DNA of 64,000 nt from a virus, in the IMG/VR virus record IMGVR_UViG_3300037316_000027, positions 62,821 to 126,820 of that record, one strand, 5' to 3'. How positions within the stretch are numbered: the stretch's first letter is position 1; every line of letters starts with the position of its first letter. The position numbers and the translations under genes are program-made. A model generated the notes under the pieces. It saw only the letters and a list, made by a program, of their open reading frames with translations, searched no databases and was not told where the DNA came from. Below are positions 1 through 64,000 of the stretch, in pieces.

Positions 1-17
1 AGCAGTATCAAAACCAT

Positions 18-683
18 ATGCCCCATTTTCTCTATCGCATCGTTGCTCCAGATGGTCGTGCCTACATAGGTGTTACCAAGAGCCCGAAAAAGCGTTTCAG
101 TGCCCACTGCCATCGCTCTTCGTCGGCGGTCAACGCAGCGATCAGAGAGTTCGGCCGCGCCGCGATGAAATTCGAATTACTCACCTGCGGACCTAACGAG
201 TATATCTACGAGCTTGAAGCGGCAGCCATTACTGCTTTTAATACTCGGCAGCCGAACGGTTTCAATCTGGCGATTGGCGGTCCTGCCGGGCGGTCCAATC
301 GCAACCCGCTTCCGTCTACGCGTACCCGACTGTCAGAGGCGGCTAAGAAAAATATCAAAGCTCAAGTGGCTATGACGCTTGCTGCGACGGCAGCGCGACT
401 TGGGAAACCCCTCCCAGCCACAACACGCGCAAAAATATCTGCGGCAAACAGCGGCACAAAACCCGCCGCACATACGATTGCGGCGTCGGTAGCCGCGCGA
501 AAAGGCAAGCCTGCATGGAATAAAGGAATATCACCGTCTGCCGCGACCCGCACGAAACAGTCGATAGCGAGCAAGAATAACCCGAGGGTGGTAGCGGCAC
601 AAATTTTTGCGACGGCGAAAGCGGCAGAGAAGCGACGAATTATGTCGAGCCGAGCGGGCCGCCCGGACCTGAGCCGCCGGTAG
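18..683 (+). CDS. GIY-YIG homing endonuclease with NUMOD3-like C-terminal repeats
   Basis: FLYRI..DGRAYIGVT, RFSAH, LE..AI, GFN motifs; basic repeats such as TRAKISAA and AWNKG; oriented opposite to neighbouring genes. Confidence 0.85.
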   Translation: MPHFLYRIVAPDGRAYIGVTKSPKKRFSAHCHRSSSAVNAAIREFGRAAMKFELLTCGPNEYIYELEAAAITAFNTRQPNGFNLAIGGPAGRSNRNPLPSTRTRLSEAAKKNIKAQVAMTLAATAARLGKPLPATTRAKISAANSGTKPAAHTIAASVAARKGKPAWNKGISPSAATRTKQSIASKNNPRVVAAQIFATAKAAEKRRIMSSRAGRPDLSRR

Positions 684-870
684 TTGGGGGACCATTTGCT
701 CCGGGCGCAGCTCCGCTCCCCGGCGAGCCCGGAAGAACTTGAGCTGGTTCCGGAAAGCTCGGCGGATCACTCTTGGGATGGCCATTTGCCAACACATCAG
801 CGGCTTCATCATCGGTCACGCTCCGGTTGGGTTTGTCCCACTGGATATTGCTTTTAGATGCTCGCAGCAT
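640..870 (-). CDS. Small Gly/Pro-rich protein carrying motif B (TDDEAADVLANGHPKSDP)
   Basis: Tightly coupled to the 872..1330 ORF; shares motif with six upstream ORFs. Confidence 0.65.
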   Translation of the reverse strand: MLRASKSNIQWDKPNRSVTDDEAADVLANGHPKSDPPSFPEPAQVLPGSPGSGAAPGANGPPTTGGSGPGGPLGST

Positions 871-871
871 G

Positions 872-1330
872 TTACTTCCCCTTGAGTTTCATATAGACGA
901 CATCGGGTCCGCCCGCTGTCCAATTCTTTTCGCGATGATCTTCAACGAACCCGTGCTTCGCGTAAATCTGCGGAAGCCCGACATCGAACGCGTCGAGGGT
1001 TTTCCCGCCGGCCGCTTTCGCCGCTTCGATAGCCGCGCCGCCTGCGCCCTTTTCGCCTGAATTGTTGAACACGCTCTGCACGTCACCTTCGGGAGAGACG
1101 GCGGAGCCGACCTTGCCGTCGTTGCGAAGGATCAGCGTGTGATGGTCGAGTTCGCTCGGGTCGGCGTGAGGCGTGAACATGCCGACGCGCGAAGACTGAT
1201 TGCGCGCAGCCAAGAACTCAGCAGGGGCGGCGCGGCGAAAGCCATTGGGCAGGCCGATGTTGTTGATGCCCGTCGCGTGCGCGGGGCCGCCGCGCGGGTT
1301 CGATCCGTGTCCGCCTGCATCCTTGGGCAT
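872..1330 (-). CDS. KDAxGHGS-tagged protein with a GNAT-like acetyltransferase-fold C-terminal domain
   Basis: N-term MPKDAGGHGSN; C-term GDVQSVFN..KGAG..AIEAA..GG.TLDAFD..LPQIYAKHGF..PDVVYM resembles GNAT-like domains of phage polyvalent proteins. Confidence 0.65.
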   Translation of the reverse strand: MPKDAGGHGSNPRGGPAHATGINNIGLPNGFRRAAPAEFLAARNQSSRVGMFTPHADPSELDHHTLILRNDGKVGSAVSPEGDVQSVFNNSGEKGAGGAAIEAAKAAGGKTLDAFDVGLPQIYAKHGFVEDHREKNWTAGGPDVVYMKLKGK

Positions 1331-1701
1331 TACGAGTTACTCCATTTGGCATCGCATGCGCACTGGGGCCAGAGATGCCATGCACGCGGTACGGTGTGCC
1401 CGACATGGTGATGGCGTAGGCGTGCGTGCGGGACCGGAACGTAAGAGGGCATCACCGCCTGCGGATACGCGAACGCGGCGACCTTGGTCTCGGGGAACGG
1501 CGCGGGCTTTCGTTCGATGACCCTATCGACGAACGTTTCGACTTTCGTTTCGACGGTCTTCACGATCACCTTCGGTCGAAAGACCAACCGCTCAACGGTC
1601 TTCGTCTGAGCTGGCGCGGCGACAGGCTTATCCTGCTCATGGAAAAAGACGAGGGTCACGACGGCAGCTAGCACAATGATCGATGGGATGGTGATGTTCA
1701 T
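1330..1701 (-). CDS. Membrane-anchored hypothetical protein
   Basis: N-terminal hydrophobic helix (IIVLAAVVTLVFF); start/stop overlaps with neighbours. Confidence 0.55.
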   Translation of the reverse strand: MNITIPSIIVLAAVVTLVFFHEQDKPVAAPAQTKTVERLVFRPKVIVKTVETKVETFVDRVIERKPAPFPETKVAAFAYPQAVMPSYVPVPHARLRHHHVGHTVPRAWHLWPQCACDAKWSNS

Positions 1702-2161
1702 CCGAGTGGCCTTTCTGATGGCAGCACAATTCGCTTCTGCGCCCGCGTGCGTCGATCGGCCGATGCCATGTTGCGGATGGCTGCGTTCGGTGCCGAGATG
1801 TTCGACGGAGCGCCAAGCTTCGGGATCACGTCCATCCGCGAGGCGTTAATGCTTTTTGGTTGTTCGATCTGATCTGTCATTTTGCTCTCCGCATAGCGTC
1901 GATTTGGGCAACAGTTTCTCTGACTGCATGCATCTCGCCATCGACGCGAAGAACCGCTTTCGTGCCCGGAGTGTTCGCACGGTCCTCGTCGAAGGTTTCA
2001 GCGCGGGTGTTTTCATTCTTTCATTATCGACTTCGGCTTATCCACGACAAACTCGTCAAGGGCCTTATCGAGCGCGGAGCCGATCGGCAGAAGCGCGTGC
2101 GGGCACTCTTGGAGCCTTTCCTTGTCGTCATACCGGCGTTTGCATTTCGGGCAAGTGATGA

Positions 2162-2392
2162 TCATGATCCGTATCCTCGGTCCCATTCCTGTGCGAGTTG
2201 CCCCGCGTTAGGGGCGAGCTTATCCGCGTGCGGGTTGTCCGCCGGTCGTCCAAGGCGCTTGGCCTCTCGACCCTTGTGGAACGCGATCTCCAGCGGCGAC
2301 ATCGTAGGCGTCGGCGTGAAGTCCGCATGCGGGACGGCGATCGTCACTCCGACCGAATGCGTAGGTTTCGAAACTCGTTGCATCGGTGCCAT
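2162..2392 (-). CDS. Rmf/CrpP-fold-like small protein
   Basis: AFHKGREA..GRPADNPH..AQEWDRGY pattern. Confidence 0.5.
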   Translation of the reverse strand: MAPMQRVSKPTHSVGVTIAVPHADFTPTPTMSPLEIAFHKGREAKRLGRPADNPHADKLAPNAGQLAQEWDRGYGS

Positions 2393-2676
2393 TAGCTTGC
2401 TGCCTGATATCCGCGCTGTTTCGCCATCGTCTGAATGTTGTCGGCCAGAACCGGCGTGGTATCGTAGCCGCCCACGCTGTCGTGCACTGGGACCGGGTCC
2501 GACTTCGGCCCGCTGTAGAGTTCGCTGGCCGCGTCAGTGTTCTGCGTTGACGTGGCGAAACCGCGCACGCCCGGAATAGACCCCGAGGTCCCTCGGACCC
2601 CGGGAGCAGTCACGAAGCCGCGTGCGCCCTCGTCCGCGAGATCATTCGTCCCCGATGTGCCACGTTCGTTTTTCAT
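2392..2676 (-). CDS. Motif-B protein (degenerate N-tag MKNERGTSG)
   Basis: TDAASELYSGPKSDPVPVHDSV; ATGA overlap with upstream gene. Confidence 0.75.
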   Translation of the reverse strand: MKNERGTSGTNDLADEGARGFVTAPGVRGTSGSIPGVRGFATSTQNTDAASELYSGPKSDPVPVHDSVGGYDTTPVLADNIQTMAKQRGYQAAS

Positions 2677-3176
2677 CGCCCACTCAGAAGTCGGTGGATC
2701 ATCTTCGCTTCGCGCCCGCCGATGCGTCGTCCGCTACGGTTCGAGCTGTTGATCGCGTTCTGCACCGCGCCCGCGTGATAGTTGGGGTTCGATCGCGACC
2801 AGCCATTCTTCGCATTGTAACTCGCCTGATCGGTTGCGCTCCAGTGAGAAGGGGCCGGACCCGCGCCCGGGTATGTATCCTGTACCATGCTGTCGTGCAC
2901 CGGGACTGTGTCCGACTTCGGCGTACCACTGTGAAGCTGATCAGCGGGCGCATCCGACTTGCCGCCCCGGGCGCGATAGCCCATGACGGTTGCCGCGTCC
3001 GCGACTTGATCAGCGTATTTGCTGATGCCTCTCTGATCGCCCATCTCCTGCGCGTTGCGCCCGGCCTCGGCGGCGTCCTTCGCGATGAAGCGAAGCTCGT
3101 CGTTGGTCTTCGTGTGCATCGGCGAGCCCGAGATCGGCTTCGCATTGCTTCCGTGGCCTTTTGCGTCTTTTGCCAT
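2673..3176 (-). CDS. KDAxGHGS-tagged, motif-B protein
   Basis: MAKDAKGHGSN ... PADQLHSGTPKSDTVPVHDSM. Confidence 0.85.
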   Translation of the reverse strand: MAKDAKGHGSNAKPISGSPMHTKTNDELRFIAKDAAEAGRNAQEMGDQRGISKYADQVADAATVMGYRARGGKSDAPADQLHSGTPKSDTVPVHDSMVQDTYPGAGPAPSHWSATDQASYNAKNGWSRSNPNYHAGAVQNAINSSNRSGRRIGGREAKMIHRLLSGR

Positions 3177-3180
3177 CTGT

Positions 3181-3450
3181 TTACTCTTCCGTGTTGGGTC
3201 GAGACGGGTTCATGCTCTTGAGCATGTTATAAATCCCGCTCTTGATGCCGGCGGCATCGGTCATTCCGGCGTGAACCGGCACTGAGTTCGACTTCGGACC
3301 GCCGCTCGAAAGTGTGCTCGCCGCTGCTTGATCAGATGCCCCATAGAACTTGGCACGATCAGCTACGGATAGAAATTGCCGAGCGCGAGCGTATGGTATC
3401 TTCAGCGCGCCGCCGTTACCGTTACTGCCGTGTCCTTTGGCGTCTTTCAT
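3181..3450 (-). CDS. KDAxGHGS-tagged, motif-B protein
   Basis: MKDAKGHGSN ... AASTLSSGGPKSNSVPVHAGM; upstream GAGGA. Confidence 0.85.
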   Translation of the reverse strand: MKDAKGHGSNGNGGALKIPYARARQFLSVADRAKFYGASDQAAASTLSSGGPKSNSVPVHAGMTDAAGIKSGIYNMLKSMNPSRPNTEE

Positions 3451-3521
3451 TTTAGAAAAATCCTCTCAAGAGCGCACAGACCGCGCCGCTGATGATGATG
3501 ATGGCGAAAACGTCGGCCACC

Positions 3522-3938
3522 TTAGTAGCTCACGCGGGCGAGAGACGCTGCTCGTCGGGCAGTGTGATCGGGCTGAGCGCCTACGTCACCACTCCAGCCG
3601 TGTTTGGCCTGATATGCGTCGGACAGGTTTTTGCCATAGTCTCCCTTGGTCGAGACGCCGTTGCTATCGCGGTCACCCCAATCCTGTCCGTGACCGCCCG
3701 CCATGCTGTCGTGCACCGGCACCGGGTCCGATTTCGGGCCGCCGCTTGAGAGCGTGCTCGCCGCTTCTCGATCGCCGCCCGGAGTGTTGCTCCATGCATC
3801 CTGTCCGGCGATCGGCGTACCTTGACTGACAACTCGGCTGAGCACGCCCAGCGGATGGTTTGGATTGGTGCGCGCCGCCGCGAGCCGCGCCATCGCGCCG
3901 CTGCGCCCGTTGCTACCGTGGCCTTGTGCGTCTTTCAT
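3522..3938 (-). CDS. KDAxGHGS-tagged, motif-B protein
   Basis: MKDAQGHGSN ... AASTLSSGGPKSDPVPVHDSM. Confidence 0.85.
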   Translation of the reverse strand: MKDAQGHGSNGRSGAMARLAAARTNPNHPLGVLSRVVSQGTPIAGQDAWSNTPGGDREAASTLSSGGPKSDPVPVHDSMAGGHGQDWGDRDSNGVSTKGDYGKNLSDAYQAKHGWSGDVGAQPDHTARRAASLARVSY

Positions 3939-4111
3939 GTGCCTGCTCCAAGTGCTGACCCGATGCCGTAGCCCAGAGTTGAGCCGACTTCGAGTTTGTT
4001 CTGCCCGGTGCCGACCATCGCGGGATGGATCGGTGCCTCGTGAGACTTTCCGCCACCGAGCGCGACCGCGACCTTCACGTCCTGATCGGTCACTGCCGGC
4101 GCTCGTTTCAT
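3935..4111 (-). CDS. Small motif-B protein
   Basis: MKRAPAVTDQDVKVAVALGGGKSHEAPIHPAM; ATGA overlaps at both ends (start at 4111 preferred over 4126). Confidence 0.7.
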   Translation of the reverse strand: MKRAPAVTDQDVKVAVALGGGKSHEAPIHPAMVGTGQNKLEVGSTLGYGIGSALGAGT

Positions 4112-4428
4112 TTCTGTCCTCGCCACGCTGCCGAAGCCAGTCTCTCGCCTTGACTTTGTCCGCGCGTTACGACGCCGCTGATCCGATCACCGAGACCTGT
4201 GGGCGCTCGCCCCGTGGTCGGGTTCGAAGCCCGACCGGCCATCGCATCGTGCACGGGGGCTTGCGTAGACTTCAGCGTGCTCATGAGCGACTGCGCTGCT
4301 TGCGCGTTCGAAGTCGTGTCGCGCAACAGCGTCGGGCGCGGGCCGCCGAACATCCGCGCGTCTTCTCCCATCCGTTGACGGAGAAAAGCACCAGTGCTGC
4401 CGCTACCGTGTCCAAGTGCATCTTTCAT
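4108..4428 (-). CDS. KDAxGHGS-tagged, motif-B protein
   Basis: MKDALGHGSG ... AAQSLMSTLKSTQAPVHDAM. Confidence 0.85.
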   Translation of the reverse strand: MKDALGHGSGSTGAFLRQRMGEDARMFGGPRPTLLRDTTSNAQAAQSLMSTLKSTQAPVHDAMAGRASNPTTGRAPTGLGDRISGVVTRGQSQGERLASAAWRGQK

Positions 4429-4436
4429 TAGACTGT

Positions 4437-4823
4437 TTATCCTTTGATCCGTCCGTTGGGGCCTTCGCTTCGTTCGCTGGGACGAAGGGTCTTATAGCGG
4501 AAAGATTTGTCGTTCCCCAAGCCGGGGTTCAAATCAGCCCCGCTAACTTTCGCGGCTCGGCGCTGCACGGCGGGATCGCCGTGATCAGATTTGAACCGAT
4601 AATCGCCGCCGGTCGCAGCAGCGACGAAGAAGTCACGCCGAAAACCGGGGTTCGTGGTCGCGAGCTTGTCAGCCATTGCGTGGACTTCGTCCGGTTTCGC
4701 GCCTCTCGCCTTCAAGTCGGAGGCGATTGCTTCGAAATGCCGACGCTGCAACTGCGGGGTTGCCTTCACGCCTTGCGAGTGGATGCCACTGCCGGCCGAA
4801 CCGTGTCCAAGTGCGTCTTTCAT
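4437..4823 (-). CDS. KDAxGHGS-tagged protein with small helical phage domain
   Basis: MKDALGHGSA; cargo RRHFEAIA..MADKLATTNPGFRRDFF. Confidence 0.85.
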   Translation of the reverse strand: MKDALGHGSAGSGIHSQGVKATPQLQRRHFEAIASDLKARGAKPDEVHAMADKLATTNPGFRRDFFVAAATGGDYRFKSDHGDPAVQRRAAKVSGADLNPGLGNDKSFRYKTLRPSERSEGPNGRIKG

Positions 4824-4838
4824 GGGGGAGCCCCTTCC

Positions 4839-5243
4839 TCAGTAGTCTTCGCCGGACATGCCGACCTTGTGATACTTGACTTGAACCCGATCGGGGCTCT
4901 TCGGGGCCACGCTGTAGCCCCGGCGATTGTCCTGTAGTTCGCGCGCTACGTCGCGCCAATTCTCGCGCTTGGCATACGCTTCATCGACCCGAGACTTTTC
5001 GCCAGCGCTCAGGCCTTCCGGCTTTTGACTGCCGGACCAAAGCCCGAGCAAGTCTTGAACGCCGCCCGTAAATCGCTCCGCTGGCATCGTCGCGTGATAG
5101 ACCGCGTCCGACATGCCGCCAAACACTCCGCCGCCCTTCGCAGGGAGCGCGTTGACAGCGGCAGCATGTGTCGCTACCGGCGCAGCCGCCGGAGCAGCCG
5201 CACCGCCGCGATCTTCCGAACCGTGGCCGAGTGCGTCCTTCAT
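4839..5243 (-). CDS. KDAxGHGS-tagged protein
   Basis: MKDALGHGSEDRGG; upstream GAGG. Confidence 0.85.
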   Translation of the reverse strand: MKDALGHGSEDRGGAAAPAAAPVATHAAAVNALPAKGGGVFGGMSDAVYHATMPAERFTGGVQDLLGLWSGSQKPEGLSAGEKSRVDEAYAKRENWRDVARELQDNRRGYSVAPKSPDRVQVKYHKVGMSGEDY

Positions 5244-5250
5244 GGCAGCC

Positions 5251-5490
5251 TCACGCGTTGTGGTATTTGCAGTCGTGCTTGCCCAAGACCGCGTCGGCCT
5301 TGTGCTTGATCTTCGATGCCTGCACAGGAGAGAGCTTGCCCTTCGAGACCATCTCGCTTTCGCGCGCGAGCGCGTCGCGGGCGTGAGCCGGGTTCTCGAC
5401 GGGATACTTGCCCGGCTTGCCGTTCTTGCCCGGGAGAGCGAATTTCGACGACGGGATTGCCTTGCGGGTCTTCGCAGTGAGTGCGGCCAT
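5251..5490 (-). CDS. Small basic phage protein (DUF6582-like), first gene of the tagged array
   Basis: LTAKTRKAIPSSKFALPG..KYPVENPAHARDALAR; GGAGG SD. Confidence 0.7.
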   Translation of the reverse strand: MAALTAKTRKAIPSSKFALPGKNGKPGKYPVENPAHARDALARESEMVSKGKLSPVQASKIKHKADAVLGKHDCKYHNA

Positions 5491-5558
5491 GACGGTGCCT
5501 CCGGTAGCGGGATTGGGCGTTGAACTTAGCGCGCAATGGTTCCCGAGGCAACTGGGAA

Positions 5559-5894
5559 CTACATCAGGTCCTCAACGCTGTCGCGAATGCTCGCGGCCTC
5601 ACGATCTGTGATACCAGCAAGGTGCTCGTCGGGCGTCGCCGACTTCGTCTCGACCTTGTCCGCTACAAGATCAATCACAGCCCGGGGCTTCTTCAGCTTC
5701 GCCGCCGTGGTGAGGGCGAGCATGACTGCCTTGACCGGGTCCGCATCCTCGGCAAAGCTCACGCCGAAATGACTGCACATCGCGAACGTCGCACGCCATG
5801 TCTTGCCGCCCTGCGACGGCACAAGCGAGATATGACTGATCTCGCCTCGTTTGGCTAGATCGCGGATGGTGTCCTCAAGCGTCGGCATCGTCAT
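5559..5894 (-). CDS. Hypothetical protein ending in EDLM
   Basis: ORF with SD-like GGAG before MTMPTLED. Confidence 0.65.
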   Translation of the reverse strand: MTMPTLEDTIRDLAKRGEISHISLVPSQGGKTWRATFAMCSHFGVSFAEDADPVKAVMLALTTAAKLKKPRAVIDLVADKVETKSATPDEHLAGITDREAASIRDSVEDLM

Positions 5895-6042
5895 TGGTCG
5901 CTCCGGGTATGCCCTGAATTGGGCGAGTAGTCTTCGGCTCTGCCGGCAGCGGTCGTGCGGCACGGGATTTCTCCCACGCGGCTTTCCGTTCGTCCTGCGG
6001 TATCTGCAAAAACTTCGGGATGTCTTCAAGCGCCATAGCCAT
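5875..6042 (-). CDS. Small protein with LEDIPKFL motif
   Basis: GGAG SD upstream of ATG at 6042. Confidence 0.6.
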   Translation of the reverse strand: MAMALEDIPKFLQIPQDERKAAWEKSRAARPLPAEPKTTRPIQGIPGATNDDADA

Positions 6043-8227
6043 CTCGCTCCGGATCGTAATTTTGCCAGCCGTCCGCATACGCCTCGCCGACCAGTCTGTC
6101 AAATGCCTCGTCGGCGGCGAACGTGGAGTGCACCGTCTCGGATTTCTCCGGCCATGTCTTCGGCGTGTCGCCCTCGTGCGGAGGGTCTAACACTCCCGGC
6201 AGAAACGACGCGGCCTTGAAGAACGTGCCGTAGTGCTGGATGCGAACGTCGCCCAGCTCGGTGTCGCGCCCGGTGCCACGCTTTAGCATGAGCATGCGGA
6301 CAGCGTCGCCGGAATACTTCGGTTCGGTCCAGAGGCTCACGTTCACTCGCCTTCGCCGAACTCGCAGCCCGGATAACGGTAAGACAGATGGATGACGCCC
6401 TCGGCATCAGCATACCGGACCGGGTGACAGTGCTCGGTCCAGCGCGCGATGGCGGCATCGCGAGCGCGACGCTCGGCATCGCCAAGCGGCTCCGGGATGT
6501 TGATGATATGCGCACTAGCTCCCGGCGAAAACAAGAGCGGCGGAGCGAGCCGGATGGTGATGTCCTCGGCCTCAGCCGACGAAGTAGACAGCGCCGCCAC
6601 GAAGACGACGACTAGAACCGGGTGTTTCATTTGATCTCCCTAAATGAGCGTATGGCGTTCACGCTCTCCCAGTTGACTGTGTAGAGGCCCGCCCACGCCG
6701 CGAACTGCACGCGCTCACACGTACCGAAATACGTCAGCGTGAAACAGTTGCGTGGCATAGCCGACAACGCAGCGGCCTGCACGAAGGCTGCGAAAACCAG
6801 CGCGGCGATCTTCATGCCACCCTCACTGCGTTGTTGTGAAGGTCCTGCCGGAGGTTCTGCGCTACGCGCTCGGCAACCGCCGGTCGCGCGTAGCGGCCGA
6901 CTGTCTCCCAGATACGCCCGACCCGAACGCCGCTCGGCAGTTTGCCGGCGAGGGTCATGCACACTTGGACCTTGAATTTCGGCTTGCGGGTCATTTGCTG
7001 TTCCTTGCGGTTTCACTAGCCAGATCACTGGCGATGCGGTCACTAACGTAGCGCAGGAACGTTTTGCGGTCCAGTTCTACGTCGTCAAGACTGACATACG
7101 ACGCCAGTGATTTCACCAAATCTGACACGGTAAGTTCGTGCTTGCGCAAGTCCCTGTCGTGATCGGCGCGTTCGTCTGGTGTGGCGTTGCGGGTCATGTG
7201 TTGTTACCGTTCGTTGACATTCGTGGGTGTAGTCGTTCGCCGACATTCCGTCAATCCAAAACGTCGGCGGTGGTTAACGTCGGGTTAAAAGAACTCGATC
7301 CGGGTCTGATCGTGAAACTTCGGCTCATTGTCGGCAGTGAATTCGATCCCGAAGCTTTTGCCCGGATCGACCTTGTCCTTGCTCAGATAGCCGAAGCCCC
7401 GGTACTGGCGAGCGTCCATCAGAACGCTTTCGACGAAGCTCTGAATGTGCTTACGGCCGTCCGCGTAGTCGTTCTCACTTGTACGGAACACGGCGTTGGC
7501 TTTCGCCTTCAGGGCGGCGAGATGGATCGTTGTGCGCTTGGACATTTGATTTCAATCCTCGTCAATGGGTTCGTCGTGCCAGTAGTTCGGGTCGGTCAGC
7601 ACGTCGGGGCGATACCCGGCGAGCTTTTGCTTTTCGCACTTGCTACAGGTGTAGCATAAGAAGATGTTGCGCGCGTCGTGCTGCGCCTCCGGGTATTCTC
7701 CGGAGCCGCAGGGACATTGCTGAAGTCTACGCGGCATGACACTCCCCACTCGCGATCAGGGTCGCTGCGGTCCGGCCGAAGAAGCCTTGCAGCTTCCAGC
7801 ACAGGCCGGTGTTGATCAGGTGTTGCCACGCGGAGCGCAGCGCCTCAGCATCGTGGTCCTCGCCGTCGAAGCCTTCGCAGGCGGCGACCGCATCGTAGTC
7901 GGTCCAGACGCGTTGCTCTTCCAGCTTGACCCCGGCATCGTGCGCCATCTTCTTGGCGGCGGTCGGATATGGGGCGGGCTTCACGTCGCTCTTCAGTGTC
8001 GGTTTGCGTTTGGCAGTCATGGTAGCACCACTATGGTTTGGGATCGGCGCATGACGGCGATCCGGGTTGCCTCCTTGAGCGCGGAGGGATAGGTCTGATC
8101 GACTTTCGAGCTGACGAAGTGGTCGCGCTCTGTCACGCGGTCGGTTACCAGCTTGAAGGTCCAGTAGCCGCGACCGCGAGGCTTGCGCCCCATCACTCGC
8201 TCGTAAATTTCAGTGCTCACTTTCATG
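6026..8227 (-). other. Run of small hypothetical phage ORFs (e.g. 6026-6346, 6343-6630, 6812-6994, 6991-7197, 7285-7545, 7552-7749, 7727-8020, 8017-8227)
   Basis: Consecutive same-strand ORFs with overlapping start/stop codons. Confidence 0.65.
7273..7288 (-). promoter_or_regulatory. CtrA-type box TTAA-N7-TTAAC
   Basis: Minus strand reads TTAAcccgacgTTAAC; one half-site overlaps a TAA stop. Confidence 0.6.
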
Positions 8228-8279
8228 CAGTCAACATACACCCTCCCGGAGCGCATGCAAGCCAAACCACTCGGCATAG

Positions 8280-8329
8280 TTAACGCTTGGTTAACGCCTG
8301 CGGCACAGGGGTCTTTACGATCTGTTAAC
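8280..8329 (+). promoter_or_regulatory. Two CtrA-type boxes in a divergent intergenic region
   Basis: TTAAcgcttggTTAAC (8280-8295) and TTTAcgatctgTTAAC (8314-8329, one mismatch). Confidence 0.7.
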
Positions 8330-8409
8330 CACCCTGAGCGGCTTTGCTTGCAGGTTCTACGGGAGAGTGTATGTTGTGGATATCGAGAAACGAACAAGGA
8401 CATCAGCAC

Positions 8410-10394
8410 ATGCTTTACGTTTCAACAGTACGCAGCTCGGTAGACGACAAACTCCTGAGCGCAGTTGCGACCAGCGAATACCATCCCGATTTCGAAACCC
8501 GGAACGACTGGAAAACATTCGAAGAGGCGAAGGAAGTCGCCGCCGTTCTTGGTGCCGACTACGTCGCGACCGATGCCGGTCAATGGACTTCGCCCCGGTA
8601 CGACGTGATCAAGCTGCCGAAAGTCGGCGACAAGATCAGCAAGGCATTCAACGGCGACAGCTATCCGAGCGGTACGATCAAGTCGATCAGCAAGTCGCTC
8701 CGGGTGATCATCACCGACGAAGGCGAAAAGTTCTACCGCATCCGGGAGACCGGGAGCTGGCGCAACAACGGCACGTGGTTCTTGACCCCGGGCCACGTCT
8801 ACACTCAGAACCCCTCATTCTAAGGAACGCACCATGCTGCCGAAAGTCATCAACTTCATCCCTCGTGGCCACTGCGGGTTTCTCCCGCAGCGGTACTTCT
8901 ACCGCGTCGTCGGGAAGCGCGCGCCCAAGAAGGGCGAGTTCTATCTGTCCGGCGCGATCGTCGAAGCTTACGAGGCCCTGTTCGACATGGCGGACGAATA
9001 CACCATCGTCGAAAAGGCCCATCGGGCCAAGACGATTACGATTGAGGTTCCAGCATGACCCGGCCGGTCGAAATGTCCGAAGGGTTCGCCGCGTTCTACG
9101 TCGGCGCGAACAAGAAGTGGCGCGTCGCACGCGACGCCCGGGGTGAGATAATTCTGTGCGAGACCGAAGCTCTCGCGAACTCTGTCGCCCGCTACCGCAG
9201 GCGTCGTCTGAAAATCTGGAGCTGAGAAAATGCCGAAATTTACCGCCCTCTCTATCGAAGACCTTTTCACCGCAGAACGCGACGCCGGTCGCGTCGCCCG
9301 CAAGGTCGAGTACATCGTCGCATGCGAAGCGAGCGATGGCACTTGGTGCGAATTCGACGCCGATACCCTTCTGCACGCGAGCCTTCTGGCGGACAATGCA
9401 GTCGATAAGCTCGGGGCTCGCGGCTGCTCGGTTTGGCGCGTGCGCCTGATCGATGGTAAGCTCGTGGGCACCAGCGGACAGCTCCCCGGTCGGCTTCCCT
9501 TGTATAAACACTTCGCTGCTTGAACCCCAAGCTGTCCCTCGTTCGACGACAGCGCCAACTTCTAACGGAGCAAACCATGAGCAAGATCACGTACCATGCC
9601 GAAGATGAAACCGATACCAAGGTTCGCGTCTATTCTGGTGGCCTTCGCGTCGGCACCATCAAGCAGGAGACCGAGGCTGGTAGCGAAGGCTATCGCTACT
9701 ACCCGAAGGGCAACAAGTACGGCGGCGACTTCTACAAGTCGCTGGCCGCGTGCAAACGATCACTGGAGGGTTGAGCCGTGGCAAAACACTGGAGCGATGT
9801 TCTGGTCTGTCAGTGCGGCAAGCGATTTCGATCGATGTCGGCTGAGGCCGTGCACCGGCACAACTTCCCGGCGCTCTGTCGGCGCAAGCCGAAGGCCGCG
9901 TGGGAAGTCGTCGCTGGGCTGGAGTGGACGCGCAAGCAGGACGGCTTCGATAACTCGGGTCGTCCGATGTACGAATACGAGGCGCACCATGGGAAAATTC
10001 ATTTCGACATCGTCAAGAGCACGGACGCCGGGTTCGGCATCAGCGTGCATGACGGCGAGAAGTATCTGACCCATCACTTCGGCATCGAATGGCGGCGCAC
10101 GCTTGGCAATTGTCAGGCCCGCGCCGTGCAGATCATGAACCTTGTTAGAGCAAAGGAAAAGTCATGCACGGTCTAGGTGAGATCAGGCGGATGAACAATA
10201 ATCTCTCGCGTAACGGTCGGGGGTCGCCGTGGGAAGTTCGTTGGCCCACACGCTGGCCCGCGTCCGGCGAAAGAATTTTCAGTGTCGTCCGTGTCGCGGA
10301 CGGCGTGGTCGAAAGTACGCACCCCAAACTCAGATTGGCCCGGCGCGCTGTCGTGACCCTGATCAAAAACGGGGAGCGCACCGATGGTGCTTGA
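8410..10394 (+). other. Plus-strand operon of small hypothetical ORFs (8410-8823, 8834-9058, 9230-9523, ~9577-9774, 9778-10176, 10164-10394)
   Basis: Consecutive ORFs with SD motifs, local strand inversion. Confidence 0.7.
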
Positions 10395-13300
10395 CATTCA
10401 CGACGAGATCATTTTGGAGCTTGCGCGGCTCCAACGGGCGGCCTTTGACGCCGTCCGCAAGCGCTGTGCTGAACAACAGCTCGGCGAGGCTTGGGTCGAT
10501 TTCGAAACCGCCCATGTCGATGAACATCCGCGCAAGACTGCGTGACCTTTTCGCTGATCTTTTCGCGGCATCGTTTTTCATAATTCGGCCATCAATTGCC
10601 CGGGATGCAGTCGGGATCGCATTGATTGAAGATCGTCGGCGGCTCCGGCTTCGGCGGCTCGGCCTTGTAGGCGCTCTTGAGCATATCGGCCGCGATCAGC
10701 TCGAAGTTGTCCCAGTTCTTCGAGTTGCTGGCTGTCAGCTCCGCCATGTCCCGCAGCATCTTCGCGGCCCCTGCCACGTCCATAATCTGGGTCACCTTAG
10801 CCATTTTGACCCCGCGCGGCGGCGATGACGTTCGCGTTGTCCTTGACGACCACGCTCTTGACCGCCTTGGCGACCTTGGTGAGCCCAGCCATGAGCCCGA
10901 CCGGCGCAAGCGGGGCAACCCCACCCCGCTTCTTGCCGTGCGTTGGGTAGACCTTGCTACGCGCTACACCAGTGTACTGACGACCGAGGAAGACCGGCCG
11001 CGCCTTGCGGTCACCGACCGGCTTGTGCGGGACCTGTGGCCCTTCGGAACGAACGCCCTTGACCGCGACCCTCTCGCCGGCCACGGCGATGAATGTCTTG
11101 GCATTGCGGTACGCCTTCTGAGGCGAGCGGTTTCGTTTCGTGCGGCGTGTCTTAGCCATCTGCTAATTTCCTGTCTAGTTTGGCGTTCATTGTCCGGAGG
11201 CGATCGAAGAAAACCTTTTCGATGTCCGCCCCGGCGCGAAGCAGCTTCTCGCCGGGGATCATCTCTTGAACTTGAGCGGTGCGACTACCCGCCGAAAAAT
11301 CAACGATGCGAAAGAAAATCCCCTCGCTGGTTCGTGACAGGCAAAGCTCACGTTTCTCGGGGATGGCCCGGTAAAGCTCATTCAAGTACAGTTCATCTCC
11401 TTGCGAATCATGCCTATCCGGTTAAAACCCATAGCCGCCAACCCTTGATGGTGCGGCAGCGTCGCCGAGCCAAGCCCACGGCCCCAGCTTGTACATCGTG
11501 ACCCAATAAGCTGGCCACGTAGCTGCGATGATCGGGCCAAAAACAATAGTGACACTTGTGCGGGTAAAAGGAGGATAGTCGGGCACACCCTTGAGCCACA
11601 CGAACTCCCAATGCAGCAAGGTTAGGATGCCGAGCGTGACGTAGAGCGCGAGGGCCTTAGTCGCTAGTCGTCTCACTCCGATTTGCGTCATGATCTAGTC
11701 TCCTTGGGTGACAACCGGATAGGCATGTTGCGAATGATGGAGCCAGCCTGCTTTTGCCGCTCGGCCAAAAACGCGGTGACCATTCCGGCTGGCATTGGTC
11801 CGAACACCACGGTCCCGGGACGATCGTTCTCGCGCTCGATCACGTAGGAGCCCGCCAGTTCGTGTCGGACGCCCCACGTATATCGAATAAAGTTATCCAT
11901 CGACAGTGCGGTAGTCGAGACCACCGTCCGTGTTCTTAGCGATGAATTCTTCAAGCCGGTCGATCAGATCGTGGGCCACGTGGTAGTTGAGCCCAATCGC
12001 GTTGTGCACTTCAGTCCGCGCGCGAAGCTCGTCAAGAAGCTGGCGCGTCGTAGCGCAGCCGAGCTGAGGCTCGTTGGGTGTCAGCGTGAAGTCCACCGCC
12101 GGCTTGGCGATTTCCTCGGCATAGTCCTTGAACCATGGGGCGATGTCCTGCGTGAGCGCCGCGAAGTGCTTCGCCTGCGCGGCAGCTTCATTCGGCGAAA
12201 AGCTCGCCCGCATCACAAGGCCCAGCCCCCGCAGGAGCAATTGTTCCGCCGACGTTGCCATGATCTTTCCTTCTCGGTTGAATGGTGCAGTAGATCGAGC
12301 CGTTCTCGACGCGCGCGTAGCTGATATGAACTAGCTCACCTTCGACGATCAAGTCAAGCAGGTATTTTCGTTCACATTCATTTAGACAGCGCATCGGGGT
12401 CCGGGTTCATCTCGCTAGGGGCATGGTCATCCGTCGAGCCCTTGTAGCTTATCCGATCGCTGAGCGGGTCCGCTATGGTAGCGTAGAGCGTCTTGTCTGG
12501 CCCGGTGAAGTGGTAACCGTTCCCAGTGATGGCGGGCTCGACCGCGCGCGTCGGGTCAGACAGGATTGCCTTCGCAGCCGCGACCGTTGTGGCGTCGGGG
12601 CTCTTCCATGCGCCGGCTGACCCAGCTCCTAGGAAGTCGCCCCCGTGCCCATTGAACGGTGCCTCCGGAGTGATCGTGAGACCGGTATCGACATAGACGC
12701 GTCCTGACGAGTGGTCAGCAAACTTGGTCTCGTACAGGAGCAGGTACGTCAACCAATCGCTGACCGTGGTGGGTTGGTTGGTTCCGGTGCGCCTCGCGAC
12801 GCGAGCCGCGTGTGCCGCTGCATTGGTAAAGCCCCATCGATTGAGCGGGGTGCGACCTTGAAGCTTGCGCTGGATGTTCACGCGCTCCAGTTGGCGCGGT
12901 GTCAGGAAGATCGAGGGCTTACGCTTGCCGAAGACTGGCGGCGCGTTGCGGAGCCAGTAAGCGACGATGCCCCCATCCCGGAAGCGCTCCCGCATCTTCT
13001 CGAACCCGGCCGGATCGAGCGGCGTGGGATGGTCGATCCCGGAAGATTTCGAGCGGGGCCAGCAGAAGAACGTGGCAAGTGCGGCCATGGTCATGCTGAG
13101 GACAAAAATCTCGAAGGGGGTCATGTGCCATCCAATGTAGTGCGCCACTGAAACGAAGCTCGGTGTGCGTCGTTGAAGTAGACCGGGGCCATGCGATCGC
13201 TGAACGAATTGAAATAGTATAGCAGCTTCTTTTCGGCTACCCACCGTATAGACCAGCCGGGCCGCATCAATTCATCGTTGCGAATGAAGCCGCCGTGTTC

Positions 13301-15211
13301 TGCCGTGTGGGTCGCGCTATTCAGGTCCATGGCCAGATCAATCCGAAGCCTGCGATGTACGAGAAAAATTCCAAGACCACGATGCTTACCAGATACGCCG
13401 CGATGATAACCGCGACGGTGACAGCAAGAGCTTTGATCGCCCAAACTCTCATGCGCCGCCCGTGAAGAAGCCTGCGCTGTAGAGCACGAACAGGCCTAGC
13501 GCGGTGAAGGCTGTCGTGAGGGCGGCCGTGAAGTATTCACGGTCAATGACGCGAACGCCAACATTTACCATGCTGATGCCAAACCCCACGAGGAAGTACC
13601 ATTGCTGCCAATGTAGCACGATCGGGGCAGTTGTCATGCGATGAAGCTCCGTATTGCGAGAATGAGCGGCGGTGCGAGGCACACGGCCTCCGGGATCATG
13701 CTAAGCACGTCCTGAGTGGCCCGGTCAATAGCCTCGGCCATATTATTTTCGGGAGGGTTAACCGCCGGGCGCTCGTGCGCGTCCCACCCGGCAGTGAACG
13801 CGCCCTTGAGTAGCGCGCGGTCGCGAGCCGACGAACATAGTTCCGGCCACGCTTCGGCGACCCATTTCCTGTACGCTGCATCGCGCACGATGTGATGCCG
13901 CTTATTTTCGCTCACGGTGACACTCCTGACAAACCCATTGGCCCGCGTCCGGCGTCGCGTTCTCGCATTGCGGCTTCCACCACTCGCACTTTGCGCACAT
14001 GAAGACGATCATGTCCAGCGCCGCGCAAAAATCCCTGTTGCTGTCGCAGCCTTCGAACTTCTCGTTGCCCTCGCGCGAACAGAACTCGGCAAGGTCAATG
14101 GTCGTGTAGTTCAACCGCAGGGCCGCTTCGCCGGCCAGTGCGATGCTGTTGGTCATCACATCTCTCCGAAGCCGATACCGTCAACGCTACAACGCTCAGT
14201 ACCATCCGGATCACGGGTCCTGCAATGCGGATAGTGACAGGGCGTCGGTCCATCGGTGCGATAGTTCTTGCAGAAGGCCGTGCTAGGCGGCGTCGCATAG
14301 GCGCGTCCCTCTGGCCCCCAGCCCTCAGTAACTCCCCTTGCCATTCGCAGCGCCCGCTCGCCTGCGCGGTCCTCCGGGACCCAGCGGCGATAGCGGTAAT
14401 GGTGCTCGTCGCCGGAGCCCCAGCCCCAGCCTTCGATCAGGACCCGCTCCCAGTGCAGCCATTCCAGCATGACGAGATCGCCTTCGATCGTGCGTCGCGG
14501 CCAGACGGCGAAGAAAATTCCGCACTGCTTGCGCGGTTTGCGTTTCAGGAGCATAGCGACGAAACCTCCACACGTGAAATCTCTGCGGTGCGGTCGAGAC
14601 CGGTGATCACCGAGACGCCGGGGACTTCGACTTCGAAAAAGGTGCCGTCCTTGAACATGAAGCGCAACGCGGTGTGATGGCCAGCCTGCGTAGTCTTCAT
14701 CGACAGCGCGCGATCCGTGATGATCTGCTCGCCCGCGTAGCGTAGCCGCACGGGGACTGCTTCGCTGAGCGGGACAGGCTCGTCGAGATCGTGCGTGTGT
14801 GAAATGCCCCAGAGCCCGGCCATCGCGTGAACCCACACGATGCAGTGCGGATTGGCGCGCTCAGTGATCAGTGCTTTGACTTCGGGAGACAGTGCGATCA
14901 TAGCGCCCCCAGTGCGGCGCGCATCGCCGCGCGCCCGCGAAAACGGTCGAGCCAAATCTCCGCATCCGTGTAGCTGCGCGCGCCCTCGCAGCGGATGATC
15001 TGGTAGGTGATGCTGTCGGAGCCCGGGCCTTCAGGGATCGGAGCTTCCATCCGGTCTTCGCGGATGATCTGATAGTCATGCATGCCGCCGCCGTGACGCA
15101 TGATGCGCCAGCACGCGGCTTCAGCACAGTACGCGGCATGGGCGCGATCGAGCGTCTCTTCATCGAACTCCATCGCCTTGATGGAAGATGCAAACCGTTT
15201 ACGGGGGGTGC

Positions 15212-15721
15212 TCATAGCAGCGGCATTTCGGGATGTGGCACATCAACGAGCACACTGCACATGAGCAGCACGTCGCGCGGTGCGATGTGATGAAACGGAA
15301 CGGTCAGGACGTACGGGAGGATTTTGCCGTGTCGCATCGCTGCCGTCGTGATTGCGGAACAGATCAGCTCACCCTGCTTGTGCAAATTCAACGAGGGAGC
15401 GATGAAGCTGATGAGCGAGCGCCAGTCATACGGCTCATTGTTGACTTTACTTTCGAGGTAGCCGTAGTACGTATCCGCCTGTTTCTGCGTGCATGGAATT
15501 TCAACGAAGAACTCCGCCTTCAAGGTCGCGTCGTCATACCCCTTCGGGCGTTTCCGCAAGCCTCCTGAGATATGCTCTCCGTAGTACCACTGACCATCCG
15601 GAGAAACACTCTCGACGTGGTTAGGCGTAAAAGGCATTGCGATGCCTGCTTGCACACGAATGAGCCAAGGCATGAAGCCTTTCTGGGCGATGAACCTGAT
15701 GACTACTTTTGCTTCACTCAT
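15212..15721 (-). CDS. Permuted papain-like (NlpC/P60, YiiX-type) amidase/peptidase
   Basis: His (PNHVE) precedes PYDW and Cys (ELICSA), the permuted catalytic order. Confidence 0.65.
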   Translation of the reverse strand: MSEAKVVIRFIAQKGFMPWLIRVQAGIAMPFTPNHVESVSPDGQWYYGEHISGGLRKRPKGYDDATLKAEFFVEIPCTQKQADTYYGYLESKVNNEPYDWRSLISFIAPSLNLHKQGELICSAITTAAMRHGKILPYVLTVPFHHIAPRDVLLMCSVLVDVPHPEMPLL

Positions 15722-16135
15722 GACTTCAACCTAATCGTTGAAACGGGATACCAGCGACGCGGCCGATGAAGTTCGGCTTCGACGAATTCGTCCGGGTCGT
15801 CGAATGTAAAGCACAGGCCGTGAGCTTCGTCAAGTCGCAGCCCCTTGACCGTGCCGGCCTCGCCGTTAAACGTCTGCACAGCGGAGCCGACAAGGTCGTC
15901 CTCGGCCAGATGAAGCCACTTCAGGATGCTGACGACGGCGCGCTCGTAATCGTGGTGCGTCACAGGTCTTCTCCCAGACGATCTTCCCACGCCTCGTATA
16001 CGGCCGTCTCAAGCTCGCCAATGTAATCGAGTAGCGTGATCACGTTTTCGGGCGTCACGCACACGTAGTAGTTTGCTTGCTTCGCCTGCTCGCGGAGCTG
16101 ATGCTGAAGTGTGGCGTGCCTGCCAATGGGTGGGC

Positions 16136-16789
16136 TCATTGGAATTCCCCTTCATCGTACAGCTCCAGCCCGGAGAAGCGGGCGCGCGCGCCCTCGCGGC
16201 TCTCCCGGATTTCGCGGGCCTTCTCTTTCGTAGACTTTGAGCGGCGAAACTGAGCGGGCTCCGGCAGCATCGGTACTCCGGGTGCCCACGGCTCTATCGC
16301 GGCCCGCTCGGCGAGCTGGCGCGTCAGCTTTCTCGACAGTGGCGGCGCATCGGTCTCGACCTTTTCGACAGGGGCTCCCGCCCTCTCTGCATTCTCGACG
16401 GTCACTGCGCCCATCTCGGCAACGATCTTGATCTCGCCGGCAGACATGCGATCGGTCTCGTCGGTCGTGAAACTGATCAGCCCCTTACGCAACAGGTATT
16501 CCCCGAACGCGGCTGCGAGGCTACGCTTGATCGGCTCCTGAAACTTGCGCGCCTGTTCGATGTTGTACTCGCTGACGACCTTGAGCGCGCGGACCTTTTG
16601 GTACTGCACCATGGGCACGCACTGCGGGCAATCGAATTCACGATACACGTGGTCCAGCATGGTCATCTCTTCAGCCGGCGTCGGCGCGCACTCAAGCTCA
16701 TGGTGCCGCATCAATCGTACGCGCTTGGCATCCTGACAAATGTCACACTTCACGGAAGTAGAACTCCCCAAACATGATCGTTGCAACAA
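16136..16789 (-). CDS. Zinc-finger hypothetical protein ending in ARFSGLELYD
   Basis: CDIC...CPQC pair; true start may be a few codons downstream. Confidence 0.6.
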   Translation of the reverse strand: MLQRSCLGSSTSVKCDICQDAKRVRLMRHHELECAPTPAEEMTMLDHVYREFDCPQCVPMVQYQKVRALKVVSEYNIEQARKFQEPIKRSLAAAFGEYLLRKGLISFTTDETDRMSAGEIKIVAEMGAVTVENAERAGAPVEKVETDAPPLSRKLTRQLAERAAIEPWAPGVPMLPEPAQFRRSKSTKEKAREIRESREGARARFSGLELYDEGEFQ

Positions 16790-19008
16790 AGACCGCGCCG
16801 CCCAAAAACGCGCCGGAACCCCAAAGTTCTCCGCTGAAGATTGCGACGATCGGCCGACCTAGGCACTCCAAAATCGAGCCGATCACAATTCCGTCTGCTA
16901 TATGCTTGATCGTCATCGCAGCGCCGTCACGTACATGATCAAACTGAAGGCGGCAGCAAAGCTAAGCCAGCTAGCGAGCGCAGCCCAGCGAGCGTGACGC
17001 TGCGCTCGCTCGCGCATACCCTCGCTACGGAGATGGTCGCGCGCGACAAGACGAAACAGCCTGCCGAGATTGGGGCTGTCGTCGAACAGTTCATCTTTGA
17101 AGTCGGGACCCCCGAATTCGGTCACTAGCATATCTCCTGCTTCTGATGACGCTTCCGTCGTCGTCGATTGGCGCGGATACAATGGACAGCGGCGAAGGCC
17201 GCGATAGAGACAGTCCCCAGCCCGACGCCAGAGAGCGATGCGGTCGGAGGCGCGAACATCACCATGGCAGTGCTGACGGCAAGCGTGAATGGCGCACCGT
17301 AGATGACGGCGCGCTCAGTACGTTCGTGATGTGGATGCGTCACCGCAATTCTCCGATGGCAATTACCAGAGCTACGATTACGCCGGACCATAACACGAGC
17401 CCGACCAGTTCGCAACGAGTAATTCGGTCACAGGAAGACATACGCGTAGGCTCCGACGAGAAAGATGCATAGGACCGTAGCCCAGAAGCCAATTTCGTAA
17501 TTGCGCTCGCTGCTCTCACGCTCGCGCCGACGCCGCGCCGTGATCATGCGATTGCGGTCGCGGATGCGGAGCTGCTTCTTCAGCTCCCACTTCTCGTCGA
17601 ATGTCAGGCCCGCGAACTCTGGGCCAGTCATGTCGAATGGGTTCTCGTGATGGTTCATGCGAACGCCGCGAACGCAATAGCGAGGATCAAAAGCAACATG
17701 CCTATCCGGTTTAGACACACGGCCCTAGATGTTGTGGTCATGTGTCGTCCTCTTCTGCGTAGGCTCCGGGCTTGCAGGTTTCCCATCCGCCGTCATGGTG
17801 GTCGGTGTAACAGGTTTCGCACCATGTACGATTGCCTTCACAGACCGGACATTGATGAACATTGCAGCGGTTGCCTTCCCCGAGCGCCGCGATATCCGCG
17901 TCGCCCCGTAACAGGCTTTGGCAGGGCTGCTTCCCAATTGTGTAACGGTGTTGCGGTTTCATGGCGTATTCCGATTTAGACGGACTTCATCTTGTAGGGC
18001 CTCGCGGGCATAGCGGTGCATATTGTGGATGGTATCGAGCAGCCCCATTTCGCCCGTGCCGCTCTCATTGGCGCACTGCTCGATGCGCTCAAGGGAGCCC
18101 CAGATGTGCACGCGAGCCTCCTGCCGGTTCACGACATTGCTCCGAAGACCAGCGCGATGACCGCGAGCACGGCGGCAACGATCCAGAAGATATGCGCCCG
18201 CGTCTCCAGCCGGTTCGTATCGCCCAGCTCCTGCATGAGCTGCATGCGGCGCTGATGGCGCGCTTGCGCCCAGATACGATCAGCGTCGTCGCTCGGCCGA
18301 CGAGCACGCGGCACGCCAGCTTCGTCCAAGACCTGTTCCATCGGCGTCCCGAGCGGAATGATTTCGGGATCAGCGCGTGTGTTCGGCGGCGTCACGCCTG
18401 AGCGCGGACCGCCGCCTCGGGGTCCCATCACTGCACTCATGGCACGTTGCTCCCTGTTCCGTATGCGCCGCCCTGATCATGCCGGCTACCGGCGACGATG
18501 CACGTGATGATGAAGCCGATGAAGCACACGACGGCGGCAACCGCCACGTGACTAGGGTGCGCGACGAACGGCGAGCTGAGAGCAAACGCGGCGGTGAAGC
18601 CGAGCAGCGTGCGGGCTGCGATAGCTTCGTGCTTGCGCTGACGTATGACCTTGCCCTCAGCGATCGTGGGGAAGTGAGGCGAGAGGCGACGACGACTATC
18701 TCCCAGCGGCGGCATTGGGTCGGAGCCTGCGGCGGCGGCGGCGATCTGGCGAAGCTCCTGATTGACTGCCGCGTCGGCGCGAAGGGCTTCATGGCATCCG
18801 TATGGGGCGCAGAGAGCCGGGTGAAAGCCGACGATGCGATCGTCACCGACCCGGGGATTGCATCGGCGCGGACGAGCAGCCCACGCGTGGGCCAGTCCCG
18901 GCTCTTCGTTGAGATGCTGTTGCCAGCTCTGTTCCGATATCTGTCCGCTGAGGTAGCAGTCGATCAGATCGCGATTGCGTTCGCTCGTTGACATCTTGTG
19001 TTCGAACT

Positions 19009-19452
19009 TCATAGGATGTCCTCAATGCTTCGGCGGAAGCGGTCCGCCTCCGATAGCTCAACTCCTAAACCATCATCCTCGGTCGTGTCAAGCGGTTCGA
19101 TGGGGTCCGGCCCTTCTTGCGCAGTTTGGTTAACGAACTGACCCGGATCGAGCGCGGCGGTGATGTTTTCCGCGCTGTATTCGTCGAGTACGATCGTAAT
19201 AGAGGCCTGCGTCTCGGTATCTTCCGCACCGGCCTCTAGCGAGGCGATATGGGCCGCCGCCGCTGCCTGCGCCTTGAGAAATTTCCATGCTTCGCGCCGT
19301 TCGGTCGCAAGGGTCCGCGCGCAATGGGCGCAGCCGCCGCCGATGTAACGCTCGGTCGTACCGCACGCTGCATGCGGGCTGCCGGTGTAAGTCTTGAAGC
19401 CGAGCGCGATTGCGTTCTGGCGATCGAGGTTGGTTGGTCTTCCGCCGCTCAT
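19009..19452 (-). CDS. Protein with Zn-binding 'A..G..YTG..CG..ERY..GGC..C' module and acidic tail
   Basis: Module also found at the N-terminus of the EndoVII gene at 45717; start MSGGRPT preferred. Confidence 0.6.
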   Translation of the reverse strand: MSGGRPTNLDRQNAIALGFKTYTGSPHAACGTTERYIGGGCAHCARTLATERREAWKFLKAQAAAAAHIASLEAGAEDTETQASITIVLDEYSAENITAALDPGQFVNQTAQEGPDPIEPLDTTEDDGLGVELSEADRFRRSIEDIL

Positions 19453-21615
19453 GGTGTGTTCCTTTTGATTACGTCGCGCACGATCTGATCGAAGTGGTAG
19501 TCGATCCACAGTCGCAGATACGCAGCCGCGAAGCGTTTGAAGTATTCAATCCCGGGGGTCATACGGTTTCCTCCGGGACATCGGTCGCATGCCGTGCTGT
19601 TGCGACACAACGTCGATCAGCATGTCGGCGAGCGCACCATACGAGCGAATGACTTCGCTGCGCTGGTAGTCGTTGCGGCAGAGCTTGAGCGCGGGGCGTT
19701 GCGCCTCTTCGACGCGCACTTGGATATCGCGAACCTGTCGCTGGAGCGGGGTGTCCTCGGTCATTTCATCCCCTCCCCCGAAATTTGTCAGTCATCGCTT
19801 CAGGCCCTCTCTGGCGATCTTCTGGATATCGTCGTGCGCGTTCACGTGCTCGACGATATGCCGTAGCACCGCTCGCAGGCGTTCCACGTCGCGCCGGAGC
19901 TGAGCCGCGTCGTCTTCGGCTGCCATGCGCAGGAACGCATTGTCGCCGCCGTAGCTCTCGTATCGAATTCCCATGTCAGTCATCCTCGCTGCACGCGACG
20001 CATTTGCCGGGCAGGCGGACGCGCTAACTTCCGACACGAGACGATCTTGTGTTCGACGATATCGACTTCCACGCGACATACGTCACCGGCTTCGTAGGCC
20101 CCCGCGCCCATTGGTTGTGCGCTCCAGAGCGGTGCGCTCCAGAGCGGCCCCGACGTGATGGTGTAGCAGCCAACGCTCTTGCCCTTCGCGTTTTTGATCC
20201 ACTCGAATTTCGGGCTGGGATTGCCGCGCCGCGTGAGCGAGCCCGGCTCGGGCGCGATCGACGTGGTGTTGCCCAGACAATACCGCCGACTTTCGCAAAG
20301 CGGATTGGAGCAGCTAGCGCAGCGCACGAACGGGCGCTCGAATTCATCGCGCGTGTGTTCGATCTTCATTTGGGGTGCACCGCGAATGCCGGCATCACGT
20401 CCTGCCGTTATAGATGGCTTTGAGCTTGGCTTGCAACGCGCTAAACGCGGCCATCACTTCGCGATGCTCGGTGATAAGCTCGTCGCTGACTTCGTAATCG
20501 CCATCATCATCATGATTGTCGTCGAAGTCGAAATACGGATAAAGCTCGTCGCGGTAGATGTAGCGCTTAGGCATCACACATTGACCTTTCGCTTGACGCG
20601 GTTGTCCCACTCGTCACCGCCGGTCGGTTGCTCAAGCCATTGATCGACCGTGGTGCGCATCTCCGTGGTGTAGCGGCGGATCAGGCGGAAGTTACGTGAC
20701 GGGAACGACGCTTCGGCCCAGCCCTTGCCGCCGGAGAAGCGCACGGTAGGATTGCGCAGACCAACGAGTAAGATATTCGTCTCGCGCCTCTTACAGATCG
20801 AGCGCACCGTGTAGCGTTGGCCGACCACGGGCGGAGTGACGCGCCACTGTCGCGCGGCGCGGTGCCACTCGGGCGTGAGGCCCTTGATGCATTCGACTTC
20901 GTCGCTGGGTCCCATCACGCACCTTCTTCGTTGTCGTCGGCGTCTTCCTCGCGGCCGGCCTCTGCAAAACTCCAACTGTACCAGAATTGAATACTGTTGC
21001 AGGAGATCGGCATCTTCGTGCGCCCGTCCAGCGGTTCGTTGTGCTGCATGAGGCCGGGCAGCGGAAAATGTTCTCCGTCAGACGTGACCCGATCGAAGCC
21101 GGCGATCAAGCCATTAGAGCCGAAGCTTGGCTTGATGTCGTCGCCCGTGTGGAAGATGACGGGCTCCGCGAGAACGAAGTGGCGCGGCTGCGTTCGCTGA
21201 TCGGCGGCCGACGCGTGATCGCCTCGCGGCTCGTACTCCGGGCCGCGACCGACCCAATTGCGGAACAGGTACTCGCCGACGCACAGCGCTTCGAAATTGA
21301 CACGGGGAAAAGCTCGCATAACGTTTCCGAAAAGTTGCGGTTCGACCCATGGAGCGTCGGGAGTTTCGGACGGCTCGGGGATCACGCGGCGGCCGACGCG
21401 TTGAATGTCCGCCGCCGTAGGCAGGGGCTTCATTGGCTCCGGTGCGTGATCGCCGACAGCGACCGCGTCGCGCGGTGTCTGTTCGAGACGGGCGCGGGCT
21501 TCGGCGAGTAGTTGACGCGTGATGTCCGCGCCGAGTTCATCGCCAGCGCGGACGCGTTCGAACATCAGGTCGCCGAGAATTCTGACGGCCGCAGTGCGGC
21601 GTTCGTAGAGGGTCG

Positions 21616-21882
21616 TCATGATTTGGCATCCTCGATCTTGCAACTGAGATCATCAAGGTCACACTGTTCGAGTGCGTACTGCACTTCCTCCAACAGCGTC
21701 GCCGAGTTCTCGGCAGCAGTGCCCTTGTCGCCGCTCTGCATGTTCTCCGGCATGTTGTCGTAGAACTCGCGCTCTTCCGGCGCGACGGCTTCGATGATGT
21801 CCACCAAGGCCTCGAAGTCGGATTTGATTTTCTCGATCAGGTCTTGCGCCTTGGCAAGCTCTTTGCGGCGGGCGGCGTTCAT
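21616..21882 (-). CDS. Conserved phage coiled-coil protein
   Basis: MNAARRKEL..EEREFYDNMPENMQSG pattern. Confidence 0.7.
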   Translation of the reverse strand: MNAARRKELAKAQDLIEKIKSDFEALVDIIEAVAPEEREFYDNMPENMQSGDKGTAAENSATLLEEVQYALEQCDLDDLSCKIEDAKS

Positions 21883-22079
21883 TGGCGATGGCTCTTGTGA
21901 TCATGCTCGGTCGCGAGGATGCGCGCGCGGGTCAGCTTAATCTGGGTCATCAGGTCGTCGTTGATCGGCGAGGCTGATGTGATCCACAAGGTGCGCATGA
22001 TCACGAGCTGATTGCTCAGTAGCAGGAGAAGGTCTTCGCGTGACATCGTTCACTCCAGATTTGCCGGACCGGCGGAGCT

Positions 22080-23200
22080 TTTGCCTAGTTGAAAACCGGA
22101 ACTGTGTCAAGGGAAGTTTTTCTTAAACCCGAATTTTTAATTTTTCTGAATTCCGACTTGAAAACCGGAAGGTGTGTGCGCACAAGGGCACATAGCACTT
22201 TCGGCCGATCGCCGATTTTGGGGTCCTACCCCGTATGTCTGCGCCGCCACGGTAGCACCAACCTTGCCAGCCCCTCAAGCACGCGCAGGTTGTAATTCAT
22301 CATGTGGTTTATAATTAAGGTTAATGGTTCGATCTGCTAACGTGGTTACTAGTTAAGGTTAATAGGCTCCCTACCCTAGGGCTGGCGTTAACGTTAATAG
22401 TTAAGGTTAATGCACGATAGTCTAGCGTAGCGCATGCTGGCGTTAACCTTAATAGTTAAGGTTAACGCCAAGTGGTATAGTAGTAGGGTTGACAGCCCCC
22501 TACAGGGGTGGTTAACCTTAATTAGTAACCCTACCTACAGCCGGGGGCTTGTGTAACGCCCTGATACAGGGTATAAGTGCTTGATATTGCTAGCCAAAGG
22601 GCGTTGGTAGGGTTAATAGTTAAGATTTACCTAGCTCCGTGTACGTTAAGGTTAATGAGTAAGGTTAACGCGCCCCTGATTAGGGTTAATCTTAACTATG
22701 TTGACAGCCGGCGCTTGACATGCATGCGCTACGGTAGCAGATGGCGGATGCCAACTAAGCGGCGGAGCAACCATAGACCCGACAATCAATCGCTCATCAT
22801 GTTCAGATGGTGTACCGAGCGGCTGAGCGATAATCAAATCAAGCACTTAAGAGCCGATTATACAGGAAACTTGTGATGTTTTGCATGGTGGCCTTTCTGA
22901 GTATAGCCGATATACTGACACTTCCGATAGTGTATATCCTGTATTCTGTAGCATGAACTTAGAGAAGACAGTAAGGACCATGTGTAACCGTGAATAAGCG
23001 ATTGATTTGTCAACTATAAAAGCCTCTCACTCTTCATTGAGTTAATCACAGGCTTCACTGAGTACCTGAGTAGAAGATTGTCCAACAGTTTCAAGGATCG
23101 GCACCCGGCCAGCCCGCTCAAAGCGGCAAAACTTGACAGTGTCAGAAACCCGTGATAATGACCCCAAACGACCCCTCAAAAACGACCCCTAAAAAGGCAT
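22080..23200. repeat. AT-rich non-coding strand-switch region with TTAA-NN-TTAA repeats and a 15-bp perfect inverted repeat (possible origin, terminus or control region)
   Basis: tggcgttaaccttaa-tag-ttaaggttaacgcca at 22438-22470 with a near copy at 22381-22412; many GTTAAGGTTAA/TTAACCTTAA; direct repeats ttgaaaaccggaa (22089, 22158) and aaacgacccct (23166, 23180). Confidence 0.7.
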
Positions 23201-23204
23201 CAAA

Positions 23205-23717
23205 ATGACGACAATTCGCCGACCACTCGCACGCTCCTATCCCGAGATCGCCGCCGCTCAAGGGCTGACAAACGCCGGCCACGTGAACCGCACAGGCTTG
23301 AGCCGAGCCGAGCGAGCGGTGCTCGATGTTGGTCCACGGTCAAGGCGAGAGGCTACGGTAGAAGAGCAAATAGTCCGAAACGAGAAATACGTGATCAGCC
23401 TTCTACGCCCGACAGCGGAGATTAACAACAGGGAGATCGAGCGGGACCGCGTCAAGCTTGCGGTGGTCCACAACACGGCCGACCAATTGGAGTTGACTGG
23501 TGCGGATCGGGACTACTTCGTTGCCAGTTACGGGACCGACAGCGGCACGATACGGGCTGCGAAAGCGGGAGGCCATCTCTTGACAGCGGTCAACTTGAAA
23601 GCCTCTGTAGGCGTTCCTGAGACGCCTTACGAGATGATGGAGCGCCTTGGCCTGACCGAACAGGAGCGCGAACGTCTCGGCGAATTCACCGTCACCATCA
23701 CATGGGCGAGAGCTTGA
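23205..23717 (+). CDS. Hypothetical protein, first gene right of the non-coding region
   Basis: 170-aa ORF after a TTGACA...GATAAT promoter-like sequence (23133-23159). Confidence 0.7.
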   Translation: MTTIRRPLARSYPEIAAAQGLTNAGHVNRTGLSRAERAVLDVGPRSRREATVEEQIVRNEKYVISLLRPTAEINNREIERDRVKLAVVHNTADQLELTGADRDYFVASYGTDSGTIRAAKAGGHLLTAVNLKASVGVPETPYEMMERLGLTEQERERLGEFTVTITWARA

Positions 23718-23855
23718 CAATGGCTTCATCATCTGCGATTGAGAAAAACAAGGTGCTACCACGTCGCTTGCGACGTGCAGTGGCTAAGCTGCAAATTGAG
23801 GTTTACTCCAAGATTGCAGTGGGGGCCAGACCGACCGAACAAGAGCGAGCAAACC

Positions 23856-24779
23856 ATGTTAGGCACGATGATGGCCCGGGCGGCCGGCTGGGGCAAAGGT
23901 AATCCCGTGAACCGAGACGATCCGCGCCAACGCAAGATCGAGTGCAAGGAAAGCGGAACGCCTTTTCGTGATGAACCCGACTTGCGATCAGTCGCGGTGC
24001 TCTACGTGACAAGAGAAGAGGCATCGGCGATTGCCGATCTGGTGCGCGAGTTGCAAGCTGCCCGGGCCAGCGGTGCCGATCAGTTCGTGGTGCGCAAGCC
24101 ATACACGTGTGCTAACGGTCACAGGTTGAACGATCCGGGCCAGCGATGCGTCAAGTGTGCGGCGGCGGTGAAGTTGTTTCCGCCTACGACCGGCGTCACG
24201 GGAGCGATCGGGGTGACCAGCGGCTATCCTAATGGCGTTGGCGCGACCGGATATACTGGCAGCGGTTATAGAGAGCCAACCGGGTATACTGGCGACAGAG
24301 AGCTGTCCGGGCTCATAGAGGGTGCGCGGTTTCAGCCCGGCCGAATGCCATCGGGTTGGACGATCGACTTCGATGCAGGTAATGAGCGGTATCTTCTATG
24401 CGACGAGACGCGTGCGGTCCGCGCTGAGGTAGACCGCGTGTTAGGTACGGCGGACGACTGGATGATAGTTCGCCTCGTTGATAAACAGCCCCCAAAGCCG
24501 ATTGGCGCTACTGGCGGTGGCATCGGCTTTCTCATTGAACCGAGCGCGCGGTTTCAGCCCGACCAACTGCCATCGGGTTGGGCGATCGACTTCGATGCAG
24601 GTAATGAGCGGTATCTTCTATGCGACGAGACGCGTTCGGTTCGTGCTCAAGTAGCGCGCTTGATAGCAGGCCAATGGATGGTAGTGCGCGCCGTCGAGAC
24701 AGCAAAACCTACAGAACCCACAACGGCAAAACTAAGCGGCGACGCGGCGAGATTTGCGGGGATCGACTTCAATGACTAA
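23856..24779 (+). CDS. Hypothetical protein with Zn finger, G-x-T-G repeats and an internally duplicated domain
   Basis: ARFQP..PSGW.IDFDAGNERYLLCDETR.VRA.V occurs twice; start uncertain (23856-23872). Confidence 0.7.
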   Translation: MLGTMMARAAGWGKGNPVNRDDPRQRKIECKESGTPFRDEPDLRSVAVLYVTREEASAIADLVRELQAARASGADQFVVRKPYTCANGHRLNDPGQRCVKCAAAVKLFPPTTGVTGAIGVTSGYPNGVGATGYTGSGYREPTGYTGDRELSGLIEGARFQPGRMPSGWTIDFDAGNERYLLCDETRAVRAEVDRVLGTADDWMIVRLVDKQPPKPIGATGGGIGFLIEPSARFQPDQLPSGWAIDFDAGNERYLLCDETRSVRAQVARLIAGQWMVVRAVETAKPTEPTTAKLSGDAARFAGIDFND

Positions 24780-26560
24780 GAAACTTTCGCCTATGGAGTT
24801 GGGCACACGCTTGCATCAAGAGATCGAAAGCCTGCGCCAAGAGATCGAAAAGGTGAGTGGCAATCCGCGTCCGCAACGCGCGCTGATTTTCGGCGACATG
24901 CATGCAGGAATGTACGAGAGCGTTGCCGAGCACGCGACAGCGATGCGCAAAACGTCCGCTCAACTTCGCGTCTACGCTAGCGCAGTCGCGATGGACGAGG
25001 CGATCTACGGCAGAGCCGACGTGCTGGTGATACACGGGGGCGATCTGTTACAACTCGCCGTTAAGGATGTTGACTTTTCGAAGATCGAGCGGCGCGTTCT
25101 CGACCACATGGTTGTTGACATGGCCAAGAAGATCGAGCTAGACACCGAGGACGTTGCAATGATCGGCTATGCCGAAGAATGGATGTATCATGGCTAAGTG
25201 CATTCGTGTTGTCGGTCAAGGCGTTCCCGTCCGCATGTCGGACGAGGACGCTTTTCAAGTCGTGGTGCGCGACCACGACGGCGAGTATTGCCCGAAGCAA
25301 TACTACAAGAGTTGGCATGAGCCGGCGGTAGAGGGCAAGGAGCCGACGACGAAGATCGTCAAGCTTCAGCAAGGCAAGCTCGTCGAGACTGGCACGCTGG
25401 CGCGCAATCTCCAACACAAACGGGAGAAGAAGCGCCATGCCGTTTAAGCATAAAGCCTACACCCCGCCACTTGGTCTGCTCTGCAAGCTGGGCAGTATCA
25501 TCGTGCATGCCGAAGAGATGATGCAGCCCGATGGGCACGACTTCGATCGTGTCGCGATGGAGACGTTGCTTGCCGATCGCGATGTTCGGAAATGGATCGA
25601 CGACATGGGCTCGTTGTTGCCTCTCAAGCGGAGTGCGCGGCGATGATGCAGATCAACGTTAGAAACCCACTTCGTTTGGGTGCAGTCGTTGGCGGTGCCA
25701 TCGCCTATTACTATTTCGCAGGCGGGCTCACGTGCTTTGCGTTTCTGTTTGGTGCAGTCGTCGGCAGTCTATCAGTTGAGCTGAAGCCTAAGCAGCAACA
25801 GCCGACGCGCAAGGCCAACCCGGAGGACATCCCGATATGACCTACCACACAAAGTTGTTCTGGTTGTCATGGTGGGCTATTATGATCGGGCTTGTCGGCT
25901 TCGTGACGATTGTCCTGCCACCGCTGCTCAAGCTGGAGATGCGATACCTCGATTGGATCAACGGCGTGTTGGGGTGCCGATGAACAAGACCAAGGAAGCC
26001 CAACGCTCCGATCTGATCGATCAGTTATGCGCGCTTCAACGCGAGTATCATACGCGCGCCGAACCAATCATCATGGAGCTTGCCCGCTTGACGACGCCAG
26101 CCCCGATTGTTATGCCTGACGGCAGCACGATGAAGTACATCGGTCCGGGGAGCGAAGATGACAGGGATTAAGAGCCTGCCGGCGATGCGTGTTGATATCG
26201 CGCAACTGCGGCAGCAGCAATGGCGAGCCGACAAGCTCTACAACGAATTTCGGCGCTTCGCTGTTAGTATCGGCTGCAAGGTCGGTGAAGGCACGTGCTC
26301 AGACGAAATCATGGCGACCAACGCGCAAGCGCGAGAGCTGGCCAGATGGTGGCAGGAGAAAACGACATGACATACGATGAGGCGATGGAGCGTGCAAAAG
26401 CAAACCCCGGCCTAGGCGTCCGCGAGAAACGGATGCAGGCGAAGTGGAAGATAGTCTGGATGAACCTCAAAGCTGGAGACGGTGACTTCTTCTGTATCAA
26501 CCCGATCACCGGCAGTGACTATCTATATCATCCGAGCGATGCCGACAGGGTTTCCACGAA

Positions 26561-26956
26561 ATGGGGGATCGCTTGAAGCGCACGCGGGAGATGGTTCGAA
26601 GTCAGGGGCACAATGACTGCGGTGTGTGCGCCGTAGCCAATCGCTGCGGTATCACGTGGGCAGCGGCCCGCGTTCGTATCTTCGGCACCAAGCGCAAGCG
26701 CGCGTTCAATACCACGACATGGATGCTCAAGGATGCGATGTTCGTCAACGGTTGGCGTCTGATCCGAGCGCGCGACTGGTACGACATTCCCAACAACTCA
26801 GTTGTGAAGGTGATACCCTCCGGATGCCGGGGCACGCGCAACTGGCACTGGGTGGTCTGGCGCGGCGGCATGGTGTGGGATAGTGAATTCACCGTCCCGA
26901 TATCGCCCGTCTACTACACGCACGGCCCTGTCTCTTACATAGGATACCCGAAATGA
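26561..26956 (+). CDS. Peptidase C39-like papain-fold protein
   Basis: Q..NDCGVCAVA...HWVVW...WDS (Gln/Cys/His/Asp arrangement); start uncertain. Confidence 0.6.
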   Translation: MGDRLKRTREMVRSQGHNDCGVCAVANRCGITWAAARVRIFGTKRKRAFNTTTWMLKDAMFVNGWRLIRARDWYDIPNNSVVKVIPSGCRGTRNWHWVVWRGGMVWDSEFTVPISPVYYTHGPVSYIGYPK

Positions 26957-28413
26957 CTTTCATTGCAGAAGGTGGCGCGCGCACGGTGACCAACTGATGC
27001 CGACCAACAAATTCATCCCCTGCAAGGACTGCCGATGGTTTTCGTCGTGGGGCGATGACGGCGTGACGTGCACCAACGTTCTGTATCGGAAGTTCGATCC
27101 GGTCGATGGTTGGCAGCCGCAACAGGCGAGGCATGTGCGCACAACCGAAGAGCTATGCGGCGAGGCCGGCAAGGGCTGGGAGCCGCGCCGCCCCGCGCCC
27201 CCGAGATGGATGGATCATGTCGGAATGGGTGTGCTTGTCGTGCTGATCCTAGCATGGTTGTGGGTTACGGTGTCGCGATGAGTGACTACATCACTCTGCT
27301 CGGAGCCGAAGATGTTCGCAGCGCGGGCCACACGATGACGCGTGCGGCCGAAACAATGAGCAACGCTGCCAGCACAATCGACGGCGCGATGGAGCGCCAG
27401 CGTCATTTCCTTGAAGACTGGCTGGCCCGGTTCGAGATCGCCGTCGAGAAGATGCCGCGCCCCGAAGTTCGCGCGGGCTCTACCGACGACGACTACCTGC
27501 CGTCAATGGCGAAAGGCTGACAATGGCCGACCACCCGATGAAAACATTCGTTACGCAAGACGGTCGCCACTTCCTGATCCCGGGCAATCCGGCGTGCGGC
27601 TATCAACGCGCCGAGGCCGCGACTAGGGAGGACGGCTATCAGTGCGACTGTCACCAGATGATGGGCAACGATTTTTATTTCCTGCCTGTCGGTCAGTGTA
27701 TCCGCAAGGATAAGACGTGCAATCGGGTGGACGCATGAAACTCCCGTGGCGATACCATGCGAGGATGATCGGCGAGATCGTGGTCGAGATCGACCAGCGC
27801 GGCTGCATGGCCGAGGACCATGTGATCAAGCGGGTAGGCGAGATCGTCGGTATCGATGATCAGCGCGTGTTCCTGAATAACCCCGGCGCGCAAAGCATCA
27901 TCGTCGCGCGTTGTCGCACGCTTTCTAGTCAAGAACTGATCGAACCCGAATTCTTTCTAGTGCCGATTGCAGACGGCGGTTTCCAGCCGTCCGAGAACGC
28001 GACCCTGTATTGGTGGAGGCACTGATGGGCGTTCAAGATGACTACAATGAAGCGTGGGAGGCTGGCGCGAAAGACGCGGCCGAACGTTGCGCGCTGCTGG
28101 CCGAAGGGCTGGCGGCTATCCACGAAGCGAGCGCGGCCCGCATACGTCGAGAGGGCACGTTCACCTATGGTTGGTTCGGTCGCAAGAAGCGTGTTGCTCC
28201 AGCGTGGGAGCGTGCGGCCAAGGATATGGAGGCAGCCGCTCACGGCCTGCGCACCATAGCGCGCGGCTGTCGTGCCGGCTGGGACCCGCGCAAGTGTGAG
28301 CCGGACCCGAACGAGAAGATCGAAGTAAACCCGGCCGCTGTTTGGAAACCGTGTTCGCGTTGCTCCATGCCAATGGATTGTGCTTCGTGGTGCTCATGCG
28401 AACGGGGCCTGTT

Positions 28414-28803
28414 GTGAAGTCCCTAGCACAGAAGCTTCTTGACGTGACGCCCGCGTTCGCCGACCGTCAAGTCGCGAACATGATCGCCAGCCGGGCAATC
28501 GAGTTTGGTGCTCCCTACCGCTTCGCTATCAATCACGACATCCGGCCGCCCGGCATGAAGGCCTGCCCGTTGTCTCATTACGATTGGGCGCTGAAAGACG
28601 CGGTCGGTATCGATACGCCGGTCACCCCGATCGCTTTTAGGTGGTTGACATCGGCATTGCTCCGGGGCTATACGATCTCCCGCGTAGACCACAATCACCG
28701 TGATCTGGTTCCCGGCTTTTCTTCTAGCATCGCCATCGTGCGACGCCGCGCCGAGAACCATCAGCGGCCGAAGGTAGACAATGACGATGATATCCCGTTC
28801 TGA
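28414..28803 (+). CDS. Hypothetical protein with SSB-like C-terminal tail DNDDDIPF
   Basis: Tail read from translation; GTG start at 28414 overlapping the upstream stop. Confidence 0.6.
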   Translation: MKSLAQKLLDVTPAFADRQVANMIASRAIEFGAPYRFAINHDIRPPGMKACPLSHYDWALKDAVGIDTPVTPIAFRWLTSALLRGYTISRVDHNHRDLVPGFSSSIAIVRRRAENHQRPKVDNDDDIPF

Positions 28804-28846
28804 CCTCAATGAGTGCCCGTTTAATTCAAACTCTGGAGAGAATATC

Positions 28847-29440
28847 ATGGTAGCCGATGACGAGCCCATAGCTGACGAGGCCGCACCGACGTTCGATCAC
28901 GTGATGATCGATATCGAGACTATGTCGCTGCATCCGCACAATGCGCTGATCCTGTCGATCGGCATGGTCGAGTTCGATCCATCTCCGATCGAGGGGCTAG
29001 TGATCGGCGAGCGCAAACTATTCTTGCCTGATCTCGAAGCTCAGCTAGGTCTCGGTCGCGAAGTCAGTGCCAGCACACAGAAATGGTGGATGGATCAGTC
29101 ACCTGAAGCACGTAAGCACTGGGCCGCTACAGGAAATACGCGTGAGCATCTGTCTAGCGTGCTGTATCGCATCCGGTCGTTTTGCGCCGACAAGAAATGC
29201 ATCTGGGCCAACGGCACCCAATTCGATCTTTCCAATCTTGTTGGCCTCAATGCTCAGGTCAGCGGCGAGCCGCTGTGGCATTATCAAGCGCCGAACGATA
29301 TGCGGACGTTTGTCAGGCGAACGCCCGCGACGCGGCTGGTGCCGATCGGCGATGCACTGGCTATTCCCGGCGTGCCTCACGACCCGATCTACGATAGCAC
29401 TTCGCAAGCGTGGCAAGTATGGAGCCATTGGGCATGCTGA
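28847..29440 (+). CDS. DEDDh 3'-5' exo(ribo)nuclease (DUF5051/Rv2179c-like)
   Basis: HVMIDIETM, ILSIG, WANGTQFD, DMRT, HDPIYD motifs; GGAG SD. Confidence 0.85.
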   Translation: MVADDEPIADEAAPTFDHVMIDIETMSLHPHNALILSIGMVEFDPSPIEGLVIGERKLFLPDLEAQLGLGREVSASTQKWWMDQSPEARKHWAATGNTREHLSSVLYRIRSFCADKKCIWANGTQFDLSNLVGLNAQVSGEPLWHYQAPNDMRTFVRRTPATRLVPIGDALAIPGVPHDPIYDSTSQAWQVWSHWAC

Positions 29441-30248
29441 CAACACAAGAACAACAGCGACGCGCTAAGACCATCAAGCGCATGGTGACGTTTTGGTACT
29501 GGGTCATTGCGACCATTGTCGCTGCCGGCTTTGCCGCCGCCATCATGGGCGTGTACTCAGGCGAGTGGCGATGGTTGCTGATCTCAGTGCCCGGTTATCT
29601 CCTTCTTCGCGCTGCGATGAAGCACCCATGACCCCGCGTCTGCGCAAGAAGCTGACAGCGACGGAACGTGCGCAGTTCTTCCGGCTGTCGGCTGCTTGCG
29701 CCGATCGCGATCAACTGAAGCGGTTGACAGCGCGGCTGAAGCTGAATAGGTTCGTGATCCTGCACAGCAAGGAAGCCTGTCAAGCGGCATGGGATGCGAG
29801 AAAGAAAAAGCGATGAGTGTCTCCCCTAGAATGTTGGATTGGGCGCTTAATGGCGTGCCGGTCTACATCCGAAAGCGTCCGATCGACGGCGCGGTCTACG
29901 CTACGACGTTTGACTTCTCTAAGTTCATTCGTGAAGCGGCGCTCGAAACGATGCGCGTGCACGTGCCGAAAAACGCGCTGAGAAACTGGGATGCTGCACA
30001 GGACCCGCGCGTAAAGAAAAAGATAGCGGAGTGGGAGCGCGCCAGCGCATGACCGATAAATTCACGATGCAATACGTTGAAGAGGAACGCGACCGTTGCG
30101 CGAAGCTCGTCGAGATGCTAATAGGCGAGCCGGACTTCCTGATGCATTGCATCGCGTACTGGATCAGGCCTGACGAAGTCGAGACGCGACGTGCTCGCTT
30201 CGAAGAGATGGACAACGTCATCGCCGTAGACAACTTTGAGGATTTGAT

Positions 30249-30434
30249 GTGAGTAACCGAGCGCTCGATAGCGCCGAAGTCAAGGGCGCGAAAGCGGCTG
30301 AAGAGGGCAAGCCCTTGACGGCCAACCCTTACGGTGATACTCGCACCTATAGAGGCTCTGTGACGTTCGCGCGCGCCTTCTGGCGCGCATGGCGTCGCGG
30401 GCATACCGAGTACGTCTTGAAAAGGAAAGTGTGA
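30249..30434 (+). CDS. Rmf/CrpP-fold-like small protein
   Basis: KGAKAAEEGKPLTANPY...AWRRGH. Confidence 0.55.
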   Translation: MSNRALDSAEVKGAKAAEEGKPLTANPYGDTRTYRGSVTFARAFWRAWRRGHTEYVLKRKV

Positions 30435-31634
30435 TGCGTGGACGCGGCGGAGTGATAGCACCTAGCAGCGTGCGCCGACAGGCGGCGTGGGATGAGCCCA
30501 TCTCGGACAAGATGAACAAGCACGTCCGGTTCCAGTGGGTGAAGCGGGGCGGCGTCGGCCGACAGTCCGGTTCCGGTCCGAGCGGCTGTAAGGCGACGCC
30601 CAGAGCCCTCCTGAGCCGTGCGCTACGCGAACGTGCTGGAGTGGCTGAGTTCGTAACCAAGCGACAGGCGGCTGTTGTAGTCCGCAAGGCAAGCCCTCCC
30701 AAGGTGATCTATGGCCCCTCGGTTTAACCTGAAAGTCCAAGTCAAGCGACTGGGCGACAGCCTCTTGCCGCCGGCCGAGCCAGCGCGCAAGGCACCGCAC
30801 GGCATGGTGCTTTCGCCCAACGGGCTGAATGCGTCACCAATCCGCCGTAAGCGCAGGACACGGTCAACGTTCTGTTCTGACTTCGCGTGCGAGAGTGAAG
30901 AATTCAACGGCCCGAAATGCAAACGTCAATGTCGGAGCTGCAAGCCCAAGAAGCAGGCAACGCATCCGAGTGTCCAATGGGAGGACTACCGCGTAGACAT
31001 CGGCTCCGATGGAAAGTACGGCATCTATACGCGAAATTATAACTGCCGACTGGCCACATTCAACGTGGGCACGCTGGCGCTACAGACCCGACTTAGACTT
31101 CTGTTCGACAAGGCCCATCAACGGCGTCACGATATCGGTGGGATGACTAATGATATCGAGGGCGCACTCTTGCGTGCCGGGGAAACGCGGCGCAAATGAG
31201 GATCAACAGTGTGCATCGGGCGATCCTTGACAATCAGCGGGCCATCATGCTCGCCCTGTTGCAGAACGCGACGGCCGTCTCGACCCGCTCGCTACGGGAC
31301 AGGCTAGAAATTACGTCGGCTCTGACAGCCGTGCCCAAGGTGAAGCCGAAACGCAGAGCGCCGCGCGTGATCGACGTAATCGGAGGCGGGGCGTTCATGA
31401 GCGACGTGGGCGATCAGGGCTATCCCAAGGTGAAGCGATGATCCATCGTCTCGTCATGCATGAGGACTTCTCGACGCACACTCGCTGCGGCATTCGGCTC
31501 AGCGACAATGATACGCGGCTGACGTATGCTGGCGTAGAGATCGACACGACGCACTTCGACGCCCGGATCACGTGCCCCGATTGTCGCGACCATTTCGTGC
31601 GCGTTACGAAGCCCAAACTCAGCATGGTGCGGTG

Positions 31635-31892
31635 ATGTTTGGCCAGCTTACCATCGAGGAAGAGACGCGGCTCGGCACACAGATGGCCGCTGTTTACAAG
31701 ATCATGCGCGACGGTCAGTGGCACACCCCGCCGGAGATCATGGCGCGCGTTGTTGGCGGGACCGCTGCGATCACGGCACGCATCCGTGATCTTCGAAAGG
31801 AAAAGTTTGGCGGGTTCACGATCGAGCGTGACTACATCGAACGCGGGCTGTATCGCTATCGCATGATCGATCCCGTAGAGGATTTGATGTGA
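31635..31892 (+). CDS. Winged-helix DNA-binding protein ending in EDLM
   Basis: MRDGQWHTPPEI...AITARIRDLRK..GGFTIER..YRYRM. Confidence 0.7.
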   Translation: MFGQLTIEEETRLGTQMAAVYKIMRDGQWHTPPEIMARVVGGTAAITARIRDLRKEKFGGFTIERDYIERGLYRYRMIDPVEDLM

Positions 31893-32489
31893 TGATGAAA
31901 GTAAGCAAGAAGCAGCGCAAGGCACTGCGGTCTGTGTGGCGTCTCGGCAAGCCGCGCAAGCAGATGGAGCACTCACGCCGGATCAACAACGCGATGGAGC
32001 GAGCCCAATGGCGACGGAACAGAACTTCCTGATCACAGTGCAGCGCATGTGCACGTCCGACGAATGCGATCTAGTCAGCAGTTGGTCGGCCGTCGTCGCC
32101 GAGAAAGATATCGGAAATTTCGGTGCGCTCGAAGACGTGATCAAGTTGACCGGCATATCGCTTGAAGGTGCGCCGGTCACGAACATCCGACCGATGACGG
32201 AAGCCGAGATCAAGGCGTGGAGAGATGCGGATGCTTAAGCGCATCGCGTGCATAGGTCGCGAGGCGCGCTACACGCGCGCCATCATCGATCTTGACTTTC
32301 CCACAGAGAAGGCCCAACGTGCGATCATCATCATTGAGCGCGATAAAGACGTGGGACTTCTGGGCGGTTATCAGCCGGACGAGCTTTGCTATATTCCGAT
32401 GGCCCCAACGAAATACCAGCTCGACTTTCTCGCGTCTCGACACTTCAGCAGCATCACGATCGAAGCGGCCCGAGAATGGCTCAAGCAGC

Positions 32490-32873
32490 ATGCCTGAGTA
32501 CAGCATGCCTGAGTATCGCATCTGGCTAGATGTTGACGCCGGTATCTACGCTACAGTCTCGCTCGAAGATCATGCGTGGGCTCTCCAATGGAAATGGCAG
32601 ATCACGTGGGATCGGCACAAGCGCAAGGCCTATGCGACGCGTTCGACGCGCACGAAAGAGAGCGGCGGCCGGCGGCACAAGCTCTACCTTCACAAGGAAA
32701 TCTTGAAACGCTCCGGCAAGCCCCCGCCGTGCGATCGGCACACGATGGGCGATCACGGTGACGGCAACAGCCTGCACTGCGAGCGGGATAATCTTGACTG
32801 GGCCACTCCAGCGCAGAACCGCAAAACGGCCCGGCCGCCCGCGCCGAAGCCCGTTAGTGATATTCCGTTTTAG
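32490..32873 (+). CDS. HNH endonuclease-like protein
   Basis: YLHKEI...DHGDGNSLHCERDNL..ATPAQN. Confidence 0.75.
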   Translation: MPEYSMPEYRIWLDVDAGIYATVSLEDHAWALQWKWQITWDRHKRKAYATRSTRTKESGGRRHKLYLHKEILKRSGKPPPCDRHTMGDHGDGNSLHCERDNLDWATPAQNRKTARPPAPKPVSDIPF

Positions 32874-32922
32874 TGCTTGACTTCGCAAAGCCGTCGCCCC
32901 ACGTTGCGCCGATCGAAACCAA

Positions 32923-33255
32923 TTGGAGATGGCTATGAGAGGGATTTTGGCTGGGCTCGCAGCGCTGGTTTGCGTGTGCGCGCTCATCTTCGGGTTGAAC
33001 CTGTTCGGGTTCGCCCAGTTTCAGTTCTTCGCGCCGAAGATGGAAAGTGTCCGTCGCGACGTGATGATCCAGTCTCGCGCTTACGGCGAGGCGAATACTC
33101 GCGAGCTTTACCGGCTGAGGCTGCAATACGCGCAGGCTCAGTCCGATGAAGAGCGGGCAACCATCAAGGCATTTGCACTTCATGAGGGAGACGCGATGGA
33201 TAAGACGCGCCTGCCGCAGGATTTGCAGGCGTTCTTGATCTTCCTCGGAGGCTAA
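32923..33255 (+). CDS. Membrane-anchored protein
   Basis: N-terminal TM helix; start may be ATG 32929 or 32935. Confidence 0.7.
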   Translation: MEMAMRGILAGLAALVCVCALIFGLNLFGFAQFQFFAPKMESVRRDVMIQSRAYGEANTRELYRLRLQYAQAQSDEERATIKAFALHEGDAMDKTRLPQDLQAFLIFLGG

Positions 33256-33256
33256 C

Positions 33257-33813
33257 TTGAAGAAACTCTTTCTTGCTTTTGCTGCGCTGTCGGCTTGCGT
33301 GATGCTAGCCGGTTGCGATGAAGACACTTCGGCCGGGGCACGTGATACTCGCGCGCGACCATGGTGGCGACCGAACAAGGTGCTGTCGCGGTTGGCTTTC
33401 CGGCGATCATCAACTGGGCCGAGAAGCGGCTTCTCAAGATGATCTATGAGCTACGGGACAATCCCAAGCTGGTGACGTACACATACGTCACGGATTTGGC
33501 CGGCAAGCTGCATTCGGTCTGCATCGGGACCAACTCAGTGGGCTATCCACTGCCCTACGCGACCCAGTACACGGCCCCGAAGTCGCCGGTCATACGGCGT
33601 GCCCAATACCCGACGAGCTATCAGGGCAGCTCCCAAGGCGAATGGCGCACCTATGAAGCGGACCAGCCCGAACCGAACGGGCTGTATATGCCGTCGTCGG
33701 CGGAAGGCACGTGGGTTGCGTGTTTGAACCCGGAGACCAAACAGGTAGCGCCGGTCTATGTCGAAGATCGTGTGCGGACTTACCCTTACAAGATCGCGAC
33801 CGCTGTCGATTGA
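33257..33813 (+). pseudogene. Lipoprotein gene interrupted by an apparent 2-nt frameshift in a (CG)4 tract
   Basis: Signal peptide plus lipobox LAGC in frame 33257; body continues in frame 33361; deleting one CG at 33350-33357 fuses them (DTRATMVA). Confidence 0.6.
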
Positions 33814-33834
33814 TTGTCGATCGCGCGAAAATCG

Positions 33835-33862
33835 AAAAGCCCGGCATTGCTGCCGGGCTTTT
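33835..33862. terminator. Bidirectional intrinsic terminator between the plus-strand operon and the tmRNA
   Basis: aaaagcccggca-ttgc-tgccgggctttt. Confidence 0.85.
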
Positions 33863-33865
33863 CTT

Positions 33866-34205
33866 TGACCGTTCTGTTGCTAGGTGGTCGGCCCCAACCG
33901 CGTTACGCCGCGAGGCGCATTTCGGTCATGGGAACGTTGTCGTTCACATTTAGAGTTTGACCCGAGCCCACGCCGCTTCGCGGCATAGGGGACGGCGGTA
34001 TCATGCCGAGTTCACTTCGAGACTTCTTCGCGTCCATCGATCCTGTTTCGCCCCCATCAAAGTCGGCGCGTGCATCCCCGCAGGGTGTGTGCTCGCTCTT
34101 AGCGAATGGCATCCATGCCACTTCGCGCCGACCATGGTGGAGGCGCGGGGCATTGCATCCCCGGTCTGACCGCAGTCCGTCTCAACATTCAGAACCATCG
34201 TCCGC
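33866..34205 (-). ncRNA. ssrA: Circularly permuted (two-piece, alphaproteobacterial-type) tmRNA
   Basis: Minus strand: acceptor piece ending CGCCTCCACCA (3' end 34135), 79-nt intervening hairpin segment, coding piece starting GGGGGCGAAACAGGATCGA (34055) with a G3:U70 pair; tag frame 33947-33903 encodes VNDNVPMTEMRLAA*; downstream GCAACAGAAC. Outer ends approximate. Confidence 0.92.
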
Positions 34206-34293
34206 CGCTGGTCAACCACTCGCTACCCATCCCCCGTTGCGTTCCTTGAAACGTGGGGGCCAAAGCCTTGTCCGTTGTGCGGCGAACGTCGTT

Positions 34294-34322
34294 AACCTAC
34301 CTCCGCATTCCGTGCCTGTCAA
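34294..34322 (-). promoter_or_regulatory. Sigma70-like promoter for the tmRNA
   Basis: TTGACA-N17-TAGGTT on the minus strand. Confidence 0.6.
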
Positions 34323-34395
34323 GAGGAACGTTTCGGCGCGCTCTGAATTGATATGCCCAGAGGGGCAACCCGAAAATAAGGAAAGAGAGACTGAC

Positions 34396-34695
34396 ATGAA
34401 AAAGGTTTTGATCATCGCCGCTGCGATCACCGCGCTCGCATGCGCGCCTGCCCTAGCGCGTGGCAATGGAGGCGGACACGGCGGCGGTGGCGGCTTCCAT
34501 GGCGGCGCTGGTGCTGGCGTTCACGTCGGCGGCTTCCATGGGGGCGGCCACATTGGCGGTCGTGGCGTAGGCATCGGGCTCGGTCTCGGTGCAGCCGGCA
34601 TCGGTCTGGGCCTCGGCTGCCCGGCGCACGTCGTAGGCTACGACGCTTACGGCAACCCGGTCTATCGCCGCACGTGCGGCGACTACGACTACTGA
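34396..34695 (+). CDS. Secreted glycine-rich small protein
   Basis: Signal peptide MKKVLII..PALA, GGFHGG repeats, C-terminal C..VGYDAYGN..C. Confidence 0.8.
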   Translation: MKKVLIIAAAITALACAPALARGNGGGHGGGGGFHGGAGAGVHVGGFHGGGHIGGRGVGIGLGLGAAGIGLGLGCPAHVVGYDAYGNPVYRRTCGDYDY

Positions 34696-34869
34696 GTAAT
34701 ACCCGGCGCGCTCCCGCGCGTCGGTCACCCCACAGAAGAAGGATACTAATCGGAGCCGGTCGAAAAATGACCGAGTGACCAAACAACGCTGGGGTCTCCG
34801 CCTCGGCGCGTTTCTTTTATTGCCCTCGGGCGCTTGACTGATGTTGTGGTTAATGCTACGAACCACTCT

Positions 34870-34944
34870 GCGAGGGTATTGTAAGTAGCATGTCGAGATA
34901 CACCAATCTTGAAAGTGCCGGTTCGTATCCGGCCCCCCGCTCCA
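34870..34944 (+). tRNA. Degenerate tRNA-Gly-like element
   Basis: GCGAGGG/CCCCCGC acceptor stem (1 mismatch), U discriminator plus CCA, T-arm GCCGG-TTCGTAT-CCGGC; weak D-arm and 8-nt anticodon loop TACACCAA. Confidence 0.5.
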
Positions 34945-36011
34945 ATCCTGAACTCTATCTGGAAGTGTGTTCTGCGGGCGACCCCCGCTACAAGGACATT
35001 CTCAAACACCACTACATCTGGGCCGGTGAGACAATCAAAGGTATACAGGGTCAACAAGTTCATTTTCTTATTTGGTACAAGGAAAAGATCGTTGGGGTGA
35101 TCAGCGGCGCGAGCGCCGTCTATCTCACCGCTCCCCGAGATAAATTCTTTGGGCTGCATGGCAAACGCGCGACCAAAGGCAAGCCCGCAATCGGCAATCG
35201 AGAAAAGTGTCTGAATGGCATCGTCGATAATGTTGTGTTTAGGCTCGAAGATCATGAGAAAAATCTAGCTAGTCGGGTTCTCTCCCTCTGGGAGAAAAGC
35301 GTTGTTTGGGTCTGGGAAGCGCTTTACGGGACCAAGGTTTATGGTTTTGAAACCTTCGTTCTCGGCAACGGATCAATGAAACAGGAAGAGGTTCCCGGAG
35401 CCGCGCCAGATAGTCGCGGGCGGCCAATCTTGCATGTTGTACGCGTCGATGACCCCGAAGGTATCGTGCGTAAAGGCTTTATCTATCGTGCAACCGGCTG
35501 GTCGTTGGCTGGGACAACTTTCGGGAGTGCTAAAGGGCACGACGGGGTCGGACTAACCGGCGGCAAAAATTACCGCGAGCGCGTCTCGCCGCAGCTACAC
35601 AAAGACCTAATCGAGTTGGGGGTTCTGGAAGAGGGTGATGACAATCGCATCAACGACCCATTCCGAAGAAGGAACGTGCCAACGAAAGATGTTTATTGCA
35701 AGTGGGTTCCCGGATACTCGTCTCCGATAGAAAGCAATTACATCTCGTCGTGGAAGGCGGGCACTGCGAATGGGACGCCGGAAGAGAAAGCGTTGGCTAA
35801 GTGGCGGACTGATTTTCGGCGCAAACTGCTCGGCACGAGATTTTCTCGGGACGGAAAGGCGCTTGTATATGAAAACCTCGAACAGACAATTTGCGGGCGG
35901 GTCGAGTGGAATGCACCCGGAGCGCCGGGTGACACTAGACGCCGTAAAATGCGACAATCTATCCGTGCACCCTCTGAGCGTGAAAATTTACGGTCGCCCA
36001 AAACCGACTAA
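34890..36011 (+). CDS. DUF4338/DruA-like (Mom-related, GNAT-like fold) protein
   Basis: HHY..GQQVHFLI..VGVISGASAVY..PRDKFFG..IVDNVVFRL..NLASRVLSLW..W..LYG..GFETFV..GFIYRATGW..G.T; start uncertain because it overlaps the tRNA-like element. Confidence 0.7.
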   Translation: MSRYTNLESAGSYPAPRSNPELYLEVCSAGDPRYKDILKHHYIWAGETIKGIQGQQVHFLIWYKEKIVGVISGASAVYLTAPRDKFFGLHGKRATKGKPAIGNREKCLNGIVDNVVFRLEDHEKNLASRVLSLWEKSVVWVWEALYGTKVYGFETFVLGNGSMKQEEVPGAAPDSRGRPILHVVRVDDPEGIVRKGFIYRATGWSLAGTTFGSAKGHDGVGLTGGKNYRERVSPQLHKDLIELGVLEEGDDNRINDPFRRRNVPTKDVYCKWVPGYSSPIESNYISSWKAGTANGTPEEKALAKWRTDFRRKLLGTRFSRDGKALVYENLEQTICGRVEWNAPGAPGDTRRRKMRQSIRAPSERENLRSPKTD

Positions 36012-36639
36012 AGAATTCCTGCGTAGTATTGAGACGCACGGGCTCTTGCAACCCATCATCATAAACGACCAAGGTCACCATGTGATCCTGTCTGGGAGTA
36101 CACGGGCGGAAGCGTGGCGAATGCTATGGGAGCAGAAGCGCCTCAAGTCAAGCTGGATACCCTGTCGCATTCTTCATCTTTCGCCGCTGGAGGCTGAGCG
36201 CCTCGTTATAGAGAGCAACCGTCAGCGGGTAAAGACAGCGGGGCAGAAGGCGCGAGAGAGCAACGAGCTTGTGAGGATTTTCTCGGCCGATCAAGATGTC
36301 AGGAGCGCGATTGCCCGGATCGCCCGTGAAACCAAACAGGGCGTCCGAACGGTCAACAAGCAGATCATGATCGTGACGGAGGCAGGCGCGCGGAACGTAG
36401 TTGCACAAAACGCTCTCGCCGAACTGGATAAAAACCAAACGAGCGTGAGCGCCGCCTACCGTGCGATCAGTCCGCAAAAACGGACCTTGCGCAATTCTCC
36501 GTTAGGGGGTAGGGTTGCGGCACTTGAGACGCTCGCCCGGAAGCTCCCTAATGATCTCAAGGACCCGACGAACAAAGAGTTTCTAGCCGAGGCCGTGGCG
36601 AGAATAGGCGCAGCGGTCCGCCTACTGCACCGGAGTTAA
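35929..36639 (+). CDS. ParB/Srx N-terminal domain protein
   Basis: LSVHP..IYG..FLRSIETHGLLQPIII..ILSGSTRAEA..LVIESNRQR; GTG start with GGAG SD. Confidence 0.8.
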   Translation: MTLDAVKCDNLSVHPLSVKIYGRPKPTKEFLRSIETHGLLQPIIINDQGHHVILSGSTRAEAWRMLWEQKRLKSSWIPCRILHLSPLEAERLVIESNRQRVKTAGQKARESNELVRIFSADQDVRSAIARIARETKQGVRTVNKQIMIVTEAGARNVVAQNALAELDKNQTSVSAAYRAISPQKRTLRNSPLGGRVAALETLARKLPNDLKDPTNKEFLAEAVARIGAAVRLLHRS

Positions 36640-36640
36640 A

Positions 36641-37168
36641 ATGTCAAAGAATTTTCCGTCTGCGCCCGGCTCTACGGATAACAATCATGAGCGGTCTGGC
36701 CGCCGGGATTTGACAGTCTCCGGCTTTTTGCGTACTTTGTACGACATACGCGTGCTCGATAGCGACGGGTACGGCTACTGCAAGAAGTGTCATGAAGTAC
36801 TGTGGTTTGTAGAGGCTACTGGGCGACCCAACAAAGTTTGGACAATGACGCAGCAGCTTGCGCGCGACAGCAGCAAAGCGCGGGAGGGCTGTTGTTCGGC
36901 CTTTTTGATTGTTCATGCGCCCGGCGGAGAAGACGGAGAGCATGAGCACCCGATAGATTTTCACCACGTTAGGTATGTCAATGGCCAAACAGCGAGCCTT
37001 AGCAAAGACGACGAGCTTGTGAGCGACACGGTCGAAGTTGAACGTAGCGCCCCTTGGCGACGCCTGCGCGCTGTTATGGACGGTTTGCGGCTGTCCCATG
37101 AGTGCAAGAGAAAATTAACCCTAAAATCAGGTCGCGTCTTGACGCCCTCGCGGTTCTCGACTAAGTAG
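36641..37168 (+). CDS. Hypothetical protein (possible PD-(D/E)xK-like with CxxC)
   Basis: LDSD..YCKKC..LWFVE; coupled to the ParB-like gene. Confidence 0.6.
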   Translation: MSKNFPSAPGSTDNNHERSGRRDLTVSGFLRTLYDIRVLDSDGYGYCKKCHEVLWFVEATGRPNKVWTMTQQLARDSSKAREGCCSAFLIVHAPGGEDGEHEHPIDFHHVRYVNGQTASLSKDDELVSDTVEVERSAPWRRLRAVMDGLRLSHECKRKLTLKSGRVLTPSRFSTK

Positions 37169-37255
37169 GGGGCTCGCTCAGCGCCGCAACGGCAACGAGC
37201 ATCAACCGGGCAACGATCCGCGTGATCAGCGCCCCGACCCTGAAAAGGAGCCGTC

Positions 37256-38272
37256 ATGGCTCGCACTTCTATTGTTAAGTTGCCCCTCGCCAAGCTTTTT
37301 GTCGATGGGGTGGAAGAGAAAATTTTCGTGGGCGAAGTACGCCATGCTCACGGAGAAGAAGGCGCTGGCTATCAGCGCGATCCCTATCGCCGCAGAAAGT
37401 GGATCAAGCTCCACGCGGCGAAGTTCAATAGCGCGCTGATGCGCGTCATTGAAGTCTCGGCGCGCGGTGACGGCACTTTCGCCATCATCGACGGCGGAGG
37501 GCGCTGGGCCATGGCCCAGATCGCCAAGAAGACGGACCTTCTTTGTCGCGTACATCATGGACTGACGCGCGAGGAAGAGGCGACGCTCTTCAAGGACTTC
37601 GACAAGGAAATCTATCGTCTGCGAGGGATTGATACCTTCCTCGCCATGATAGGCGCGAAAGACGAAACCGCTCTCGCTATTCAGAGCGCGGTCCTCCCTT
37701 ACGGGATTGCGGTCGCTGGCAAGGGCACGCTCAAGTGCGTTGGTCAGTTTCTTTCGGTCAAGAAGGGTTCGCCGCACGGCTTGCGGCTGCTGTCATCGGT
37801 CGCGAACATTCTCGCGACTGCATACGGCAACTATGATCCCAAGACCGGCGAGTTCGGCAAGGGCTGTGGTGTGATCGATGGCTATATCGTCATCGCATAC
37901 GCCACGATCCTCGACAGCGTCCTCGAAGCTATCGAGGACGGTGGTGTTCCTGAGGGACAGTATGCGGCATGGGAGAAGCGTCTCGCTTTCATCGCCTCGC
38001 GGACTGCTCCCGCCAAGATCGCGGAACACCTGAGCAAGGGCGGGTTTCTCCCCAAGAGCATCCCGGCTGCTCCACTTGCCGCTCACTACCTCGTCAACCG
38101 CCCGGTAACGTCCGGGGTGGGCAAGGACCCGGCCCCGGTCAAGTTCAAGCCCACGAAATACGATCTCGGAGCCAACCGGGTCAACACCTGCTACTCGACC
38201 GGGAAGACCTTCTCGTCCCGCATATCTGAAACTACCGCGCTGAATGAGGACGATCCCGCCGACGCGGCATAA
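37256..38272 (+). CDS. ParB-like (DUF6551/DGQHR-related) protein
   Basis: IEVSARGDGTFAIIDGGGRWA..LTREEEATLF; AAGGAG SD. Confidence 0.7.
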   Translation: MARTSIVKLPLAKLFVDGVEEKIFVGEVRHAHGEEGAGYQRDPYRRRKWIKLHAAKFNSALMRVIEVSARGDGTFAIIDGGGRWAMAQIAKKTDLLCRVHHGLTREEEATLFKDFDKEIYRLRGIDTFLAMIGAKDETALAIQSAVLPYGIAVAGKGTLKCVGQFLSVKKGSPHGLRLLSSVANILATAYGNYDPKTGEFGKGCGVIDGYIVIAYATILDSVLEAIEDGGVPEGQYAAWEKRLAFIASRTAPAKIAEHLSKGGFLPKSIPAAPLAAHYLVNRPVTSGVGKDPAPVKFKPTKYDLGANRVNTCYSTGKTFSSRISETTALNEDDPADAA

Positions 38273-38291
38273 AGCACCACACCACGCGACG

Positions 38292-38317
38292 AAAGCCGGG
38301 CAGCAATGCCCGGCTTT
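38292..38317. terminator. Bidirectional terminator between convergent genes
   Basis: aaagccgggca-gcaa-tgcccggcttt. Confidence 0.8.
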
Positions 38318-40676
38318 ATTCTTGCGGGTCGCCGAACTCGTTGGTAGCGTTATCGTCGTCATCGTCGATCGGCTTGCCCTTGCCAGCCTTCTGCTTGTCG
38401 GCCTCGTAGATCGCGCCCAGAGGCTTCGGCGTGAGGTTCTTCAAGATGCCGCCCTTGCCGTTGATCGCATACAGGCGCGGCCGTGCGCCGTTGGCGAGAA
38501 TGGCCTGCCCCATCTCTTCAGCATCGAACTTCCGCAACAGGATGCTTCTGATATTGGCGCTCAAGCGCGGTGCCCGATGCTCGATCCGCTTCGGCACCAG
38601 AATGGCAATATCGTCGAGAGCGACCAGTCGGCCGTTGAACGGGAATATGTCGCGCTGGTCTTCCATCCAGCGCGCAAGCTCGTCTTGGCCGGCAGCGATC
38701 ATAGAAGTCTTGGCCGCCGTGAGGGGCGCGGCTGAAGCGCCGCTGTATGTGCCGTAGTCCCAGTTTCCGAGCTGGTATGCGACGGCCGCGATAGCAGCCG
38801 GGTCGTTGAGCTTGGTGACGTAGAGGTTGGTATAGTACGCGATCGACGCCGGAGAGTTCTTCCCGTAGCGCGGCGTTGCCTTCGTGTTGATAACGAGATA
38901 GCGCCGATCGGTGTCGTCGAGATTGAGAGCCGCCTCATGGTTTGACATCGCGAAGATGCCGAAACAGTTTTCGACATTGCGCTGGGGCAGGTTCTTTTCG
39001 TTGACGCTGATCATGTCCTGCGTGATCAGCGGATGCAGCTTGTTGGCGACTTCGGTTTTGTCGATCGCGCGCAACTCTTCGATAACGAGAAGCTTCGATC
39101 GGATGGCCCAACCATTGAAGTCGCCGTGGAGATCGGACTGATTGATGTTGGCGACGTTCCGCAGGTTGAGAATGCGGCCGAGCATTTCGACGATGTAGCT
39201 TTTGCCGGTGCCCTGAGCGTCACCTTGGATCAGCAACGCGTGCTTCGGTTTCTCAGTGAGGTTCTGGAGCAGCCACGCCATCCAGTTCATAACCATCATG
39301 CGGTCCTCTTCGAGCGGGAAGAGGTATTCGAGATGGTCGTTCCACCACGACACGTCGCCCTCTGCGGGCGTGATGTTCGGGGGCACGTACATATTGAAGA
39401 CATCGCCGCTGATACGCTGATCGAGGCCCGGCTTGTAGGCGACGCTCTTGAACCGGGCGATCGTGCCCTTCTTCCGGCGTAGCAGAACGTCCGCGATGTT
39501 CTTGGTGCTCTTCGACCCGAGGATGTTGTTGTACTGGCCGTTGAAGGCCTCCTTGTCCCACACGTTGGTCGTGTCGCCCTTTTCGATAAATCGCTTGAGC
39601 CCGCCGACCCAGACCCACTCCTTGATCAGCTCGTTCTCCTTGAGAAACCGCTCTCGCTTTTCAGGCGACTGAGCGGCGACCTCCTGACGCGCGGCTGCCC
39701 GGGCTTCGGCTGCCGTGTCGGGGTCGGCGCTGTTCGTGAATTCGTAGGTTTTAGTTTCTCGGTTGTAGGTGCCCATCCGCGTGGGGTTAATCTCGGGCTC
39801 GTCGTCGGCGAAGTCGGCCTCTGCCGTTTTGCCGCCAGTCTTCGAGAGGCTGGCGTAGTTGAAGGCGTTCTCGACCTTCCGCTCCATGTCGTCGCGGTCC
39901 CATTCGGGAACGCAACGAGGATTGTAATACTCACAGAGAATATCAAGCGAGACCGCAGGACTGATCCCGATATCCTTGAGGTACATCGCGGTCTTCAGTG
40001 TGTTGAAGTCGCCGCCCGAACCCTCGATAGCCGGGACTGCATCCTGCAACAGGAAGTCAATCGCCAGTTCGATGTTCGCTGGCTGATCCAGCTCAACCAC
40101 GACTTCACCCGCGTTGGCGATGCGTGACTTGGCTTTGGAGTTTTTGATCGTGTCGTAAATCCACTGCGGACAGTTGACCGCATCGGCATCATTCGTGGTG
40201 TAGCTCGTGCCGTCCGCGAATACGCATCCGGGGATCAGCGTGTAGTTCGGACTGTCGATATCTTTGCCGATGCCGTTCAATCCCAACGCCATGACGTGCG
40301 CAGGGTGGTTCTCGTCGGCCCAACCTTGATAGACCATATGCCAGCCGCCGGACGGCGTCTCAGTGCGCTCGGTCGCGTCCCATCCGTAGATCAAGTCGAG
40401 AACGGCGAAGGTCTCGTCGCCGACCTTGCCTTTGGTTTTGTTAGTGTCAACGTCGGCGACAAGGAGCTTTGATTTCGCATGCGCGACGCCCCAGTTGCAG
40501 CCGGGAAACTTTTTCGCCCACGCGATGATTTGCTTCGGATCGTTCGAACAGTTACCGTCGAGATTGTCTCGAACACAGGGCGGGAACTTTTTCAAAGCCT
40601 TGATCGGGAAAATGTAGCGCGTATACATATGCCGATCGAGATAGGCGAGCGCGAGCGCGAGGCTTTCAAAAATCAT
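38316..40676 (-). CDS. Bifunctional primase-polymerase fused to an SF3-type (DUF5906/NrS-1-like) helicase
   Basis: NWGV..LLVADVD..TPSGGWH prim-pol motifs; Walker A GDAQGTGKS, LLVIEE, MSNH, DRRY. Confidence 0.9.
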   Translation of the reverse strand: MIFESLALALAYLDRHMYTRYIFPIKALKKFPPCVRDNLDGNCSNDPKQIIAWAKKFPGCNWGVAHAKSKLLVADVDTNKTKGKVGDETFAVLDLIYGWDATERTETPSGGWHMVYQGWADENHPAHVMALGLNGIGKDIDSPNYTLIPGCVFADGTSYTTNDADAVNCPQWIYDTIKNSKAKSRIANAGEVVVELDQPANIELAIDFLLQDAVPAIEGSGGDFNTLKTAMYLKDIGISPAVSLDILCEYYNPRCVPEWDRDDMERKVENAFNYASLSKTGGKTAEADFADDEPEINPTRMGTYNRETKTYEFTNSADPDTAAEARAAARQEVAAQSPEKRERFLKENELIKEWVWVGGLKRFIEKGDTTNVWDKEAFNGQYNNILGSKSTKNIADVLLRRKKGTIARFKSVAYKPGLDQRISGDVFNMYVPPNITPAEGDVSWWNDHLEYLFPLEEDRMMVMNWMAWLLQNLTEKPKHALLIQGDAQGTGKSYIVEMLGRILNLRNVANINQSDLHGDFNGWAIRSKLLVIEELRAIDKTEVANKLHPLITQDMISVNEKNLPQRNVENCFGIFAMSNHEAALNLDDTDRRYLVINTKATPRYGKNSPASIAYYTNLYVTKLNDPAAIAAVAYQLGNWDYGTYSGASAAPLTAAKTSMIAAGQDELARWMEDQRDIFPFNGRLVALDDIAILVPKRIEHRAPRLSANIRSILLRKFDAEEMGQAILANGARPRLYAINGKGGILKNLTPKPLGAIYEADKQKAGKGKPIDDDDDNATNEFGDPQE

Positions 40677-40750
40677 GGGGCGGGTTCTCACGGGGCCGGG
40701 GACGATCAAACCCTTACACCTTCTCGTTAACTATGTCCAGCCCCCGCATG

Positions 40751-40778
40751 TTGACAATGCTCTCGGCCTGTGTACGCT
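40751..40778 (+). promoter_or_regulatory. Sigma70-like promoter in the divergent primase/replication intergenic region
   Basis: TTGACA-N16-TACGCT; second TTGACA at 40822. Confidence 0.5.
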
Positions 40779-41824
40779 GCATCTAGCGTCAAGAGATTTA
40801 GTTCGGAAAAACCCCTGCCTGTTGACAGAGGCCCGGAAAAGGAGTAGCGGAAAACAATGCCACACGATCCGTGCATCAAAGCTCTTGCCCGTGCTCTCGA
40901 TCTTGAGTGTTGGGAGAGCTACTCCGGCCAGCCTGTCGCGATCAAGCGCGCGCTCGACAAGAGACGCACCGCCGCGCTCCGCACCGCGCAGGAAACCGTT
41001 GACGAAATCTTCGCTGAAAATTCCCCCAAGCCCGAGAGAAGTCCCATGCATGCTAAACACTCAACCGGATTTGAATTCGTCCTAGAAGACGAGCCGCCGC
41101 GATACCATTCGTCGGTGATGAAGATCGAGATGATGCTGCACTTCGCGACGATCGCCGGGCCATTCGTTCCCGAGGCTCAGCGCACGTCGCCGGCCTACAC
41201 GAAGTTCGTCAAGCAGTTGCTCGCCGACGATCTGATCGAGCGGCCGACGCATGCACAACGCAGCATGCACCCGGGCTGGGCGTACATCGCGACCGAGCGC
41301 GGACGCGCCTACGTCGAAGCCCTCAAGGATATGCAGTTGCCCGTCGCGTTGAAGACGACCACCACGTGGCGCATCCCCGAGTGATGATGACCCGAGACCA
41401 GCGGAGCGCCCTGAGAGATCAGGGCGCTTTTGCGATCAAGACGCTCAAGAAGCTTCAGCGCGCGTGCACGAACGGTGCCGACGTGAACGACTTGTGGCGC
41501 ACCATCAACTTCGCCGTGTTCGATCTCAAACTGGCGAAGGCTCGCCGGGACCAGATAATCGCGCGCAAAAAGAAACGGAAACTTCCCCTGTGCCTTTGAC
41601 ATGCCTTTGCGGAAAGATATTCGAGCCCAAGCGCAATTCCAAAACGTGTTCGCCAGAGTGCAGCAAAGTGCGCACCGCGCGCCGGGACCGCGCATATAGG
41701 AATACGCACCCGCACAAGAAGTACGCCCGGAAACCCCGGAGAGGATGGGAGCCCCGCGCAAGCGTCCATCGTAAGATCAACCGCGCCGTGCGACTGCTGT
41801 TCGCACTAACAGGAGAGAACCATC

Positions 41825-42076
41825 ATGAGAACCGAACTCCGCGCCAAGGTTTATGACGCCGTTGATACCGAACGTGATCATCAGGGCCGCAAGTGGGGAG
41901 AAAAGTCGCAGAGCGCGGCGGCTTTCATCCTGTTCATGGAGCATCATCTGACAAAGGCGCGGGCTCTCGCCACAACAATGGCTGGTGAGACCGCAGCACT
42001 CGACGAGATCAGGAAGGTCACTGCGCTCGGCGTGGCCTGCATGGAGCAACACGGGGCTCCGCGCTGCCAAAAATAA
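41825..42076 (+). CDS. MazG-like all-alpha small protein
   Basis: ERDHQGRKWG...EIRKVTALGVACME pattern. Confidence 0.5.
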   Translation: MRTELRAKVYDAVDTERDHQGRKWGEKSQSAAAFILFMEHHLTKARALATTMAGETAALDEIRKVTALGVACMEQHGAPRCQK

Positions 42077-42129
42077 ATCGGTGGACCCGGCTTGACTAGC
42101 CGGGTCTTTCGGTCTAAGAGCCATTATCG

Positions 42130-42145
42130 TTAACGAATTCTTAAC
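42130..42145 (+). promoter_or_regulatory. CtrA-type box just downstream of a TTGACT promoter
   Basis: TTAAcgaattcTTAAC; TTGACT at 42092. Confidence 0.7.
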
Positions 42146-42160
42146 CCGGAGTTGTCCCCC

Positions 42161-42670
42161 ATGTCCGATGCCCTGCTTACCGAAATCTCGAAAAAGCTTA
42201 GCGACATTCACGCTACGCTGAAGACCGGGGGCACTCCTGCCGCTGGTGCCAACAAGCCCGCCGCCGCCGCCGTCGCTGGCGCTGCCGTCCCGGATGCTGC
42301 CGCTAAGGCCGCCGCCGCTGCCAAGGTGAAGGCTGCCGCCGAAGCGAAGGCCAAGGCCGAAGCCGAAGCGAAGGCGAAGGCCGCTGCCGCTGCGAAGCCC
42401 GCTGCCGGTCCCGCGTCTGGCACCAAGGCTCCGGGTGGGAAGTACACGGTCGATCAGGTCCGTGAGAAAATCCGCGAAGTCGCGACCAACCCTGCGCTTG
42501 GCAAATCGTCCGCATCCGATATTCTGGATCAGGACGGGGCCGGCGTGAAGTCGGTGAAGGACCTGAAGCCAGAGAACTATGACAAGGTCTATGAAGCGTG
42601 TCAGGTCGCGCTTCAGAGCGAAGGCTCGGCCGCTGCCGCTGCGCCCGCGCCCGAAGATGATTTGATGTAA
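42161..42670 (+). CDS. Ala/Lys-rich linker protein typical of DUF2800/DUF2815/PolA modules
   Basis: Low-complexity linker plus YTVDQVRE..GVKSVKDLKPENY; ends EDDLM. Confidence 0.75.
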   Translation: MSDALLTEISKKLSDIHATLKTGGTPAAGANKPAAAAVAGAAVPDAAAKAAAAAKVKAAAEAKAKAEAEAKAKAAAAAKPAAGPASGTKAPGGKYTVDQVREKIREVATNPALGKSSASDILDQDGAGVKSVKDLKPENYDKVYEACQVALQSEGSAAAAAPAPEDDLM

Positions 42671-42738
42671 GGTGGTTCGTCCTCTTACGGGGGCGGTGCA
42701 TGTGCACCGCCCGACTACCTCTTCGGAAGTTTTGCGCC

Positions 42739-43371
42739 ATGACCGATCTGACTTTTCTCAAGCCGCTTGTCTCCAGCATCTTGCGGGACGAGCACCGTGA
42801 ATGGACCGTGCAGGGCTTCGGCTTCTTGCGGACCTATTTCGGTCCCGCCGACGCGCCCAAGAAATTCCGTCTCAATCTCTGGGATAGTCACTTCACGGTC
42901 CCGAACGTCTCGACCATTCACGATCACCCATGGGACTTCAAGTCCGTGATCGTCGCCGGTCACTTCATCAATCAGCGATACACGATGACGATGAAGCTGC
43001 CCCTTGAAGAAGAGGCGGGTGATAAACTCATATCGGCGGCCCTTCGCGCACGCGGACCGACGCATACATACGGGCTCATCACGACCGGCGTCGGTAGTGA
43101 TTGTACGCCGGTCAACGTCGAGCACTGTCGGCTCGTGCCGCGCGAGAAAGAAGTCTACATTCCCGGCGACTGGTATCGCCAGCGAGCCGACGAAATTCAC
43201 GAGACCCTGTTCGTAGACGGCGCGGTTACGCTCAATGAGCGGGTCGGCGACACCGAACATGCGCGCGTGTTCTGGCCCTACGGGACGGAATGGGTCGATG
43301 CCATGCCGCGCCCGGCCACGCCCTACGAGGTAGCGTCGGCAGTTGATTACAGCTTGAGGGAGTGGTTCTGA
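42739..43371 (+). CDS. Cupin-fold phage protein
   Basis: RLNLW..IHDHPWDFKSVIVAG..IH motif. Confidence 0.6.
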   Translation: MTDLTFLKPLVSSILRDEHREWTVQGFGFLRTYFGPADAPKKFRLNLWDSHFTVPNVSTIHDHPWDFKSVIVAGHFINQRYTMTMKLPLEEEAGDKLISAALRARGPTHTYGLITTGVGSDCTPVNVEHCRLVPREKEVYIPGDWYRQRADEIHETLFVDGAVTLNERVGDTEHARVFWPYGTEWVDAMPRPATPYEVASAVDYSLREWF

Positions 43372-43706
43372 TGCCGCTTCAGGAAAGACAAGCGTCCATA
43401 ATGGGTTCCAGCTTCTACCCGGGAGCTAATGTCCATATCCCGAGGCTCCGACCCGGTCAGCAATTGCGAGTTGAACGCGAGCCCAATAACAAATACGATG
43501 CCAATGCAGTCTCGCTCTACATCTTCAATCAGAAGCTAGGTCATCTCCCGCGCGGTCTCGCTGCTGAGATCGCGCCGCTGATCGATGCGGGCGTGATCGT
43601 CACTGTGCACAAGTCGCGAGACCCGAGGTTCGGAACCTCCGGCGTCGTCGTCGTTCGATGGGAGCTACCCGATGAGCCGCCGATTGTCGCAGGAGAGGAT
43701 CAATGA
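43371..43706 (+). CDS. HIRAN domain protein
   Basis: LRVEREPNNKYDANAV..KLGHLPR..A. Confidence 0.85.
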   Translation: MPLQERQASIMGSSFYPGANVHIPRLRPGQQLRVEREPNNKYDANAVSLYIFNQKLGHLPRGLAAEIAPLIDAGVIVTVHKSRDPRFGTSGVVVVRWELPDEPPIVAGEDQ

Positions 43707-44091
43707 GATCGTCAAGCGCCACCGGCCGCGAGGCTGGCGAGTTCGTCAAAGTAAATATCGATGGGAGTGGGAGAGCGCAGAGGCCGACGACAAACGGCGC
43801 ATCCTCTCGGTCCCGACGCTCAAAGACGATGATAGCCTTTTTCTCTATCTGCACGAAGTTGGCCATGTCAAGCAGGACCATTTTAAGCTCCGGCTTCCAA
43901 AGCATCGTGAAGAGTTTGAGGCCGAGCGCTACGCTCTCCACGTTTTCCGCAACGAGGGCATCCCGGTTACGAAAGCGATCATGAAGGCTGTTCGCGCGCG
44001 CCTGCGCGGATGGATTGACTACGACATCAAGCGCGGTGTAAAGGTACAACATCACATCGCACGTTGGGCTCTACACAATGGATGCAGTTGA
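43672..44091 (+). CDS. HExxH metallopeptidase-like (IrrE/ImmA-like) protein
   Basis: YLHEVGH...EEFEAERYA. Confidence 0.65.
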   Translation: MSRRLSQERINEIVKRHRPRGWRVRQSKYRWEWESAEADDKRRILSVPTLKDDDSLFLYLHEVGHVKQDHFKLRLPKHREEFEAERYALHVFRNEGIPVTKAIMKAVRARLRGWIDYDIKRGVKVQHHIARWALHNGCS

Positions 44092-44921
44092 AAAAGGAAA
44101 GATCGTCAATGCCTGCCCCGAGGGGTGGCGCGTTTTGGCTGTCGCCGTTCCTACTACCGCCCTCCGCATCATCACAGACGATCCCCATCTCATTTTCCGT
44201 GTCGAACAACTTGACCGCCTGCCCGATCGCAGCTACACGTGGCGCGTCGTTTCCACGCATGCTGGTGACGATGCCTTCGAGAGTTACCCTTCGGCGATCA
44301 AGGATATGTTGACGAAGCAGGCCCGGCTCAAGGAGATGATTAAGCTGGCGCAGCACAATGCCCGCATGGCCCAGATCAAAGCGGAGAAGCCCCGTGGCGG
44401 ATAACATCCCCGAGATTGCCAGTGTTCGCCACGTCACCAAGAACCATGTTGTCATTGTGTGCTCGGTTGGCTACAAGGTCGCGGTGTTCAATATCTCCGA
44501 GAGCCGCCAAGCCGAGGCGATCATCACCGCTGACGATGGCTCCGAAACTATCCGCCTGCATTTGGAAGGCCCGACCGACACTCAGGGCATTCAGATCGAC
44601 GGCGACGACCAAGTCATGCATATAACCTACGTGGAGAAACCCAGTGCGTAGGTTCAATCCGAAGAAGGGCGATCTCGTCTACTTCAAATGGGAAGACCAC
44701 TGCTCGTACCACGGCTGCGAGTGGATTTCGTTCAGCAAGATCGGCGAGCGCCTGACGGGCTCGTTCTGCGAGACGGTCGGCTTCGTCGTGGACATCACGT
44801 CGCAGCACATCACGACGGTCGCGCATATCACAGATAACGACGACGGCGAACCCGATGGCAGCCAAGTCGCTACACGTCTCCGAAGGGCCATCATCAAAGG
44901 TACGATCCTCAAGAGGTTCAA

Positions 44922-45272
44922 ATGAGTGAGCTTGTTAAATTTGCTAAGGCCGAGCTTCGTGCGGCCGGCCTGTTCGACGCCGACGCCGACTATGATGGCG
45001 CGGTCGCGGCCAATGTCGTCGCCCTGATGGAGACGTACACGGCCTACGGCCACTCGGGCGAGAGTGCCGCAGTCGTGCTCGCGCTCTTCAACAGGCTCGC
45101 GGCTCACAAGCCGATTACGCCGCTGACCGGCGAAGACGACGAGTGGGGCGAGCTGGGCGAAGCCGACCTGATGCAGAACGTGCGCTGCCCGACCGTGTTC
45201 AAGAAAGAGAACGTCGCATGGGACACCGCTATCGGTCACAAGCCGATCACGTTTCCCTACACAGTGGTATAA
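44922..45272 (+). CDS. Conserved hypothetical phage protein
   Basis: GHSG.SA..KPITPLTGEDDEW..QNVRC pattern. Confidence 0.75.
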   Translation: MSELVKFAKAELRAAGLFDADADYDGAVAANVVALMETYTAYGHSGESAAVVLALFNRLAAHKPITPLTGEDDEWGELGEADLMQNVRCPTVFKKENVAWDTAIGHKPITFPYTVV

Positions 45273-45276
45273 TAAA

Positions 45277-45720
45277 ATGCATTCGATATACGTGATCACG
45301 GCCCCGGATGGGAGGGCCTATGTTGGCCGCACGAGTGGGTTTCCTAGCGCCCGCTTCGAGAAGCACGCTAGAGACAGCTCGCCAATTGGCGTAGCCATCC
45401 GCAAATTTGGCCGAGACGCAATGAAACTGGAAGTTCTCAAGAGCGATGTTCCAGCCAATGAAATTATCGCTCTGGAAGAGCACACAATTAGCGATCTTCG
45501 AACGGTTGTTCCTCATGGATTTAACCGATCTGAGAGCGGCGGCAAGCGCGCCGTTCATGAGGGAAAAAGCATTACCTTAAACCTTAGAACAACAGCCGCA
45601 GTCAAGCAGATGGTTGATGCGCTTGCGAAAGAAGATGAGCGGTCTATTGCTCAGATAGTTGAGCGGCTGATAAAAGCGGCCTACCGTGAGAGCGGTCTTG
45701 ACGTAGAGGATTTGATGTGA
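45277..45720 (+). CDS. GIY-YIG nuclease fused to a ribbon-helix-helix-like domain
   Basis: SIYVITAPDGRAYVGRT; C-term ITLNLRTTAAVKQMVDALAKEDERSIAQIVERLI. Confidence 0.75.
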   Translation: MHSIYVITAPDGRAYVGRTSGFPSARFEKHARDSSPIGVAIRKFGRDAMKLEVLKSDVPANEIIALEEHTISDLRTVVPHGFNRSESGGKRAVHEGKSITLNLRTTAAVKQMVDALAKEDERSIAQIVERLIKAAYRESGLDVEDLM

Positions 45721-46157
45721 TGCAGCGTCCCCGTGTTGAAGCACGTCGAACCGGAAAGCCAAAGTACGTCGGCCGTGTTTGCGCGTGCGGCAGTGCCGAA
45801 CGATATACATCTACCGGCGGGTGCGTCGTTTGCACGCTTACCGAAAGCAAAGCCCGTATTCGATCCCCGCAGTTTAGGATGACGCATCGTGACGCGCAAC
45901 GTGCCAGAAACGCTGTGCTTCGAGGGCATGCCTGTCCGCCGCGAGAGCGCGACTGCCCGCCGCGTCCGGGCCAGTGCGAGAGTTGCGGAGAGCCGGGGCT
46001 TGACCTTCGGCTAGATCACGACCATACCACGGGTGCGTTTCGCGGATGGTGCTGCGACGGTTGCAATACCGGGCTCAAGCTCGCCGACAATCCGCGTCTG
46101 TGTCGGTTGCGAGCACTGTATTTAGAGCGCGCTCTTCAACGATCCGAGGCAGCATAA
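45717..46157 (+). CDS. Endonuclease VII-domain protein
   Basis: CESCG..LRLDHDHTTGAFRGWCCDGCNTGL. Confidence 0.85.
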   Translation: MMQRPRVEARRTGKPKYVGRVCACGSAERYTSTGGCVVCTLTESKARIRSPQFRMTHRDAQRARNAVLRGHACPPRERDCPPRPGQCESCGEPGLDLRLDHDHTTGAFRGWCCDGCNTGLKLADNPRLCRLRALYLERALQRSEAA

Positions 46158-47467
46158 TGGGTGTGCACGCAAAACTTTCCCCGAGTTCATCGCATAGGTG
46201 GATGCACTGTCCGGGCTCCATCGCCTTGATCGGCGATCCGAGTTCGACAACGGGCCAAGCGGCGATGCTCGGCACGGCCGCGCACAAGCTGATCGAAATC
46301 ATGATTATTGCCGGGGCCGAAGATGCCAGCGACTACGCGGGCTCTACCTTCCTTGTGAAGGCAGCCGGCGACGAAGAGACGGAATACTATCCGCCCGGCG
46401 CTCCCGCGCTCGATCCCGAACACGCGCGGCCGGGTTGGTTCATGTTCGTTGCCGACGAGAAGATGATCGAAGGCGTGCAGCAGACGATCGACGAAGTCGG
46501 CCGCATCAAGGAAGAGCGCTACAAGCCGGACATTTATTCCGAAGTCTATATCGATGGTTCATGGCTCGACAGCCGCTTCGGCGGTTCGATCGACGTGCGC
46601 GTCGCCGAACCTTACGGCATGCTCGATATCGTCGATCACAAGAACGGCTACATCATCGTCGAAGCCAAAGACAACGATCAGCTCAAGCAGTACGCGGTTC
46701 TCGCCGCGCATGAGCATCCCGACTGCGAAGGCGTCCGGGTCACGATTTCTCAGCCGCATGCGCCCCACAAGGAAGGAACGATCCGCTCCGATACATTCTC
46801 GATCGACGAGCTGAAGCTCTACGAGATCAGGATGAAGGAGGCGGCCGAAGCGACCGATAAGCCGAATGCCCCGCGCCGCGCTGGCGATTGGTGCCTCTGG
46901 TGCCCGGCCAAGGGACGCTGCCCCGAGTTCGACGAGATGCTGCTCGAAGAGGCTGGTGCCGAATTCCGCGATGACGAACCGCCGGCCCAACTCGCGCTGC
47001 CCAAGAGCACGGAAGAGTTGGCCCACAAGGCGCAATGGCTCTCGGTGATCGAGGCATGGTGCAACAACATCAAGGGTGACATTCAGCGCGAGCTTGAGAA
47101 CGGCAACGCCGTGGGCGATTGGAAACTGGTGCGCGGGAAATCGAAGCGCCGCTTGATTGACCCGATCGAGACGGTGCGCCGCCTGACCACGACCGAGCCG
47201 GACTTGATCGATGGCACTCCCGCGATCGGGCTTGCGGAGGCAGACCTGTACGTCGAACCCAAGCTGAAGACACCCGCTCAGTTGGAGAAGCTCGGTGTCG
47301 GTAAGGAACAACGCAAGCTCGTCAAGCAGGCCATCGGTGAATTGGCGTTCATGCCGAACGGCAAGCTGACGATCGCGCCCGGCTACGATCCGCGCGAAGC
47401 GACCAGCGCCCTTGACGACGCGGTCAATGAGTTTGCTGACGAAGAGGAAGAGGACGACTTCGGATGA
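46157..47467 (+). CDS. DUF2800 Cas4-like PD-(D/E)xK nuclease
   Basis: HAKLSPSSSHRWMHCPGS, GTAAH, GSID..IVDHKNG, QLKQYA, WCLWCPAKGRCP. Confidence 0.88.
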   Translation: MGVHAKLSPSSSHRWMHCPGSIALIGDPSSTTGQAAMLGTAAHKLIEIMIIAGAEDASDYAGSTFLVKAAGDEETEYYPPGAPALDPEHARPGWFMFVADEKMIEGVQQTIDEVGRIKEERYKPDIYSEVYIDGSWLDSRFGGSIDVRVAEPYGMLDIVDHKNGYIIVEAKDNDQLKQYAVLAAHEHPDCEGVRVTISQPHAPHKEGTIRSDTFSIDELKLYEIRMKEAAEATDKPNAPRRAGDWCLWCPAKGRCPEFDEMLLEEAGAEFRDDEPPAQLALPKSTEELAHKAQWLSVIEAWCNNIKGDIQRELENGNAVGDWKLVRGKSKRRLIDPIETVRRLTTTEPDLIDGTPAIGLAEADLYVEPKLKTPAQLEKLGVGKEQRKLVKQAIGELAFMPNGKLTIAPGYDPREATSALDDAVNEFADEEEEDDFG

Positions 47468-48107
47468 TCGTCGTCAGCGTCCAGCTCGTATCCGCGATCC
47501 ACCCGAGCCGCAGCAAGGAGCTGGCCCGGATGGAAATCTGCAACGTCGGCGGCGACGACGAGACCGGCGACTACGACGTGCGGACCCTTCGCGGTCGCGA
47601 TAAGGAACAACTTGACAGGCGCAGCATAACGAGGCAAGGAAAGGTCACCGGGTATCCCCGCCTCGCCATTCACGTGTGGCATCTCGTTTCTGAGGCCCTG
47701 AAGGCAGTTGGCTACGATCGGAGACCTAATCTAAAATGACCCACGGAGAATGGAAGCCATGAAACCGACAAACACTCGCGCTGCTACGCATCTCTTCGCG
47801 AAGCCCGCGAACTGGAACAGCGAGAAGGACGGCGAGTGCGGTGATCTGATCGTGCGTGCCGAGACCTACGGCAAGAGCGAGATCGTTCAGCTCGTGAGCA
47901 CATGGAAGCCGAGCGAGGCCGAACTTGTGATGCTTCAGAACGGCGGCGTGATCGAAGTCTCGCTCTGCACTCCGTCTCAGCCCGCGATGGCAGTGGCCGT
48001 CGTCGAGCCCTTCATCCTCGATCGAGAGCCCGTGTCGAGCAGCTTGACCGACACCGATCAAGTTACACTTGACAAGGTAGTCACGATCAACGAGGAAGCC
48101 CACGGTC

Positions 48108-48677
48108 ATGGTGGGGCATGATGAGCACGGCCCGGCGTATCCGGAGCCTGACGATGATTACATCGACCACAAGAGCACGCGATGCGACAGCCGCACCGTG
48201 TGGGACAAAATTCTGTCAGCCGCGTTCGCCGCGCTGATATTGGGCACCCTGTTCTGGCTCTTCACGCCCCACCCCGCTCCGGCGTTCGATCACGGCTTCG
48301 ATCCGCTTGCGCCGACCACAATTTGGATGGGGAGCCTTATCCAGCCGGCCAACCCGCCCGGACCATGCTGCGGGAAAGCCGACGCCTATCAGGCCGACAC
48401 GTATCGCCGCAACAGAGACGGATCGTACACAGTCACGATCACGGACGGGTCTGCGGTAGAGTTTCCGGATGGCGGCCATCGCACGCCGCTCGCGGACGGC
48501 ACTGTGATCGAAGTCCCGGCGAACCATGTCAATCCGCCGACCGAACAGGCGGGCAACCCGACTGGGCACGCTTGGATTTTCCTATCGGTCTACGGCATCG
48601 TCGGCGAGGATGGCGTCGAGAGCCAGACGACGCCGGGCACGATCTATTGTTTTGTGCCGCTGCCCGAAGGCTTCTGA
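48108..48677 (+). CDS. Membrane/secreted Cys-containing phage protein
   Basis: TM segment, CCGKAD..NPTGHAWI..YCFVP. Confidence 0.7.
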   Translation: MVGHDEHGPAYPEPDDDYIDHKSTRCDSRTVWDKILSAAFAALILGTLFWLFTPHPAPAFDHGFDPLAPTTIWMGSLIQPANPPGPCCGKADAYQADTYRRNRDGSYTVTITDGSAVEFPDGGHRTPLADGTVIEVPANHVNPPTEQAGNPTGHAWIFLSVYGIVGEDGVESQTTPGTIYCFVPLPEGF

Positions 48678-48827
48678 CAATGGCTTGCGAAGCGTGCGAG
48701 CGCCGTCGCAAGGAGATGGCGCTTCTGATGGAGGCGGCCAAGGAGTGGGCGGACGGCCCACTAGGACCGACCATCCGAGAGATTTATTCGCGACTTCGCA
48801 GTGAGGCGGTAGCGCGTGGGGAATTAG

Positions 48828-49448
48828 ATGGAACTGTTCGACCGAATTCTTGAACTCTTCATCACGGTCGTTCTGATCGTCGGGGGGTATCAATTTTACT
48901 TCTGGGCTCAGCGGCAGACGTTCTTCGACGCGCGCTACTTCGAGATGGCATGGGATCGGCGCATCAACTTCAACCCACGCTGGGTTTGGATTTACTCCGG
49001 TCTGTACTATCCGATGATCCTGCTCGCCGCGCTCAGCGTGCCGTCGTGGCAGGCCTACGCCTACGCTGTAGGCTGCTTCCTGAGCTTGCTGGCGATACAG
49101 GTGACGTTCTTCGTACTGTGGCCAGTAGCCATCCCTGCGGCTTGGCGAGCCCATGAGCACATCGTGGCGGCGCGCGGGACGCATCCCCACTCCATGCGGA
49201 TGCTAGACTTTGTCTGGAGCTACGACAAGCTCCGCAACAGCCTGCCGAGCATGCACGTCAGCGTCGCGATGATGGTCGATCTCACGATCTGGGCCAACTG
49301 GCCGGCGGCCGGATATGTCGGCGGTCTCTTTCCGCTGCTGATCGCAACGTCGGCTCTCAAGACAAAGCAACACTATTGCGTCGATGTAATTCCGGGTGCT
49401 ATATTGGGGTCTATCGTCTTCTTTGGCTGGCACTACTTCATCCCATGA
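48828..49448 (+). CDS. PAP2-superfamily integral membrane phosphatase/phosphotransferase (Aur1/Ipt1-like)
   Basis: Multiple TM helices; NSLPSMHV and KQHYCVDVIPG motifs. Confidence 0.8.
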   Translation: MELFDRILELFITVVLIVGGYQFYFWAQRQTFFDARYFEMAWDRRINFNPRWVWIYSGLYYPMILLAALSVPSWQAYAYAVGCFLSLLAIQVTFFVLWPVAIPAAWRAHEHIVAARGTHPHSMRMLDFVWSYDKLRNSLPSMHVSVAMMVDLTIWANWPAAGYVGGLFPLLIATSALKTKQHYCVDVIPGAILGSIVFFGWHYFIP

Positions 49449-49936
49449 TCTCCCAAGTGTATCTGAAATCGATCCTGCGCTACGACCCGCTGACTGGCGA
49501 GTGGACGTGGCGCACTCACGTCTATCGGTCCAAGATGTATGCAGGCGACCGTGCGGGCTACTTCGATGGCCGCTACAATCTCATCACGATAGATCATCAG
49601 GCGTACTCTGCGGCGTCGTTGGCGTTCTTATACATGACTGGCGAATGGCCAGATCAGGAAGTCGATCATCGAGATCACGACGGCGGCAATGATCGCTGGC
49701 GCAATCTTCGTCCCGCCAACGAGAGCCAAAACAAAATGAACCGCCGCCGCATGAAGAACAACACAACTGGCTTCAAATGGGTTAGCTGGCACGTTGGGCG
49801 CAAGATGTTCATTGCGTCCGTGTCCCGCGACAAAAAGCGGAAACATCTGGGCTACTACTTGACAGCACGTGAGGCATATGAAATAGCTCAGACGTATGCT
49901 GAAGGTGCGCACGGGCGCTTCTTTACGGGAGTTTGA
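49445..49936 (+). CDS. HNH endonuclease with AP2-like domain
   Basis: LRYDPLTG..YMTGEWP..VDHRD..NDRWRNLR..NTTGFKWV..HLGYY..A. Confidence 0.88.
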   Translation: MISQVYLKSILRYDPLTGEWTWRTHVYRSKMYAGDRAGYFDGRYNLITIDHQAYSAASLAFLYMTGEWPDQEVDHRDHDGGNDRWRNLRPANESQNKMNRRRMKNNTTGFKWVSWHVGRKMFIASVSRDKKRKHLGYYLTAREAYEIAQTYAEGAHGRFFTGV

Positions 49937-50673
49937 GATGGCCAATGAAATTACAACGCGCGGCTTTGCCGGAACTGAGCCTGTTAAACTCGGTAGTCTC
50001 AAACCCGGAACGCTTATCTGCGGCCCCGGAGACAATGCGCATGTCGCGTACATAAAACTTGATCACAACCGATGCGCTGATCTGGGCACTGGGAAAATCG
50101 TGCCGCTTAACGGGGGCGCGGACGTTGTCCCCCTAAACTTTGTCGAACTTATAGGAGGAAAGTGATGGCGAAGCTCAACAAGAAATTCGTTGCTCCGAAA
50201 CAGCCCGGGCCGGTGGTAGAGGCCGACACGTCCAATGTCTATACGATGGAATTGGACCGTCTGCTCTCGGACGCGAAATACGACGAGAAAGATTTCGCGA
50301 TCCTGATCAGTCAGAAGCTCCCCAAGCTCTCCCTTGAGCAGTCGTTGATCCTCCGAGCCCTCGCGGTCTCGTTCTGCCGACACGGCGCTGGGAAGGCCCC
50401 GAAGCCAGAGCCAGTCGTGAAGTCAAAATCAAATGCCGCTGAGAAGATACAGGCGCGCATGGCACGGGATGCGCGAGCCCTCGCCGCGCTCGCCGAAGCG
50501 AAGGAAGAAGTCAAGAGCCGGTTCCTCATGACAATCACCCCTGATATGACGATGGATCAGCTATGGACCATCTGCGGCAAAGGCCAGAAGCTCGGCAAGA
50601 AGGGCGACAAGTCTTTGGTGGTCGATAATTACACCAAGGGTCAACTCGCGAAGGCCGGGCTCGGGCTGATCGA

Positions 50674-51747
50674 GTGACCTCGCTTGCCGAAAGAGCACGG
50701 GAGCACGGGTTGCGCCCGGACCTTGTCGTAGATCGGAAGCGACGCGGTTGGCCCGAAGAACAGTGGTTCATTCCGCCCGGCCCAAGACAGCCGCGTCCCG
50801 ATAACGGGAGGCTCGCCGAAAGGGCACGTGAGCGCGGGCTCCTTCCGCAAATTGTATATAATCGGAAGCGGGCGGGCTGGCCCGAAGAGCTATGGTTCGT
50901 GCCGCCTATACCACAGTCTGAGACCGCAAAGCGAGTGAACGCCGTTCGGTGGTCAAATGGCTCGCTATCCGAGAGGGCGCGGGAGCATGGGCTCTCTCGG
51001 GGAATTGTATATAATCGGAAGCGGTCGGGCTGGCCCGAAGAGCTATGGTTCGTGCCGCCTATACCACAGTCTGAGACCGCAAAGCGGGGGAACGCCGCCA
51101 AAAATGATTTGCCTATTCGAAAAGTCAATCGCTTGATTGCTGGGCTCGCGATTGAGAGCGGCATTGATCCTCAACTGGCGATAGTGCGTGTACGACGTGG
51201 GGAGAGTATTCATATTGCATGTTCAACTCCACCCGAAAGGCGCGCGAATGCTAAATCCGGTCAAACGGGTTCGCTCTCCGAAAGGGCACGGGAGCACGGA
51301 TTGCGCCCAGACCTCCCCCTATCCCGGAGAGCCGCAGGCTGGCCCGAAGAGCTATGGTTCGTGCCGCCCTTATCATCTTCTGAGACTGTAGAACGGATGC
51401 GCGCTGCAAGTCGAACAGACGCGGGCAACCCGGTTCGCGGGTCACTATCTGAAAGGGCGCGTGAGCACGGGCTCTCTCGGGGAATTGTCCATAAGCGGAA
51501 AGTCGCGGGCTGGCCCGAAGAGTTATGGTTCGTGCCGCCGTTATCCGCGCTCGAAGCTACTAAGCGCGCCCACAATGTCCAATCGGAAAACTCCCTCTCT
51601 AAAAGAGCACGGGAGCACGGATTGCGCCCAGACCTCCCCTTATCCCGGAGAGCCGCAGGCTGGCCCGAAGAGCTATGGTTCGTGCCGCCCCTATCCCGCT
51701 CTGAGGTCCTAAAGCGCGCCTGCAAAGCCCATGAAAATAGCTGTTGA
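50674..51747 (+). CDS. Tandem HTH-like repeat protein (6 full plus 1 degenerate repeats)
   Basis: SL(S/A)ERAREHGL-x10-xGWPEELWFVPP repeated; repeats also visible at DNA level. Confidence 0.8.
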   Translation: MTSLAERAREHGLRPDLVVDRKRRGWPEEQWFIPPGPRQPRPDNGRLAERARERGLLPQIVYNRKRAGWPEELWFVPPIPQSETAKRVNAVRWSNGSLSERAREHGLSRGIVYNRKRSGWPEELWFVPPIPQSETAKRGNAAKNDLPIRKVNRLIAGLAIESGIDPQLAIVRVRRGESIHIACSTPPERRANAKSGQTGSLSERAREHGLRPDLPLSRRAAGWPEELWFVPPLSSSETVERMRAASRTDAGNPVRGSLSERAREHGLSRGIVHKRKVAGWPEELWFVPPLSALEATKRAHNVQSENSLSKRAREHGLRPDLPLSRRAAGWPEELWFVPPLSRSEVLKRACKAHENSC

Positions 51748-51772
51748 CAACATGGTTAATCTACGTTAACCA
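51744..51772 (+). promoter_or_regulatory. Promoter-like sequence for the SSB gene containing TTAA-N6-TTAAC
   Basis: TTGACAacatggTTAAtctacgTTAACca. Confidence 0.5.
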
Positions 51773-51827
51773 CACCGTTGCCAAGTCCACCATCAATCAT
51801 ATCACATCACATCGAAAGGACATTGAC

Positions 51828-52463
51828 ATGGCAACCAACGACACCACTGCGCCCAAAAAGGGCTCCCGCCTGCTCACCCCGAAATTCCGCGTGAGCTTTC
51901 CCCAAGTCTTCGAAAAATCTTCGTACAACAACGGGACGCTGCGCTATTCGCTCGTCGGCCTGTTCTATCCGAAGGCGTTCACCGAAGCGGACAAGCTGAA
52001 GTGGCAGGCCATTCGGTCGAAGCTCGGCGAAGTCTGTCAGGAGTTCTTCAAGAAGGACATCAAGACGATGAAGGAGGATCGCTCCTTCAAAATCCCGTTC
52101 CACAAGGGAAGCGAGAAGACCTATCAGGGCTACGGCGATCCGGACATGGTGTTCTTTTCCATGGCCAACTCGAAGCGCCGGCCGCAAATTCTTGACGTGA
52201 AGGGCAACCCGATCACGTCGGAAAATTCGGAAGAGTTCTATGCTGGATGCTGGGCTCGCGCCTCCGTCAACCCCTACGCCTTTGACAACATCGGCAAGGG
52301 TCTGGCGATCGGTCTGGGCAACATCCAGAAGCTCGGCGATGACGAAAGCTTCGAAGGCTTCACGTCGGCCGAGGATGACTTCGGCGACGATCCGGCCGAG
52401 GGCTTCACTGACGGAACCGACGACGACGACTTCGGCGGCGTCGGCGACGATCCGACCGCGTAA
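51828..52463 (+). CDS. DUF2815 phage single-stranded DNA-binding protein (gp2.5-like)
   Basis: RVSFPQVF, FYAGCWARASV..GLGNIQKLGDDE, acidic tail; AAGGA SD. Confidence 0.9.
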   Translation: MATNDTTAPKKGSRLLTPKFRVSFPQVFEKSSYNNGTLRYSLVGLFYPKAFTEADKLKWQAIRSKLGEVCQEFFKKDIKTMKEDRSFKIPFHKGSEKTYQGYGDPDMVFFSMANSKRRPQILDVKGNPITSENSEEFYAGCWARASVNPYAFDNIGKGLAIGLGNIQKLGDDESFEGFTSAEDDFGDDPAEGFTDGTDDDDFGGVGDDPTA

Positions 52464-52808
52464 ACCGGAACCGCTGGCAACGGGAAATCAGCCACTCAGC
52501 CGCCAGCGCACGGGGCGCGATGTCGCAAAACGATGTCGCGCCCCAACCATTTGACAACGCTGCCCGGAGTGCTATCGAACGTGCTCCGCCAATGGAGTGT
52601 CCCACCTTATGTCTCATCCTGCCGTCGAAACAAAAATCGAACTCGTCACAGAGGCCGTCGAGGCTCTGACGCTAGCGACTGTTGTCGCCACTCTCCCGTC
52701 TCGTAATCCAGAAGAGCAAAGGGCCAATCACCAGAACGTTGTTGACGCGCGCACTACACTATCCAGCGCGCTTCGGGCGTTGCTGGCTCCGACACTCCGC
52801 CTCGTTGC

Positions 52809-55106
52809 ATGATCACGATCGACTTCGAAACGCGTAGCGTTGCCGACCTTATACGTTGGGGTCAGCGGCGCTATGCGCTCGATGTCAGCACGCAAGCTCT
52901 CTGCCTCGCATGGGCGTTCGATCAGGAAGAGAAAGTCTATCTCTGGCATCGCTGGCACTATGATCCTGTCACCGATACGGCGTGGACAGAGGCCGGCGGC
53001 GACGATCCGGATGAATTGATCCGGCGCATTCGCGACGGCGAGCCAATCGAAGCGCACAATGCGGGCTTCGAGTACAACATCTGGAATGAATGCCTCACGA
53101 AAGAATTCCCCGAATTCGATGTCAAGATCGAGCTAGAGCAACTGCATTGTTCGGCTGCGAAGGCATCGTGCTTCTCTCTGCCGCGATCGTTGGAGGGGGC
53201 GATCGATGCTCTCGGCCTGCCCGATAAGAAGATCGCGGACGGCAAGCGGCTGATCAACAAGCTCTCGAAGCCGATGGCCCGGCGCAAGGTCAATGGTGTG
53301 CTGCCTCCGATCAGGTTTAGTGAAGAGGAAATCGAGCACCGTCGTAACTGGGAATACTGCAAACAGGACGTGCGAGCCGAGCGTGGCCTGTCCAACTTCT
53401 GTCCAGAGATGACGCCGCGCGAGCGCGAATACTGGATGATGGACTTCCGCATGAACCTGCGCGGCATCGCGCTTGACATCCCGGCGGCTAGGGAGGGGTT
53501 TGACTACGCGGCCGAAGAGGCCATCCGCCTCAACAGCAAACTGAAAGACATTACGGCTGGCAAGGTTGAGAAAGGCTCGCAGCGGGCCGTGCTTTTGAAG
53601 TGGGCAAACGGCAAGCTGGCGGAGTTCGGGGCCGAACCGCTGGCGAATACCAAAGCTGACACGCTGAGCTTTGCTCTTGACGGCGTCCCGACGAAGGCCG
53701 GTGACGAAGCGCGCGAGGCTGCCTATGATGCCAGTCGCGAGAAGTGGGACGCGTTCGGGCCAGAAGGCGAGCACGTCGAGAACGCGCTACGCATCTGCAT
53801 GGAAGTCAACCGATCGTCGGTCGCCAAGTACAAACGCATGCTCCAGAGCGTGTGCCCTGACGACCGTCTGCACGACATCATGCTCTACAACGGGGCCGAT
53901 CGCACTGGCCGCTGGTCCGGTAAGGGCGTGCAGCCGCACAACTTCGTGCGTGGCTACGGTCCCGCCTATCCCCACGACGCCCCCGAAGACGAAATGTGCG
54001 ATGCGTGGAATGACATCATGGGGCTCGACCACGACCTGATCACCGTGATGTGGGGCGAGCCGATGGTGATGCTCGCCAAGGCCTGCCGTGGGGCGCTAGT
54101 GGCGTCGCCGGGCAAGGAGCTGTATGCGGCCGACTTCAATGCGATCGAAGCCCGCAAGCTCGCATGGCTCTCCGGCTGCGCTGCCATGCTGGCGAAGTTC
54201 GTCCCGGGTCAGGACATCTACTGCGACATGGCGACGGGCATCTACGGACGCCTGATCACAAAGGCCAACAAGATCGAGCGCGGGCTGGGCAAGAAGGCCG
54301 TCTTGGGTCTCGGCTACGCGATGGGTTGGGAGAAATTCCAAGCGACGGTCTGGAATGAAGAGGGCATATGGCTTGACGATGAGTTCTGTCAGATGGTCGT
54401 CAGGGTTTACCGCAAGGATAAGTACCCTGAAGTCCCAACACTCTGGCGCGACAGTGAGAGGGCGGCGATCTCGGCCGTGCTCGATCCCGGCGGCGTGTAT
54501 CCCTGCGGCGGCGACGCGTTTGGTATCGGGTCCGTCAGCTACTTCATGTCGGACGACAAAAACTTCCTGCATTGCCGTCTGCCGAGCGGCCGGCTGCTGG
54601 CCTATCTCTATCCCCAAGTGCGTCAACGCGTCACGTACCGCTTCGCCGCTCTCAATGAGCGCGGGCGACCGACCACGGTCAATTTCCCCGCGAAGAAGAG
54701 CGTTCCTCAGCATCGCGTGCGCTGGCATGCGGAGAAGCTGGCGGAGAAGCAACGCAAGACGCTGCTGCCGGACCCGCCGGAGAGTTTCATCTCCCCGCAC
54801 CTGTCATTCATGGGCCGCGATACATACACTAAGCAGTGGAAGCGGTGCGGCACGCACGGCGGTTCCCTCGTTGAAAACTACGATCAGGCATCGTCCCGAG
54901 ACCTTCTCGCGGAGGCGATGCTTCGCGTCGATGAACTGCCCGAGTTCGATTTGTTACTTTCCATCCATGACGAAGTCATTGCGGAGGCCGAAATTGGCAC
55001 TTGCATGGTTAACGAGTTTGAGGCTATCATGTCGGTGGTGCCAAACTGGGCACCGGGTATGCCGATCACGGCGGAGGGCTGGATCGGGCCGCGTCTAAGA
55101 AAGTAA
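52809..55106 (+). CDS. polA: Family A DNA polymerase with 3'-5' exonuclease domain
   Basis: IDFETRS, AHNAGFE, YCKQDV; TGRWSG; motif A ADFNAIEAR, motif B RGLGKKAVLGLGY, motif C IHDE. Confidence 0.95.
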   Translation: MITIDFETRSVADLIRWGQRRYALDVSTQALCLAWAFDQEEKVYLWHRWHYDPVTDTAWTEAGGDDPDELIRRIRDGEPIEAHNAGFEYNIWNECLTKEFPEFDVKIELEQLHCSAAKASCFSLPRSLEGAIDALGLPDKKIADGKRLINKLSKPMARRKVNGVLPPIRFSEEEIEHRRNWEYCKQDVRAERGLSNFCPEMTPREREYWMMDFRMNLRGIALDIPAAREGFDYAAEEAIRLNSKLKDITAGKVEKGSQRAVLLKWANGKLAEFGAEPLANTKADTLSFALDGVPTKAGDEAREAAYDASREKWDAFGPEGEHVENALRICMEVNRSSVAKYKRMLQSVCPDDRLHDIMLYNGADRTGRWSGKGVQPHNFVRGYGPAYPHDAPEDEMCDAWNDIMGLDHDLITVMWGEPMVMLAKACRGALVASPGKELYAADFNAIEARKLAWLSGCAAMLAKFVPGQDIYCDMATGIYGRLITKANKIERGLGKKAVLGLGYAMGWEKFQATVWNEEGIWLDDEFCQMVVRVYRKDKYPEVPTLWRDSERAAISAVLDPGGVYPCGGDAFGIGSVSYFMSDDKNFLHCRLPSGRLLAYLYPQVRQRVTYRFAALNERGRPTTVNFPAKKSVPQHRVRWHAEKLAEKQRKTLLPDPPESFISPHLSFMGRDTYTKQWKRCGTHGGSLVENYDQASSRDLLAEAMLRVDELPEFDLLLSIHDEVIAEAEIGTCMVNEFEAIMSVVPNWAPGMPITAEGWIGPRLRK

Positions 55107-55118
55107 AGGGGCAGCGCC

Positions 55119-55337
55119 ATGGCAGAAGTTCTTGGAGCCGACGAATTGCAGATCGAGTTGTTCGAGGATACGGAAGCAACCGAGTACAGCATCGAAACCA
55201 ATATCGACGACGGCGCTTTCCGTCTTCAATTCCACAACGAGGAAGGCGTCTTGAGCAGCTTCACGTCGGACAGTGCCGGGGCATACGAACTTGCGCATCG
55301 CATTCTGCGGGCGTTTGACAAACTCGAAGGGCTATGA
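55119..55337 (+). CDS. Small acidic protein containing QIELF
   Basis: ORF directly after the polymerase with SD. Confidence 0.65.
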   Translation: MAEVLGADELQIELFEDTEATEYSIETNIDDGAFRLQFHNEEGVLSSFTSDSAGAYELAHRILRAFDKLEGL

Positions 55338-55542
55338 AAAATGACAAAGGAACACGTACGCGCCTCAGTGAACGCCCGGATCAAAACTCATTATCAGCAG
55401 GATCAGGAACTTGCTGACAGGATTGGCCTCGGCAAAGTAGACCCCAACTCTGGGCTCAACAAGATACCGCTTCGGGTCAAAAGCGAAACTGTGTCGCCGA
55501 ACGAGCGACGCGAGACAATCATTAAAAACTAGGAGCTACCTT

Positions 55543-56442
55543 ATGTCCCCCAAAGCCATCGGCGAAGGCATGTCCCCCGTGGACGTGTCGTACAAGGATT
55601 TCAATCCGAGCAATATCACTCAGGCAGACGACGCGGTGATCCTGAAGACTGACACAGTTTATCGGGCCGCAACGTTCATTGAGACGTACACCGGCCGTGC
55701 GTTCTGGCCCCTGCACCCGACAATGGATGCGCTGTCCGTCATCGACATCGCGCATGCGCTGAGTAATCAATGCCGCTACTCCGGGCACGTGCAGTTTTTC
55801 TATTCGGTCGCTCAGCATTGCTGCCTGCTGGCATCGTGGCTCGCCAATCACGGAGGCTCTCCGCTCGAATGCCTTCAGATTTTGATGCATGACGCACCCG
55901 AAGCCTATCTCGTGGATATCCCGCGTCCGGTCAAGCAATACATGCCTCAGTACCGCGTCTGGGATCACGCGATCAATGACGTGATCCGCGAGTGGATGGG
56001 CTGGAAGGATTTGCCCATCCTGCCCATCCAAGACGAACTCGACAGCCGCATCATTGTTGACGAGCGGGCCGCGCTCATGTCGCGGAGCGGTCTCGACTGG
56101 GGCCACCATCTGGAGCCGGTCGGCATCGATATCGTACCGTGGACGCCGGCCGAAGCCGAGAAGCAATTTCTGATGATGTACGCCGCCTACTCGCAAGAGG
56201 TTTATGGCTCGTATCAGTACATCAACTACACGTGGAACCTGCCGGTCACGATCCTGCACGAGGCGAACAGCGACGTGCTGCAATCGCTTGACGTGATGGA
56301 AGTGGACGTGAAAGGCCGCGTAGGTCGCGTTCGTCTCCGTGACGACGAGGGCATCTTAGTGCGCGATACCACGGGCGGCGTCTTTCCGCGCCCTCAGTGG
56401 AAATGGGTTCACGGCGACTTCAAGATCACGGAACGGGGATGA
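55543..56442 (+). CDS. HD-domain 5'-deoxynucleotidase-like (YfbR/YfdR family)
   Basis: IDIAHALSNQCRYSGH..YSVAQH..LMHDAPEAYLVDIPRPVK. Confidence 0.88.
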   Translation: MSPKAIGEGMSPVDVSYKDFNPSNITQADDAVILKTDTVYRAATFIETYTGRAFWPLHPTMDALSVIDIAHALSNQCRYSGHVQFFYSVAQHCCLLASWLANHGGSPLECLQILMHDAPEAYLVDIPRPVKQYMPQYRVWDHAINDVIREWMGWKDLPILPIQDELDSRIIVDERAALMSRSGLDWGHHLEPVGIDIVPWTPAEAEKQFLMMYAAYSQEVYGSYQYINYTWNLPVTILHEANSDVLQSLDVMEVDVKGRVGRVRLRDDEGILVRDTTGGVFPRPQWKWVHGDFKITERG

Positions 56443-56816
56443 CCGTCCTAGAAGAGCTGCCAGCTCCAGAGACATTGCTGACCTACGCCAGCATCCTCGA
56501 AAAGCCGCAGTACGTCGTCCATAAAGGCAAGCGGCACCAGCTCGCGACGGGCGAGATAGTTGAAGCGGCGTGCGCGGCGCTTCGTATTTGCGCGCGGATT
56601 AAGATGGGGCAGTAAAAATGAGCTTCGAAAGGCCATCTAGGGGGCTACTGACTTTTCAGTGCGACGTGTGTTTTGAGACACATGAGTTCTCGAAAGCCGA
56701 GGGCGACGATATCAACAACTTCCACACGTGCTGGCGAGAGCTGCACGATGATGGGTGGACAATGAGCGGCACCGACCATCTTTGCCCGGACTGCTCGAAG
56801 ACAGCGAAGGCGGACC

Positions 56817-58364
56817 GTGACAACCCTTTCCGCCGATGAGCTGCTGGAGCTTCTAGGACCGGAGCCAGAGACGCCGCGCGTGGCGTGGGCGCATCAGGCT
56901 AAGGAATTCGACGAGCACAAGGACGACCGCTGTCGGGCGCTCCTGTGGTCCATGCGCACCGGCAAATCCAAATCCGTCATCGACAAGGCAGAGTACCAGT
57001 TCGGCGAGGGCGCGATCGAGGGTGTCATCGTGCTGGCCCCGAATGGCATTCATCTCAACTGGGTGCTCAACGAAATTCCGCGCTGGTCGTGGCCCGAAAA
57101 CGGTCAGCATATGGCTTTCGGATGGGAAGCACCTAAGCGAGCTGACTGGGACAAGGTCGCTGCGCTCAACGCGCTATGCGAGCATACGGGCGGCCTGAAG
57201 TGGTTCACGATTAACATGGAGGCCTTCGGCAGCAACGACGAAGCCACTCGCGCCGTGATCGCGGCGATCAAGCGGTTCAAGGTGTCCTGCAATAAGAAGT
57301 TCATGCTGGTGATTTCCGAGGCTCATCACTTCGGGCATGCAGGGGCGAAGCGCACGCGGCTGGCTCGCAATCTCGGTAAGGTTGCTCAATTCATCACACT
57401 GGAGACGGGCACCGCGATCCTGAATTCCCCGCTGCGCTGGTACTCCATGGCGAAGATCATGGACGACAACGCGCTCGGTCCGGAATTTCAGGGCGATTGC
57501 TATGAACAGTTCGTTCGCACCTTCGCGGAGTATGAGATCGACCCGAACGCGTCCCCGTTTCGTGCCAAGCGCCGCGCGTATAAAAAGCTCAAGGGCTACA
57601 AGAACCTCGATCGCATCCAGAGCATGATGGCCAATTACTCTTCGGTCGTGCTCCGCGAAGACATCGGAGACATGCCTGAGCTTCTCAACACCGAGCGCCT
57701 CGTAATCATGAGTGAGAAGCAGCGTCGGGCGTATCTGGAGATGGTCTCCCGACATCTCGTCGAGATCGAGACCGGCGAACAGATTACAGCGATCGACGCG
57801 GGCGCGCGGATGATGAAGCTCCAGCAAATCTTGAATGGGTACATCAAAAATGAAGACACTATCACCGAGATCGATCCCGACGCTCCGATCTATGACGCGC
57901 TTAGCGAAGAGGTTGGCGGCACGCTTCCCGGTAAGTCCATTGTCTGGTGCCGGTATCGAGAAGACATACGACGGGTATGCAAGCGGCTTAAGAGGGATGG
58001 TTACCAAGTCCTCGAATTCCACGGCGGCATCCCCACAGGCAAGCGTGAGGGTGTTCGGCTTGCTTTCCAGACCGACCCGCGCTATACCGTCCTTGTCGGA
58101 CAACCGGCGGCTGGCGGCGAGGGCAGAGATTTTAGTGCAGCGGATGCTATCATCTTCTTTTCAAGCACGCCCAACGCCATCCACTATGAGCAGGCCAAGG
58201 AGCGCGGAACGCTCGTCGCCGGCCATTCGGTTGGTATCGTCCGCATAAGAACGCCGGGCACGGTCGATGACCGCAACTGGCAGATCGTCGATGGGAAGGT
58301 TACGATGGCCGACACTGTCTCAGGGAGGGGTCTACGCGATCTCTTGATGCAAACCAATGTCTAA
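56817..58364 (+). CDS. SNF2-like superfamily 2 helicase
   Basis: MRTGKS, variant motif II SEAH, TGT, KLQQI, GGEG.DF, TVDD. Confidence 0.88.
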   Translation: MTTLSADELLELLGPEPETPRVAWAHQAKEFDEHKDDRCRALLWSMRTGKSKSVIDKAEYQFGEGAIEGVIVLAPNGIHLNWVLNEIPRWSWPENGQHMAFGWEAPKRADWDKVAALNALCEHTGGLKWFTINMEAFGSNDEATRAVIAAIKRFKVSCNKKFMLVISEAHHFGHAGAKRTRLARNLGKVAQFITLETGTAILNSPLRWYSMAKIMDDNALGPEFQGDCYEQFVRTFAEYEIDPNASPFRAKRRAYKKLKGYKNLDRIQSMMANYSSVVLREDIGDMPELLNTERLVIMSEKQRRAYLEMVSRHLVEIETGEQITAIDAGARMMKLQQILNGYIKNEDTITEIDPDAPIYDALSEEVGGTLPGKSIVWCRYREDIRRVCKRLKRDGYQVLEFHGGIPTGKREGVRLAFQTDPRYTVLVGQPAAGGEGRDFSAADAIIFFSSTPNAIHYEQAKERGTLVAGHSVGIVRIRTPGTVDDRNWQIVDGKVTMADTVSGRGLRDLLMQTNV

Positions 58365-58911
58365 GCACGTTGAGAAGTATCCGGGTCTGTACGCGGGCGC
58401 GAAGGCTGTCGGGATGCAGTACGTCACGGCTCTCAATCGCGCCCGGAAGGGCATGAGTGTCGCCGACGCGCTGGCGATGCCGGTTCGTCGATACGGGCAC
58501 ATCCGTCCGATCCCGTTGACAGTCACGCAGCGTCAGATCGCGCATACCGCGCGCTTTATGGACAAGATACATCGACAAGTCGCGGAAGCCCTCAGTCCGT
58601 CGCGAATGATCCGTAAACGTTACATTGTGCGCTCGAATGATACGTCTCCGGCTCATATCCGCCACCTGCGCGCTGCCTACTGCGCTCACTTCATCAAATT
58701 CGGCACGCTCGACGAGGGCATGTCAAAACAACTCAGGGACTACGCCCATGAATGTCGAACAGCTCAAAAGCATTCTCGACGAGTACCCGATGAGTATGCG
58801 GCTCACCGTGACGGTCCGGCAACAGGAGCTATTAGCGACAACGGTCGTCGAGTTGTTAAGCAAATTGATGACGCAACTGCCCGGAGCGTCGCTGACTTTC
58901 TTCGGGCGTAA
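58357..58911 (+). CDS. Hypothetical protein with one HTH-like unit related to the 50674 repeats
   Basis: AKAVGMQYVTALNRARKGMSVADALAMP. Confidence 0.5.
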   Translation: MSKHVEKYPGLYAGAKAVGMQYVTALNRARKGMSVADALAMPVRRYGHIRPIPLTVTQRQIAHTARFMDKIHRQVAEALSPSRMIRKRYIVRSNDTSPAHIRHLRAAYCAHFIKFGTLDEGMSKQLRDYAHECRTAQKHSRRVPDEYAAHRDGPATGAISDNGRRVVKQIDDATARSVADFLRA

Positions 58912-59617
58912 CGATTGCATCATCCGCGAACGCGTCGATCCGCACAACAACGCGCACGGCACACTGATCGTCAAGAGATGGCTTGAATTGGATTTGAGGT
59001 AGAGCACATGGCAAAGCATCTTCCCCTGATCACGCGGCTGACGCGCCAGATCGGCACGGCCGAGTATCCCAATGCGCGCGACGAAGCGGTCCGCATCCTG
59101 CGCGAGCGTGGTCATATAAAGCAAAATTCCGAAGAACTTACCGTAGAAGGTAAAAGGCGCGAAGCCATGGGGCCTGCCGGTCGCGCAATCGATCGAGCGG
59201 CGAAGCAGTCCGGGCGGCCGAAGAGTGACTACAAGTATGTCGGCGGAAGTCGGGCGGTGCTGAAGTGAGTGACGACTGGCGCAACCCTCCGCCTAGGACG
59301 AAGTACCGCATGATGTGGAAAGGCGAGTGGCGTCCGGTTCTCAACATGATTGACGCGAGCAACACGCCGACAACGTTGCCCGTGCGAGCGGCGAAGGCCG
59401 TGCTCTATGTCGCGCACCGACACGTGGTCGCGATCCCGGTTGGGCCGGCCGACATTTTGGAGAATGCCGACTATCGAACTTCCGCGTGGGAGACCATTGG
59501 CCCTGATCCCAGCGATGACGACGCCGATACGGACCATTAACCAACCGCCAACATCCCTCTTGACCTGGTTATGGATCACGCCTAGTTTCGTACCTGCAAC
59601 GCAAACAGGAGTAACCC

Positions 59618-60352
59618 ATGCGTGGACTTTCTGAAATACGTTCTACCAATGAAGACCCGTCTGCATCCTTTCGCTCGCGAGAACCGCAGCACGGCCACGT
59701 CGAGAGCGGTGACAAGAACATCTCTTTCGAAAGCAACATGGCGGAGAAGCGCCGCCGGGAAGAAACGGACGAGATCGAAAACTTGCTTCGCGATCTCGGT
59801 CACGCGACCGGCCATCGCACTCTCGCTGCCCGGACTAAGGAGCAGAATGCTCGCAAGGCCCTTCAGCAACTCGACGAGCTTTTCTTCACCGCCCTGCTGC
59901 TCGATCTCTTCGCCGCCAAGACGACGCGCGTCGAGCCCGAACATCAAGAGCGGGTCGAGAGCGCAATCGATGCGGAGCCTCCGTTCCTCGCGTTCTGGCG
60001 GAAGCTCAACGAGGGTCTGACTGCTGCCGGCAAATCGGAAGCGGCTTATGGCGATGCCAAGAGAGCGTTCCTTGGCGGACCGACGCCGGTCGGTGCCATG
60101 ACGTTCGTTGGTAAGGAGTGGAATGGCATTCGCGCCATTCCCTCTGCGCCGGTCAACTCTCTCGGCGGGGTCCGTCCCGCCTATCACGGCGAGTATTGCC
60201 GCGTGACCGATCACGGCACCATCTGGGACAAGGTCACGAACAAGCACGATCTCCCCATCGCCTATGCGCTCCCCGAAGCCGCACTCATTGCCGCGAAAGA
60301 TCGCCGCACTGAAATCGTGGCGACGGCTCGCGAGGCGACGGACAACAGTTAG
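59618..60352 (+). CDS. Hypothetical protein
   Basis: 244-aa ORF with AGGAG SD. Confidence 0.75.
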   Translation: MRGLSEIRSTNEDPSASFRSREPQHGHVESGDKNISFESNMAEKRRREETDEIENLLRDLGHATGHRTLAARTKEQNARKALQQLDELFFTALLLDLFAAKTTRVEPEHQERVESAIDAEPPFLAFWRKLNEGLTAAGKSEAAYGDAKRAFLGGPTPVGAMTFVGKEWNGIRAIPSAPVNSLGGVRPAYHGEYCRVTDHGTIWDKVTNKHDLPIAYALPEAALIAAKDRRTEIVATAREATDNS

Positions 60353-60485
60353 CCCGGCGAGGGCGTTTGCGATCGGCTTCGTCGGTCGGTGACGAAAGAT
60401 ATCCTGCGGGCCTCGCTAGCGGCTAAACGTCTTGCACCGTTCAAGGGTATTGAAGACGCGGCGGTAGGTCCCGTCGAGAGGCAAC

Positions 60486-60523
60486 CGGCCCGGCAGCGCC
60501 CAACGCGCGCCGGGCCGTTTGTT
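60486..60523 (+). terminator. Intrinsic terminator
   Basis: cggcccggc...gccgggccg followed by tttgtt. Confidence 0.6.
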
Positions 60524-60552
60524 ATACTCAATCCGCGAAAGTAGTATAACTC

Positions 60553-60705
60553 ATGCGGCAGCAGTGGATTTTTGGGCTCGTTTTGACCGTGTTCATTCTG
60601 GCGATGACGGTCGCGATTGTCATGATCCCCGGGCGCGACCATCAAACGCGCGATTACGAGTGGCGGACCCAGCACGAGAAATACCCCGCTGGCGACCGGG
60701 ATTAA
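60553..60705 (+). CDS. 50-aa single-TM protein (below the ORF-track cutoff)
   Basis: MRQQWIFGLVLTVFILAMTVAIVMIPGRD... Confidence 0.5.
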   Translation: MRQQWIFGLVLTVFILAMTVAIVMIPGRDHQTRDYEWRTQHEKYPAGDRD

Positions 60706-60717
60706 CCGCCTGTTAAC
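60702..60717 (+). promoter_or_regulatory. CtrA-type box upstream of the AAA ATPase
   Basis: TTAAccgcctgTTAAC. Confidence 0.65.
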
Positions 60718-60797
60718 CATTATCGCATTGGGTGCTTGCTCTTCTCCGGGAGAACATCTAGGTTCTGATCCATCGATCAACCCTACAGCACTAGGAA

Positions 60798-62474
60798 ATG
60801 CAAATGACCGCGACCAAGACCATCTCGAAAGGCCAGACTGCGGCTGCCGACGTTGCTTCACTTTTGCGCGCCCGCAACTCGTTGCTCTGGATCGTCACCC
60901 GTGAAGAGCATCGCGTCGAAGGCTTTCTGTTTGAAGCCGCTGCCGCTGCTGGCTACAAGACCATGTTCTGGGACGTAGCGCAGGGCGTCACCACGATCAA
61001 CGGTGAGCCTGCCAAGAACGGCAACCAGCCCATCGGTGGTGAGGACGTTGAAACGACGCTCGCCGCGATCCGTACTGCTTCCGATGTCAAGCCCAAGGCT
61101 GACGACAAAGGCAACCGCACGGTGTGGGTCATGCGCGATCTCCCCCGCTGGCTCGGCGACGGCATTGCCGGCGCGAAGCCGATGCGCCAGCTCCGCAATC
61201 TCTCGAAGCATCTCCCGCGCGTTGACCGCAAGTCGGCGCAAGCGATCATCATCCTGACCACGGAGAGCAACATCCCGGCCGATCTCGCCGGCCATGCGAC
61301 GGTCATCGAATGGCCGCTCCCGGATCGTTCGGAAATCGAAAAGGTGCTGACCGACGCAATCAACTCGTTGCCGGAGTACGAGACGGACAAGGAAACGGGC
61401 GAACCAATCTTGACGAAGCCCATCCGCTCGCTTGCTGCGACCCCGGAGACGCGTGAGACCGCGATTGACGCGGCGGTCGGTCTGACTTCGGACGAGGCTG
61501 CCTCATGCTTCGCCAAGTCGCTCGTGCAAACACGTGCGATCGACCCGGTCCTCGTGTCGAATGAAAAGAAACGAGTGATCGCCCGCGAGCGCGTGCTCGA
61601 ATGGATTGATCCCCTCAAGGAGGGGCTCGATGCAGTCGGCGGTCTCGATAACGTCAAGGCGTTTCTCAACGAGCGCAAGGACGCGTATACTCCGGCCGCA
61701 CGCGAGTACGGCCTGCCCGCTCCGAAGGGCATCGTGCTGACCGGCATGTCCGGCTGCGGAAAGACGCTTACCGCCAAGGCCCTCGCCACGGGCTGGAGCG
61801 TGCCTCTTCTGAGGCTCGATCTGGGCGCGCTCAAGGACAAGTTCGTCGGCGGGAGCGAAGGCAACCTCCGCAAGGCGCTAAAGGTGATCGAAGCCATTGG
61901 CCGTTGCGTGGTCCTGATCGACGAGATCGAGAAGGCGATGCAGGGTGCGACTTCTGGCTCCGCTGACGGCGGCGTCTCCGCCGATGCTCTCGGTACGATC
62001 CTGTCATGGATGCAGGATCATCCGGCCGGCGCTTTCATCATCGCGACTGCGAACGATGTCAGCTCGCTTCCGCCGGAGCTGCTGCGCAAGGGCCGTTTCG
62101 ACGAAGTGTTCTTTGTCGATTTGCCGAACGCAATCGAGCGCAAGGGCGTGCTCAAGGCCGCGCTCAAGGCCAACGGCCGCGACAAGGTCAAGATCAACTT
62201 CGGTGAAGTCGCTGACGCGACCGAGGACTTCACGGGCTCGGAAGTTGCCGAGCTGGTATCGACCGCCCTGTATGCGGGCTTCGCTGACAGTGTCCGCGAA
62301 ATCACAACCGAGGACTTGATCCTCGCCGCGTCCAAGGTCGTGCCGCTGGCGAAGACCAAGGCCGACAAGATGACTGAGCTGCGCAAGTGGGGTAAGGCCA
62401 ACGCTCGCCCGGCCACCAGTGCGACGAAGCTGGAAGTTGTTTCTGGCGGAAGTCGTCAGATCGATCTCGGCTAA
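60798..62474 (+). CDS. AAA+ ATPase (Ycf46-like: degenerate N-terminal plus active C-terminal AAA domain)
   Basis: Walker A GMSGCGKT, Walker B VLIDEIEK, ATAN, LPPELLRKGRFDE. Confidence 0.92.
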   Translation: MQMTATKTISKGQTAAADVASLLRARNSLLWIVTREEHRVEGFLFEAAAAAGYKTMFWDVAQGVTTINGEPAKNGNQPIGGEDVETTLAAIRTASDVKPKADDKGNRTVWVMRDLPRWLGDGIAGAKPMRQLRNLSKHLPRVDRKSAQAIIILTTESNIPADLAGHATVIEWPLPDRSEIEKVLTDAINSLPEYETDKETGEPILTKPIRSLAATPETRETAIDAAVGLTSDEAASCFAKSLVQTRAIDPVLVSNEKKRVIARERVLEWIDPLKEGLDAVGGLDNVKAFLNERKDAYTPAAREYGLPAPKGIVLTGMSGCGKTLTAKALATGWSVPLLRLDLGALKDKFVGGSEGNLRKALKVIEAIGRCVVLIDEIEKAMQGATSGSADGGVSADALGTILSWMQDHPAGAFIIATANDVSSLPPELLRKGRFDEVFFVDLPNAIERKGVLKAALKANGRDKVKINFGEVADATEDFTGSEVAELVSTALYAGFADSVREITTEDLILAASKVVPLAKTKADKMTELRKWGKANARPATSATKLEVVSGGSRQIDLG

Positions 62475-62485
62475 AAAGCAACTAC

Positions 62486-62509
62486 TCCCGGGGAATGGTC
62501 CCCGGGAGA
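62486..62509 (+). terminator. Stem-loop after the AAA gene
   Basis: ctcccgggga-atgg-tccccgggag; no U-tract. Confidence 0.45.
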
Positions 62510-62718
62510 CTACCTACCGGAGAAAACAAGGTGAAAAACTTTATCGCAGACGGCCAAAACCGTTACTTCATCCTCAATGGCGGCGGGCGCATGGCTATCA
62601 AACCTCTGGGACAACGACGCCCGGTTCTTCATGCCAGCAAGCTCTCTTTCAAACACGACGCGGCTCGCCAGCGGCAGTACATGCGAAACCAACACCACGG
62701 CGCTTCACGCGGGCGGGC

Positions 62719-62734
62719 TTAACCCTTCATTAAC
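62719..62734 (+). promoter_or_regulatory. CtrA-type box
   Basis: TTAAcccttcaTTAAC. Confidence 0.65.
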
Positions 62735-62838
62735 TATCCCCTGAGCTTGTACGTGACAAGCTCAAGGTTCTCAGCTAGAACTTAACCCAAGCCCGGCACC
62801 CCGCCGAGCGCCTTTTCTACAGCACATAGGAACAGCAA

Positions 62839-63675
62839 ATGTCACTCTCTTCGAAAATTCTCCGCCCCGGACTGCTCGTTGGTATGAGCACTTCCATCAA
62901 GGGCAATATCGACTACACCAAAACCGTGCTCGAAGAAGAGCACATTGACGAGGCCGGCCAGTTGGTCGGCTCATGGCAGACTGACAAGGTCGTCTACGAC
63001 GCTGCCGAGCAGGAGGCCGCCGTCAAGGTGCGCTCGAAAGCTCGCGGCTTCATCACCAGCGTTTGCGCGAAGTCCGACTTCGGCTACCTCTGTCCGGAAA
63101 GCCGCGAGGCTGATCTGGAGGCCGCGATCAAGAAGGCCATCGACGTGTGCGCCGACTTCAATTTCGGTGCTCGTATCACTGAGGTAAACTTCTTCGCCAT
63201 CACCGGCCGCATCTCGACCGACGACGTACAGGCGGTCCGCGCGATCAAGGGCGAGCTGAATGGCTTGCTTGAGACCATGGAGACCAGCATCAAGGCCCTT
63301 GACGTGGAGGGCGTTCGCGCCGCCGCTAACAAGGCTAAGAAGCTCGGCACCATGCTGTCCGAGGACGGACAGAAGAGCCTTGAAGGCGCGATCGACGTGG
63401 CTCGCGCTGTTGCCCGCAAGATCGCGAAGGCGGTCACCGCAGGCGAGCAAGCCGCGCTCGTGATCGACGAAAACACTCTCGCCGAACTGGCATCGTCCCG
63501 GACCGCGTTCCTCGATCTCGACGGCGCGACCGAGCTGAAGGCTCCGGAGGCTAATACGGCCCGCGTGCTCGATCTGGCTCCGCAGGCTGATGACCTGAGC
63601 GCTCTTCTAGGGGAAGAACTGCCTCCGATATTGGAGCGCGGCTACGATCTCGAACTGGAAGAGATGCTTGCTTAA
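62839..63675 (+). CDS. Hypothetical helical protein of the AAA operon (DUF3150-like)
   Basis: 278-aa ORF with TAGGA SD; family call tentative. Confidence 0.75.
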   Translation: MSLSSKILRPGLLVGMSTSIKGNIDYTKTVLEEEHIDEAGQLVGSWQTDKVVYDAAEQEAAVKVRSKARGFITSVCAKSDFGYLCPESREADLEAAIKKAIDVCADFNFGARITEVNFFAITGRISTDDVQAVRAIKGELNGLLETMETSIKALDVEGVRAAANKAKKLGTMLSEDGQKSLEGAIDVARAVARKIAKAVTAGEQAALVIDENTLAELASSRTAFLDLDGATELKAPEANTARVLDLAPQADDLSALLGEELPPILERGYDLELEEMLA

Positions 63676-63754
63676 CCAAGACCGGCGGCGGGGCTTGCGC
63701 TCCGCCTCCGGGCTCGCTACAACCCGATGACCCTACAGCACATAGGAACATCCC

Positions 63755-64000
63755 ATGCCGTGCGACACGAGGCTTAAACGCAACTACAGGAATTTGAACC
63801 GGCTCCAGACGATCTCCGAGCGCGCGGCCGAAGTCCGCCAAGTCGCGATCGACGTGAACAGTTTGATCGCCGCCGGCAAAGTCAAGCCGGTCGTTGACAA
63901 GCGGACCGGAGCCATTGCCTTTCAGGGGCTCGACGACAACATCCGCGACGGCGCGACCGACGCGTGCATCTACAGGAGGATCATGGTGACAGACTCGTCG
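63755..64000 (+). CDS. Hypothetical protein (MPCDT...), truncated by the window end
   Basis: Open frame from ATG 63755 to the end; same leader motif as the two upstream genes. Confidence 0.75.
   Translation, partial: MPCDTRLKRNYRNLNRLQTISERAAEVRQVAIDVNSLIAAGKVKPVVDKRTGAIAFQGLDDNIRDGATDACIYRRIMVTDSS

Follow-up and report, generated by a model that had tools for sequence, protein, structure and literature searches.

The locus described here raises the question of whether a tailed phage carries and keeps a working tmRNA (ssrA) gene of its own, from which bacteria such a gene was taken, and what the additional structured RNA at its 5' side contributes. The window, which is the whole stretch of 64,000 nucleotides that was analysed, forms the second half of a 126,820-base IMG/VR virus record with a CheckV completeness of 100%. 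A scan of the entire 64-kb window at the Rfam gathering thresholds returned exactly two matches, both on the minus strand at the same locus, namely RF04321 (tmRNA_permuted) at 33903-34196 with 98.7 bits against a cut-off of 47 (E 5.6e-18) and RF01849 (alpha_tmRNA) at 33872-34213 with 95.2 bits against a cut-off of 50 (E 1.2e-24). The gene is a circularly permuted tmRNA of the alphaproteobacterial type, as a first-pass annotation made from the letters alone had proposed, and the Infernal scores that it had named as a check stand well over both thresholds. ARAGORN, which it had also named, made no call at the gene, which is a miss of the tool and not an absence of the gene; the same program calls the tmRNA of one related phage contig (G005) and two bacterial ones, and misses those of the window and of two further phage contigs (G006 and G007). 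Since three of the four copies in this lineage are missed, censuses of phage tmRNAs that are based on ARAGORN undercount them.

The circular permutation is seen in the order of the parts, the acceptor piece, which ends in ACCA at 34135, lying upstream of the coding piece, which starts at 34055, with 79 nt between them. As delimited by the Rfam alignments and the sequence, the acceptor piece (34135..34198, minus strand) consists of the P2 strands, the T arm, the acceptor-stem 3' strand and ACCA, and its 3' end reads ...CGCCUCCACCA. The 79-nt intervening segment (34134-34056, minus strand), closed by a 10-bp helix, corresponds to the part that is excised in two-piece tmRNAs. The coding piece (33872..34055, minus strand), delimited by the Rfam alignments and by alignment to Nitrobacteraceae tmRNAs, begins with GGGGGCG and contains the acceptor-stem 5' strand (G3 at 34053), PK1, a 24-nt insertion after PK1 that departs from the norm, the tag frame and a conserved 3' tail ending in ...CAACAGAA, which was recognized from the latter alignment. 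All seven base pairs of the acceptor stem form, including G3:U70 (34053 with 34141), the alanine identity element, and the PK1 block CGGCAUGAUACCGCCG aligns to the helix of the Rfam model and is identical in at least 120 bacterial genomes. The functional elements present are an encoded ACCA, the 7-bp acceptor stem, PK1, the UAAAU that precedes the resume codon, the NDN and RLAA motifs of the tag, and UAA as the stop. The intervening segment, the GGGGGCG start and G3:U70 all lie where they had previously been placed, and the gene is indeed antisense to its neighbours, since the flanking genes at 33361-33813 and 34396-34695 are both on the plus strand. The upper limit of 34205 that had been given for the locus has to be corrected, however, as it cuts through a structured RNA (34288-34199) of the same transcription unit.

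Transcription signals belonging to the gene, which had likewise been claimed, were read in the sequence. A candidate promoter at 34294..34322 on the minus strand has a perfect -35 TTGACA (34322-34317), a 17-nt spacer and a weak -10-like TAGGTT (34299-34294) with only three of six matches to TATAAT. At the same relative place, the related phages display TTGACA and, after 17-18 nt, TAGGCT (G005), TACGCT (G007) or CTATTC (G006), and we infer that TTGACA/TAGGTT may act as the tmRNA promoter. On the other side, at 33827..33858 (minus strand), lies an intrinsic-terminator-like hairpin with a GC-rich stem of 8 bp, the loop GCAA and the U-tract UUUUCGAUUUU; its stem shows compensatory changes relative to G005, and it aligns to the terminator hairpins of sRNA models (CC0196 with 22.8 bits, which is under the cut-off of that model). 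A scan for consensus promoters and terminators listed neither a minus-strand promoter nor a minus-strand terminator of the tmRNA, and a sequencing-run search with the tmRNA stretch gave no RNA run among the runs listed.

The tag reading frame (33947-33903, minus strand) runs GUG AAC GAC AAC ... UAA and reads VNDNVPMTEMRLAA, with the resume codon GUG at 33947-33945 and the stop UAA at 33905-33903; the form with the last two alanines changed to aspartates would be A-VNDNVPMTEMRLDD. The whole region, UAAAU GUG ... CUC GCG GCG UAA, is in register with host-type genes, and the phage GUG occupies the register of GCA or GCC behind UAAAU in Bradyrhizobium-type tmRNAs, whose tag is ANDNVRMNEVRLAA. The phage tag equals this host-type tag, or a near variant of it, in length and agrees with it in 10 of 14 residues, the other four being different. 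The survey of permuted tmRNAs in phages that had been recommended yielded at least 120 IMG/VR stretches that contain the coding-piece motif of the alpha type, and 120 loci were examined for the tag and the T loop. Among these 120 viral loci listed, 103 resume directly at Ala, two have an Ala codon one step upstream and 15 were unparsed, and the resume codon is GCN in 122 of 129 loci found by the PK1 pattern; Val occurs in none of the 227 other parsed alpha-type tags (105 viral listed, 122 from the PK1 pattern). A Val resume codon is thus unique in the sampled alpha-type tags, yet not unprecedented. The tmRNA of H. pylori is reported to have a natural Val resume codon, GUA, and GUA or GUC codons are described as working in E. 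coli with weaker tags, while the discussion of the same source has tags begun with GUA-valine as ineffective in growth competition in E. coli (PMC2862035). Of the earlier description of the tag as non-canonical, the observation stands, in that the window has Val where the sampled relatives have Ala; novelty does not, given the natural case in H. pylori (PMC2862035). In G005, G006 and G007 the resume codon still encodes Ala, and the tags of G006 and G007 start with GCA followed by one extra codon.

The T arm (CGGGG / AUGCAAUG / CCCCG) has a 5-bp stem and an 8-nt loop. In the 120 viral alpha-type loci listed, the loop is 7 nt long in 107, 8 nt in none, parsed as 9 nt in three and unparsed in ten, and among the 71 parsed loci of the 129 PK1-pattern loci only one has 8 nt. 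Like the window copy, that of G007 has an 8-nt T loop, with the same A......G ends. Both the GTG resume codon of the VNDN tag and the 8-nt loop had been noticed beforehand, and both recur in contigs from other sequencing runs. A contig of run X3 (record 10) covers 33800-33953, the tag region included, with no differing letter, and two others (X3 record 14 and X4 record 21) span the T arm, their single differing letter being located elsewhere. Because contigs from other runs match these regions, the two features are not assembly errors.

With reference to the genome in which the gene resides, PHROG profiles recognized among the 69 window ORFs a DNA polymerase, a helicase, a primase, two exonucleases, a Gp2.5-like single-strand-binding protein and a dNMP phosphatase, and among 54 ORFs of the first half a terminase, portal, major head, scaffold, adaptor, major tail, tape measure, tail fibre, endolysin and RtcB. 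The gene to the left of the tmRNA is a member of the phage family phrog_24725. The RtcB RNA ligase scores 223.5 bits, and ten tRNA genes were found in the record. No tyrosine integrase was found in the record, and SmpB gave no match at E<=1 over the whole 126.8 kb, which extends to the full genome the earlier remark that smpB is not visible in the window. About 30 kb separate the tmRNA from the nearest contig end; it is surrounded by phage replication genes, with structural and replication genes of the phage on both sides, and the GC around it is even (0.57-0.60). Close relatives are lacking among cultured phages, none of which has a major head protein more than 56% identical to the one in the record, and the tmRNA had no blastn match at E<=1e-5 in 50,697 records of cultured phages. 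The record is a real tailed phage of the virulent type, and its lineage appears to be a siphovirus-like one of soil and peat.

Uncultured relatives allow the gene to be followed across this lineage. G005 (83.9 kb, 80% complete) has a major head protein 90% identical to that of the window's phage (G000) and matches for 91 of the 201 crude G000 ORFs; its syntenic tmRNA scores 135.3 bits and has a plain hairpin in place of the 5' module. G006 (93.8 kb, complete, with terminal repeats; major head 90%; 17 G000 ORFs matched in the fetched 20-kb piece) and G007 (a 14.5-kb fragment on which the major head was not found; 11 G000 ORFs matched) carry syntenic tmRNAs of 116.7 and 98.1 bits, respectively, both with the 5' module. 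In all three, the tmRNA is on the same strand and adjoins a primase homologue. G001 (118.7 kb, complete, with terminal repeats; major head 87%; 94 of 201 G000 ORFs matched) has neither tmRNA nor module, and no tmRNA was detected at its syntenic site at E<=1, so the gene is dispensable for this type of phage. A sub-threshold alpha_tmRNA match of 25.9 bits was also noted in the tRNA/RtcB region of G001. A search that started from the neighbour gene at 33361-33813, which is absent from G005, led to 17 related loci, none with a tmRNA within 6 kb by blastn or motif.

The four phage copies were aligned from the acceptor 3' strand to the start of the coding piece, and the acceptor stem, the closing helix of the excised segment and an inner hairpin were tested. 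In these helices, 92 of 92 cells are standard pairs and 10 of the 23 pairs have changed on both sides, a level that none of 500 shuffles reached, with slid controls pairing at 36-52%. The third acceptor pair is G:U in all four copies, the acceptor stem has two compensatory pairs, and the 10-bp closing helix of the intervening segment is paired in 40 of 40 cells with six of its ten pairs changed on both sides; the tag frame, too, is open with its stop in all four. The 10 compensatory pairs out of 23 indicate that the tmRNA is under selection, and as the helices are intact in phages whose flanking proteins share only 45-75% identity, selection has kept the RNA structure, the segment that would be excised included. 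Such conservation favours a two-piece tmRNA that is processed and working over a relic.

As to the origin of the gene, the PK1 block was found in at least 120 GTDB genomes, mostly Hyphomicrobiales among the matches listed, and the nearest bacterial tmRNAs by blastn, at about 70-75% identity, belong to Bradyrhizobium, Rhodopseudomonas, Tardiphaga, Afipia and one bin labelled Hyphomicrobium. A maximum-likelihood tree was computed from 84 distinct sequences, 87 of 130 candidates having passed the landmark extraction; G006 is among the 43 that were dropped, because its acceptor strand departs from the extraction pattern. The copies of the window, G007 and G005 share one clade (support 100/99) with the tmRNAs of Bradyrhizobium, Afipia, Tardiphaga and Rhodopseudomonas, separate from those of Rhizobiaceae, Methylocystaceae and Beijerinckiaceae, and within it the window copy pairs with that of G007 (96/89). 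Branch lengths of the phage copies are 0.33-1.18, the median being 0.015; such long branches leave their position within the Nitrobacteraceae clade unsure and could reflect relaxed constraint. Judging from this tree, the phage tmRNA is of Nitrobacteraceae descent, and a Nitrobacteraceae host may reasonably be supposed; the labels of the sequencing runs, which name peat (X1, which may be the window's own source), watershed and soil, fit such a host.

The structured RNA on the 5' side is a module of 90 nt (34288-34199, minus strand) between the candidate promoter and the first tmRNA helix. Its helix P1b of 10 bp joins CGUUCGCCGC (34288-34279) with GCGGCGGACG (34208-34199), its helix P1a of 4 bp joins CAAC (34277-34274) with GUUG (34216-34213), and ACCA (34212-34209) is bulged; these enclose a conserved internal loop of 14 and 14 nt with the core AACGGACAAGGCUUUGGC ... 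GAUGGGUAGCGAGUGGUU, and P2 is a variable hairpin, all on the same minus strand. The module is positioned in the loop of the tmRNA 5' hairpin. Bacterial tmRNAs have a 3-bp hairpin at this site, and the hairpin of G005 is plain, with a 6-bp stem whose letters are those of the outer helix P1 in G006 and G007, both of which have the module. The plain hairpin of G005 with its P1 stem letters shows that the module was inserted into the hairpin loop. A relative seen in runs X2 and X3 has 38 extra letters between the module and the tmRNA.

Beyond this lineage, the exact 18-nt module core was detected in 48 IMG/VR contigs of very different base composition. In 31 of them, tRNA genes lie within 600 nt, always on the same strand and in 30 of these within 260 nt, and in two further ones (G006 and G007) the module precedes the tmRNA. 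Covariation was assessed over 14 short-form sequences and 19 pairs, of which 15 change on both sides; 89.5% of the cells are paired, whereas shuffles give 58.2%, with none of 500 as high, and slid controls 30-44%. The core is invariant across very different GC contents and P1 and P2 covary, the 28-nt internal loop being the same in AT-rich phages, in actinophages and in the GC-rich phage of the window. A covariance model (R1) scores the window module at 93.4 bits and matches nothing else in G000, G001 or G005, nothing in 120 other viral alpha-tmRNA loci listed and nothing in 120 bacterial tmRNA loci listed; a pattern scan for the module-tmRNA junction gave 82 stretches, and among the 80 examined R1 matches only G006 and G007. 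The model does match Streptomyces phage Faust, about 400 nt behind the annotated tmRNA, and Arthrobacter phage Atuin, behind a tRNA array, both copies being unannotated. We take the module to be a separate, portable RNA unit that is probably co-transcribed with the tmRNA.

Searches of Rfam 15 gave no match at E<=10 for the window copy of the module or for a 106-nt short form, and none at E<=0.1 besides tRNAs and tmRNAs for 18 module loci. A full-text search with four 14-letter core strings returned no paper, although the supplementary tables of a catalogue of 10,006 candidates (PMC10690425) may list the motif, and the literature on tRNA arrays and structured RNA yielded GOLLD/ROOL and bulk catalogues and no description of it. 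Some possible likenesses were also considered and set aside. As for a glutamine (glnA-type) riboswitch, there is no glnA or Downstream-peptide match at E<=10 anywhere in 34214-34480, and the resembling letters lie in the variable P2; the c-di-GMP, hatchet, T-box and Y-RNA motifs have no Rfam support.

Bringing these observations together, we consider it probable that the locus is a working ssrA gene of a virulent-type tailed phage, captured by an ancestor of the lineage from a Nitrobacteraceae (Bradyrhizobium-like) host and kept since. In the tmRNA pathway, AlaRS recognises G3:U70 and SmpB and EF-Tu deliver the charged RNA, after which tagging and proteolysis follow. The identity of the gene, its location and synteny in phages, the selection on its structure and the origin of its sequence are shown; from the established pathway we infer that it would be expressed as a single transcript from the TTGACA promoter to the hairpin terminator, the 90-nt module in the 5' hairpin being co-transcribed, and that excision of the 79-nt hairpin-closed middle would leave an acceptor piece and a coding piece, which would pair into a tRNA-like domain with G3:U70. 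The molecule would be charged by the host AlaRS and delivered by host SmpB and EF-Tu to stalled ribosomes in the infected cell, translation would resume at GUG, and the nascent chain would gain A-VNDNVPMTEMRLAA, be released and be degraded by host proteases that read the ...LAA end. The likely benefit to the phage would be the recycling, during infection, of ribosomes jammed on broken or cleaved mRNAs, and the ten tRNAs, RtcB and the tmRNA appear to form a set of phage genes that keeps translation running. Beforehand, rescue against RNase-type defences or an alteration of tagging had been put forward as possible roles. Growth of a lambda-P22 hybrid phage is reported to need trans-translation (PMC2862035, Table 4). 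For the module, we offer only tentatively the reading that it represents an undescribed cross-phylum class of phage RNA acting on or with tRNA-shaped RNAs, grafted on the captured tmRNA and controlling its maturation or activity. It might process itself, act as a sensor, or serve as a decoy for some host factor of tRNA/tmRNA metabolism that is universally conserved.

The departures of the phage copy from its bacterial counterparts could also be those of an interfering or retargeting variant, which would compete with the host tmRNA for SmpB, AlaRS and stalled ribosomes, and whose 8-nt T loop, Val codon and altered mid-tag would lead rescued chains to another fate or slow down host trans-translation. 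The phage has no smpB, so its tmRNA has to rely on the host pool, independent samples preserve the deviant features, some of which also occur in G007, and four of the 14 tag residues are unlike the host-type tag; moreover, a mycobacteriophage DS6A-type tmRNA, consisting of the tRNA-like domain only, is reported to inhibit tmRNA, perhaps by titrating SmpB (PMC4131195, PMC11915505). We nevertheless regard such a variant as unlikely, because a mere decoy would have no need of PK1, of a complete tag frame with its NDN and RLAA ends or of the stop codon, all of which are retained, and because the sister copies in G005, G006 and G007 resume at Ala, which makes the Val codon a change of a single lineage and not a design of the clade. 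The roles might be reversed, with the module as the payload and the tmRNA as its carrier, so that a stable, nuclease-processed tRNA-like RNA (the tmRNA here, tRNA arrays elsewhere) would express and free a module with a function of its own; it could, for example, bind a conserved host factor or act as a decoy for it, or be a self-processing element. Its portability (48 viral contigs, 31 with same-strand tRNA genes beside it and two more before a tmRNA), the copies in Faust and Atuin beside tRNA or tmRNA genes, the invariant core with covarying P1 and P2, the insertion into a hairpin loop that is plain in G005 and the 38 extra letters in the X2/X3 relative all speak in this direction. Such a role is compatible with a working tmRNA, and both can be true, but the tmRNA is itself under clear purifying selection and occurs without the module in G005, and we hold the tmRNA as carrier to be improbable.

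A decaying relic, that is, a host ssrA picked up by chance and drifting, with the T loop and resume codon as early damage, would agree with the long branches, the failure of ARAGORN on the window copy and the absence of the gene from the complete relative G001. It is very unlikely in view of the 92 of 92 paired cells over four diverged copies with their 10 compensatory pairs, and of G3:U70 and ACCA being intact and the tag frame open with its stop in all four; with flanking proteins only 45-75% identical, neutral DNA would have lost this structure. Host DNA, either the attachment site of a prophage at an ssrA gene or an assembly chimera, deserved consideration, since tmRNA genes are described as common integration sites for genomic islands (PMC4131195) and IMG/VR includes prophage fragments. 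It is refuted by the synteny in four contigs, one of which (G006) has terminal repeats, and a position some 30 kb from the contig end between phage genes, the even GC, the lack of an integrase and an identity of only about 70-75% to any sampled bacterial tmRNA point the same way, so that contig chimerism, which the first-pass annotation had named as one refutation, is excluded and this origin is hardly credible. The working, captured ssrA gene remains the reading that we prefer.

Among known systems, the two-piece tmRNA of Nitrobacteraceae (RF01849/RF04321) is the nearest, sharing with the phage copy the order of acceptor piece, excised loop and coding piece, the PK1 letters, UAAAU, the tag length, NDN...RLAA, the 3' tail and the clade in the tree. 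The phage copy differs in being only about 70-75% identical, in resuming at GUG and not at GCA or GCC, in a T loop of 8 and not 7 nt, in the 24-nt insertion after PK1, in having the 90-nt module where the bacterial genes have a small 5' hairpin, and in being encoded by a phage without smpB. With the H. pylori tmRNA it has in common a natural Val resume codon, but that RNA is described as one-piece, from an unrelated bacterium, with GUA and not GUG, and with a tag that has a lysine-containing end motif and no SspB site (PMC2862035). The phage tmRNAs considered beforehand were mostly one-piece, and earlier one-piece cases are indeed listed (PMC4131195), but two-piece ones are already documented: a 2022 survey reports tmRNAs in 402 of 18,146 phage genomes, with 53 two-piece forms among 133 unique structures, and a riboswitch attached to one phage two-piece tmRNA (PMC9004378). 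As phage two-piece tmRNAs have already been published, the tmRNA alone adds little. In the account of PMC9004378, the OM43 phage Melnitz and the pelagimyophages resemble the phage described here in being of the lytic type, without integrase, and in carrying, close to an early-type promoter, a permuted alpha-type ssrA of presumed alphaproteobacterial origin, and Melnitz further in the extra RNA element, a glutamine riboswitch, attached to the tmRNA gene. Those are marine myophages whose genes were found by ARAGORN, whereas ours is a siphovirus-like phage of soil or peat whose gene ARAGORN misses, and the Melnitz riboswitch is reported in the 3' domain (PMC9004378), whereas our module is in the 5' hairpin and has no glnA-type or other Rfam match. 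The GOLLD/ROOL RNAs (PMC12286853) share with the module that they are phage-borne, highly structured and situated by tRNA genes, but they are about 600-800 nt long and present in Rfam, whereas the module has a core of about 50-60 nt plus a variable P2 and no Rfam match. In comparison with all of these, what is new, as far as our searches reach, is a tRNA-island module grafted on the 5' hairpin of a tmRNA, together with tmRNAs of a soil-phage lineage that ARAGORN misses. The fusion of a conserved, uncatalogued tRNA-island RNA to a tmRNA ties the function of the module to tRNA-like RNAs in a simple one-gene study system, and the lineage supplies a natural series for testing the role of phage tmRNAs, with the module, without it and without the tmRNA, with Ala or Val, and with T loops of 7 or 8 nt.

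The module, a 90-nt structured RNA (window 34288-34199, minus strand), lies inside the 5' hairpin loop of the phage-borne permuted tmRNA (window 33872-34213, minus strand). In a close relative represented by contigs of sequencing runs X2 and X3, 38 additional letters, forming a hairpin of their own, were observed between module and tmRNA at window 34199-34205, and the two units are therefore separable. The module family comprises several size classes: the IMG/VR loci L302, L312 and L327 carry long forms of about 212 nt with a large conserved insertion in the variable hairpin P2, while a second conserved sub-motif in P2 is common to many mid-length forms. On the IMG/VR contig L330 (175,952 bases), the 5' half was detected at locus position 618 on the minus strand, with a tRNA gene directly after it, and no 3' half was found within 600 nt; this copy is either truncated or split.

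With reference to the adjoining genes, the longest-ORF call at window 34003-34695 is wrong in that it reads antisense through the tmRNA; a small plus-strand ORF of 99 aa (34396-34695) has a good ribosome-binding site, a signal-peptide-like N-terminal stretch and a start rich in glycine, and PHROG and Pfam returned no match for it. The plus-strand ORF at 34890-36011 has a weak match to the Druantia protein DruA in Pfam (22.5 bits, below the cut-off of 27), and since a ParB-like gene (35770-36639) begins within this ORF, the gene boundaries here are uncertain.

Outside the window, the full 126.8-kb record (G000) harbors three clustered nucleotide-sugar epimerase-like genes (phrog_540) near tail genes, together with a heptose kinase/adenylyltransferase-like gene (G000:C1:15346-25524, L002/L003), and a glycosyltransferase gene (phrog_3408) adjoins its major head gene, suggesting that the phage encodes sugar chemistry.

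The related complete 118.7-kb contig G001, which has no tmRNA at the syntenic site, gave a sub-threshold alpha_tmRNA match of 25.9 bits (G001:C1:38155-38216, L144), which covers the T-arm/acceptor part of the model, falls in the tRNA/RtcB region and may simply be accounted for by a tRNA. In G000, 10 tRNA genes form an array that is immediately preceded by the gene for an RNA ligase, RtcB (223.5 bits in Pfam; G000:C1:1112-4001, L002, outside the window), and these, together with the tmRNA, look like a translation-repair set. The pairing of RtcB with a tRNA array is common to G000 and G001.
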